Positions 1 through 64,000 of a stretch of DNA of 64,000 bases are shown here, piece by piece. The first letter of the stretch is position 1, and each line of letters starts with the position of its first letter. Below the pieces are notes generated by a model. The model ran no database searches and was not told where the DNA came from. It worked only from the letters and a program-made list of their open reading frames with translations. The position numbers and the translations under genes were made by a program. Origin of the DNA: Adineta vaga (Eukaryota; Animalia; Rotifera); the NCBI GenBank assembly GCA_021613535.1, contig CP075497.1:6448001-6512000 (forward strand), written 5' to 3'.

Positions 1-84
1 ACTTATTGATGGTGTAGAGAGCATCGTCATATCATACTTGCGTAGAATTCTTCTTCTTTTTTAAATCTAAGAATTTCTATTTAG

Positions 85-1089
85 ATTACAAAATTACGTG
101 TGAATACATGGAAAACACCAGGTGTTAAATCAACGAAATTGTACAAACATGTCGCTCTAATTCAACTTAGTGATATACGTAGTTTATTTGATATTGCAGC
201 ATCATCATGTGATGGTAAATATACCAGAAACGAATTATATATACATATATCACTAATTCGTTGTTGTTTGTTTTTTCAGAAAATGAACAGTTCGGAATGC
301 TCTGTTCAATTGATGGTCAAGCTCGTCAATTAATATTTCGTGTTGCTGATAATCATATGTCTATATCACGTTCACATTTAACCGATTCGATGACATCCTT
401 AACATCTCTATCAACTGTTTCAAGTGTCAATCAAACAAGTAAAACAGAAGTTCTCCAACATTTAGCTAAAGCAATTGCCGAAGAACGATGTCTTCTTGAT
501 AAAGTAAAAAAAAGAAACAAAACCCAAGAGAAATAGTTTTTAAATAAATGTATTCATTAACTTTTTAGACATCATTGATCGAAAATGTTGGACCAGAAAA
601 TGGAGCATTTACACCTCTATCATCAATGGATTTTATGAGTGATAATGATACTCTATCGACACATTCAACAATGAGTGCAACAACAACTAGTGGATTAAAT
701 TCTGTTGGAAGTGCATTACGAACGTATGAAAGTCAACTTTTGTGTTTTCTCCAATAGAAAAATCTTTGTTTTGTTGCTTTTAGTGGTTTATATAAAGCAA
801 AAAATCGTCTAAGTCGAACATTTTCTTTCAGTCCAATTTCATCGAAAAATCGTCTGAAGAAAATGCTTACATCAAATAGTTCATTATTACAGTTAAATGA
901 CAAAGATAATAATAATTTCAATACAATGAAACGTTTAAGTGTACCATCTCGACAAGATTCATTTACGAGTGAACGTAATTTTCCTCAATCACCGTCGAGA
1001 TTTATGCATTCAATACAAGAATGTAAGTTCAAATAGACTTTGTTTTCTCGTACAAAACAACCGTATTCATCATTTCTATTTTAGATTGA
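85..1089 (+). CDS. ECT2: ECT2/pebble RhoGEF, 3' exons (PH domain and C-terminal tail); 5' part lies outside the window
   Basis: Spliced translation ITKLRVNTWKTP..KLYKHVALIQLSDIRSLFDI..KTEVLQHLAKAIA..KAKNRLSRTFSFSP resembles the ECT2 PH domain (LKHIHLMPLSQIKKVLDI) and tail (KKVTRAFSFSKTP). Stop is at 1087-1089 if the 1023-1084 intron is spliced. Confidence 0.75.
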
Positions 1090-2175
1090 TCTTTTGTCAT
1101 GAGATTTCTTTCATTTTCATATCAACATCTTTATTTCCTTTTGTCTAATCGAGTTTTTTTTTCTTCTTTCTTTTTATGTCTCTTTTGCTCTTCAAGAGCA
1201 TGTACAGGCTGTGTAAAAGAATAAATATACATAGATTTTACATTATTCAATTATAGGAAAAAGAAAACTGATAAAAAAGTCTGACGTCAACTCGTTTATG
1301 AAGCAGAATAAGTTTATATAATTAGTTCTTCCTTGATATTTTTAAAAATTTATAAGAAGAAAAGAAATGTCAAAACCAATAGTGTGTTCAAACGGAATCG
1401 GAAACGGAATTTGCTTTCAATAGAGAACAGTATTTGTTATTCTTTTTAATGTTCTCCAAAGAAATTTACTTCGATTTTATGAATATGTTGAAAAATAGAA
1501 AAAAAGGAAAAATGTTTAGAACAATTAACAAAAAAATAGAAAAACTTGACGGAACTATGCGATTGAGTTTTATCAATGTAATTTTCTCTAGATCACAATG
1601 AAATAAACAGTAACACATTGTCAAACTGTTTTCCATTTCCTGTCTACTTAATAGCTAAGCCTTGATATTTTTTTTCGAATTATCATTGATAGAAACAGGA
1701 TATGGTAAAGCTTCGCTGATTGCAAAATCCAATCTTTTATCGATAAAAAATATAGCTTAATAACTTGTCGAAAAAAAACAAAAGATATATCGACATTGTA
1801 TTGTTCTTCACATTGGAATCAGTTAAGTGGAAGACATCGTTAACGTTTCTTCTCTGATGTTGAAGTATTTTCAAGTTTATATCTTTACATTATCAAAATA
1901 AATGTTTGTTTCGAGTATTGAAAGCTAAATGATAATGATGACAGAGGAAGAGAGGAAAGGAAAGTCATTATGTTGTCACTATTCGATCGGTATTCTTTTC
2001 AGTGTAGATGGAGTACATCATCTGATCGACTGATTGGTTATTAAACATTTAAATTGAACAAAGAATAGAGTTCGTCATTGGAAAGAAAACAAAAGGTTAT
2101 ATCTTCTTTTCTATCATCATATGTATCTGATATCCTTGTTCTGTAAAGTAGGATATTTTATTTTAGATAGAAGAC

Positions 2176-5100
2176 ATGTCAACGTTACATAAAAGATTTG
2201 CTCGTAAACATTCAATCGGTTCAAAAAAAGAAAATCGACCAAAACAACCGAATTCACATCAATCAATCTTTCTTGATTCATCTGATCAATCTCGTGCATT
2301 GTATTATTTAGGTTTGACATATCATCTCAAAGCAAAAGAATTGCTTTCCTCAACAAATGGTTTAATTAATGATGATATTCGAACATTATTGAGCAAAGCG
2401 ATTGTTTACTATGAGTAAGTTTCTTTTTTCTCCTTCTCAAAATCTAATAGTTTGATCTTTTCTTCTGATCTCGTTGATAGTTAATGAATATATAGTTATT
2501 CATTCTAGTTCCGAAAAGTTTTCATCCATGATCGGAAAACCAGACATGCATTCATGTTTCTTTTTCTTCTTCTTCTTCTTCTTTTGTTTCCCCCTTCTTC
2601 TCCTTCTCGTTTTCTCTCACCCTCTGTCTTTCTCGTTTGCCCATTGATATGATGATGATGATAGATGGATGGATAGTTACGTACGATTCTCTTCTATTTT
2701 CTGCTTGTCTGTCATTCGTCTGCAGTTTGATTTTCCGCGTGCGTAGCATTCATTCATTCATTGTCATTTGCTTGTTTTTTTTCCTTTAGTTGCTCATGTG
2801 TTAGGGTGTTGCTCAGTTTCCGTTTTGCTTCCAGCATATATACACATATAATTTTCTCTATTTCTCTCCGAACTATCTACTTGAGAGGTTAAGAGAAGTA
2901 AGAGAGCCAATGTAACGAAAGAAAAAAAATAAGAATAAGACGCAAAAAGAAGTTAGATTGGAATGAGAGGAAACTATTCTTTATTACGACTTTGATTACT
3001 TTATGAGAAACAGAGAGGTATCTTATTTGACAAATATGAGCAATCTATCTGTAAAGACTATGATAGTTTAAGAAAAGTCGAAGAGTAGGCGTAGGATGTG
3101 TAGATAAGCTTATTCTCAAGGCATAGTAATTATGTGTATGTGTCCGCTTTAATTCAATCTCGAAAACGATGAGTTTAGTGCATGCTTAGTTTAATCTGTT
3201 TGAGTACAATACAATAAGTGCAAATGTTCGATTCACACTTACTATTTTCGTGTAAAATGATCACATGAAAATTTGTACTCTTGCTTTTTCCCCTCTATTT
3301 ATCTATTTGTTTGCTATATTTCACGAATGACAGAGCGTTTGAAGCTACCGGCTATATAAAATATTACCATAAATTATTGAATCATTCTTGACATCATTTG
3401 TCGTTAGTTGACTCTTGTCTACCAAAATCATTCATTCAACAACGTATGATTATCTATATTCTAGCAAGTTAGAAGGGAGAAAGAAATTTCGTTATTACCA
3501 GATTTACCAATTTAAGATCTTATTTTCAGACTAAACAAAGGTCACATTTTCCATATAAATGGTCTATTATGAATAGTCTCTCTTGAGAAAGAGACAGAAC
3601 GTTCGTTCATCTACTCGATTGAAAAGAGGTTAAGATAACAATAAAGAAAAACTGAGATCGGCAAAGAAAGAAAAGAATATTCTATCCTTCTCATTTTTCT
3701 TGCGTATACGTTTTTTTTCGCCAGACATGCACTCGATAGTTTCTCTATTTTCCGTTTTAAGGAATTTTATTTGTTTGAACAGAAGAATAACAAGAGCTCT
3801 TTCTCCTAGCCTCAGTTATTGTTAGTTTTCGGGGGAAGAAGAAAAGAGAAAGAAACGAGATCTTAAAAGATAGTTCACATTTTCATCGGACGAGTTAATT
3901 TGCATATAAATGCGAAAAATAATAGATGCATCATACACTTCTAATCATAAATACGAATATCTACAATTATCAAACCTCACGTAAGTTTCATGATGAAAAA
4001 TAGTTTTTCTTCTCTTTATCATTAATCGTCCGTAAAGAAAAGAAACATAACGTTTTTCTTTTCTTGATTATTGCCTACATCAGACGATCAAGTGAATAAC
4101 AGTATTAAAATATAGATATACAAGTATAAAATTGATGATCTCTCAAACAGAAAGCATATGTCATTAAAAAAAAAGAGAGTTGATATTATTTTTCTTTTTC
4201 CTGCATTGGTCTTCATGTTTAGTTTCAATTCAAGCATATATCATGTGACTGTAATATTTAGCAAATATATTCAAGATTCCTTAGGGAAAGAAGTGTGTGT
4301 GTGATGAAGTTACTCTTGTTTAATATACTGAATTTTCCTTCATTAATGACTAGTATAGTTTTATTTCTTTCGTTTACTAAGTCATTTCACACACACACAC
4401 ACACACACACCAACACGTGATGTCATGGAGTTGCTGAAGAATAAGATTATTCTGTACATTCTTTCCCTCTTTTTCTTCTCCAGATAGAACATGTCAAACA
4501 ATTGTCTTGCCCTATTCATATTCTCATATGATAGATGTTAATAGTTGTATCAGTTTGTTTATTCCACATATGTATTGTCATAAAACAGACAAACATGTCT
4601 TATCTTTTTAGTTGCTGTCCATCTTCCATGTCTTATCCTATTAGAATAACATTGTGTTTTTCTTTTCTTATGCTTGACAGAAATCTTTCCATATCAAGAC
4701 ACGAAACAGAAACAATGAGAAAGTGGAAATTAATATTGATTTGTTTATTTTTTCATGTAGGCAAAATCTCGATCTCAATAAGGAACTAAACGACAAAGTG
4801 GCAGAAGGAAGAACATTAGGAAATATTGGCAATGTCAATTATTTATTACAAGATTACTCAACATCGATTGAGTACCTTGATAAAGTAATGAGCAATTCAT
4901 TGTTAGTTAGTTTGTTTTTCTAACATCAAATCATTCTTTTTAGCGTTTGACAATTGCAAAAGAATGTGATGATCAAGCAGGTCAACGCCGTGCTCATGGC
5001 AATCTCGGCAATGCTTATTTGTATTTAGAAGATTTCGATAAAGCACTTCATCATTATAGGTATATAAAAGGAGAAAGAGAGAGAAATGATTTCTATTTAT

Positions 5101-6906
5101 GAAATTCATTTGCATTTTTATCTTTTAAAGAGAAGCAATGACTATTGGTGAATTAACACATGATGAATTATTTATTGCACGAATGAATTTTACTATTGGT
5201 CGTGTTTATAGTTTAAAACAAGATTATGATACAGCAATTTATTTTCATGAAAAACATTTAAATTTAGCACGACAATTAGATGATTCAATAGGTCAATGCC
5301 GAGCATATTATATTTTAAGTCAATTAAATGAAAAAATCAATCAACATGAAAAAGCTACGAAATATGATAGTCTTTATAAAGCTCTTGCACGAGAAGTAAA
5401 AATAAATACGAACTTTTGAAATTTATTTCTTATATTCAATCAATTTAGATTGATGAACCATTCGAAGACACAATATCAATGTCCACACATCGGGACCAAC
5501 AAAAAATATTCTCAAAGTTTGTTTTCAATGAAATTTTATTCGATCAAAAGAATCCGTTCTGTTTTTCTTTCTCTTATAGAATCTACGTACCGATTCGATT
5601 AGTATAAGTTTATCGGAAGGTGGTGGTACTAATAATGGTTCATCAGGTTCTGCATCTCAAAGTCCACATTCATCACGTTCAAATGCAAGCGTTAGTAGTA
5701 GTATAACTGATGTGCGTTCATTTACTAGTTCACATCATAATGCAACGAATGATAAATCGTTATCAAATAAAAGTAAAAAAAGTAAAACAAATTCCAATAG
5801 TTTAAAATCAAATTTCATGTCACATTTGGGTAAAAAATCACCAATACAACCACGAAAAGAAGTGAGCTTTTTTTCGAATTGAAACGATTTTCTTATCGAA
5901 AGTTCTTTTTCTTCTTTAGTCATTACCAGCTGATCATGATGATTTAGTTGATTTGGTTTGTCGAATGCAAAAATCACGCTTTGAAGATCAACGTTGTGAT
6001 TTAAAATCAACAACAACAGCTACTCATGGACCCAATAATACCAATACATTACATGGACATCGTACGTAGTTTTACTTTAATAATTAGTCGATTTTATTGT
6101 TTGCTTGTAAAAATTCTCTGTAACGGAAATGATGATGTCTAGGAAAAGCGGAAACAATTCTTTGAGTATTCATTCAGAAAATATTTGCATACCTGTTTTG
6201 AGGTCATTTGACTGGAGAAATCGGAAATGTAATATCTAATTAGAATAAATGATGAAGGAAACACTATTTTTCAATAAAAAAAATACAACGAAATAGATCG
6301 GAAAAAAAATTTAGGATTTTGTTTTTTCTTTCGAAATTAGGTTCAAGTGTTCAACTCGAAGATATTTTGAATACAGTCGATCGTTTACAACAATCTCGTC
6401 TAGATGATCAACGAACAAATCTACCATCAGCAATTCATCGGGATAATAATAATAATAACAACAACTCGAAAGCAAATCGACGTCTTTCACCATTGAATGA
6501 ACAATTTTTTGATCAACTTTCAAAATGTCAAGTAAGAGATGATTCGAGAAGAATCGAAGAAATATTCATTTCCTTTCGTTAGGATTCTCGTCTCGATGAT
6601 CAACGAGCTGTGCTCATACCGATTCATAATCATAATACTTCATCAGCAAGGCCAGCATCTGCATCATCAATTATGTCAACAAGAACTACAACAGCAACAG
6701 AATCACCGTCAAAAATTGTTACGAATGAAGCTACATCAAAAACTCTTCCAGATGATGATTTCTTTTCTCTTCTCAATCGTTTACAATCACGTCGAATTGA
6801 TCAACAACGAACATGTTTACCGGCAATAAATATACAAGCAAATTCTCCGCTGGTATCACCGAATTCCAGTAGTACACCATCAAAACGAACCCGTGTGAAA
6901 CCATAA
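2176..6906 (+). CDS. GPSM2: G-protein signalling modulator (Pins/LGN/AGS3 family): TPR repeats plus four GoLoco motifs, multi-exon
   Basis: TPRs SRALYYLGLTYHLKAK, EGRTLGNIGNVNYLL, QRRAHGNLGNAYLYL, QCRAYYILSQL. GoLoco motifs DLVCRMQKSRFEDQR, DRLQQSRLDDQR, FFDQLSKCQ/DSRLDDQR, DDFFSLLNRLQSRRIDQQR. Confidence 0.9.
4388..4410 (+). repeat. (CA)n microsatellite in the GPSM intron
   Basis: Run of cacacacaca seen directly. Confidence 0.9.
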
Positions 6907-8129
6907 TATGAATTTTGTTGAATGAACAAAAAGAAAAGCCTTTCTTTAAATTCTTCTTCTTTTTCTCTCTATTTCCTTTCTTATTCTTCAATTGTCTTTT
7001 TTTTCTGTTTATTGGTTTGTTTGTCTATACCTATATATAGCTATTATTTTTAAATGAATTGTATCATAGAAATGCAAACAGAAGCAAATGAAAATGATTT
7101 CATATTCATAATTAATTATGATTGTCAAGAACGATGAAGATTTTCTTACATTTATATGATCAAATCGAAAGAAAGTACATTACTCCGTTAGTATGCTGCG
7201 TTTTTCCTTCTTTCTCTTTAATGCAATTTCAGACTAAAAGGATGCTATGCATATATATTTGACATGTATTCCGGAATTTCTAACCGAGAAAGAACAGGAA
7301 ATAGAATGCATTTCATTGAAAGAACGCAAAAGGAATGAATCCGAAATGAATGATATATATAGATAATTGCAGATGTCTTTTCAAAAAGGATCTACCTACA
7401 TAATGACGAGTATATCATTATGACTCTCGTATTAGCATTGAAGAAATTATATGAAATTAAATTCTAATGATAGATGATTTTATCATCGTTTGCCGATGAT
7501 CACTAAACATGAAATACAAGTATGAACGTTCGATCAAGGTCAATGATCTCGAGATTTACTCGATTACTCATATTGAGGAAAAGTTCATTTTTAAAAGATG
7601 ATTGATACAAATAAATATATCATTGTAAAATCGAGTATACTTTATTACTTGATGGTTTCAAAGTTCTTATCGACAATTGGTTTTAATATAGAAAAATACA
7701 GAACTAGAAACTCTTGAAATCGTTTATTTTTAATAGATAATGTGCGTATTTACTAATGCTCAATATGTTTAGAAAAAATGACATTAGCTTGTCAATTCAG
7801 AAAAGTGTGAAACTATTATATGTTGTAAATGTGTTTAATCATCAAACTGAAAAACATTTTATCACTAGATAATAAATTTTCGGACGTTTTTCTAATCACA
7901 TCTCGATATTCATTGATACAAAATTGAAGTATAAATCGTGTCTTTTATACGGTTCTTTTAATCAATGAAAAAAGACAAGAATCGGTAGCGTAGTCAACAC
8001 GATAAATACGGTGTGTCATGCTACAAAAAAGAAAAGGCACGAATAATATATATCGAAAAAAAAGAAGAGAAAGGGATATCTGATCAATGACAAAAAAATG
8101 TACATAAAAGTAAATGTTCTGTTTTATAA

Positions 8130-9463
8130 TTAAACTTTCTTAGAACTAGTTGAATGGTTTAGCTTTTTTGATGATGATGATTCATCATCGGATGATGATA
8201 ATGTATCTTTATCACTTGTTGTTTGTGTTGATTTTGTTTTAGTTGCTTTCTTTGTTGCGACAGCAGTTTTCGATGAACTACTTGCGCGTTTTGATACGGA
8301 TCGTTTACCAGTTGCTGATGTTCCACGTTTTTTCTTTGCTGTTCCCTAGAGAAACATATCATACAAAGATTAATGAAGAATATTTAAATCAAAACAAACA
8401 TCTTTTGCTTTTGATGAAGCTAATGATGATGATCGTTGAGGTTTTACTTTTGGTGCTTGTGCATGTGTTGCATCCCAAGCAACTAAAGCTTTGATATAAG
8501 CTTGTTTTTCTTCTTGATAAAGATTTTCATATTTCTAAAGAAAATATCTTCGATAAATCATCGAAAATATGTGAAAAAAGGACAATAATTTACTTGTTTA
8601 TCTTGTATAGTCATTTGTGACCATCGCTGAGAGGCACCTCGCATGAAATCCTATGTAAAAGCAATTATGGATGATTTATCACAAAACAGATTCATACTTT
8701 CAAATCCGCTTCACCACGATCAAGTGTGGTAAGAAAATGAGCATAAGCTGAGCGTGGTCGTTTCGCGGGCAATTGTTGAATACTCTTAAAAAAGAGATTT
8801 TTTACATCATCAAAATTTAATTAAACAAGATATAAAGAAAATACTTTTTTGACTCGATGTTCGATTCGTCTGGCCTTTTCATCTGCATCGATTGTTTGTA
8901 AATCACTCGCCGATAAACGTTGTTTTTCGTTTTCATATGTTGCTTTTTGATCTTGAGCTCTTTTCACATAATTCTACAACAACAAAAAACGTACATTCAA
9001 TATTCTTTCAAACATTGCTTTCTTTTCTCTATACTTGTTTCTTATCATCCGATAAACTTCTCCAAACTTCAGCTACTTTCCTACTAATATCAGCCAATTT
9101 TAAATCTATAAAAATTTCATCATTTTTAATTTCCTAGAAAAAGTGAAATGATTTTACCAGGATATTTTGCACTAACATCACGATAATTATCTTTAACAAA
9201 ACTAGCATACGGACTGCGAGCACGTAAATCACGCATTCTATTTATTAAACTTGTATTCTTTGCTGAATTATCAGCAGAAGGTGATGTTTTATCGGTGGCT
9301 GTTGACATCGAACGATGATCAAATGTTAACATAGAAACAAGATTCTGACTAAAAATAAGATTTATTTCTCTTCAAATCAATCACCGATCGATTCATCTTA
9401 CTTAGCAAATAAAGTTGAACCTGTCACACGTGCAACCATCTGTGTTGTACATGTTGCCCACAT
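8130..9463 (-). CDS. TFAM: Mitochondrial transcription factor A-like, twin HMG-box protein
   Basis: Spliced: presequence-like MWATCTTQMVARVTGSTLFANQNLVSMLTFDHRSMST; HMG1 RARSPYASFVKDNYRDVSAKYPDLKLADISRKVAEVWRSLSDDKKQ; HMG2 PAKRPRSAYAHF..ASQRWSQMTIQDKQKYENLYQEEKQAY; basic K/S-rich tail. Confidence 0.8.
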
Positions 9464-9793
9464 ATTTCTTTTTTTTCCTTATTTGTCTAAAGTTTGAGAG
9501 AAGAACATATGTAGAAATGTAAATAATTAAGAAGCTTTTTTTTCTCTGGTTTTCTTTTTTCGTAAACAATAGACAAAAAAAAACACATTTCACAAATAGA
9601 CAGATGAATTAACACAATCAATCGATAACATTCAACACACGCGATATTTCTTCTCTTAAATTAAAACCACTTGAACGTTTACACAAAACAAAAAAAAAGG
9701 ATCAATGAATTAGTTGTAATGATGATAATGAAAACGAAAACAATTAATATATCAATTCAATTTCTAGCAAAAAAAAGCCCAATGAATTCTTCT

Positions 9794-12700
9794 CTATTGA
9801 GTAACTTCAGATGGAACAGTTTCTAAAATATACAGAAGTTACTTTTTTCACTTTTCGAAAAAAAATCTCAATTTTACCTTCGATTTTTGTTGCCTGTTCT
9901 TCTTCAGCCGGTTTTTCCGTTGTTTTGGGTTTATCTGTTTCATTTGATGTCTTCGTACCAATAGTTTTCTTTGTATCATCTTCAGATTTTCGTGTTTGTG
10001 ATGGTTGTTTCTCTTTAATACCAAGTGTATGTGTAATATGATCAAATAATGTACGTGATTCACCACGTGCACGATAAAGTGCATCTGAATAACGTTTATA
10101 TTTTTCTTCAAGTTCTTTAAGATCATGTTGAGTATCACGTAAACGTTTCTTCGTATCAGATAATTGATCACTATAGGAACGGCTACTTTTTTGTGTTGAA
10201 TGTAAATCATCAGTTAGTTTTTCTAAATGAAACGAAATTCATGCAAAATATTAGATTCTGATGCGTAAACAAGACTTGTGACGAATATCAACTTACGAAT
10301 TTCTTTTTTTAAAGTATCAATTTTTAATTCGAGACCCGTTTGAATTTTATTCGACATTTCCAATTGTTTCATTGCACGTTGATTATCTACTGAAGTTGTA
10401 AGTTGGTTTTCATTTATTGTTGATGAACGTATTCCAAATACGGACATATGATGTGGTAACAGAAGTAAATTTCCTATCACGAAAAGAAGAGAATTCTATT
10501 TAGCAAAAGAAAATGTTGAAAGAATGATACCTTTCGGTGCAAGTGAGTCAATATCAGTTTCATTAATTTCAATATGATTTGTTGGATTATTATCGTCTGT
10601 TGGTAAAGCTTTATCAGTTAATTTATGATATTGAACTTTTTCATTATGAGCTATTCGGCTGACAAACATTTTCGCCTAAAAATATGTTTTATTTTAAATG
10701 TTTTTATTCCTCGTACAAATTTACCTCATTTTTAGTTAAAGATAAACCTGATAATAGAAGAATTTCTTCGAGATCTTTTTCTGTTAGATAACCACAACGA
10801 TTTCGATCGAAGAATGTAAATGCAAGTAATAATTCAGGATGAATTGTACGTTGACAAGTCTGAATAGCTGTTGTAGATGATTTATGATTTTCATCTGTAT
10901 TTTTTTCATTGGTTTCTTCCTGAGCTGGTTTTTTGTGATGATCAGACGAATCATCCTATAAATCAACAATGAATGATGATGAATAATTTTCATTAAATCT
11001 TTTCATTACTTGACTCGGTGTTCGTTTTCGTTTCTTTTCATTTTCTTCTATATTTGCATCTAATTCAGGTACAGCAATATCTTCATTACTAGTTATCATT
11101 GATTCGACTTGTTCTTCTTTCGTTTCATTATTTGTTTCTTGTTCATTATTTTGTTCAGTAGTAATTGTTGTTGGCTCAGGCTCAACATTTGTATCCGTTA
11201 CTTCTAAACAACTGTATAATGATCGATAGATGTTATAGGAATAATCACGCATTAACATTTCAGAAAATGCTTCAGAAAATAAGTATAACTAGAAAAAGAG
11301 ACGAAATCATCGTAAAATAAAAAAGAAAGATTTCAAAGGATTAAAATTTACTTCGAAACATTTTTCTTTGATTGTATCTTTATTTGCATAATTGAGAAGA
11401 TAATGAAGTGATACGACACGACAATCGAATTTATCCCCTTTCGCTGTTGTTGGATGAACAAGGATCGAACGATGAGAAGGAAGTTGATATTTGCTTTCAA
11501 TATCTTTACGTATTTTATCAATATCAGCTTGATTATGTTCTTTAATTTCAGTTTTTATTGAACTCGTTGTTGTCTCCGGTGCAGTTGTTGACGGTTGCTC
11601 TTCTTCGTTACTCTCAGTAGTAGAAGTAGTAGTAGTGGCAGCAGCTGCTGCTGCTGTAGCTTTTTCTTCATCGATCTAAGAAATTTGATTCATAATTTAA
11701 AACATGATTCGTTCTGATTAGAATTTACTTTTTCTTGTTGAAGAATTTTTGTTAATCGTTTCTTTAAATCAACTTTTATTCCGCTAACTGGTTGTCCACG
11801 TGCTTTCAATTCGGCTTTTAGATCGAGTACCTACATATAGAATTCAATAGAAACAAACGAATAGATATAAACTGTACTTACACGAAGATTTTCCACATCA
11901 ACAGCTGCATGATGAGATGCACTAGGTGCTTCAACATTTTCATCCTAAAATTTCCGAGAAAAAGTTTAATACAATGATTTGAAAAAAGAAAGAAAGACAG
12001 ATAGACAGATTTAGAGATTCATATCGTCAGATGACAAATATTGTCTTGCACGCAAGAAAGAAGAAATAGAAGAAAAAAAAAGAGAGATCAACGAATATAT
12101 ATGTACAGATATATTGACTTCATTGAGTTCTTCAGCAATTTCTTCATCACATGTTTGTTTGTACTTTGATATTGTTTCTTCCCAGTCGAGGCTTGATGGC
12201 ATACAGGCGGCAGCAATATCTGGCAGGAAAACGATGATATTTTCAACACGACTCTCAATCAGACGGCCCTTGTGAATTTCTTCCGGACGATGATAGCGCA
12301 CCTCCAGGTAACGGCACCTAGGATGAGGTACACATTTGATGATGAGAATCAATGATAGATATGATCAATAATAAGATAATATTACATAGAAAAAAAAGAA
12401 ATTTTAGAAGACTAATCCTTATATTATGTGTATTATTCCTCAATGGAAAATAACATAGAATAAGATGTAAAACATATTTCATGTGTATGTATATTTGTAA
12501 AGAATATGTAAAATTTCATTGAATTAACTACGTACCATTGAATACATTTGCTAAGATCAATGCCAGTTTGAGCACGAACACAACGAATAGCTGTACGAAT
12601 AAGTACTTGATGATCAGTATCAGGATTAGAACCATCAAGTGATTCAGACCATGAACCACCTAATGGAAAATATTCATTTTGATGACGAACACCAACAAGA

Positions 12701-14224
12701 AATTTAATTAGTTTCGTTGGATGTTCTAAATCATCTGGATTAATTGTTAGAGAAGTTTTACCATTACCATTATTAACTAAACATGAACGAGATATTAATG
12801 TTTGAATATCTGGTGATGACATTAACATAACCTAAGAAGTAGAATCCTTTTATTTTCTTTTTCTGTACAAGAAAAAACATACTCGAACATTCCATGAATA
12901 ATCAGCATCAGATGGATCAAGAACTGAAACAATATCAGTAGATAAACGTGGAACATTTTTATTAAATACATGAAATGAACAAGGAGTAATAAATTTAATT
13001 GGATGATCAAGTGGTACAGATTGCTGCCATGTATAAGATGCATGATAAAAATCAGATGGAATATGTAAACGTGAATAACGGGAACGAATTTGTGTAACAT
13101 TTAATTCAGAACTAAAGAATAAAAATTAATCATCATTTTGATCTTATTCCGAATCTTTCACTGATTAATTTTAAGAAAGCGAAAACATATCATTTAGATA
13201 AACTTACCAATCAAGTGATGCTTTTGGTAATGTACAAGTATATTTTGGTGGTGGTGCACGTGAACTACGTTTTGGTGTGATAGCTTTATTTGTATGTGAT
13301 CGACTACGTCTTGTTGAATCTGAACGACGACGATCATTACTATGCGAACCATTATTAGCAGGTCCATGTCGATCACGATTATTGTTTCCATATGGATGAT
13401 GATGATGATCAACATTATTATTATTATTATTATTATTTGTATTATTATTGGTTGGTAATGATCGTTTTATATTCGATGATTGATTACGATTTGGATTACG
13501 ATTGATATAAGAATCAGAATTACGTGACATTGCCTGTGGACCACCACCACCACCTCCGACTGGACGTTCTAGATTAATCAAGCAAATATGAAAGATAAAT
13601 TGGATCGATGAATATATTTCTTACGTGGTCGTCGAGTATCATTAGGTGTTTGAACTACACGAACATCGAATCCATAATATTTATAAGGCATTTGATTAGC
13701 AAAACCTTCCGTAGGCTTCATTTGACAAACAACATGATCACCAACACGCGGTAATGGACCCGAAACCGCACTAAAATCAAAATTTGCAAACAAACATATA
13801 TGAAAAAAACAACGTCAGAATTTAAATAGAAACATTACTTTAATTTAAATGAAATTTCATTATCAATTACACCATAATCTCGAAACATATTTGATACAGT
13901 TCCAGTATAGGGTAGACTTTTCGTTGCTGATGAATAATTTGTCGATGGTAACATTGATTGTCCCTAAGAAAAAATATATATACAATGAAAAAAAATGATC
14001 TTGTAAATTTATTCATTTCGTACAGAATTCATAACAGAATACATATTGTTTGGATTAGTTTGATAATTCATTGGTGCTAAATTCATTTGATTTCCAGGTA
14101 CACCTTGAGGAGGTAAACCAAATGATTGAAATGAATCTCCTGATGATCCGTAACGACGATCTCCTGAACTACTTCCTGTACCACCATTGCCATCACCACG
14201 ATGCCATGCTCCTTTGAATGCCAT
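9794..14224 (-). CDS. CCAR1: Cell division cycle and apoptosis regulator 1 (CCAR1/DBC1 family), multi-exon
   Basis: S1-like domain (TGTVSNMFRDYGVIDNEISF), DBC1 domain (KFLVG..GGSWSESLDGSNP..LIRTAIRC..TGIDLSKCIQW/CRYLEVRYHRPEE), SAP domain (LRVLDLKAELKARGQPVSGIKVDLKKRL), acidic and coiled-coil C-terminus. Confidence 0.92.
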
Positions 14225-14381
14225 AATTGCTTACACAATGATTAAAATATCAAAACGAATCTGAAAATAGAATAGAACATCAATTTTTAGGATTAATTTT
14301 TTTATCCATCACTACTCTGCTGAAACAATAGAAGATACAATAAATAAACAAAACAAATAAATAAATCGTCTTTTTCAAATC

Positions 14382-14645
14382 TGATTGGTTCAAGAAAACT
14401 AGACGATAGAGAACGTTAGTAGTCGTTGATACGTAAGTTGATATTATATATATACATATAGACAAGTAAGGCGGTGAAATTGCCGCTGACCCTCTGCTAA
14501 AAGGATGTAATCAGATCGCTTATGTCACTTGGGCTGATAGCAGAATTCTTTTGATTGGTAAGTCCAATCACTGTTCAACAGACTTTTATTCATACTCATC
14601 TTGCTTATTATAACCTTCTCAGCTAACGTCTGGTCGACCAATCGC
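14382..14645. promoter_or_regulatory. CCAAT-box-rich promoter region upstream of CCAR1, possibly bidirectional
   Basis: TGATTGG at ~14382, an inverted pair TGATTGG-taagt-CCAATCA at ~14552-14570, and CCAATC at ~14638. Confidence 0.45.
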
Positions 14646-15048
14646 AGTGAATAATTATTCTTCATCTTTTCAAAGTTGTTCATCGAAATGTTGCAAAGAA
14701 TTGCTGAACAATATGTAGAATATCTTAGAATCTATTCAATTCGTTTGTCCTGTCAACAATTATATCTATTCAATTTATATGTGAACATCTGAATATTTTT
14801 TTAGTGATTATTCATTGTTTTGGCATGAATATAGTTGTATTGAAATAAATGATTAAATACATTTATCTTTATTTGACTTGTTGAAAAACCTATACACATA
14901 TCTGTTTTCAAATTTCAATTCATTTAGATTAATTTTTATAATACATGTCATCATTAAACTTTATCGGTTAGTGAAAAAGAATTCACAAAAATTCTGAAGA
15001 GAAAATTTTGAATACGATTAAAATTAATTTTAATTTAGATTAATAACA

Positions 15049-16157
15049 ATGGATATTTCGAGCGATATTTACCAATTTAAACGTTTTAGTCTCGTAAGTT
15101 ACTTTATAAGGTTTATTCTCAGCAGAGACTTCATCAATTCGATACAATTTCGAACATAACCAATTTTCATTGACTAGATCAGAACTGTCTCATAAATATG
15201 ATTATATTTGAAAAATCTTTTGTGATAGATCGATTTCAATTTGAACTGATATTCAAATATAAAGAAATAAAATCAATTTTGATCTAGTTTTTATTCTCAT
15301 CGAATATCTTTTCGTTTCAGACACCACCAGCAATGTATATAGGAGAAATCAGAAAACATTCTTCATTATTACTAATTGTAATTGCAGTTATGATATTATA
15401 TACCGTACTTTATTCTTTCGATTGATTTATGATGCCGACTTTGAAGATCTTAATGAAAAAGATAAAAATATGTTTCAACCCAGGACGATGGTTCCTGGAA
15501 GCAGGATTCCGCTTATTTCCGACGAATACCTGCGGGATATCTATCTTTTCCGCGTTGGATACCATGAAAAAGTGTCTGGAATCCTGCTGAGGGAACCGGA
15601 GATCGTATCCGACTATCGTTTATGGCAAGTTCTTGTCGGTTCCCAGTAAAACCAAGTAAATCCGATAACAGGATTTAGTCACCGGAATACTGCTTCCATA
15701 AAGTCTCCGGAAAGTCCCGGAACTGGCCGGTTCCGAACCGGATTATTTGACCTGGGAAGTTCTTATAAATATAACGAATGATAAAGATTTATGTTTCCAT
15801 TGTGTAAGAAAATACACTACATTCGAAGATCTTCAGAATTTATTAATCAGTAAGCAACATTTGAATCAACGTGATCTTATGATAAAAAACATTCGAACTT
15901 TTTTGGGTGTGTTATCAGTATATAACATCGCATTATCTTACATAGTATTTAGTGGTCCGATGTTATTATCTCTCACTTCAATTATCAGTACAGTTTTTAT
16001 TTTGATATCACTATTTATCACTAATTTGAAGGTCATACTATACATGGAATGGTCAACTGTTTTAACGTCGGCTGTGGTAACATCTCAATCGGTTGTATGT
16101 CTTATTCTTACATTTGCTGAAATAAACTTAAACTCATTTCATGCTCATCAAAGTTAG
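15049..16157 (+). pseudogene. Predicted membrane-protein gene interrupted by a MITE
   Basis: Removing 15479-15756 plus one AA copy joins ..EKDKNMFQ to VLINITNDK.. in frame. The downstream part has several hydrophobic segments. An upstream exon MDISSDIYQFKRFSL ends at a gtaagt donor, with a possible frameshift near 15420. Confidence 0.55.
15479..15756. mobile_element. Non-autonomous DNA transposon (MITE), 278 bp, CCCAGG..CCTGGG termini, 2-bp AA target-site duplication (CMC/EnSpm-like)
   Basis: GC-rich island flanked by aa|CCCAGG and CCTGGG|aa. Many internal CCGG/TTCCG palindromic motifs. The empty site restores the host reading frame. Confidence 0.8.
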
Positions 16158-16269
16158 ATCTTTTTTTAAATTTCATTGTTGTTACTTCTTTTCTTTGAAT
16201 AAACTTAAGGGAAAGATCTTTTTTAACCCATTAAATTAAATCTCCATCCTCATTTAAGTCATCGTCATC

Positions 16270-17450
16270 ATCATCATTGAGAGTACATTGTGATGAAATT
16301 GTTGATCATGTTTAAGCTTGAATAGAGATGTTAAGAGATATACTGAAGACATTGAATAACATCTTTAAAATGTTGAATTAGATAAAAAATGAACAAGTGA
16401 AAAAAAACTTTTATAAATACAATGGAAAAACAAATCTATAATGAGGTGATTTATGACTATGAAAATCATTTGGAGAATCAAATGGTGAATAAGATGGCGG
16501 TGTAACAGCACAATTTCCAGGTGATGGTCAATGATAATTAGATGATGATAATAATGATTGATATGCAGGGATAATTCAATTGTATTTGTTATTAGTTACA
16601 AACCAATCCATGATGTTACAACACCAAGTTCACGTTGTTCAAATTCTTGTCGTACTTCACCACTCATTAAAGAAGATCATCATCATATTTGAACATCACA
16701 AAAAGAGGTTGGCGATTTACAAAAAGAAAGAAAGCTGAATTACAAGAAGCAATTAAACAAGTGGACGTGAAAAGATAGAAGATCGACTTTTATGTGTTTC
16801 AATGCTTTAACTATTGTTTCGAACTTTCTTAACTATCTACTTTTTATTATATTGATCCATTGTTGAAAAAGTTCCACGAATATAAAAGTAGTTACAGTTC
16901 CTAGAAATTATTCAAGAAACAACTAACAATGGGGAAACGTGAAGTTAAAGATGATAAAAAAAAGATCAAAATGAATTGGAACGATTTGTTCGATTTTCAC
17001 AAGAACAGCTGAATTTATCAAACTTCGATATGGATATTTTACAAATACATACATTAATTAATACACGAAATGGATAAAACCATTGTAATCTCAGATCAGT
17101 TGAAGAACAGAAGGACTTTCTCGATCATATGCGTCGAGATGATTTTATAAATAAATTCAAATGCTTTGACGTAGTCAAAACGATACTAAGTCATGTCAAA
17201 CAAACAAAGGTGAAGGCCTTTGTTAATTTACTTAAAAATTAGGTATATCTTCGATTTTAATTTGAAAGTTTTTTTCTTTTCTGTTAATCGGCTATATTAG
17301 TTTCTAATAAACGTCATTTATGTATGTGCAGCTTTGGAAGATATAAAAAACATCTTTGTCGAAGTTCTTGAGACACTCATAGATGAGGAACCATTTTTGT
17401 TGAAAAATTTCTTCTTGAAGTCTAATCAAGACGATGAATTCCAATAGGTT
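16270..17450 (+). pseudogene. Decayed coding fragments of an unassigned gene
   Basis: Codon-like stretches (PIHDVTTPSSRCSNSCRTSPLIKED; EEQKDFLDHMRRDDFINKFKCFDVVKTILSHVKQTK; ALEDIKNIFVEVLETLIDEEPFLLKNF) broken by stops and frameshifts. Confidence 0.35.
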
Positions 17451-20259
17451 TAAATGGATAGTGATTTATTGTTTTTTTTTCACTTCAATAGAAAATTCGT
17501 TTCGAATTTGGTAAAAATCATACAATCGTTGTTTTTTGTTGTAGGCAGTGATAGTAATGATTGGATTTCAAATTTGCAGTATGAAGAACAAATGATTTTC
17601 AAACATTTCTTTATCTTCCAGTTTATCTTTACATTGAACATCTTATGTTCACACAAAAATAGAATTATTTTTGTACTTTGATAAAGATCAATTTCTCTTT
17701 CTTCACACTATTTTCGGTGTATTTTTTATTAAAACTTCTTTTCTTTTCTTTAGAAAATCTTCTACTCTGTTCGAAAAAAGAATTCTTCTGATCAGAATAA
17801 AAGTCTATTGATAGAACAGAAATAAAGTGGCGAGCCATAAGAGTGATCGGTCCACGTCGAGAGTTCGATAATAATTGTAGACGTTACACATTCAACAATA
17901 ACGAGAGATGATGGCATAACATATTTAGGGAGAAGAAAAAAAGACCGAAACTGAATAAGAAAGAAACATAGGTCAACAAACGTACAACATATATCCTACA
18001 CTTAACAAAATCTTCTTTTATATCAAAAGAAAAAAAGAATCGTTCATAATTCTTTTTTTTCTCTTCTATCGATCGATATAAAAGAGAGTGTGAATAAGGA
18101 TGTCCGTATGAGACTGAGAGCATAGCCGTGTTAGCCGACGTCTCGATCGATCGATGACCGACATTTTTCAGTTATTTGTCAACAATATCTCAGTTTTGAA
18201 AAGTTTTCAACCATCAACACACGAAATCTTATAACAACAACCTAGGTTGAAATAAGTCGAAAAGCTAACTCTGAATATTCATATGAGGGACTACCAAGAT
18301 TTATTTATTTCATATAGATTTATTCTCAGACGAACACTCTCACCCTTACCCACCCTCAAGTTTTATTCTTAGGATAAATATTTCTTATTGTATTTGTAAA
18401 TGAAGGTCGTCGAAATTATCGTTCTTTTATAAGTTTTTTAATAAGTGTATTAATTCATATGTTGATAGTATTATCATTATCAATTTATTATTTACAAGTA
18501 ACGCTTGTCCTTTGGATTCGCTGACCCTTTCTGAAGAAAAATATAGTACGATTATATTCAAAAATAACTCTTGTCTTGATTATATCATGTGACTGACATA
18601 GCCTTCTGGATTGTATAAAAATGGAAACAAAACATCTGTTCTTTAGTGCTGATCGTTTTATAGAAATACTTCCAACTATAATTACCAGATAAATGTTAAT
18701 TATCATTTCAGTTCATTTCTCTACGACATAAACTCCTTTATGATGTTCTTGCTGAAGATAAAGTGCGAATTTGTATACAAAAAATACAAAATATTACTAC
18801 CAAAAATCGGTTAGCAAAATATTTTATTTACACGAATCGAATGATAACAATATTCAAGAAAATGGAACTCAATCTCTTTTGTATGTTTTTGTTTCTCATC
18901 CAAGTTCGACAATGAGGCTAAAGTCACGACGTATCATTGTCATTATTCTCGGCAACATTCTTGAGAATGCTCTTTTTTCAAAATATGCAATCACTAAGAC
19001 CTTACACTTTTTAAACCGGCGCAATTATCTGTCTACTTCTCTGTACTCTATTATGAAGAAATAACGTGATGTAAGCGCTTACGAATTATATACAGAATGA
19101 ACACATCGTGTTCAATGTCAAATGCAGAATTCTCTTCGTCAATAAAACAAATAAGTTGATAATTTTCTACAAAACTGCAACTCTTACATATTTTAATTAA
19201 AACAAGCTTCTTAAATCGACGGTTAGTCGTTCGTCGAACTCTCTCCGGTTGGTCACTTACGGCTGACCGTTCCCGTTACGGGTCTTGTTCTCTATATCAT
19301 CTGCTCAATGAACATTTTGGTCCTCAGAAATTAAATCATCCGTAACATACCAGTTTCGAATTGGAGATTTCTAATGTTCAGATAAAAGTGCTCAGATTTC
19401 CGCATAGTCTCTAATTTGCTTTTCTTTTTAGACAATGATGTACTTTAGAATTGGTTCCCGTGGAACCAGTAATTGAACTTTTCCAAAAAGGGCTTTCCAT
19501 GACTTCAGATTCGTTTACGAATCTCTACCTTAAAACAATTTTTTATAATAACGACTAGTCGTCAACATATTTCGCACCACTATATCGCTAATTCTCAGCT
19601 CCGCTTTGTTTTGATCTCTCTCAAAAAAATTAGCAGCTTCCATACATTCGAGTTTCGAAAAAATTAAAAAGTAGAATGTGATACCTAGCTGCAAATGATG
19701 ATATTGCATTGTGTTCTAGCAAAGATTTTCGCTTATCTGGAATGTTATTACAAATTTGATTCGATGAAAACTCAATAGTATGATTACAACGAGAAAATCT
19801 TCAAGCCAAAACTCATTTCGATACCAGATTCAACTGTTTTTATCCTTCAACAAAGCCTGAAAAAACAAAGAGTTGATCAAAAGAAGATAGAGAAGAGATC
19901 GAAAAGCTTTGTTTGACTTTAAACCTAGCTTCTCTCTGCCTTTATGACGTTCACTTGAAGTTCAAAAGAAACTATGATTCCTTGTATATTACTAATTGTC
20001 CGATACTATTACTAAACTAGAAAAACCGAACTAAAAAACTTTGCAAAACCACTCGCAGACTAAGACATTTTCACCGCATTAGCTTTTACTTATATTTTAT
20101 GACGAATCATTTGTTATTCAGTTAGACTTTCCAAATCCAAACCCTAAAGAAAAAATTTTAAAAAACTACAATCTCAGATTTGAGTTCCTGGACCTCGATT
20201 ATCCTTCGGTCAACCCGTATGTGTGAGAATGCTGCGATTAACGAACGAACGAACTTTAA

Positions 20260-20975
20260 CCCGTTGGGTCTCGGTGATACATATATGTACCACCTCGAGG
20301 ATTTTAAATTTTCGCACTTTTGAGAATGTTGAAGGGATATTTTCTACATATGTTGGAAGCTGATAAAGATCAAGATCTATACAAGATCACACAAAAGATA
20401 GATTGTATGAAAAAAACGAACGCGTATACTATTCTTGTTTTTTGACCTCGCTACACCCCACACCCCACAAAAAAGTCAATTTTCGTTAGAAATAAAAAAA
20501 ACTCTAAAAAGTGCGCAGGAAGATAGTCCATATTCGAGTCTTTCACAAACCATATAGTTTTAGTATCTAAAACTTTACTTTTTAGCTCGAAATTTTGATG
20601 ATCTTTAGAATCCGCTTTCCGAAAAGTACGTTTTTTTGGTCAGCTAGACTCGCAGTTTTTGAGAAATTTTTTAATTTTACTTCTATTTTTCTCTCTAGAA
20701 AAAGGAGTATAAGGATTCTGAAGGAATTGCTCTAGGGCGCCCTCTATCGTGACATGACGTTTTGCTAGAAAAAAAACAGGAAAACGTAGCAAAAATTAGG
20801 ATGAGAAATTCTGAATTTAAATTAAGTCACTTTTCACTTTTGATTTCTGTTTTTCTCGACAGTGTGTTATGATATAGGGCTAAAAATTTTCCTATAACTT
20901 CTCCACTGCAGTCTCAACATACTCCGAAAATTACACGAGTTGCGGCTCAACAAGAAGAAAGTGGGTCTCAAAGAG
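20260..20975. mobile_element. Putative non-autonomous piggyBac-like element
   Basis: TTAA on both sides (20256-59 and 20976-79). Left end CCCGTTGGGTCTC and reverse-complemented right end CTCTTTGAGACCC match at 8/13. Subterminal imperfect palindrome GGTGATACATATATGTACCACC. No transposase ORF. Confidence 0.55.
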
Positions 20976-21068
20976 TTAATTCATTCTGCGTATACCCTCC
21001 TTTCAGTAGAGAGAATAAAGAGAAAAAAGGTGCTTAATATTTTTCAAAAAAGAAGTCGAAGAAAAAGA

Positions 21069-22800
21069 ATGATAAAAGTATCTATAACGAAAAGTTTATT
21101 TGGTAAAACAAATGATAATCATGAATGTTTAAAGTATGTGAAATAATTATCATTGATGAAAAAGAACATATAGATTATATAGATATATTCTTTCGACATC
21201 AGATGATTTTGAAGTTGTTCTTATTGATTATGGTGCTACTATTCAATCAATTCGACAATTAGATAAATACAATCAAATTGCTGAAATTACACTTGGTTAC
21301 GATACTTTACAAGGTACATTTCTTGTTTATACATTCTGTTCAATTCTGTGTTTTGTTAGATTATATCGATGATAAGTATTATTTTGGTTGTACTGTTGGT
21401 CGAGTAACAAATCGAATAAAGAATGGTTATTTTCAATTAGATGGTTTAGAATATCAATTAGAAAAAAATGATAGTAGTACACATCATTTACATGGTGTAT
21501 TTAATAAACGTTTGTGGATTAGTTCAATAGAAAATAATGATACAGTTGTTTTTAAATATCGAAGTCCAGATGGTAGTTTTTCTTCTAGATATTTTGAATT
21601 TGAAGATTAACTTGTTATTATTTTAAAGGAGAAGATGGTTTTCCAGGAGAAGTTGATGTTACTGTAAAATATACATTGACAAGTGATCATCGTTTAATTA
21701 TTGATTTTCATGCAATAACAACAAAATCAACACCTATTAATATGACTAATCATGCATATTTTAATCTTGGGGGAGACGTATGTATACACATTTGAAATAT
21801 ATGCCTAATATCGAAAAGAAATTTGTCGACGTCAAAAGAATAATATCATGAGTATATATTTTCTGTTATCAAATGAAATGAAACGAATAATAGTCTTAAT
21901 TATTTAGTAGAGAAAGTCATCGATGAGTTTGAAAACAGTTGATAGATTGTGTCAGATGAAGTTATGAAGAAAAACAGATATATTATGAAATAGAACTAAG
22001 TAGTTATCTTCTATGACACATAATATATAAATGCTATTGCTATATTGTGTCTGAAAAATTTGATTGCTTGAACATATGCTGTACCATTTAACTAAATACT
22101 ATTTATTCAATTATCTCCATCGCTATACTATTATTGTCATGTTGATAACATTGATTTCAGACAAATGAAACAATATTGGATCATCAATTGATTGTGCCAG
22201 CCAGTCATTTCACTCCCTTAGATGATGAACATATCCCTACTGGTCTGTTATTCTTTTGTCACAGATATAGATCTGTCATATTAAGAATAATTTTGTAGGT
22301 GAAATTACATCTGTAGAAAATACTCCAAATGATTTTCAAAAGTTAACTTGTATTGGTGATCGTATCGATAAAATTCCATTCGCCTATAATGTCATGTTTA
22401 TTGTCAATGGAGAAGGAAACCGTTCGTTTGGAAAGTAAGATTGAAAATAATTCTCAATACTTACTTTTCGTTTTTTCAAATATATCTTATGTAAGACTTG
22501 TTCATCGCACAAGTGGTCGAACTATGAGTGTTGAATCAACACAAAAAGGTTTACAATTTTATACTGGAACATATCTTGACAATGTTAAAGGACGTCAAGG
22601 TACTATATATAATAAATACAGTGGATTATGTTTAGAAACACAAAATTTTACGGATAGTGTTAATAATCAAGTAAATAAATATTAAACATGTATTTCAATG
22701 AACGACAATTCGTTTCATTTAGCCACAATTTCCAAGTACCATTCTTCGTCCTGGTGAAGAATATCATGAACAAACGATTTTTCACTTTTATTTAGAATAA
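21069..22800 (+). CDS. GALM: Aldose 1-epimerase (galactose mutarotase), multi-exon
   Basis: YGATIQS, LGYD, YFGCTVGRVTNRI, HLHG, DGEDGFPG, TPINMTNHAYFNL (catalytic His), GLQFYTG, GLCLETQ (catalytic Glu), ILRPGEEY. Confidence 0.95.
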
Positions 22801-24991
22801 TCTATCTATTTTATTCTACATTTGATCGATAATTATATAGATTTTTGATAGCTTTTTACTAATTTATTTTCAAGAAATTCAGAACTAACTCAAGGATTTC
22901 ATGTATAAGAATTTTTACTAATTAGTATTCACATTAATTTTCATGTTTGATAAAAAAATGACGAACTCCATATTGTATATGATAGGTCAATTCATATACT
23001 GTAAAAACAAAGCAATGAAATTATTATCACTGAATCTACAACCACCTTCTAATGTGTTATGTAAATATCTTTAATAATAATAACTATGACTAAGTTGTGA
23101 ATAATATTATCACCTACGGCTAGACTTCTTTCATATATTGTTTTGTATTCGATAGTAGTGTTTTTATGTACTCAAAATAAAAGAAGTTTTCGAAATTGTC
23201 CATATCTTGTTCCTTGATCATCATGAATGATTCATATTCGTAAATTATAATGTAAATAAGGTGAAAGTTTTGTTACAGACAATTATTAAAAGAATAGATT
23301 CGTAGTTTTTGATGTTCAATGGCTATTCAAAGCACTTACAACTCAATAGTTCAAAGAAAATAATAGTAAAAATTATCAATGGTGACAATTGATAGTTTGT
23401 CAAATAGTATCGTAACTTTTATTTTCATTTATGTTCTTTTCTTCACGATTCAATGAAGAAGAAGAAGAAGGAGTATTTTAAATTATATCAATATCACATA
23501 TGATGTTTTCAAGTGATGCTTCAATAAAGTATCATTGTATTATTCATTCTAAGTCAACTATTTGCATTATGGCTGGTTACATTTCGATATTTTGAGTGAT
23601 TAATAATAAGAATTATTGACAAAAATACTGTTTTTCTTGTCAATCGAAAAAGATTCAATATAATCTTGAATATTTTCGAATGACTCATCTTTTATCTAGC
23701 TTTCAATTTTCTCATCTGCTCTGGTACCATGAGAACAAATGAATATTTACGAAACTGATTACTGGTTCTTCAGTTGTATACCTATAAATATATCCACCCA
23801 TACGTATGTTTACAGGTGAACTTTGTATCTATACATATATATATATAAGCACATTTTCATAGTACAATAAAGTGATGACGACAAGTATTGACTACGTATA
23901 CATGTATATATTTGTTCTTTTTCTGGTTTCGCTTGATTAATTCCGTTTTTATTGAACACATGGTTATGTCTATTCGATAGAATCTTACCAATCACTTTTC
24001 ATTTTTATTTGTTTTTTTTTAAAAATTACCGAGTTATTTAAATCGATTATTAAATCAATAAATATAATCAAGTATGTATCCAATTTCATTCTTTTAATCT
24101 TAGTTTTTTCTTTTTATTTATTGAAAGAAACAGTCATAATCACGTACATTCGATTCGTAGTAGCGATGATGAATTTGTCATTTTATAACTTCAATATTGA
24201 CGTAATAATTGACTTTATAGACATCTTTTATATCTTATCAAATAAAAAAAACCATATCTTCTACATTCATTTCTTCATTTATCAGGCTTGAAGTCATTTA
24301 CAAGGAGGAAAGAGAATGACAAAAATCTTTCTTCAAATCTGTATAAAAAAAAAGATAGACAACAACCGGATTGTAATACTGTTCTTTGTTATTAAAGTTT
24401 ACGTATAATGTATATTCGTCGAAAGACTTTCATTTTATCTTTATAAATAGAACACACATCTTTTTTACTTGCTGATGTTATAATCATTCGCTAAACAGCA
24501 CGAAGAACGACTTCTCTATTTCCTGTCTGGAATTAGTCGTACACGCAACGTTATTACTTTGAGTTATTCTTTTAATGCGTTTTCACATAAACAGTAAGCT
24601 TCTTATTCTACAATAGGAAAAGAGAGTCATGTGTGAAATTTGATGATTTCTAGTAGGGTTAAGTCGAGTATCTTGAAGAAAAAGAAACTTCGGAAGATAG
24701 TCGAATAATAGATTACACCGTGCATCATATGACGCATTCGTTGTTTGAATATCTATTAGTTACGAACTTTTCTTATCTTTATTGACATGTGTATGTTAGT
24801 CCTTGAATTCACTTTTCGTACGTCGAACTATTCTAAACGATGTCCATTGAGATTTTCAAATGTACTTTACTTATTGTCTCTAAAGACAAATTACGTTAAT
24901 TTTATATAATGTCATTTGCTCTTGACGAAAAATCGAGATATTAGATTTACAGCTGAAATATTTTTCCGTTTTCTTTTGCATTTATTAGTTA

Positions 24992-26303
24992 ATGATTCTT
25001 TTTCGTCGACAAAATTATCTCCATAAATTGTGTATTCTAAGCACGATTCTAATGATAATTACCAGTATAATAAATATTATGCATCATTCTGCTCCTAATG
25101 ATAACCATGAACATGGTCAGATATCATTAACAACGAACAAACCAGAGCTTCCAGTAGGATTATCAACAATCGTGACGAACAAAATGAAATTAGTTAACAA
25201 TAAATCGAATAGTTTTCAAGAAACATATCAAAAAATATCCCATTCATTTAATGACAATTATATTTTGACATTGACTCAACAAAATCAATCGAAAGTATTT
25301 TGTCCGCTTGTTCCACCTGATTTACAAGGTCCGATGATAATTACAGGATTGCCAAGCAATTTCTCTCTGTCCAAAGAATCTTCGTATCATTCTGATGTAC
25401 AAATCGGTGGTCGATATCATCCTAAAACATGTTTAGCTCGTCATAAAGTATCAATTATTGTTCCATATCGGCAACGTTGGGAAATTTTAGAACAGTTTCT
25501 TTTTCATACACATCGTTTCTTACAACGACAACAATTAGATTATCGAATATTCGTTTGTGAACAAGCTTTTGATAAAACATTTAATAAAGGTATTGTTATG
25601 AATGGATGTTTTAAAGAAATTCTCAAATTAGAATCGAATACAAGCTGTTTTATCATGCATGATGTCGATTTATTATTAATCGATGATCGAAATATGTATT
25701 CATGTCCGAAAAATCCACGTCATTTAAGTGTTGCTGTTGATAAATTTCAATTCTATTTACCTTATCATGAATTAGTCGGTGGTGTTTTAGGTAATTTATA
25801 TAAATTAGTTTACTTTCATGTTCGAAAATGAACATAAATAAGACTATAATTAGTTTTAATGATCATGACAATTAAGCAATAAGAAAACTATTATAAATTA
25901 TTAACTATCCTCTATTTACATAGATGGAGGAAACCATAAAGAGTTAATATTTAATATGAATGAATGTTTGTTTTCTTTTTTAGCAATGCGACGTGAACAT
26001 TATTTATTAGTAAATGGTTATTCAACAAATTATTGGGGTTGGGGTGGTGAAGATGATGATATGTATAAACGTATAGTTAATAAACATTTAACACTTGATC
26101 GACCACCTGCATCAATAGCACGTTATAAAATGTTAAAACATACTCATCAAAAATTAAATCCTTCTCGGATGAAAGTCTTACGTACAGCTAATAGTCGAAT
26201 CGATTCGGATGGTGTAAATAACGTGAAATATAAATTACTTAATACAACTTTATATCATCTCTATACTCATTTATTAATCGATGTTGGTGAACAAAATACG
26301 TGA
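24992..26303 (+). CDS. GT7 beta-1,4-N-acetylgalactosaminyl/galactosyltransferase (bre-4/B4GALT family), 2 coding exons
   Basis: Type II TM anchor, GGRYHPKTC, IIVPYR, LQRQQLDY, FNKG, HDVD, GGV, NGYSTNYWGWGGEDDDM, KMLKH. Confidence 0.93.
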
Positions 26304-26437
26304 TAGGAAAATTCTCTGTTCTCTTGTTATGGAAAGAGCGTTTACATCTTTATTTATTTTTGTTTTCAAATATATAATATGTCAGTTATTTTTTTTGAAA
26401 AAAAAACATTTTTCTTTTTTTTATTAAAGATGATTGT

Positions 26438-27186
26438 TCATTTTTTACCAATTATGCTGCAATTCAATTCATCTGTTGCATCACCACAATGATTATGTTT
26501 ATTACATGTTAATGATTTTGAAATACAATTCTTATTTTTGCATAAGAAAACGCCAAGATTTTGAGGACAACCTGGTACAGCTAAAATACACGATGAAAAA
26601 GAGATTGATTTCTTCATTCATAAATCATACAAAATCTTACTAGTAAAATGAAGTGCGATAGCAATTTGAAAGCTTGCTGTTTTCGTTGTTTTACCAGTTG
26701 CAAATGTAAATGTTGTTTGTGTACTTGTTGTCTAAAATTACTAATAATTAAAATTTGAAATGAATTATATGAAATATCATACGGTGAATGTGAATGCTGT
26801 AGGTGCACCGCATTGTTGTCTAACATCTTTATTCAATAATGTTGTACCATCATAGATACGTAATGTATCACCTGGACAATCAGCAATATTCATTTGTTCC
26901 ACAACAATAACTAATCGTTGAGTTGGTAGAGCTGTACGAAATTTAATTGAACAATTGAAATTTGGTTGAAATTTGTTAATATTAGATAATTGAAAAGCTA
27001 AACCAGGTTTAATATTACCATCAAGAACCATTGCATCACTTCCACATATTTTATCCATTAAAACTAAATATAAAACTAAATATAACATCATATTGTACAA
27101 ATATACTTACTTTTCTCAGCAGCATTTACAAAGCTGAATGCAATAAATGAAATTAACAAGGCAAATATTGAAATGAATTTCATCAT
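26438..27186 (-). CDS. Small secreted CUB plus LDL-receptor class A protein, 4 exons
   Basis: Signal peptide MMKFISIFALLISFIAFSFVNA; CUB-like (NCSIKF..CPGDTLRIYDG..QQCG); LDLa CPQNLGVFLCKNKNCISKSLTCNKHNHCGDATDELNC; stop follows SIIGKK. Confidence 0.8.
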
Positions 27187-27541
27187 TGTTTTTCGAAAGT
27201 TGAAAGTAAAGAAGAGAAACAGATTCTGGTTTTAACATGCCATTTATATACTGCAAGTGTCAGCTTTAGATTGATTTTGTTTTCTTCAAAAACAAATTTG
27301 ATACAATGATAAAATTAAGCTATGAAGATAAAAGAATCAAATGAAATCTGACCTATCATCTGTGCTCGATAAAAAATATTGACTAAAATACCTTTACTAG
27401 ACGCTAAAAATACTCGACGAAGAAAAGAATACAGACTGATTTAAATCATTTTGAAGAAAAAGTATGTTTATTTTTTGACAAAAAAACAAAATTAATTTTT
27501 ACAATAAATAAAATCTATTCATTTGCTCTTCGAAATTCTTA

Positions 27542-27898
27542 TTATACAACGTAGATTTTCACATCCGGCTCTGTATATTGTCGTTGTTTATTTTGTTTCG
27601 TTGTTCGTGATGAATATAGTAAATATTTTAATTCGATTCGTTTAATAATTGTCGATGGATGAATCGGATTTCGTCGACGATATTGTATTCGAGTTTGTTT
27701 TGCATAATTTAATTTCGATGATCGTTGAGTTGACGTAATTGCTGATATTGATAATTCAAATTGTTTATAGGATACATTTGACATTGATAAAGTTGAAGAT
27801 AATGGTTGGCAATTCGACGATTTATTTACTCGTTTAGGTGTTGATGTTAATGGTATATGGAATTGAAATGAATCAAGACTTGGAATATCGTTAGTCAT
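27542..27898 (-). CDS. Small intronless basic protein, STPK motif (hypothetical)
   Basis: 118-aa ATG ORF with genome-typical codon usage; shares motifs with the ORF at 28478-28717. Confidence 0.55.
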   Translation of the reverse strand: MTNDIPSLDSFQFHIPLTSTPKRVNKSSNCQPLSSTLSMSNVSYKQFELSISAITSTQRSSKLNYAKQTRIQYRRRNPIHPSTIIKRIELKYLLYSSRTTKQNKQRQYTEPDVKIYVV

Positions 27899-27927
27899 TT
27901 TTGTTTAATGATATAAAAATATCAAAT

Positions 27928-27929
27928 AG

Positions 27930-27963
<34 letters not shown>
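27928..27963 (+). repeat. (TA)n(GA)n compound microsatellite
   Basis: Seen directly. Confidence 0.85.
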
Positions 27964-28477
27964 GAAGAAAAGACAATGCTCAGATTGTCTATGCGAACAC
28001 TAATTGGAGAGAAGAAAGGGAGAGAAAGAAAGAAAATTAACTTCCTTATCGAGTAAACATTGACAAGTAACTGTTAAACGGTGGCAGATAGGATAAAAAT
28101 GAAAGTACTTGAATGGCTTTCTCATCTCTTTGAACTCAATTTCCTATCGATTCATTAATTATTATTATTAAAATTTCATATCAATCCTTTCGAAAACATA
28201 TGTTTCGGTTTGGGATTTATGATGTTATATTCGAAGGAAGGTGTGAATTATAAAGCAAAACAATGACGCGTGCCGTATCCGATACATTCAAATAAAGTCA
28301 AAACATTGAGCAGACAGCAATTAATTATACGGTACGAATAAAAGTGTGACGAAGAATTGAAATTCTTTCACTAAAGTGATTTGTTCAAACTTTTTCTGTC
28401 GAAGACAGTATTTATTAAGAATATCTGATCTAAAATATAATCGAACAAAAGTAAAAGAAAAATCTAGAGTTTAATAT

Positions 28478-28717
28478 TTAAATGTTCCATGATTGTTTAG
28501 TATTTTGTCGAGGATGATATTCAGATTTTGGTCGATATAGTAGTAAATCCAGTTTGATCATTGGTCGAGAACATTTTTCACTGATGATCATTTCCGGCTG
28601 CTGCTGCTGCTGCTGATGATGATTGTCTTTGATAGGATTATAAAAATTCTTCGGTGTTGATGAACGAGGTAATGATGTTAACGTTCTTTTTTTCGGTGTA
28701 CTTGTTTGAAATAACAT
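28478..28717 (-). CDS. Small intronless basic protein, STPK motifs (hypothetical paralogue of 27542-27898)
   Basis: 79-aa ATG ORF with FQTSTPKKR, SSTPK, polyQ and IKLDLLLY. Confidence 0.5.
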   Translation of the reverse strand: MLFQTSTPKKRTLTSLPRSSTPKNFYNPIKDNHHQQQQQQPEMIISEKCSRPMIKLDLLLYRPKSEYHPRQNTKQSWNI

Positions 28718-29405
28718 TTTTCTTACGACAAGATATTCAAGTAATCTCTTCGCTAATTTCTCTTAAAATGATTTCAATTTTCTTATCATATATTATTATC
28801 AGAAAGAGACAGAGAGAGAGAAATGGGGGGGGGGGGAATAAAGAAAGAGAGAGTGATTATACACTTTTTTTCTTTATCAGGAAATAATTAAGTGAGAGAA
28901 AAGAAAGAATATCGATTCGGTTTGATTCGCATTCAAGTGATGATGATTGAATAGTACAAGCTGCGTGCTGTTGAGAAATCTGTTCTACTATTCAGCAGAT
29001 TTTTTTCTCATCCACTACTATCCAAATATTCTGATAAATAGAATGACAATCGAATAGATTTTTTTTCTTGAAAATTAATGTGATAGTGATTAGGCGTGAA
29101 ACAAGCCTTTTCGCACAGTTTCATCCGGTGTATCAAATTGTGTCATAATCGAACAGAACAAGCAGCTGGATCATCTATCTTACATATCATTATGCAAGGA
29201 TTTATTATTTATCAATGATGATGAGTGAACTAAAACGTATGACAATCAACTAATGAATATACACAGGTAAGAAATATGCGATAAGAGAAAATGACATAGA
29301 CACACACACATACATATACATTAAGATTTGAAAACAAGATCGATTGGTTTATGTTGTGACTAGATTTAAAACAGAAAAATTGATAAAATATAAATTTGGA
29401 TTTGT

Positions 29406-32400
29406 TTAACGGGTATTGGATCCTAATAAATGTCTTTCATTGATTCCACTAATACTATTACTTCCACCAATCGACGAAGTTTCCATTGGAGTTCGCATGA
29501 CAATGGAAAGTCGACCTGATTTTAATGACGGAGGCTAAAATAAAGAAAACCCATGAGAATCATTCGATTGTCTGAAGAAAGGAAAATGTTTAAGTATAAG
29601 TGATCACTAGATAAAGATAAAGTAAATCGATTAAATAAGAAAAGCAGACAATAGGACAAGAGGCAATAGGAACGATCAATTGTATAAAAATAAAAATATC
29701 AAGCAATGTAATTTATCATTCAAGCAAATGAATAGACTAAAGAATGTGTAATGATAAAAGATGATTAAAGGTTGAAGACATTGTACAAACAAACATGAGT
29801 TTAATTTTTATTTATCAAATTATTTCATTATGCGAAAATCAAAAGATCTAGTGAGAGAAAGTGCCAATGGGAACAAAAAACAAGGTGGATGCAGGCAGAT
29901 TAAAATGAATGAGAGAAAGTAAATATGTGGATATATATATATGAATATAGTTGTGAATAATTTATTACTGATATCTGCGCGCAATGTTTTTCTTTTTTTA
30001 CATTAGTATTTTTTGGATAACTAAAAACAAAACAACAACAACAACAACAAAACAAAGAAGACGAAGAAGATATTGATGACAATCATCAATAAACAATTCG
30101 AGAGAGAGGAAGGGAAATTTTTGAGATGAAATTCACATCACTGTTACTACCATCATTACAACCATTCTTTTAGTTTTGATATGGTTGTATGTATGTATGT
30201 GCAGTATTATATATGTTTGTCAATAAATGACACATGGAAAAGCGATGTAGAAAATATGATTGGAATGTGTTGAATTAGTTTTTTTTAGTTAGAAGAATGA
30301 AAATCAAATAAGATCTTTTTCTTTGTGTCTATTTCATGACTTACCTTTTTCTTGCCACCTATTAATAATTCTTTATAAGCTTCGGATCGTAAGAATCGAG
30401 CATAGGTATCACGATTCATTAAATTGAAAATATGATCCTAAAAGAAGAAATCAGATTTGAAAAGGAAAATATAAATTCTAACCTGAGCTTCATCAAATGT
30501 ATAACGACTAGCAAAATGAGTCATATTATTTTTTGTTAAATTCATCACACGTTGATCAATATTAATCGAATAGTAAGCACCTTAATATACATAGATGTTT
30601 TTTTTTCTGCATTATTTTCGAAAAAGTGAAATTTACCTGGTGAGAGAAATTCATTATAAATTTCATGAACTCGATTGTGAACATCTTTTTGTGGTGTATG
30701 AAATCGAAGTTGTATACAAGCTTCATAGAATCTTAGATTTTCACTTGAATACTCTTTGTCAAGAAATTTCCAGAAATGATCACGACCAATTGGATCTTTA
30801 AGTAATTCGTTGATTGAAAAGCCCCATCGTTTAACACGTCGTGATGAAATTTCTTTTGCATTACCCATCTTTTCTAATTCCCATAGATCAGTGGAATCAG
30901 TTATCCCTTGAATAAAATATGAATTCTATTTCTGTGAATGAAAAAGTTTCTACTAATGATTGACTAACTCAAAGATCATATTACATAAATTTGATCTATT
31001 CCTTACGTTCTCAAACGAAAATGTTGTTTGATAAGAAGAAAAGTCAAGAGAATTTTAATTATAAGGTTATAAAAATACATTCGTCTTATCAATAGAAGAG
31101 TAAAAAGACGAGAACTTACAAGGGTTAGATGGTTCACATAACGTTAAAAATGGATCAAATTCAGCATATTGCTCGAAATAAGATACGTAACTTTCGCATA
31201 CTTTCGAAGTCTTTAAACATCGTCGATCAAGACGATGTTTTAAGAATTCGATTTCATGACATAATTGATCAACTAATGCTGTTTCATCACATTCACGTAA
31301 TATATCTGTTCGATTCAATGATGATTGTGATGTTTGATTTGATGATGTTGGTCCAGCAGATAATAAACCAACCGTCATTGTCATGAGGTTTCTATTGGCA
31401 GCTAATGCTAATGCTGATGCAGGTCCTGTATTTGGTGTTGATGTTTTTCTTTGATTACTTGTAAATAAATGTGTTGCTAAAAGTGGTGCTTTTCGACGCA
31501 TTAATTTTTTGATATCTTGTTCACTCATGTTCACACAACCAGGTGCAGGACGATAAACATCCCAAAAAGCTCGTTCTTGAGAATCAAGAACATTTCGTTC
31601 GACTTTATCACGTTTTTTATCCACTCTGATTGAATGAATGAGTTGATACATATAGGAAATGTAGTGAAAGAAATTCTTACTTGATTTGTGCTTCAGCTTG
31701 CATGTAAATAAATTCCCATTTTCGAGCAAAAAGTTTTTGTAATCGAGCTAAATTTTCCGCTTCGTAATCAGCCAATTCTAATCGAGTCTTATTTTGCATT
31801 GTTCGTTTACATAAATACACAGCTAGAGAAAGAGAAAAAAGTCTGTTGTTTAGGAAAGATTACCAAGTGTGAAAAAGAGAGAAACAGAGAGAGAGAGAGA
31901 GAGAGTAAATAATGAATGTTAGGGATTAGTCTTAGCAGCAAAATATTCTACCTCTTTTTAATTATATCAATCGTTTCTAATTATGTATAGAAAAAAAATA
32001 ATATGTAAAGGACAAAATCATCGACAGAAGAAGAAATATTACCGTAATCAATATTATCGGGTTCACCGTGATTTGATGGCCAAAAATATGGTGTCTGAAG
32101 AAAAAAAATACATTAATTATTTTCTAATATGTAAAAAAATTGATCTTATTTACTTGAAAACGATAGAATGTACCGTCATTTTTTATCGTTAAAACATGAT
32201 CTTCAATAGGTAAAATCTAAGGAGAAAAGAAAATTTTTCAAATTAGAAAATAAGTCTATAAGAATCTTACATAACCATAAGATGACATAAGGTTAGCGAG
32301 ATGAAGGGCTTCAGCTAAATTATAGAATATCAATTGATAGTTATCTAAAAATAATCACTATAGTTTCACCTGTATCATCAACATCGAGTGTTTTTAAAAT

Positions 32401-32832
32401 CCATTGCATTAAATCACCACCGGTGAAGACACTCGGAATTTTTGACATGAAACTTTTAACAGATTTTATAGGTAAACCTGTATTTTCATCTTGCATTTTT
32501 TCAAGTAATGTTTCAATCTATTCAAAAATATGTTAATCATAAAGCTAAAAACATATTTTCCTTACTTTTTTATACGTAAATAGATTTGGAATTTCATATT
32601 CACGATTGATTCCTTCGATAACACTTGTACTTGAATTTAAAAGAAAATCATTTGGTGTATTTCCACTATCACCTAATGTTCCAGCTGAATCATCCAATGC
32701 TATATGATCATCTGGTTCATGTTGAATCGTTGAAAGGATCGATTTGGGTGCGTTCATACGAACCATTTCTAAGGGTAAGTGTTCGCCAAGTGAATCGTCG
32801 TCAGTGAAAGATGCGCGAGTAATATTGGCCAT
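29406..32832 (-). CDS. RGS7: Regulator of G-protein signalling, R7 family (RGS6/7, egl-10-like): DEP-DHEX-GGL-RGS
   Basis: [23 protein letters not shown] (DEP), [33 protein letters not shown] (DHEX), [14 protein letters not shown] (GGL), [45 protein letters not shown] (RGS). Confidence 0.95.
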
Positions 32833-33128
32833 TCAATGATAACGGGTGGTAATCATAACCATCGCATTATCTAGAATAAAGAAGAAGAAAATGGCAAATT
32901 TTTATTGGCGAGAAAACGTTTAAAGCAGGAACAACATAGATATTTCTTGAAAACTACGAAGAGAAACAACTATAACAACAACAAACATCTATAAAAAAAA
33001 AAGAAAAGAAAATTCATGAACAGGAAATATAAGGATTTAAAGTTTCTATTTGTTCGTTTATTTGCTTTTCCAAAATCTGACTTCTTCGATATTTCATTTC
33101 TTTATTCGATTTTGTTTTCTTTGATTTT

Positions 33129-33962
33129 CTAGTTTGTCACTGGTGCTAAACGATTGATTAAAGATATTGCACTGTAACAAAGACGTGTGACAAATGATGG
33201 ACATTGTGGTCGACTACATAGATGTTCAACAGTTTGACGAAGTTCATAAAATAATGTGCGTGTATATGGATTTCGATGTGATGCATAACGTAATGTTAAA
33301 AATCGATAATACATGAAGATAAGCAAAAAATTTGAACGTGCAACAAAGATTGATAAAATCAATAATGGCATAAGAATAATTTCATTCAATGCTACAAAAC
33401 GAAGTAGATTTGCATGATTTTCTGTAATACGATCGAGATATGATTTGACAATTGGATAACTTGTTAAGATTTGCGATAGAAATGAACATGAATGTAAAAT
33501 AGCATAAGTTGTAATTGGTATAAGTACGATTGTCATTGGTGAACCACTTAGAAATAAAAGTGAATACATTAAGTAATGAGCACTATCTTCACGAATTAAA
33601 TTAAAGAAAAATTCACGTGATAATTGAAACGTTGGGATACGTTGTCGAAGGCGTAATGCTGATGTTACTGCCGATGCTATTAAAGCTTTTGTATAATAAA
33701 CATTCGCTTCAGAATTTGAACGAAAGAATGGTAAAATATACATTAATGTAAAAAATATTGTTGCTAAACGGGATAATAATAAAACAGCATCCGTTTTTCG
33801 TTCTAATAAAACATTGATTAATGATGGAGATGATGATGGTGTTGAACGTGGAGGTGTTTGAGCTGAACTTCTTGGTGGTGGTGATGATGATGTAGATGTA
33901 GCATCATTAGTTTCACTTGCATTTGATGATGCATTGGATGTCACATCTTCGACAAGAACCAT
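33129..33962 (-). CDS. TMEM33: Transmembrane protein 33 (Pom33/Krueppel homolog 2 family), intronless CDS
   Basis: ALIASAVTSALRLRQR, EDSAHYLMYSLLF, LRFVALNEI, YYRFLTLRYASHRNPYTR, CPSF..ISLINRLAP. Confidence 0.95.
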   Translation of the reverse strand: MVLVEDVTSNASSNASETNDATSTSSSPPPRSSAQTPPRSTPSSSPSLINVLLERKTDAVLLLSRLATIFFTLMYILPFFRSNSEANVYYTKALIASAVTSALRLRQRIPTFQLSREFFFNLIREDSAHYLMYSLLFLSGSPMTIVLIPITTYAILHSCSFLSQILTSYPIVKSYLDRITENHANLLRFVALNEIILMPLLILSIFVARSNFLLIFMYYRFLTLRYASHRNPYTRTLFYELRQTVEHLCSRPQCPSFVTRLCYSAISLINRLAPVTN

Positions 33963-34354
33963 GTTGAATAATGAGAATTGATCTTAATAGTATTGCTAGA
34001 GTAGAGTAGACTAGAATAGAGAGTATTATATTATTCTATGTTTCTGACGAGTCAACCATTTAACAGAACAGAAACCTCCAAGAAAATGTGTTTATATATA
34101 GTAACATGAGAATCAATATGAAAAGATTTTTTCATCTCAATTAGTAAATGTAAATTAAGTTTTATGTAAATAATATCAAGATTTTCTATCGTAGTTTTAT
34201 CGTTTTTTGTATATTTTAAATGAATTTGTACTACTAGCGCTACTGAATTTTGATTGGTTGATTTTGTTTAGTAAATCAAACTGGACTAGAGTGGAAGAGA
34301 AGAAGCTTGTATTGTATTGTATTGTGTTATTTTTCTATACATATTCAAGAATCA

Positions 34355-35934
34355 ATGAGGCGCATCGATTCGAAATCTCATCTATGTTCGATATGTAAGA
34401 AATCCTTTTCAAGGCCAAGTAAACTTCAATATCATATTGCTTTTCATCATGAAAAAAAGGTATATTGAGACATATTTAGAAAAAGAACTTCAAGAGTATT
34501 GTTTCTTTTATAGTTCTCATTTGAATGTACTGAATGTGGTAAACCATATTCTAATCAAGATCATGTCAACCGTCATTATCGTAATGTTCATCAACAACAA
34601 AATACAAAAACAAACAAGTATTATCCTATTTCTATATGATATTGTTATCGAGAGTATTTATAATCTAGATTCACTTGTGTCATGGATGATTGTACAAAAA
34701 CATTTGTTAATAAACAAAATCTTGATCGACATATTAAACTTGCTCATGCTAAATCAAAATCAAAACCTGTTCAAGTAGATAAAATTCTTTTGTTTTAATA
34801 TGTATTTAAATTTGAATTTTTCTAGTGTTTTTATTGTTCTGAATTCGTTCCATCATTGGAATCCCACTTAATAACAAAACATGATTCGATATCATCAGAT
34901 AAATTCAAGTATGTTATACATATCAATGTGTTTCTGATTGAGTAACACGAATTATTTAGATGCCTTGATTGTTTGAAAGAATTCTCATCAATAAAACGTT
35001 TGATACATCATCGAATTATTCATACAGGTATGATAAATGATTTGGCAGTAAGGATAAAGAAATGCTTTGTTTTCTTTTATAATTAAGTTTAGACCATCCA
35101 TTGGCCTTTGCGCGTTATATACGGTTAGTAAAAGGTCGGGTGACCACCTTCGAAGACCGTCAATGGATGAATGTAATACAGATATTGTAAAACATTTATC
35201 TCATATTTAGATGAACGTCGAGAAGTCGATGTTCAATGGACAATGAATCGACTATTAGATGAAGTTGAACGAATGCAAAGTAGAGACTTTCAATTTTTTT
35301 ATTCGAATAGTTTTTTTCAAAACAAAATGATGGTTTTTTTGTAGTGTTTCAATGTCATTTATGTCATCGAATATTTCGTTCATTATTTCAACTTGATCAA
35401 CATCGTCATAGTAAAATTCATCAAGAACAATTTCCATGTCCATATTTCAATTGTGTAAAAACATTTCTTCATATGAGAAATCTTCGACATCATGTCAAGT
35501 AGATATTTACTTTTTAGAAAAGGAAATTAATCAAATTGAAAATTTTTATTTTAAGAATTCATCATGAAAATCTCTCTCGTTTATCATGTCCGATGAAATC
35601 TTGTTCAAAAACATTCACATGTCAAGCATCGATCTGTCGACATTTAAGTCGATGTCATTCATTCGATGATATCATCGAACAAATCAATAGGAAACAAAAA
35701 CAATCTCCGAATCGTCAAGAAAATATTCGACGATTTTTAAGTGGTTTCGATAATCGAAAACTTAATCAAGAGAATGAAATCTCCCAACAAATGAAACATC
35801 TTTTTAATCTTTTATTAACTGATGATAATCTCGTACAGATATCCGATGAAAGTATGGAGGTCGGATCAAATGAAGAATCATTCGATCCTAATTTATTGAA
35901 AGGTTATAATGAAATTGGACTTGTTAAATTGTGA
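34355..35934 (+). CDS. GTF3A: Transcription factor IIIA (5S rRNA gene factor), C2H2 zinc-finger array, 8 constitutive exons
   Basis: Eight C2H2 fingers from the spliced exons. The last fingers CPYFNCVKTFLHMRNLRHHVKIHHE..CPMKSCSKTF..SICRHL resemble TFIIIA fingers 8-9. C-terminal IRRFLSGFD matches the TFIIIA LASHLSGY/LTGY motif. An intronic 5S rRNA-like element supports the identity. Confidence 0.75.
35095..35169 (+). ncRNA. 5S rRNA mimic cis-element (helix I analogue, helix V, loop E, helix IV, loop D) in GTF3A intron 5, overlapping a predicted poison cassette exon at 35093-35123
   Basis: CGGTTAGTA-AAAGGTC-GGGTGACC-ACCTTC-GAA-G-ACCG aligns without gaps to eukaryotic 5S CGGTTAGTA-CTTGGAT-GGGTGACC-GCCTGG-GAA-T-ACCG. 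It is closed by a perfect 9-bp stem CATCCATTG/CAATGGATG. Confidence 0.85.
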
Positions 35935-36370
35935 TAATTTCATTTGTTTGTTTTTTCTTGTTATTTCGTTCGCGTTCTAATCGGTGATTTTAGTATTCAA
36001 ATTTTGTTATATCGTTGTTGTTTTTTTTAGATATAAAACGATACTTTTTCAACGAAAACAATCATATCAATCATGACTGAAACTAAATCAGTAAGTATTT
36101 TCAAAATCTAACTTTGAGAAACGAAGAAGTCGTTATTATAACTACGAGTTGTCTTTTCCAATAACCTTGATAATAATTAGAATTTGTTTTTCAAAGAGTA
36201 TTAGTCAATCTTATTTCTTAATCTAGGATTGACTTACACAAATATCGCATAGACTAGATGATGAGTATATTTCGTGTCTTTTTCGTAAGAGAAAAATCAT
36301 TTCGTGAATACATCCATCGGTAATCGTGCGTTCGATCACCTCCCATTTTCTTCAGATAAAATTAACTAAT

Positions 36371-37273
36371 ATGGATACATTACCACAACTACCACCCGAT
36401 ACCGAACCACTTGAACATCAAGTTGCTGGTCATTTCTATGGGCGATCGAAAACAAAATTTGGTTTATTACAAAATCGTTCGAATGGAAATGTTCTCAAAC
36501 CATTACTTAATCCACCACGTGGTCCACGTGAACATAAATTCTATGTTGATATGTTTTCGGAGAAGATTTCTCCTGAACTTCTTTCGTTAAGACCATTTCT
36601 TCCTAAATTATTTGGAACATATGAATTCGATGGAATGACTTATCTAATCTTAGAAAATATCGTTCGATCCTATCAATATCCATGTGCTATTGATATAAAA
36701 CTTGGTCGAATAACATATGATCAAGAAGCGACACCGGAAAAAATCGAACGACAAATAGCAAAATTTGAACCAGCGTCAGAAATTGGTTTTCAAGTACTTG
36801 GTTGGAAAACATATCGACATTCTGATCATTCCTATATTTATCATGATAAGAAATGTGCTCGATCATTGACAAAAGAAGAACTTCTCTATGGTATGGCACA
36901 TTTTTTCGGTGCTCCTGAACGTAATAATCGTGCAATTATTCAAACAGTACTTGATCGTTTAGTTGATCTAGAAGAAACAATGACAAAACAATTTGAATTT
37001 GTTTTTATTGCTTCATCACTTTTGATTGTCTATGATGGTAAAGAGGGAGAAAATGAATCTAAAGTTGATGTACGTCTTGTTGATTTTGCACATGTTTTTC
37101 CATCATCAGTTAAAAATGAGCCCGATGAAAATTTTCTCTTTGGTCTTCGTCATTTCATAAAATATCTCAAAATGTTACTCGATGAAAAGTTTCATTACAA
37201 TTCTATTGATAAATTAGATCATCAAACTAATTTGTCAACATCAACTTGTACGAAAATCTTGTTAAACCAATAA
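36371..37273 (+). CDS. IPMK: Inositol polyphosphate multikinase, intronless CDS
   Basis: EHQVAGH, LKP..RGPREHKFY, YLILENI, PCAIDIKLG (PxxxDxKxG), IGFQVLG, ASSLLIVYDG, VRLVDFAH, DENFLFGL. Confidence 0.95.
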   Translation: MDTLPQLPPDTEPLEHQVAGHFYGRSKTKFGLLQNRSNGNVLKPLLNPPRGPREHKFYVDMFSEKISPELLSLRPFLPKLFGTYEFDGMTYLILENIVRSYQYPCAIDIKLGRITYDQEATPEKIERQIAKFEPASEIGFQVLGWKTYRHSDHSYIYHDKKCARSLTKEELLYGMAHFFGAPERNNRAIIQTVLDRLVDLEETMTKQFEFVFIASSLLIVYDGKEGENESKVDVRLVDFAHVFPSSVKNEPDENFLFGLRHFIKYLKMLLDEKFHYNSIDKLDHQTNLSTSTCTKILLNQ

Positions 37274-37430
37274 TCTCATCTTGTTATATTGATGTTCTCT
37301 TGCTTGAAATCTTCTAATATTTTTGTTCGAACAGTAAACATTTTCTGTTATAAATAAATGATAAACTAACTTAACAAAGCACATCTGTTTTTTCTTTTTG
37401 TTTCACTGCTGATTATATTCATTTTTACAG

Positions 37431-37827
37431 ACACACAAAGCTGAATATCCAGTTGATTATGATTTGGAAGAACAACAGAAAAAACCACATGCTGCATGTG
37501 ATTTACTTCGATATGATTTAAAAATGTGTTTATTAGCGAGTGATTGTTGTAAAGTAAGAAAATCAATGATTATCATATCTAGAAGACAGATGAATTATTA
37601 TGAAATTTTATTCATAGCTTGGACATACACCAAAAGAATGTTTATCCAATGAAAAATTACGAGAATTCGTTCCTGAAGAATGTCGCCGTTTAGCTTATAC
37701 ATTTTTTGAATGCAAACGATCAATGGTAAAGTGTACAATGAAATCTACAACAAATATTGTTTCTTATGCTTTATTTTAGATCGACATGCGTGCACGATTT
37801 CGTGGTCGTAAGGGTGAAATATATTAA
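37431..37827 (+). CDS. COA5: Cytochrome c oxidase assembly factor 5 (Pet191); start exon lies upstream (see findings)
   Basis: ACDLLRYDLKMCLLASDCCK/LGHTPKECL..EECRRLAYTFFECKRSM/IDMRARFRGRKG matches COA5/Pet191. Confidence 0.92.
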
Positions 37828-37952
37828 TGATTGAACTTCATCTTTTCTTTTCTTTTCCTTTTGTATTGTTCATTCAACTTTGTTTTTACATAAAAGTGAT
37901 CCTTGATTTACAGTTATCGATGAATAGATACTTTTAGATTGATAGTTTCCTT

Positions 37953-39373
37953 ATGTTTGCTCGCCGTTTTACAAATATCATAGTACGACGATATGCATCG
38001 ACTGCTGCTGATTTATATAAAGGACTTATTAATGGTGATCGAAGCTGTTTAGCACGAAGTATTACATTAGTAGAATCGACACATGTAGAAAAGCAACATA
38101 AAGCAAAAGAATTATTGAGTCAAGTTTTACAAGGATTAAAACAACGACAAGAAAAACAAGGAAATGTACCAATCAGCTTTCGAATAGGTTCGATACGAGA
38201 GAGAAAGAATTATCTTGAAAAGAGAAGAATAATGTTTGTTTTTAGGATTATCCGGTAGCCCTGGTGCTGGTAAATGGTAAAAGTTTAATTATTTTCCATT
38301 TCTCGAGATGAAAATACTAAAACATTTATTATTTTTCATTCATCATACAAACAACTACTTTCATTTGTATAGGAAAATCAACATTTATTAATGTATTTGG
38401 TCGATTTCTGATTAGTCAAGGACATAAAGTGGCTGTACTAACTGTCGATCCATCATCGTCTACTACTGGAGGTATTTAAATATTGATGATTGAACATTTT
38501 ATATGTTGAAATTTAGGATCGATTCTTGGGGATAAAACACGAATGTTAGAATTATCATGTGAACGAAATGCATATATTCGAACATCACCATCTTCTGGTA
38601 CATTGGGTGGTGTAACTCGTACAACGAATGATGCTATTGCTCTTTGTGAAGCTGCTGGTTATAATATTATTCTTATAGAAACTGTTGGTCAGTTGGAAAA
38701 CCAAAAATTCATATTCTATTTAATGATTTATTTTACTATAGGTGTTGGTCAATCTGAATTTGCTGTTGTAGATATGGTAGATATGTTTTGTGTTCTACTT
38801 CCACCTGGTTCAGGCGATGAATTACAAGGTAAACGAATTCGTGTAGACTTTTATTTTTAATTAATATTCGTATCTAGGAATGAAAAAGGGTATTATGGAA
38901 TTAGTTGATTTAATCATAATAACAAAAGCGGATGGTGAATTAATGCAAGAAGTTCGTCGTTTAAAAACCGAATGGTCAAGTGCTCTTCGATTGATGCGAC
39001 GACGATCTAGCAATTGGTCACCTAAAGTAAATTTTGTTTTCAATCTGATTATTCATTATTATGTTTTTAAAAGGTTCTGTCAGTTTCAGCACGCACAAAT
39101 GAAGGTATCGATAAAGCTTGGTCACAAATGTTTGCTTTTGAAAATGCAATGAAAGATTCCGGTGAATTTATGAGTAAACGTTCTCAACAACTTCGTAAAT
39201 GGATGTGGAATAATGTTAAAGATCGAATGTTAGATCAATTTTTAGCCAATGATGAAATACAAGCTGCTATTCATTCATATGAAGAACGAGTTGTTCGTGG
39301 ACTTATAACACCATTTGCTGCTGCTGATGCTATTTTGTCTTTGTTTTCCAAAGTAAAGCCGCATCAGAACTGA
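37953..39373 (+). CDS. MMAA: Methylmalonic aciduria type A GTPase (MeaB/ArgK family), mitochondrial
   Basis: [82 protein letters not shown]. Confidence 0.96.
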
Positions 39374-40479
39374 TTAATGAAATAATTTACAAGATGATTT
39401 TTATTTATCTTTTCTTTAAAAAAGAGACTGTAGTGTTTGAAGTTAATGATGATTTAATAAATAAACGTTGATTATAAGAGGATATCACTTGATTTATAAT
39501 AAATAAAAGATCTAACACAAGTATCGAAACTTATCATTATTTCATGATCATGGTTTTACTAAACTTGTTTACATGCATGCATTTACATTTGATTTATATT
39601 CTATCTCGTTTAAAACTTACGATGTTTCTAGGTCACAATACTGAACTGAGAGGACAATTTGATGAAAGATCATTTCATTGCATCAGTATCAATAGTTATC
39701 ATATTAATCTTGTGTTTCACAAGTCAATCTATTCATCGGACTCAATCGACTGAAAGACAACTGCAATGTCTTAGCTCAAATTCTGTTTATTTATTTGTCT
39801 TTAGGTTAATCAATATCAATTCAACAACTACATAACATCACATATCAGTTTTCTTATATAAACTATCGTCGATATTTAGAGAAATTCTTCAATAATCAGA
39901 TATACATATCATTGAAAGATCCTATATTTTTCGTATGATTAAGATAACAAATTCATTGTTAGACTTAAGAATTTGTCCGGACATAAGTATGACCATCTGT
40001 TTTTCGATATTTTCCTGGTCAAAACACGTGATTGTTAAATTTTCATAAAGATTGAAACAGACGATATAGCCTAGTTTGTTTTTTTCTCATACGCATTTCC
40101 CGTTCTTTTTCGAATCAATTTCTCTCGTCCGCTGTCTAGCATTTCGTCTAGTATTGTTCTACCATTTTCTTTTCCCGTTCTTTTGCAAATCCAGGTCTTT
40201 TCGATAATGATAATGGACGACTCTGCCTATCCAGACGATGCAACAACGTACACTAGTAGCGTCTACTATACTCTCTCTTTTTCTTTATTATTGTGTGTCC
40301 AGTCAGGATATCAGAAACGAAATGGACGGGAGAAAACGTGTCTGTATCTCTCTCTCTCTTGTCTCACTATTTATTTAGCAGTTCTAATCGACGACGTGAT
40401 TAGTAGTCGATCTTTCTCTTTTTCTTTTAACTTTTAATCTATTTGTGTGTGTGTGTGAGTGTGTAAACTAAAAACTACA

Positions 40480-42602
40480 ATGATCTCAAAAGAAAATGTA
40501 AGTTCAAGACGATCTTTACTCTGATAAAATCTCGTTTATAATTAATGATTTTTTCTTCTTAATTAGAATTTTACCATGGGAGGGAATTATCCATTAATTG
40601 ATCGTTCATTTAATACATCTCTTGCATTAGGTAACTTACTCGATGATACTTTGCCAAATTCATCAGATTATGAACATCAACAACGTTCAATGTTAATGAT
40701 GAATGGTGCACCTAATTTACCACAATGGTCCATGCCACAAATGAATTTTACATCAGCGCCTCTTGTTAAGTAAGAAAATCTTCATTAAAATAGTATAGTT
40801 GTGTTTCTCTATGGAAATCATTTCTTTAGTATGTGTTCGGATGAAAAATTACTTCAATTTTTAATGAGTAAAGATTTTACCGCACGTTATGCTGGTGACG
40901 ATGATCAATATGAAGAAGATCGATATTTACAAGAAAGACATCAGAATATTCTACCTCCGACATCTTTAATCGAACAAATGGTTTGTTGATTTTGTTATTT
41001 TATTTAATGATTTGATTGAATAAGATTTTATTTAGCAATGTATCGCAATTGATAATGATGATAATCGTTTGAAAATAGCTGCGGCAAATGAACGTCGTCA
41101 AGCTACCCGTAAGATTGTGATGAGATGGAAAGTTTCTTTTTATAATTTCGATGAAAATGTTTAGGTCATTTTGGAAAAGTTAGTCAAAATATGTGCTGGT
41201 GTGCACCATTACCTGTTAAACCACGTGCTTATTCAATTAATCCTCCTTCACTTTCTAATAAAATATTTCTTGGTGGTATTCCGCATGATCTTAATGAACG
41301 TAAGAATTCGAATTGAAGTTTTATTTTAATCAAAAACGAACTCTTGATTTTGTATTTCATAAGGTGAATTAGCTACTCGTCTTAGTCAATTTGGCCCTGT
41401 TCGTATCGAATGGCCGGCTGAAAATAACCGAACTCGTCGTCGAACTAATCACGGTAGATTCTCTTTTAGAAAAAGCATGTTCAATGTTTACTTTCGTTTT
41501 TCTAGGCAAATCCGGTTATGCTTATGCAATATTTGATAAAGAATCGTCTGTACATGAATTACTTTTAGCTTGTTGTCAACAACCACAACGTAATTCGGAT
41601 GGTCGTTGTGAATATTATCTTAATCTTAACAGTCAACGATCAGCGTCAAAACGCAAAAGTGTAAGTTTATATAGCAAAGAAAAAAATGTCGATGATAACG
41701 ATATATTTTGTATTTTAGATTCAACTTATTCCTTGGTTTGTAAGTATTTTAATGAGATTGAAATCGGTTAAATATCAAATAATCTGTCTAGACAGAAGAT
41801 GCTCAATGGATGTCATCGAATCGACATGATGCTGCTATGTGTGAACTACTCAAAGATGATCCATATAAGACGACTGTCTTTGTTGGAGCTTTGCATGGTA
41901 TTTGATTGAATAATTGTTTTTTCTTTGAAATGAAAGAAAATTTTTCTTTTAGGTATGATGACCGCATATGCACTTGCTCGAATTTTTTCGAAACTATTCG
42001 GTGAAGTTGATTTTGCGGCTATTGATACTGATCGTAATAAATATCCGATTGGTAATGATCTTGATCCGTATTTTTCTTTCATGAAAATTTAATTTGAATG
42101 TTTACATAGGTTCGGGTCGGGTCATTTTTACAAGTATTCATAGTTATTTTAGTGCCATGACGGTGAGTATTTTTATCTTAAAAATTCATATGAATATTGT
42201 ATACTTTTGTTCGTATTTTAGGCAAACTATGTATTTATTGATTGTGAACGATTTTCTAAAGTAGTAAGTAAACCAATTTGTTTTTATAGAATAAAAATTG
42301 AAATAGAACGAGTGATAGTTTTCTATTAAACAATGAAGTTCAATAGTCTCATATTACCATTTAACTCTTTCTCTCTTTCTTAGATTCAACTTGATCCTTA
42401 TTTGGTGGATGCTCAAACGTGCAGTGGCGCTAGTGGTCAATCGTGTACTCAATTGGGTAAATATTTCTGCCGTTCACTTGCCTGTTGGAAATATTTTTGT
42501 GATAAATGTTGGACAAAAGCTCATACAGGTATAAACAGTCAACAACCATTAACTGAAGCACTTGCTCACAAACCTCTGATGCGTAATGCAAGTGTATCTT
42601 AA
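40480..42602 (+). CDS. CPEB1: Cytoplasmic polyadenylation element-binding protein (CPEB1/Orb class)
   Basis: RRM1 [23 protein letters not shown]; IQLIPW; RRM2 [32 protein letters not shown]; ZZ/C-H domain [31 protein letters not shown]. Confidence 0.93.
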
Positions 42603-43432
42603 TTATTTCTTTCCGTCATCTGTTAGTTGAAAGAAAAAGCTATGCATTTCTGTTTGTTGTTTTCTTTTTCTCTTTTTTTTTCTTGTGTTTGAGATGCATT
42701 TCATGTTCGTCTATATCTCTGTTCAATGGTTCAATTGTTTGTGTTCGTTTTTTCCTGTTTTTCTTTTTCTTTTTTGTTCCACTGTACCGGTGATCCACTT
42801 TTACTGAAGTTGGACTTCGTCGTGTGTCATGTGATCAATTTTTCTTGCGCTTCCTTTTTTTCTCTTTCTCTATATGTATGTTTTTTTCTACCGCTGTCTT
42901 TTTTTTTGTTATTTGTTGTTGATGGTTTTTCTTTGCTTCTATCTTCAAGCTATTGTACTTTGAAAAAAAGAGATAGAACGATTGAATATACTTGGTTGAA
43001 GAATTATTATATTATTTTATTTTTGTAATATAGTTAGAATTCTAAGTTATTTGTATTTATATCGGTAAACTTTCTTACTCAGCTAACTTCTTACATAATA
43101 GGATAGGAAACGTTAACATGTAATTCTGAAATGTACTCTGCAATGATGATAGAAGAGCGTACTTTGCATAGAATTTAGTAACCGAATAACAGAAAGAAAA
43201 GAAAAGAAAGGGAAAGAAAAGAAAAAGAATCGTGATAAGACGACGAAGAAAAAAAGCCATAAAGAAAGAAAAAACGTGGTGTACAGCGTCATTATCAAAT
43301 ACATCGAGAGGCCGTATCAGCAGTCATATGTAAGCATAAAAGACGGTTAAAGGCTTGATATAGTATAACGTGTACCTAACAGTCAACTCATACGTTAATT
43401 AAAACGAAGCTTCCACACAAATAAATATTGCA

Positions 43433-45279
43433 ATGATTTTGTCAACGGCTTTATTGATTAATAATCTTGGGTTATTTCTATTGGAAATTATTGGATATAA
43501 TGCTTGCCATAGCGGTATGTACATATAGCTAAGTTTCATACAATATGATAATGAATCGTTTTCTTTTTTTCCTATTGGCCAATACAGTTGTTATATTACT
43601 TGATGGATACTACCATTTATGCCAAGCTATTTTATGTACAGTTCGAATTGCTTCCCAACGAGTAAATACTATTGATAAAATCAAATCAAATATATTGACA
43701 TTGTTTTTTTTAGATTCAACTTACATATACTCCACGATATACATATGGATTAGTTCGAGGTACAATTGATTTAATTATTAATTTGTATATTGAGATAATT
43801 ATTGTGTTTTTCTTTCGATTGAATCAGTTGGTGTTGTTGGTGAATTAGTTGCTTTTGTTGGTTTCTTTTCATTGTCAATATCTGTTTTTCTTGAATCTTT
43901 GAAACATCTGTATGATGTTACTTTTGTCATACCAAAACAAGAAAAGAATTGTTCAGTAACATACACTGCACATGGACATGGTATGTTTTATTCGAAAAAA
44001 AGAACGAACTTATTTGTAAATTGAAATTTATATTTAGGGCATCATCATCATAGTCTTATTGACTATCCAAAATTTATTCTTGGTATTGGTATGTACGCAA
44101 CACTATCGAATTTTGTTTTAGCTGTTATATTAATTTGTACGTAAAATCTTGTTTCTTTGTAAAAAAAATTATTAACATTCAATTATTAAGATACACTAAT
44201 GAAACGTTCAAAAAAATTCAGAAAACAATTGGAACAACAACGACCGAATCATCAACAACCATTACCAAAGAAAACGTCATCGAAATCATGTAAGACAGAT
44301 AACGATCATGTTAATAATACTATCCATGATAGATTCTAAAGATATAAAGAAAAAGAATCCTTCCTCTTTCTTTCTTTTTTCTAGTGCTTATTACAGATAC
44401 ATTACCTATTCAACATAAATTTCTTCAAATATTAAATATGTTACTTGGTCCGTTAAGTATACTAGTATGTGGCATACTTTTAGTAATATCACCGAAAGAC
44501 GATTGTAGAGTACTTGCTTATAGTCGTCGTATTGATCCACTTATTGGGTGCTTCCTGTTTCTTTCTTATCTAATTATGATTGCTATACCGAGTATGTATT
44601 AAAAATTTGTATATTCTCATCTGAAATAATTGTCTTATCTTTTTTCATTATCATTCAGTACGCGATGTTGCTCATCTTGTTTTACAAGCAAAACCATATG
44701 GTATGAAATCTGATGATATTGAAGCAAGAGTTTTAGCTGTATGTCATTCAATCGATTTGAAAAAAAGATCATATGTATTATTTTCTTCTTTAATTTTCAG
44801 ATTCCAGGTGTTGTAGGAATTCATGAACTTCATATATGGCGTTTAACACCTCAAAAAACATTGGCAACAGTACATGTTTTATTCAATACTAAAGAAAAGA
44901 TACTCACTAAATATCGAGATATTAATTTCATATTTCATACACATTATATTGATCATGTGACTATTCAACCAGAATTTATTTTGGTTTGTTCAGATAATTT
45001 TCTTCACAAATCTATCTAACAGAACATTTCGATTCTTAGGGTTTGGATGATGTTCAAAAATCTGGTTGTTATTATCAGTGTTCGTCGAAAAATATTAGCT
45101 GTAGTGCATTACAATGTTGTGAAAATCCTATTGTAGAAGTACCTGAAACAAACAGTACTACTTCAACAAATAAATATTTTCATCGTCGAAGTAGTGTTGG
45201 ATTTAATGAGGATAGTGACAATGAAATGGAAAAGAAGAAGAAATTACTCGACGAATCAAGCATTAATATCTCAGCTTAA
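43433..45279 (+). CDS. Cation diffusion facilitator, ZnT1/ZnT10 (SLC30A1)-like, divergent
   Basis: TYGLVR, His-rich loop HTAHGHGHHHH, IDPLIG, LVLQAKP, CTD IPGVVGIHELHIWRL..ATVHV..IFHTHYIDHVTIQPEF, Cys-rich tail CYYQC..CSALQCC. Confidence 0.85.
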
Positions 45280-46488
45280 CCACGCACGAGTTCTTCTACT
45301 AGCTGTCGTATTCGCAAATGAAAAATAGACGTTTCTATAATAGTTCTCTTCAAAATTTTTCTTTTTTTGTGATATTTAACTTTTATCTTTAGTTAATATG
45401 TTTGTTTATAACTAACAGTTGAAGAATAATATCTTAGTATTTCTACGAGTTCGTTAATAAAAGTGTTACTCTGTTTCTTTTTACATTATAATTTCATTGG
45501 AAAATATGTTTTTTGACTTCTGAAAAAATAAATCGAAAGATTCTAAATTATCAAACTTTTCCAGGTTTTCACACAAGTATTTCGTCTTGGTATTATTTAC
45601 AGTTCCATATTTTTCGGTATATAAACTTAATAGATAATATATCAAGAACTAAGGCCAATAATCGAAATAATTATAAATATAGATGTATCTTTTCAGTAAT
45701 AATATCATGTCGCCAAAGGAAAAAGAGAAATGAATGATATGATAAAGTATCATGGAAAATTGTTTCATAGTATAAACGTCAGCATGTCATCAAAATGACA
45801 ATGTAAGATTATTATTGGAATTTTCGCGTGAATTTGTCCGGAAACCATTCTAATGTAATATTAAACGGATTATCAGTTAAAATGAGTGGTTAATTTTTAA
45901 TTCTTTCGGTTTATCAATTACATTAAAATAATATTAAAATACACGTATACTAAGTATGGATTTTTGCACGTAGATTTAAGTAAAAAAATAGTAGTCTAAA
46001 TGACAAGAATACAATTAGTAAATGTACGTGCCATACCCGTCCTGTGTTTGATTCTCTCTCTCAGTTTATTGTAAATGTACCACGTTTACTTACAGAATAA
46101 ATTCTTGAAGATAAAAGCAGTATCGGTGCTTTTATGTTATATTAAATAACACTTTAAATTGTTATAAAGATACATATAGAAACAGAATTGAAATAAAAAA
46201 GACACACTTCAATTTACCTTGTCGTTGTTCCTTACACAAAGGTTTAGATTATTTTGAAAATCATAATCGGTGACATCTATACAAAGTTCGTGAGATAAAA
46301 CCTAAACACGAACGAACGAAAGACTATAACCTTTTTGTTTCAACCAGCTGATTCATTCAAAGCAGTCTTGAAGTCAGAACAAACGATGTACGAATAGAAA
46401 AGAATATAAATATTGAAGTTTTTATCTTCCATAGGACCTTATGTTGATCTTTTCTATTCATTTATACTAACTCAATAATATTCTTTAG

Positions 46489-49400
46489 ATGAACTCATTA
46501 TACCATATACGATCACTAGTTCAGCGTAAATTCTCTGCATCTACCAATACTGTTATAAATGCTGATGGACGAGAAGGATTTTCAATCTTAAATGATCATT
46601 TTTCTAATTTATGCACAATTCATCAACAACAACAACAGATAGAAACATCCTTACAGATTTTAAATCAAAATGAGAATTCATTTTCACACTCACCTATTAT
46701 TGATCCAATTCAAAATGATATAGAAACTTTATCAAAGAATTCCAAACGTACATTACGTACTATTCCTGGTGTATTCTGTCCAATCGCTTTATCCATGTTA
46801 GCCATATCTATTTTCATGCGAATTGGTTTCGTTCTTGCTCATGCAGGTGTTTTACAAACATTATTGCAACTAAGTCTTTGTTTTGTTATTCTTTTTTGTA
46901 CACTATTAAGTATTTGTTCATTATCAACAAATGGAGCTATTGAAAGTGGTGGTGTTTATCATATGATATCACGTGCATTAGGACCCGAATTTGGTGGAGC
47001 TATTGGTGTGTTGTTCTTTTCTGCACAAGTCATTGGAAATGGACAGAGTGTTGCTGCACTTGTTGAAGCATTAGTTGGTAGTTTTGGTCCAGGAAGTAAA
47101 AAGAAGACGATATTTAAAGATATAGAACAAATATATTGAACGAAATTAATTTTTATAGGTAGAACAAAGATTTTCTGTGATACACGTTGGTGGAGATTTC
47201 TATATGGAACTTTGATCAATTGTCTAAGTTTATTAACATGTCTCTTTGGTTCATCATTAGTTTCTATGGCTGCATTTTCAATATTTATTCTTGTTAGTTT
47301 TGTTTATCTTATGATTATTATATCATTTTTTATTCGTGGACCACATTCTGTTCTAATACCTAAAGTGAATATCTATGCATATCAAAATCAAGAACATATC
47401 TATAATAACACAGATTATCTCTATGGACATTATACAAGTTTTAATTCATCAACATGGAAAGAAAATCTTTATACAAATTATACTATCGATTATACAACAG
47501 GAGATACAACAAATTTTGTTAGTGTTTTTGGTGTACTCTTTTCAAGTATTATTGGATTATTAGCTGGAGCTAATCGAGTTGAATGGGGTGAGTATATAAA
47601 TACGAAATCTTATTTAATCTATCAAAGAGAAAAGAAAGAAGTTTTCAGAATAGAAAGTATATTTATATAATTCTAGGTGGTTTAAATAATCCTAATCGAA
47701 GTATTCCGACTGGATCGATTTCAGCTATTCTCTATGTATTTATTATTTATATTATTGAAACTTTATTCATTGCTGCAACTACAGATAGGTTTGTTAGAAT
47801 ATTTCGTTTTATAATTGAATTATTCTGTTTCTTAATTGATGTTTTAGATATACTTTATTGAATAATTATTTATTTTTACAAGAAATTAATATTTGGCAAC
47901 CATTTGTTATTATTGGTATTATATTTGCTGTTTTTTCAGCATGTTTATCAGGATTAATTGGAGCATCACGAATATTACAAGCATTGTCAATCGACGAAAT
48001 CTTTGGTATGTTTAATCACTATTATTTAAATAGTTTTATTTCAAACTGAGATTCAAATAATGATAATCAATGTTTAAATTTAGGTTTATTATTACGTTGG
48101 ATTAAGAAAGGAACAACTCGTCATGGTAATCCTGTTGCTGCCGTCTTCTGTACCTTTATTCTTGTTGAAGTAGGTTCTAGATGATTAAAAAACAGAACAG
48201 ATGACTTATCTTGAAATTATTATTTTAGTTAACTTTATTGATTGGTTCGTTGAATAAAATTGCTCGTATTGTCACTATATTCTATTTGCTTGCTTATCTT
48301 GCTGTTAATCTTTCATGTTTGGCACTTGGTTTAGCATCAACACCGAATTTTCGACCAACATTCAGATATTTCTCATGGCATACGGCATTAATCGGTGCAA
48401 TTGGATCGATTATCATGTGTTTTATTGTTTCAACGACATTTGCATCAGTTGCTATTGGAATATTAACTGGTCTTATTGCAATCTTACATCTAAGAGATTT
48501 TCCTCAAGCATCATGGGGTTCAATATCTCAAGCATTAATTTTTCATCAAGTACGAAAATATCTTCTTCTACTTGATCCACGGAAAGAACATGTCAAATTT
48601 TGGCGTCCACAAATTCTCTTACTTGTTTCAAATCCACGTTCATCAATAAATTTAATCGATTTTGTTAATGATATGAAAAAAGGTGGATTATTCATTTTAG
48701 GTCATGTGAAAAAAAGTGCTATTGAAGATGAAATCAATGATCTATGTTCACGAGAATATCCACATTGGATAACATTGATTAATCAAATGAAATTCAAAGC
48801 ATTTGTGGATATGACATCAGCAATAAATATTCGAGATGGAGTTATACATTTGATGAGATTATCGGGCTTAGGTATTTTGATAATTTACGATGAATTTCAT
48901 TGTTGAAAAAAGTTTTGTTCTAGGTGGACTTCGTCCAAATACAATTATTCTTGGTTTTTATGATGAAACAACGCCAGAAGATAAATTACATAGTCGTTCG
49001 GTTGCGAAACGACGATGGGCTAAATCAAATCTATCACTACTTCAACGACAACTATCATCTACTTCAAATAACTCTAATGAATCAGAAGCGACAAATACTC
49101 CTGATATATATTCGATGCTTCATTTTTCAAGTAAAACTCGTTTGTTTTCATATCGTAAAACTTTTTATTTCTTTCATCATCTAGAATTACGACAAGAAAA
49201 CGAAGAAAAACAATTAGATGTATATTCCTATGTTCAAATTATTAAAGATGCACTTCATTTAAATAAAAGTGTTTGTCTTGCAAGAAATTTTGTTCATTTA
49301 CAAAAGGATAATATTGATTCTAATCAAGCAAAAGTTTTCATCGATATCTGGCCAGTAAGTTCATCAATTTCATTACTTAAAAAACAACATTTTTCTCCAG

Positions 49401-49983
49401 AAATCATCATCGAAAAAAATACATATTCTAGGTCAATTTTATCTTTCCAGAAACATCAACACAATTCGATACTACTTGTCTTTATATGTTTCAACTAGCA
49501 ACGATACTTTCAATGGTTAAACCATGGAAAAAACATGCAATCTTACGAGTTTTTCTCTGTATTGATGCAATTAATGAGAATGCTCTTCGAGCACATTATT
49601 ATCTCGACGAATTATTGAAACAGCTTCGCATAAATGCACAAACACGAATGATTTCTTGGGAGAATATTACAAGTCTTTTACATAATTCAACATCGAATAT
49701 TGATGATGGTGCAGCAACGATTTCCACTGAACAACAATCGACAACCATAGCAGCAGCATCAAATTCATTTGTTGATGTTAATGATGATTATATTCGAGGT
49801 ATTAATGAACTTATTCGACAACAATGTGATAATACATCATGTCTTTATCTATATTTGCCACGACCACCACGTGATAAATTACTTTCACAACGTTATGTGC
49901 ATATTCTTGACATGTTATCCAAAAACTTACCACCGACTATGTTTGTTCATGGTGTTTCATCTGTGACATGTACACGATTATAA
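46489..49983 (+). CDS. SLC12A9: Solute carrier family 12 member 9 (cation-chloride cotransporter-interacting protein)
   Basis: GVFCPIALSM, STNGAIESGGVYHMISRALGPEFGG, PNFRPTFRYFSWHT, ASWGSISQALIFHQVRKYLLLLD.RKEHVKFWRPQILLLV, GLGGLRPNTIILGFYD, LYLPRPP, LPPTMFVHGVSSV. Confidence 0.95.
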
Positions 49984-52900
49984 TATTGTAACAATTAAAA
50001 CTTGTTTTGTTTCATTTCATTCTTTTTTATTTCGACGACTATTTAATAAGACAATTTGTAACTGTGCATTTTTCTTCTTACATATATATATATTAAATTA
50101 GTAATATTTTGTATATAAAACTGACTGATTGTTCAAGAGAAGTTTAGTACATTTTTTTTATAAGAAACTGATGATCGTATATCATACTTACTAAAATATT
50201 CATGTCAGATCTGCATAAAATAAAGAGCGTTATGTAAAATATGACTATATGAAAAGGAATGAAAGATTTTTGTTTACTAACAGATAGAATATGCGATAGT
50301 CATACCATCAATGAAAGTTAACATTCTAGTAAACTAATGTGGCGTTCCTATATCAACTTGTTCTATTAATTAGTAGAATTTGATAAATTATCTTGAAAAA
50401 TGTTCTAATTCTAATCAATGTTTGAGATATATTGTTAATCACATATTTTTTCTTCTTCTTATTTACTGATTAAGATCAGTCATCAGTGTCGTCAATGATC
50501 AAAACTTAATGTGATGATGCGCTTTTATTTTTTAGATATACAAGCGATTCTTCACGCCTCGTTATCAAGTGATAACAAGAGTTGACAGCTTATATCTCCG
50601 TAGTTCCATCGTCTATCAAACACTTGCAAGTTGAATGAACATTTCAAAACGAAAAATATGTCTCTTCCATTCAGCGATACGTTTGATTTGTATTGAAAGA
50701 TTCCTCGAAATATAATTTAAAGTATTTTATAACAAAGTAGAATAAAACTTGAATAGAATTGTCGGTGGAAAGCAAAACAAATCTTCTCATTTATAAGATT
50801 GATTATCAACTGTATCCAGCATTCATTCGGGATTTCTGATCGATTAGGTGATTTCGTTTTGTCGTGCCAAATGTGACTTATGTCTCGATCGCGCAATCAC
50901 ACCCCGCGAGAGTCGCTCTTTTTTGCCGATGGCACACATCGTTCATGTTTGACAAGTTCCTATACTTCGCTTCGACAATGAACTGAAATATGGCATCAAT
51001 ATGATCAACGTCTCCAAGGAATTGACAATACACATACACAACACTCTCCATTCGTCCGGCGAATGTCGCACGCAATGATTGCGATTTAATTTCCGATCAA
51101 CACTCATGATATGACACATTCATCTAGTACTACTCTCTCTCTCTCTCTCACTTCACTTTTATAAACATCAGATAGTAGTTAGTAAAAGAATGAAGATCAT
51201 TCTTTCCTTTTTTGTTTTAGCAAAAAGAAAACATCTTTAGTTCGATAGATTATTTTTCCATGTCAAATGTTTTGTGTCAGTTCATCTAGTTGAGAGAATA
51301 GATTGACTGGTTTGTTTGTTCAAACAATGTGTCTAATTGATCGTCATCTCCAGGTTTTTCTCGCTATTCTGTATATATATATGTATATGTATCTGTACTC
51401 ATATCGAGTATCCATCGCAGCAGAAAGCGTCCGATGTTTGACCTATATCTTGGTCGTCCCATCACATCGGACATCCCGACAATATCAATCAGGGAGACGT
51501 TCTGCTGTTTAGCCATCGTCCCTTTCTCGTTTCTCTGACCGTCCCTATCTCTATCTATTGTTTTTGCCCTGGCGGATGATGAGCATTTACAGCAATGAAC
51601 AGAAAAAGGAAAAAAGATGAAGACATCCTCGAGCAAGCGAGAACAGATAGATAGCGACCATCTCTTGTCTTCCTTTTCAAGAACAATTATTTGAAGATGC
51701 TATCGAAGGAGAAAGAAGAGGGAGAGAGTAGGAGAGATTGTGAACATTCTGGCGGCGGGCGACCGATGCCCGAGCAACAAAAACAAAACACAAGAGAGGG
51801 AGAGAGAGAGAAGACGACTGTCACTGCTAATCACGCGTCGATGATGTACAACAACAACAGAACACCTTTTTTTCTTTTCTCCCTCTCTGTCTCTCTATCT
51901 GTCTCTCTCTCTCTCCCTTCTCTGTGTCTCTCTCGTTCACATTTGCAGTAGTTGACCATAGGTCAATCAGAGACAGAGATAGAACAACATCCTACAATAA
52001 TTATTTCGTGAGTTAGAAGAGACAAGACGATGGTTGGTTATATGATAAAGAAAAATAAAACGACGGTAAGATAGTTTAAAGTTTCTTCATTTTCTTTTCT
52101 TTTCTTCATTCGTTTTCTTTTTATGTTCTATTTTCTGATGTTTTCATTCGTGCTTTCTATAGAAAAGAGACAGATGACACTTGTCTCATTGGGTGACAGA
52201 ATCGACTAATGAGATTTATGTGCGACGAAATGACATATATAGATAAATATACACATAAGAAATTCCGATGAAGAAGGTGATAAATCAAACAACCACCTTG
52301 TCAAAAGAACGACATCGTTGAAAATCGTTTGTCGACATTGTACGAACGCGTATATACAGATGAAAAGTGACATGAATCGGAAGTTGTTTATGGAAGAACG
52401 TTGACGATGACGATCAACGACGACAACAAGCAAGAGTAGCTTTTCTTCTCTCGTCGTCAGCATCATATTGAGAACGAAGCCCATCATGGCAATTTGTCAT
52501 TTTTGACGTGCTTATCACTAAATTCATTTTTACGTAGAACAAGCACGTACATACACATACACACATACACATTCGCATCGACATCGACACAAAAAAAGGA
52601 GAAGAAGAAGATGAAGGAGAAAAGGCAAAAAAATCGTGGCTCACAAGGAAAAGAACATGATTGAGGGTCAGAACAAGCAATTGAGCGTATGCAGTACAGC
52701 GTACAAGTGCAGAAATAAGGAAAAGAAGAGCAGCCGATCTAGCTGTCTGTCTCATTAGAACCCTAGTGTCATCCGTGACCACCCGTTGGTCTCTCTTTCT
52801 TTCTCACTGGTAGTTCATTATTTTCTTCTCGTGTTGTTGTTCTAATCGCCGACACATGTTTTCGCATGTCGATGCTATAGACATGCATCCAAATACATAC

Positions 52901-53771
52901 ACACACACACAGATGAGGTCGTTGTGATCAATCACCATGGACACTTACTAATTTTTACAATCGATGACATTGTTCTCTCCTATGTGTGATGGGACAGACA
53001 CCTGTGTCTATGCATATGTATTTGAAATATTTTCTTCTGTCTGTTTTCGATTAAGGAAAAAAGAAAGACAGCGAAGTCAAAGAAAATGAATGACGAATGA
53101 GGCACAAGTGTAGTTTGAATTGATAAGACCTGCTGTGTCTTCTTTTCTTCATCTTCTTTTCATCGGTTTCTTTTCTTCGTTTTTTTCTTCTTCATCTTAT
53201 TGCCTTTTTATAACAATCAATTCGCTTGTTTGAAATGACATCATTTGCCTTTTTTGTCTTTTGCTAATTCGAAGTTAATGTTTTTGCTCATCAAACGAAA
53301 AATTGTATCTGTTCGATCGTATGTGTGTGAGTGTGCATCTCAAATTTCTATCAAGAAGAAACCCTGATGTGATGAAAAGCACAATGTGTGTGTGTTTATG
53401 TCATCACCAGAAGCATCAGCAGCCGTACGAAAATTCCACTGATAAGCACGATGTTTGTATGCGCGAAAAAAGAACGCAGAAGAAGAGAACGACGACGAAA
53501 TAAACGGTGTAAGATGCGAGAACAAGAGCAAGAGAGAAGAAAAGTTGTAAAAGAAAAAAGTGTGAGTGTCGAATACGTGCGACCAATCGAAATTGCTCGA
53601 TGCTGCATTGTCATTCGTCGCCTTAATCGAAATAACACTGAAGTAGGAAGAGAGAGAGAGAGGGAAGAGAAGAATAAGAGAAGAAAAAAATAGAAAAAAA
53701 GTTGTCGTGCGTGCTTGTATGTTTGTGACTGTCACATTGGTTCGTCGCACGCACACAAACACTCTAAAAGA

Positions 53772-56255
53772 ATGAAGGTAGTAAGAGAAAAGGCGTAAGA
53801 CAAAACTTCCTTAAATACTAACTGTCAAATGTTTTTTTTTATTTATTTTCTTTAGACTCTATTAAAGTGTAACATTGCTGATTGTCAATGTGAACAGTTT
53901 TTTCCGGGGAATAGTTGTGATCTATCAGTACGTTCATGTGACGAATGTAAACATAGTTTTGTCAATCATGGTAAGTTTTTCTTCGAAGATAATGATGAAA
54001 TTTATGCAATAGTTCTATTGTCATATCTTGTTTTTTTCTCTAATATAGTTATCAATTTAAATGAATTAGATACTGACGATATAATTAAACATTTAACTGC
54101 CGAACATATTTATAAGTTATGTACACTTTGTTTATATGGTACAACGGTTATTTCACCACGAATAAAAATTTTACTTGATCATATATTAGATACATTAACT
54201 CAAGCTGAACGAGATAATATTTTAAAATCATTAAAATGGTCTATTGATGATTATGAGAAATCTTATATAGAACATGTATGTATGATTTGAATTATTTATC
54301 AATGAAAATTTTCTACCTTTCTATCTTTATCCAGACGCGTTGTACCAGAATGAACACCAGCTTTTTTTTTGTTCCTATATTGACCGAAAGAAATCAATCT
54401 TTACTCTCTCCCTCTTGTGCTTGACTAATGTGAACTCAATTACGAAGAGATGAAATATGATCCGTAGTTTTTTTCCTTCTTCTTTGTCCATTGACCAACG
54501 ATCTCTCGATCGAGAGAATTATTTGTCAATGAACCGGATAATTTCCTCTTCTCTGGACCTTCATATGTACCATATCAATCTACATTCATCCATGAACTTG
54601 TGACTATTTTTGAAGTAGTATCTCGAGCAGATAGGAAGAAAAAAATCTCATCAAAATGATGGTTTAGGTTCGTCACTGTTTTTTTGTCTGGGATTTGTCA
54701 TTTTTGAAATTGCATCGTCTTTTTTATGATACAAACCAGAATGCGATAAGTGTAATCATGAAGGATGATGCCCGACATCGAATGTCATGCAATCGATTGA
54801 TCTTTGTATGCACCGTATTTATTATATACTTGTCGATGAGCTGTTCTATTTGACTACCGACACCTTCAATAGAACAACGTAAGGTTTGATCACAAATGTG
54901 TCAAGTGTCGACTATGTAACTTCGATAGTTTTGTTGTTTCTTTTTTTAATTTTCCTTATTGAAATTATCAATTCAATGTTAATTATTATCTTTTTTCTAT
55001 TATATAGAATTTCAATAGTTCGTCATCAAATTTCAATTTAATAATGCCATCGTCCGATGAAGAAGATCAATATTTATTACCCCAATTTCTTCGTTTTGAA
55101 TCGACTCGTTTACTTGCACAATATTTTCTTCAAGTAGCTCAACATCAAAATCAACAACAACAACAGCAACAACGTATTTCTCCACATTGTCCATCATCAA
55201 ATGGTCGTTCACCATCACCACCAGCCACTGAATCCAAACCAATGCGTCTTCCAACAGCAGCACTCTGTGTCCCTACTCCATTATTACCTCCTGCACCAAC
55301 ATTATCATCAGCTACAACACCAAACATGTTACTTCGTCCTCCAGGACCATTTCCATTCTCATCGCCATGGCCTTCAACTGATTTACAAATGATGAATCTT
55401 TTAATGGCTCAATTATCCAATCCTTTAATGATGAATTATGATTTTCGTCGTATTGGAAACAATCTTTTACCAACAGCAGCTGCTGCCGCTGCCGCTGCTG
55501 CTGCGGCTGCATCAAATCTTTCTTCCCTATCAGTTCCATTAAAAAATGAACAAACCAACGGTAAACATTATGATTTACCTGAAATAAACAATAATGATAT
55601 CGAAAGAAAAAGTTCTAACAAACGTAAACGTCTTTGTTCACCATTAAATCTTTCAACAACATCACGTTCTCCAACTGAACTACCAGCATCAACAGAATCT
55701 ATTGGACGAATTTCTGATAGTTCATTATCATCATCAAGCAGTTTAACAAATAATAATCATAATAATAATAACAACAATCATCACCACAACAATTCACATT
55801 CAAATCATTCATCGACAACAACAACAGCATCATCACGTAAACGTCTTTCATTGAGTGAACAACGTATTCTAGTTAGTCCACATGGAAAAAAGCGTGTTCA
55901 ATGTAATGTTTGTATGAAAACATTTTGTGACAAAGGTGCCCTTAAAATACATTTTTCGGCCGTACATTTACGTGAAATGCATCGTTGTACAACACCTGGC
56001 TGTACAATGATGTTCTCTTCACGTCGTTCACGAAATCGTCATTCAGCAAATCCAAATCCCAAATTACATCTACCAAGACCAAATGCAATGTCTCATCGTT
56101 ATCATACAACTGGTCCGATTATATCTGATGGTAAACATCAATCACAAGTTAATTTATATTTAGATGATGAAGATGATAACATTTCATCGAATATTTCTTC
56201 ATCAATTGATGATCAACAAGAAGATGATCGAGCAGATGAAGAACTTGTATCATAA
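53772..56255 (+). CDS. BNC2: Basonuclin/disconnected-family zinc-finger transcription factor
   Basis: N-terminal [42 protein letters not shown]. Finger pair [60 protein letters not shown]. Confidence 0.93.
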
Positions 56256-57508
56256 AACATGAAAACAACAAATATAAAATAAATGAAACTCAAATTTAAA
56301 TCAAACTATTCTTTCCATTTACATTTCCAAGTTCTCTTTTCTTTTCCTTTTTTTTGCGCGCTTGTATTGTTGTCTTTTCTTTTTCTCTCATTTTTGTCTT
56401 CTCTCTTTACTTACAAATATATATATACATTGAAAAAATTTGCAATCTGTACTCTTCTAATTTTTCCCATATCGATGATGAGGATAGTTGACAAGAATAA
56501 ACGATGGATATGTACGTCAAGTTTTATTTGTATACATAGAAGAGAGATTAATTGAAGTATGTTTGTCAACGCTTACGGGGTAAGACAACCTGACGTTTGT
56601 ATTCCCATCGCATTGACCCTTGTCCAACCCTAATGACTTGTTTTTTTGTGCCATCTTTTGTGTTATCTACCGATTGTTCATCAAACAAATGAGCAAACAT
56701 ACGCGTTGTCTATTCTAATGACAATCAGTGTTGACCTTAAAAATTGATTGGTTAGAACTATATTTCTTTTCTGTTTCGTCACTATATATGCATATGAAAG
56801 TCGATCTCTGTTGATATCATTGTGCCGTGTGATTTTTAATGAATTGATTGACTTGCGCGCGTGTGTTTGGGCGATCGAGTGACGTCGGTCGTTTTATGAT
56901 TGTGTCGATGAGTTGTACACCTCTTTTTCTCCTTTTTCTCGTTATTAGTTATGGCAAGGATGCGAAACAACTGAATGAAACATGTGTCGTGATTCGTTTC
57001 AAATATTTCATATAAACTATTCATCTCTTATATAACAATGAAAAGTGAAACGATCAGTACAGTATTATCTTGAGTTAAGAATTCAAAGTGCACATTTTTA
57101 AAATGTCAAGAATTCATCATTTTCTCTTACAAAATCGCTCTATCAGATCAATTAACACAAAGAAAAGAAAAACGCATACTTCAAACACCTATATTATATA
57201 TTTTCTATTTCATCAGTAACTAAAACAAGGTCAATAATGAAAATGTTGACATTAATGACACTGTCCATACGAAGAATAGGCGAACTGATGTCTATTACTA
57301 TTGATTTTCCAGCTGGTGCTTGCTTATTAACATTGATAAGTTTCAACTTATGGAGACAGTAGAAAAACTTGTTTATCTTTTCAATTGAAAAGAAAAGAAA
57401 AGAAAAGAAAAAAATTGTTTGTTTTTTTTTATTTAAAAAGATTTTTCCGATTTCCAAAGGAAGTAAACAATTCTTCATGATAAAGAGCAAAAATTTTCAA
57501 TTAAAAAT

Positions 57509-57821
57509 TTATTTAATGAAACTAAGTTCATCTGGAGAATAATTTTCATTTGAACGTGTACCATAGAATTTTGAACGTTTGTAATATCGACTTAAAATAG
57601 AGTTAAAACCATATGGATCATATTCTTCTCGACGTACTACACGTGCATTGACAACATTTGATAAAGAATGGGTGTCCACAGACGAGAGAGGTGTATGCTG
57701 AAAAGCATCGGTAAATGTCACTGCCAAAAGAGCAATGAGAACAAGAAGATACACTGAAATTACCAATATGAAATTTAAAAGAGGAAAAAAATCGTTGGTA
57801 TTTTATCATACCTAGTCGCAT
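57509..57821 (-). CDS. Putative neuropeptide precursor with a tachykinin-like FxGxR motif, 2 exons
   Basis: Spliced MRL|VYLLVLIALLAVTFTDA signal peptide; dibasic RR and KR sites; KR-SKFYGTR. Confidence 0.7.
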
Positions 57822-58718
57822 TGTTAAGGATTTTTGATAGTTGACGCTGAGATGTGTTTAATATATATTCAATTTGTTCTTTATGATTCTTATCGAATAC
57901 GTTACATATTTATATAGTTAATTCTTTTCAGTAATGCGTAGGGCTAAAACAATTTTCTATGAGTAGCACTTCAGTGAATACTAGGAATAAGAAAACTAGT
58001 TAACACAAAGAAGATGCAATTTCATAAAGTAGTTCTATTCAATTATATTAAGAAAAGGATATATTTGTGAACTGAAAATACTTTTTCTAATTACATTAGA
58101 ATTGGTTTGATTATCATGTTTTTTTTCATGTGACATACAGACACGTAACACACTATTCATGAATTGACAGACAATATTAATCAGTTTGCCAAATTTGATT
58201 ATCTAGTCGACATGTCAAGATGATCATATTAGTCTTTTTTTCTGAAAACTATCAGAATGACAATATCAATACTAATTCTAATAAAATATGATTTTATTTT
58301 TCATGAACAAAAATCTTCTCGCGTAGATCAAGTACATTCTTGTATCTAATTATTAATTTATATATCGCCATAACGACTTGAGATGAAATCGTGCTTTTCT
58401 ATTTCACTGAACAAGGTATAAAGAGATTTCTTTTCATCAATTGCTCTCTCTAGTTAATAAAACAATGACATTTTACGGAATATTTTTGTATTTAAAGTGT
58501 TTAGAACGATCCCAATTTTGTCAAGAAAGGACATTCAAAAAATTCAATAATTTGATCTACTATATTATTCTACAGCGTCATCTGTCGTTTTCATCTATAG
58601 ATTGCTTCCTTTTATTCTCCAATAAAACTTCATTTGTAAACTACTACTAGCTATTCTCGTCTATCGAAAGACGATCGATTTTCGTAATATTAATATAGTT
58701 TATAACGAAAATTATTTA

Positions 58719-60144
58719 ATGGCATCTAAACGACCAGAACATCAAGGCCCACCGGACATTGTACGATACAATAGAATAAATATTATACAATATATATATA
58801 TATACATGTATTTGTTTTAGTTCTACAATGAAAACGAAGCTCGAAAATATTCACAAAAGTAAATATTCGATATTTCTCAATGGTAAACAGACGAAGAATT
58901 TTCTTTTAGTACACATATTATTGATGTACAAACGAAATTATCTGAACGTGCTATTGAATTACTCAATCTACCTGATGAAGAATCTTGTTTAGTACTTGAT
59001 ATTGGGTAAGACAATGACTTCATTTCTTCGTATTTATTAAATTTTGTTTTTCGTTTAGATGTGGATCTGGTTTAAGTGGAGAAGTTCTAACAGACTTAGG
59101 TCATCAATGGTTTGGATTAGATATATCTACAGCAATGTTAGGTTTGTATTTTATTACAATGAATTGTTGATAGGATTTCTTTAGAATTATGTAGATGTAG
59201 CACAAGAACGAGAAGTTGAAGGTGAACTTGTCTTAGGAGATATTGGTTATGGTATGCCATTTCGTGCTGGATCATTCGATGGTGCGATTAGGTATTGAAT
59301 AGACAATTAAATGAAAAACAATAAGATAAGAAATATAATTGTTGCTTTAGTATTTCAGCATTACAGTGGTTATGTCAAGCTGATAAAAGTTATCATAATC
59401 CAGTAAAACGACTTTATAAGTTTTTTGCGACACTTTATAGTTGTCTAGTAATTGACATTGAAAATTAATTTGTTTGAAATTGTTTCATGATTTTTTTTCT
59501 TTCAGGCTCGTGGAGCTCGTGCAGTACTTCAATTCTATCCGGAAACACCAAATCAAGTAGAATTTCTTTTGTTTGTTAAGATCTTAATCTCTTTTATTTT
59601 TTTTTCTCCTTGAGGTCGATATGATTACACAACAAGCAATGAAAGCTGGTTTTACTGGTGGTCTTGTTGTTGATTATCCGAATAGTACTCGCGCAAAGAA
59701 GTATGTCATAAACGATGATGAATATATTTGTTAATTTAATCTCGTAAAAAGAATGTTTTTATGTTTGTTTGCTGGTGGACAAGTTCAACAATTACCGAAA
59801 GGTTTAACAGGTGAAGAAGGTAGTGAAGATGTTCCAACACAAGCACGTTTTGATAAACAACGGTAATGTAAAGAATTAAAATGTCACAAAGAAGAATAAA
59901 AGTTAGAATGTTTCATTTATAATAGACAACGTTACAAAGATCTTCGTGGAAAATCATTGAAAAAGAGTCGAACATGGATTTTAGATAAAAAAGAACGTTG
60001 GAGAAACAAAGGAAGGTATGTATTTCAATGATTTGAAGAGAAAAAAGAAAAAAAGAATGATTTTGAAATGTGATTATTTTTTACTTTAGAGATGTTCGAC
60101 CGGATTCAAAATATACGGCACGCAGACGACCGAAACCTTTTTGA
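58719..60144 (+). CDS. BUD23: 18S rRNA m7G methyltransferase BUD23/WBSCR22
   Basis: [98 protein letters not shown]. Not in the ORF track because the exons are short. Confidence 0.96.
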
Positions 60145-62331
60145 ATCATGTTTTTCTTGTCATCTCTGTTTTTGTTTTCGACAAAAAGAAGAAAGTAATA
60201 CGATTCATTTGCATTGCAGTAAATGAAATCATAAACAAGGCTTATCTTTTTAATTTAATTAGAAATAATAGATAACGATGGGCTAAAGATTTTCCTGCAA
60301 AGAAAACCTGGTTGTTTCTAAACAGATAGAAATTTTGTTAACTTGAGAAGTTCCATCCAAAAAGTCCAAATTTCAAATATATAAGTAATAGTACATGTTA
60401 TTGATGGTTAAAAGTTGGAAAAGATCGTATTTCCAACAAAAAAAAAACGTCGATGTCCATTTTAAATGCGAACTCGATGAATACTACCATACTCGTGACA
60501 GCTTATTCATAGTTTTATATCTGCGATCATTGATTTTGTTTTCAAAGATGAAACGTTTGCAAGCAAGACAGTTGACCCTATTGAACGCGCATGCATTCAA
60601 CTCCAATCACTGTTATGAAAATCAGGGTCACGAGGCTAAACGTTTTATTTCCACTTCAGAAAGCATTTTCATTCCATCAAAGAATTCTGTTTATTTGAGG
60701 AACTTCAAAGATATTGATTTGTGCCGAAAAAAAACCTCCTTTCATTTTGTTGCATCCGCTCATGCTATATATACATACATTGTTGTTCAATGACTTTGTT
60801 CATTGTGCATAACCTCATAGTAATGTTTGAACTTTCAGTATAAAGCGTCTATCCGCTGTTGACGTTCACAAAAAAGTAAATAGTCATTTATCTGAAATAT
60901 TCTCTCGAACCTTATTTCAATTCATGTATAGACAAATCTAAGATCGCTTTCTTTCCAAAAGAATCTCAAGTTCTATTTCTTTTGTTCAAAGAAAGTCATC
61001 GTATATCTCAGTACTTTTTTAGATCATATTCGGATGACATTAAAGATCAGGCTAGACATAGGAACATAATTTATTCGATTATTATTCATCATCTAGAAAG
61101 AAATTCAGATCATTTGAGAGATGTGGGATTAATTATAAAAGACATTGTCTTTCGTAACTTAGAATATCAGAGAACAGAACTAGTTCTTGACACTCATCAT
61201 TATTAACGTTTCTTTTTTCATCTAATGAAAATTTCTATTCATTTTTATGAACAGACAGAAAGTAGAAGTTCATTGTAAATACTCGCATTTATTTATTTCT
61301 TATTGTTTTTTCACTTAACACGAATAAGTAACTTAAAAATAGATTTTTCTCTACTTGTATTCATATGTAAACAGAGATTCTCGTTGAATTATATAATCAA
61401 TAGAATAAGACTTCAAATATTCATTGAATTTCCTCTTGGAAAAGGAAACACAATTATATACAAGTTTACATTACTAGGAAATGTTTTTCTTGTCCGCAAA
61501 TTACTGATATTTACATTTTAGTCATTTCTTCTAATAGAATAGCTCTTCAAATCAAAATAATTCATGAGTTTCTATTTTTATTCACATCGTCGACAACATC
61601 AGACGTAGAATATCTCTTATTATCATATTAGTTCATGTACTGTACTTTAGAATAATTGTGTATCACTATTAACTTATGCAAACTCTAAAATATGAGTGTA
61701 ATTCACGAGAGAGTATCTTCGTTAACTACTCATCGTATAAAATAATATATATATATATATATATATTTCCGACATTTATACTATTCTAAGAAAAACGAGA
61801 AAGTATCCGTGATTCTCCTGCTTTTTTTTCCTTTATAATTAAATATAACTTACTAACACACGTTTCTTTCTCTTTTTTTGTAGATATATTTAATAAAGTT
61901 CATGTAACAAATCAAACTATGTGCTATGAACTTAACAGTCAATTATGATCTTTCTATATGGGATAGGACATTTCTATGCAAAACATCTCAATTACATTTG
62001 TCATTTTTTTCAGCTCGATAGTCTTTCTAATGTAATTAGATTTTTCTTTTTTCAATGACAAAATATTTAATCAATTTATGTGTAGCCAAGGGAGTACACG
62101 AAGTAGCTTATTTCAATTATTTGCAGTCGATCTTAACAAGCACATACATAGGAATGATTTGATCATAGATTAGTCAAACGAAGAAAAGAAAAAGAATCTA
62201 ACAAAGTAGAAAAGAAACGTTCATATATGTTTGTCTTTTAGATTATTAACAAAAACTATTGCAGATATACAACTTTACAGGTTCGATGATATTTTAAATC
62301 AATTATTTCTATGAAAGATTTTATTTTTCAG

Positions 62332-62739
62332 ATGATCATGTTTTATCGCATTTGTTGTCGTTTAATTTTTATTCTTATTCTCTTCAAATCTTTCTGTTAT
62401 ACATTTCCTGCTACATCAATTGATGATATTCCACCTGAAGATTTAGCATTACTTCTCAATGAAAGTCATGAACAATCAGATATAAAAGAATCCAATGATC
62501 CAGATTCAAGTATTGAAAAACCAATAATGAATGAACAGAATGAAGCTTATTATTTGAAAATATTATGTGCTCTTTATGGAAGTTGTAGTGCTGACGATGA
62601 TAATAAAATCACTAAACCACCCATCGAATATGATGAAAAAAAACACAAACGTCTATTATCTCGATTATTTTATGGTTTTCCTAAATTTGGCAAACGTGCA
62701 TTTGCATCAGCATTTGATGGAATACCAAAATTTGGTTAG
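62332..62739 (+). CDS. Neuropeptide precursor releasing two GxPKF-amide peptides
   Basis: Signal peptide, acidic spacer, KR-LLSRLFYGFPKFG-KR-AFASAFDGIPKFG-stop (Gly amide donors). Confidence 0.85.
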   Translation: MIMFYRICCRLIFILILFKSFCYTFPATSIDDIPPEDLALLLNESHEQSDIKESNDPDSSIEKPIMNEQNEAYYLKILCALYGSCSADDDNKITKPPIEYDEKKHKRLLSRLFYGFPKFGKRAFASAFDGIPKFG

Positions 62740-63180
62740 ATCATTTGACTGTTTCTTCTTTTGATTACATAGAAATAAAAGAAAAGATTGCTTATATACA
62801 TACACGATCACTGGAATTTTGTTGTTTTTCTTGACAAACTCTAATCTAGTTTAATTCTTCTTAACATCAAATAATATTGAAGATTTTTTCAATTCAAAGA
62901 ACTTCGTAAGACAAATTTTGACGGAGAAAGCAAAATACTCGATAATCATTAAGCAATGATCTTGGGTATATTTTGTTGTTATACAAAAAATAGAAGAAGA
63001 CGAAGCAAAGAAAAGAAAAGAGAACAAAACAAGCCAAAACTGTACATAAGAAGACGAAGAAAAACGAAAAATGCATATCTGACATGAGACTCTTAAACAA
63101 AGACGAAAAACAAATGAATAGAAGAGAGAAAGAGAGAGAGAGAGAAGAGAAAACATTTTTGTAGATAATTAAAATTTCTG

Positions 63181-63968
63181 TCATACACCAAAATTCGTTT
63201 GTCCAATCCATGAATTATCATTTGGAGGAAATAAAGTTTGACTTTCATGTTTTACTTTAGTGAAAAGTGAAGCAGCATGACCTTGATAATAATGTGATTG
63301 ATGTTGTTGTTGCTGTTGTTGCTGATGCTGATGATGGTGTTGTTGTTGTTGATGATGATGATAATCAAATTGTGAAGCAAGTTGTTTAATTGGTGGTGAT
63401 GGTGCATAATAATTATTATAAAAATGATGATGAGGATTTGATGTTTCATAAGAAAATAATAAATTATCAGGTGTACAACCATTTGTATAATTTGCTGAAG
63501 ATATTGGCATTGTTTGTGGTAATTGAGGTGGTGGTGATAAATCAAGATTTGATTGTTGATGATGTTCCGATGAACATGCCGCTGCTTCAGACATTGTTGG
63601 TGAAGTTCGTCCTATGAATAAAATAAATAATAAGAAAAAAAAAGAAACAGTAAAGTTTTTCGTTAACATACGGCTGTTCTTATTCAGAAGTGTAACATCG
63701 ATTGTTTTGGGAGATTTATCTTTTTTTGATTTGCGTTTACGTGTTTGTATACCATCTTTTTTTAATGTCAATGGTCGGCTAACCTATACAAAATGAAATA
63801 TTAGTATAAAAAAGAAATGAAAAAAAAAGAAATGAAATTTACTCCATGTAATTTATAATAAAGACCACATGCATTACAGACACTTTCTCCACTAGCATTT
63901 CGTCTCCATAAAGTTGTATCCGTGGTAGAACAATTGGCACATTGGTTACCTGAACGATGAAGAGCTCC
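63181..63968 (-). CDS. GATA transcription factor (GATA4/5/6-like), 3' exons; gene continues beyond the window
   Basis: [33 protein letters not shown]|[18 protein letters not shown]; His/Gln-rich tail. Confidence 0.93.
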
Positions 63969-64000
63969 CTGAAAAGAAAAAAAGCGAAGAGAACAAATGA

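Follow-up and report, generated by a model that had tools for sequence, protein, structure and literature searches.

A 5S rRNA look-alike in an intron of a probable TFIIIA gene of bdelloid rotifers, a candidate splicing switch

The window, which is the whole 64-kb stretch of Adineta vaga DNA analysed here, carries on its forward strand a zinc-finger gene whose model is that of the annotated A. vaga protein P0028 (355 aa). All 7 of its exon junctions are confirmed by RNA contigs. The layout is roughly one finger per exon, with two fingers on exon 7, and the haploid A. vaga assembly contains a single copy of the gene and of the element within it that is the subject of this work. The gene is organised as follows.

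34355-35934, forward strand: host gene of 8 exons for a 355-aa protein with eight C2H2 fingers and, in exon 6, a 23-aa linker that has no finger; probably the TFIIIA orthologue
34355-34459, 34514-34617, 34669-34774 and 34826-34908, forward strand: exons 1 to 4 of the host gene
34960-35027, 35211-35279, 35345-35498 and 35556-35934, forward strand: exons 5 to 8 of the host gene
34960-35027, forward strand: exon 5, encoding finger 5 and ending in phase 1 at the donor CAG/GTATGA
35211-35279, forward strand: exon 6, the linker between fingers 5 and 6, without zinc ligands

Intron 5 stands out by its length of 183 nt, the other six introns measuring 51-65 nt, as the original prediction on this DNA had pointed out. 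It is also set apart by its composition: the GC content of the 75-nt element inside it (35095-35169) is 0.49, and that of the remainder of the intron is 0.20-0.25. The element consists of a hairpin arm resembling the gamma arm of 5S rRNA, set on a closing stem. Both the perfect 9-bp stem and the 17-nt linker that had been predicted are borne out by our analysis. An upstream acceptor is 2 nt away from the mimic, and the probable branch site downstream is at a distance of about 20 nt.

35028-35210, forward strand: intron 5, 183 nt, excised whole in productive mRNA (joint 35027/35211 in RNA runs X1 and X2)
35028-35092, forward strand: sub-intron 5a, 65 nt, whose 3' end is the upstream acceptor TTTAG (AG at 35091-35092)
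35095-35103, forward strand: 5' strand of the closing stem, the stand-in for helix I, CAUCCAUUG, pairing perfectly with 35161-35169
35104-35120, forward strand: 17-nt linker in place of loop A and the entire beta arm of 5S, 16-27 nt long and variable in sequence among species
35121-35160, forward strand: 5S gamma arm mimic, recognised by gap-free identity to the genome's own 5S (29/38), by pair counts and by covariance model R1
35121-35125 and 35156-35160, forward strand: helix V of the mimic
35126-35131 and 35151-35155, forward strand: loop E of the mimic
35132-35139 and 35144-35150, forward strand: helix IV of the mimic
35140-35143, forward strand: GNRA loop D of the mimic
35161-35169, forward strand: 3' strand of the closing stem, running straight on from helix V as helix I does in 5S
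35170-35210, forward strand: sub-intron 5b, bearing the canonical acceptor ATTTAG and the stop TAA at 35188-35190, which is in frame and is met on retention of the element

The mimic can be aligned to 5S rRNA without a gap, as had been claimed at the outset. Positions 35122-35159 agree with positions 69-106 of the genome's own 5S rRNA (L001:1501-1619) at 29 of 38 sites, and the predicted retention of the loop E letters (AGUA opposite GAA) and of a GUGA loop D is confirmed. In gap-free comparisons over both strands of the 64-kb window, the mimic scores 20 and the next best stretch 11. Extrapolation from shuffled sequences puts the number of chance matches this strong at about 4e-6 in the host gene and about 0.5 genome-wide. 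A search with the Rfam 5S model (RF00001), which the original prediction had put forward as a check, found no match in the A. vaga element at a cut-off as loose as E<=10. Because of this result, the likeness is shown here by the gap-free comparison together with a custom covariance model. This model, R1, was built from 10 intronic bdelloid elements without any 5S sequence and was run against the whole 100-Mb genome. Apart from the element itself (95 bits), it recovered 53 5S genes (35 bits, E about 1e-5) and one further match of 24.5 bits over 50 nt, located between two 5S gene copies; no further locus was returned. By this reciprocal recognition, the element is a true look-alike of the 5S gamma arm.

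The elements of Didymodactylos agree with 5S positions 62-111 at 39/50 and 36/50 sites. The Rfam 5S model assigns 21.7 and 14 bits to two D. carnosus copies, against a gathering threshold of 38, and gives no score to the Adineta or Rotaria elements. With scores below 38 bits and the beta arm absent, the element falls outside RF00001. A search for the beta arm in D. carnosus was negative, and the sequence upstream of the mimic has no significant likeness to 5S positions 1-66, the likeness being confined to positions 62-111. The original prediction had named a dispersed 5S-derived SINE as an outcome that would speak against it. The element is present once in the genome, in which the 5S genes themselves are dispersed, and because it is single copy it is not a SINE.

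Among the databases searched, the element was found solely in bdelloids, where 16 distinct sequences, drawn from Adineta, Rotaria, Didymodactylos and environmental bdelloids, all have it in the same intron. Its identity to the A. vaga sequence is 87-95%, compared with 60-73% for intron part 5a; third codon positions of the neighbouring exons are 59-91% identical. Over the 16 sequences, 93% of the cells of predicted pairs are paired, against 27-50% in slid controls, and seven pairs have changed on both sides, a number equalled by 0/500 shuffles. Compensatory changes in the helices are found at pairs 68/107 (AU in 13 sequences, UA in 3), 69/106 (CG in 13, UA in 2, UG in 1) and 100/164, and within the closing stem an A-U pair has become G-C in L042 and a U-A pair U.G in Rotaria. 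The seven loop E letters, flanked by these helices, are invariant in 16/16 sequences. Loop D reads GUGA in 13 sequences, GCGA in one and GGGA in one, and GGCA in one D. carnosus copy. The proposed element, kept with covariation in the orthologous bdelloid intron while its flanks have diverged, has come through the bdelloid part of the comparison that the original prediction had called for. Two observations run against the proposed structure, namely an unpaired A.C in helix V of A. steineri and env49 and the absence of pairing at 78/98 in 7/16 sequences. Folding of single sequences is weak evidence for the structure, the minimum-free-energy fold being little better than those of shuffles (z of -1.9 for A. 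vaga and about 0 for D. carnosus). Every genomic sequence examined has a YAG acceptor-like site just 5' of the element. In L042, a route through the upstream acceptor is impossible because the element begins 18 nt after the donor.

Transcripts that retain the element and contain the stop are present in RNA data. In A. vaga, contigs from two studies keep 35145-35210 joined to exon 6, with introns 6 and 7 removed (X1 record 2, covering 35149-35238; X5 record 6, covering 35145-35279 and continuing into exons 7 and 8). An RNA contig from another bdelloid, L034, has six introns removed and intron 5 retained whole. It stems from metatranscriptome 3300002346 (PMC4796919), and nuclear precursors may contribute to it because it was derived from total RNA. 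In a second contig of this other bdelloid, L035 (Logan assembly of SRR5248432), six introns are again removed, and of intron 5 only 5a is spliced out, at the acceptor beside the element; the 48-nt homologue of 5a that is removed here is the stretch kept in L034. These retained forms are known from assembled contigs, a source informative about neither the levels nor the ends of transcripts.

The splicing scheme first proposed for the intron survives in part. It had placed an acceptor at 35092, the homologue of which is used in L035; the site itself is unseen in A. vaga, whose contigs do not cover 35028-35144. It had further defined a 31-nt exon ending at a donor inside loop E. This exon finds no support, since none of the RNA contigs, which in A. 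vaga lack 35028-35144, uses the donor at 35124, nor those at 35135, 35159 and 35173; seen instead is retention of intron 5, either whole or from the upstream acceptor. Finally, every route of inclusion had been said to give a premature stop. The translated element-including forms do stop early in every species, within 12-114 nt, but two A. vaga cassettes (35093-35134 and 35093-35158) are in frame and without a stop. A search for truncated ORFs in other transcriptomes gave two fragments only.

We infer that the host is probably TFIIIA, an assignment that is plausible given its protein-language-model neighbours and a modest match to the yeast protein. In the ESM Atlas, the nearest named clusters for P0028 and for its orthologue P0031, two proteins just 41% identical, are TFIIIA of plants, chordates and fungi. 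A HMMER search of the PDB ranks yeast TFIIIA fifth, after multi-finger KRAB and designed proteins, which makes it the best natural non-KRAB match; the match is collinear over fingers 1-3. The size of the protein, the roughly one-finger-per-exon layout and the single-copy status of the gene also fit TFIIIA, and a 5S mimic inside the gene is as expected of a gene for a 5S-binding protein. A literature search found no published exon layout of a TFIIIA gene, and a PDB search with the C-terminal tail of the host gave nothing useful.

It is conceivable, if unlikely, that the host is instead a C2H2 protein peculiar to bdelloids, possibly one that stores or exports 5S RNA in the manner of amphibian p43, in which case the mimic would regulate that gene or have a role that has nothing to do with the supply of 5S. 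The hits of two large protein searches were confined to bdelloid orthologues and generic zinc-finger proteins, so that the name TFIIIA comes from neither, and outside bdelloids just the generic zinc-finger relatives were significant. The protein also departs from the nine fingers of TFIIIA in having eight, with the 23-aa linker, devoid of zinc ligands, in sixth place, and the Pfam TFIIIA finger (PF22110) is unmatched in P0028, P0031, P0012 and P0026. This Pfam model, which among the Atlas clusters listed sits mostly on chordate proteins, found nothing above its cut-off over the whole genome, its best matches there being a YY1-like gene pair. Against a host other than TFIIIA stand the absence of any other TFIIIA candidate from our searches and the Atlas placement of two orthologues that are so divergent.

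Based on these data, we propose that the mimic in intron 5 is a sensor in the pre-mRNA that would set the share of productive splicing of the TFIIIA-like gene, a reading to which we give somewhat better than an even chance. A copy of one 5S arm (helix V, loop E, helix IV and loop D) on a helix-I-like stem appears to predate the split of the known bdelloid families and to have persisted since. Once the entire 183-nt intron is removed, the mRNA would encode the full protein with its eight fingers. Retention of the intron, or removal of just its first 65 nt by way of the acceptor beside the element, would lead translation to the stop TAA at 35188-35190, and the product would be a decay-prone message or one for a truncated, five-finger protein. 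Our guess for the ligand, and the most likely one, is the product of the gene itself; in other animals, TFIIIA recognises exactly this arm of 5S RNA. Protein that is free, engaged neither by 5S RNA nor by 5S genes, would bind the mimic, and binding would move splicing toward the unproductive forms. The sign of control is likewise a guess, and on this proposal the feedback would be negative.

The same RNA switch might instead answer to another protein of the 5S particle or of its assembly that contacts loop E and helix IV, with an excess of the free partner raising or lowering TFIIIA output, much as L5 acts in plants. Model R1, the covariation and the transcript results fit any binder of the loop E arm equally, and the 5S mimic of plants is read by L5, not by TFIIIA (PMC3378873). 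What leaves this possibility a small share of our confidence is the choice of arm. The helix III/loop C arm is absent, and nothing upstream is significantly like 5S 1-66. Ribosomal protein L5 (uL18) needs that arm of 5S. In Xenopus, fingers 4-6 of TFIIIA read loop E, helix V and loop A of 5S RNA (PDB 1UN6; 7S particle), and by analogy the part retained in the rotifer intron would be the part that TFIIIA recognises.

Since TFIIIA binds DNA as well as RNA, the conserved stretch could also act as DNA, through binding of TFIIIA to its own gene, where it would either impede RNA polymerase II, slowing or blocking it, or bring in polymerase III. The block with the best conservation is the counterpart of 5S positions 69-97, which in Xenopus contain the intermediate element and box C of the internal promoter. 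However, positions 98-107 and the closing stem, which lie outside the promoter region, are equally conserved, the helix changes are of the compensatory kind described above, and loop D varies within the GNRA family save for the single GGCA. A counterpart of the A-box is absent, and the starts of the contigs are not those expected of polymerase III. Action as DNA seems to us distinctly improbable.

Several public annotations treat the element as an alternative in-frame coding exon (35093-35158, 22 aa): in Rotaria sp. Silwood2, R. socialis and A. ricciae the modelled protein includes it as DHPLAFA..TTFED, and it is in frame in A. vaga. We reject this reading, which has very little left to recommend it, because A. 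steineri has an in-frame TAG and a 1-nt deletion shifts the frame in R. sordida. The R. socialis element carries a 3-nt insertion. Other gene models predict different donors, the donor at 35159 is used by no RNA contig, and the third positions of the element are no freer than the others. A neutral leftover of a 5S gene or of a 5S-derived SINE, or a chance match, for which the dispersal of the 5S genes and the genome-wide expectation of about 0.5 such matches could be invoked, is scarcely credible and already refuted by the conservation data, the element being single copy, in the same intron in all bdelloids examined, covarying and set between diverged flanks.

Returning to the pre-mRNA sensor, it can be placed among several known systems. 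With 5S rRNA (RF00001) the element shares a gap-free stretch (positions 69-106, or 62-111 in Didymodactylos), the loop E letters, a GNRA loop, a bulged helix IV and a helix V that runs directly into the closing helix; it differs in having no beta arm (helices II and III, loops B and C) and in lying on a polymerase II transcript. Relative to the recognition of 5S RNA by TFIIIA, it keeps the loop E/helix V/helix IV part that is read in Xenopus, whereas loop A is replaced by a variable linker and the rotifer protein is finger-less in the place of finger 6. Yeast RPL30 binds an rRNA motif and also recognises this motif where its own pre-mRNA copies it, blocking productive splicing. The bdelloid protein would be a transcription factor, not a ribosomal protein as in yeast, and its effect is putative. 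The 5S-derived SINEs are likewise 5S-derived DNA outside 5S genes, but they are dispersed, multi-copy and carry the promoter half of 5S, whereas the bdelloid element is single copy, in one orthologous intron, and copies the other half.

The means by which 5S rRNA output is adjusted to demand in animal cells are understood only in part. If our proposal is right, a decoy of the product in the regulator's own message would be a solution that evolution reaches repeatedly, and the element would offer a compact natural RNA of 75 nt for studies of loop E/helix IV recognition and for splicing switches. The element also corrects public annotation, in that several rotifer gene models translate the decoy as protein. 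We found no published animal counterpart.

The closest comparison is with P5SM of plants, a structured 5S look-alike in the TFIIIA pre-mRNA whose retention gives an early stop and whose removal gives the full-length protein (PMC3378873). In plants, this mimic does part of the matching of 5S output to demand. The plant look-alike lies in the TFIIIA gene and the bdelloid one in a gene that is probably TFIIIA; in both systems the element-including forms stop early and removal gives the full protein. P5SM sits within a 175-nt cassette exon and is read by ribosomal protein L5, whereas the bdelloid element is intronic, its ligand putative, and the forms seen are intron retention and use of an alternative acceptor. 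The plant element copies the L5-binding part of 5S, and the bdelloid element the other arm (helix V, loop E, helix IV and loop D). The literature places P5SM in land plants only, and the bdelloid element is known only from bdelloids. To judge from the different arm of 5S, the different place in the gene and the restriction to bdelloids, the bdelloid element arose independently. We tentatively suggest, at a confidence somewhat short of even, that bdelloids gauge free TFIIIA by means of a decoy of its 5S-binding arm in the TFIIIA pre-mRNA, binding of which would divert splicing to stop-containing forms. Such a system would be independent of P5SM, would use the complementary half of 5S with TFIIIA rather than a ribosomal protein as its ligand, and would be the first of its kind in animals. 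A type of splicing feedback switch hitherto described in plants alone may exist in animals too.

The element lies in an eight-exon zinc-finger gene of an assembly of 100.8 Mb in six contigs, with the following features.

34355-35934, + strand: host gene, eight exons, derived from sequence
35028-35210, + strand: intron 5, 183 nt (the six other introns, 51-65 nt)
35211-35279, + strand: exon 6, encoding 23 aa that lack zinc ligands and link fingers 5 and 6

RNA contigs from two studies confirm all seven exon junctions, and the joined translation of the eight exons is identical to the A. vaga protein P0028 (355 aa), which carries eight C2H2 fingers. In a contig of RNA run X2, 34759 is joined to 34826 with nine other letters (CCTGTTCAA) between; this is the normal exon 3/4 junction of an allele whose AAATCAAAATCAAAA repeat is shorter by 6 nt, a polymorphism of two codons in a KS repeat. 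As originally predicted, the unusually long intron 5 holds a GC-rich 75-mer (35095-35169), with a GC content of 0.49 versus 0.20-0.25 in the remainder of the intron.

Compared with the genome's own 5S gene (L001:1501-1619), window positions 35122-35159 are identical to 5S positions 69-106 at 29 of 38 sites. This gap-free alignment scores 20, against 11 for the next best when both strands of the window (64 kb) are compared; by extrapolation from shuffles, the expected number of such matches is about 4e-6 for the gene, 3.5e-4 for the window and about 0.5 for the genome. The predicted likeness to the gamma arm extends to the unpaired loop E letters (AGUA/GAA) and the GNRA loop (GUGA), which are the same as in 5S. 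Differences sit in the helices, where pairing is mostly kept: pair 68/107 is U-A in 5S and A-U in the A. vaga element, pairs 79/97 and 80/96 (U.G and U.U in 5S) are both A-U, and the helix IV bulge is shifted by one base. Also present, as foreseen, are a perfect 9-bp stem (35095-35103/35161-35169) that directly prolongs helix V, like helix I in 5S, and a 17-nt linker standing in for loop A and the beta arm. The fold of the A. vaga element is only modestly better than shuffles. The Rfam 5S model, the search initially suggested, finds no match in the A. vaga element, but it does recognize the two Didymodactylos carnosus copies, at 21.7 bits (E 0.03, intron alone searched) and 14 bits.

What decided the matter was the reverse search, made over the whole genome with a covariance model, R1, built from ten intronic elements and including no 5S sequence. 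It recovered the element itself at 95 bits, followed by 5S rRNA genes at 35 bits (E about 1e-5). A further 50-nt match of 24.5 bits, between two 5S gene copies (G000:C6:10282319-10282368), is probably a 5S pseudogene fragment; R1 found no other locus in the genome. Because the model matches only the element, 5S genes and this fragment, we regard the element as a real 5S look-alike in single copy and not a dispersed 5S-derived repeat such as a SINE, and a further genome search supports its single copy.

Orthologues were found by an exon 8 search and then by searches with full-length database proteins.

Orthologues: A. steineri; A. ricciae (two copies); Rotaria sordida; R. socialis; Rotaria sp. 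Silwood1; Rotaria sp. Silwood2; D. carnosus (two copies)

In all of these copies the element occupies the same intron. A TMEM33-like gene is called upstream in the Adineta loci, the Rotaria loci and one D. carnosus copy (L015); each fetched locus that extended far enough (L013/L014, L015, L016, L024) shows an IPK-domain gene on the downstream side. The upstream TMEM33/Pom33-like neighbour is on the other strand in the orthologous loci; a reading of the raw sequence places candidates for the same neighbours in the window at 33800-33970 (-) and from 36074 onward (+). Introns 1 and 6 of the Rotaria orthologues are about 0.6-1.3 kb (L013:3100-4297 and 5072-6290; L021, L024, L020), versus 54 and 65 nt in A. 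vaga.

Together with the Logan contig L042, the metatranscriptome RNA contig L034, the RNA contig L035 of a Logan assembly and eight environmental contigs retrieved by DNA pattern, the orthologues provide 16 distinct sequences. Identity to A. vaga is 87-95% in the element, 60-73% in the preceding sub-intron (35028-35092) and 59-91% at third codon positions of exons 5 and 6. The D. carnosus elements are nearer to 5S (39/50 and 36/50 over positions 62-111), as would be expected had the element come from 5S and drifted further in Adineta and Rotaria; upstream of the D. carnosus element no resemblance to the beta arm was found. When the 16 sequences are aligned by fitting to the model, standard pairs fill 93% of pair cells, versus 27-50% with partners slid by 1-3 columns. 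Two-sided changes occur in seven pairs, and the observed values, which rest on few events, were reached by 0 of 500 shuffles. Pair 68/107 is A-U in 13 of 16 and U-A in three; 69/106 is C-G in 13, U-A in two and U.G in one; 78/98 is A-U, G-C, G.U or unpaired; and 100/164, in the closing stem, is A-U in 13 and G-C in one. Pair counts were also made on a ten-sequence set. Loop D reads GUGA, GCGA or GGGA, with GGCA in one D. carnosus copy, and helix V has an unpaired A.C in some copies. The maintenance across bdelloids on which the original prediction depended is seen in both position and compensatory pair changes.

RNA contigs show several fates of intron 5. It is removed whole in A. vaga runs X1 and X2, while its last 62-66 nt are kept with exon 6 in X1 record 2 (35149-35238) and X5 record 6 (35145-35279, then spliced over introns 6 and 7 to 35997); X5 assembled no canonical exon 5/6 joint, although contigs cannot show absence or levels. 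The intron-keeping contigs of these two separate studies start just 3' of the GNRA loop, with no loose letters ahead and no AG at the site; possible causes are loss of coverage at the hairpin, cleavage of the RNA there, or an RNA that begins at this point. In L034, from another bdelloid and a total-RNA metatranscriptome of a bioreactor (IMG sample 3300002346; PMC4796919), six introns are removed and intron 5 is kept whole. L035 (SRR5248432) differs from L034 only in the splicing out of 48 nt (GT..AG), with use of a TTTAG 5' of the element, 8 nt before the closing stem there. This is the homologue of the acceptor predicted in A. vaga (35091-35092). In L042 the donor lies 18 nt before the start of the element, which leaves retention as the one possible form. 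The 31-nt exon originally proposed fared less well: its donor at 35124 is used by no A. vaga contig, contigs being unable to show absence or levels and 35028-35144 lying outside their coverage, and the retention and upstream-acceptor forms are seen instead.

By translation, the upstream-acceptor form meets a stop within 12-114 nt in every species (in A. vaga TAA at 35188-35190, after 187 aa), and full retention in A. vaga stops after 174 aa. The claim that every inclusion route is truncating holds for these forms but not for 35093-35134 and 35093-35158, which are in frame in A. vaga. Public gene models of Rotaria and A. ricciae (P0001, P0025, P0029, P0024, P0022, P0023; loci L013, L016, L017, L020, L021, L024) translate the element wholly or partly (DHPLAFA..TTFED); their predicted donor differs in each, and they look like prediction artefacts from splitting an unusually long intron. 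A coding exon is rejected by an in-frame TAG in A. steineri, a 1-nt deletion in R. sordida and a 3-nt insertion in R. socialis; selection therefore acts on RNA or DNA, not peptide.

We consider it likely that the host gene is the TFIIIA orthologue. By protein-language-model features, the named clusters closest to P0028 are TFIIIA clusters of plants, chordates and fungi (0.97, with 178 features shared). The orthologue P0031, 41% identical to P0028, has a plant TFIIIA-like cluster in first place and a fungal TFIIIA cluster in ninth; its other matches include clusters of histone H4 transcription factor. In a PDB profile search yeast TFIIIA ranks fifth, after KRAB and designed multi-finger proteins, with fingers 1-3 collinear in the alignment. 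Sequence searches gave no name beyond "C2H2", and the host protein has no match to the TFIIIA finger model of Pfam. The best genome matches of that model, themselves weak, are a YY1-like pair of four-finger genes on two chromosomes (G000:C2:12828829-12829023 and C5:6942359-6942553), probably duplicates from an old genome doubling. The exon 6 linker is conserved and helical-looking (ERRE.DVQWTMNRLL), at the place of a sixth finger; the D. carnosus model P0012 leaves it out, with homologous DNA at L015 about 4370-4440. Like the rotifer gene, the Xenopus TFIIIA gene has about one finger per exon, with two in exon 7; on such a layout, exon 6 would presumably be a decayed sixth finger.

The upstream acceptor is 2 nt away from the element, and the branch site likely to serve the canonical acceptor about 20 nt; the following sub-intron (35170-35210) contains a conserved ATTGTAAAAC. 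Given this proximity, we propose that a protein bound to the element could choose between whole-intron removal and the unproductive forms. Fingers 4-6 of Xenopus TFIIIA read the 5S arm that the element retains. Because this arm is kept and the arm needed by L5 is missing, the most likely ligand, by analogy, is the gene's own product, and feedback with a negative sign would keep free protein constant. Another loop E binder may instead act on the element, or the effect may be at the DNA level, on a box-C-like site.

The closest known system is plant P5SM. Our literature search turned up no paper that connects TFIIIA with rotifers and, in keeping with the original prediction, no description of an animal TFIIIA gene with a 5S mimic. 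In plants, the TFIIIA message carries P5SM, a 5S mimic that is read by L5 and makes the message unproductive when included (PMC3378873). The bdelloid element appears to resemble it in outline of working, but a different arm is copied, in a different place and with different splicing events. It is not a member of the P5SM family and arose independently of it.
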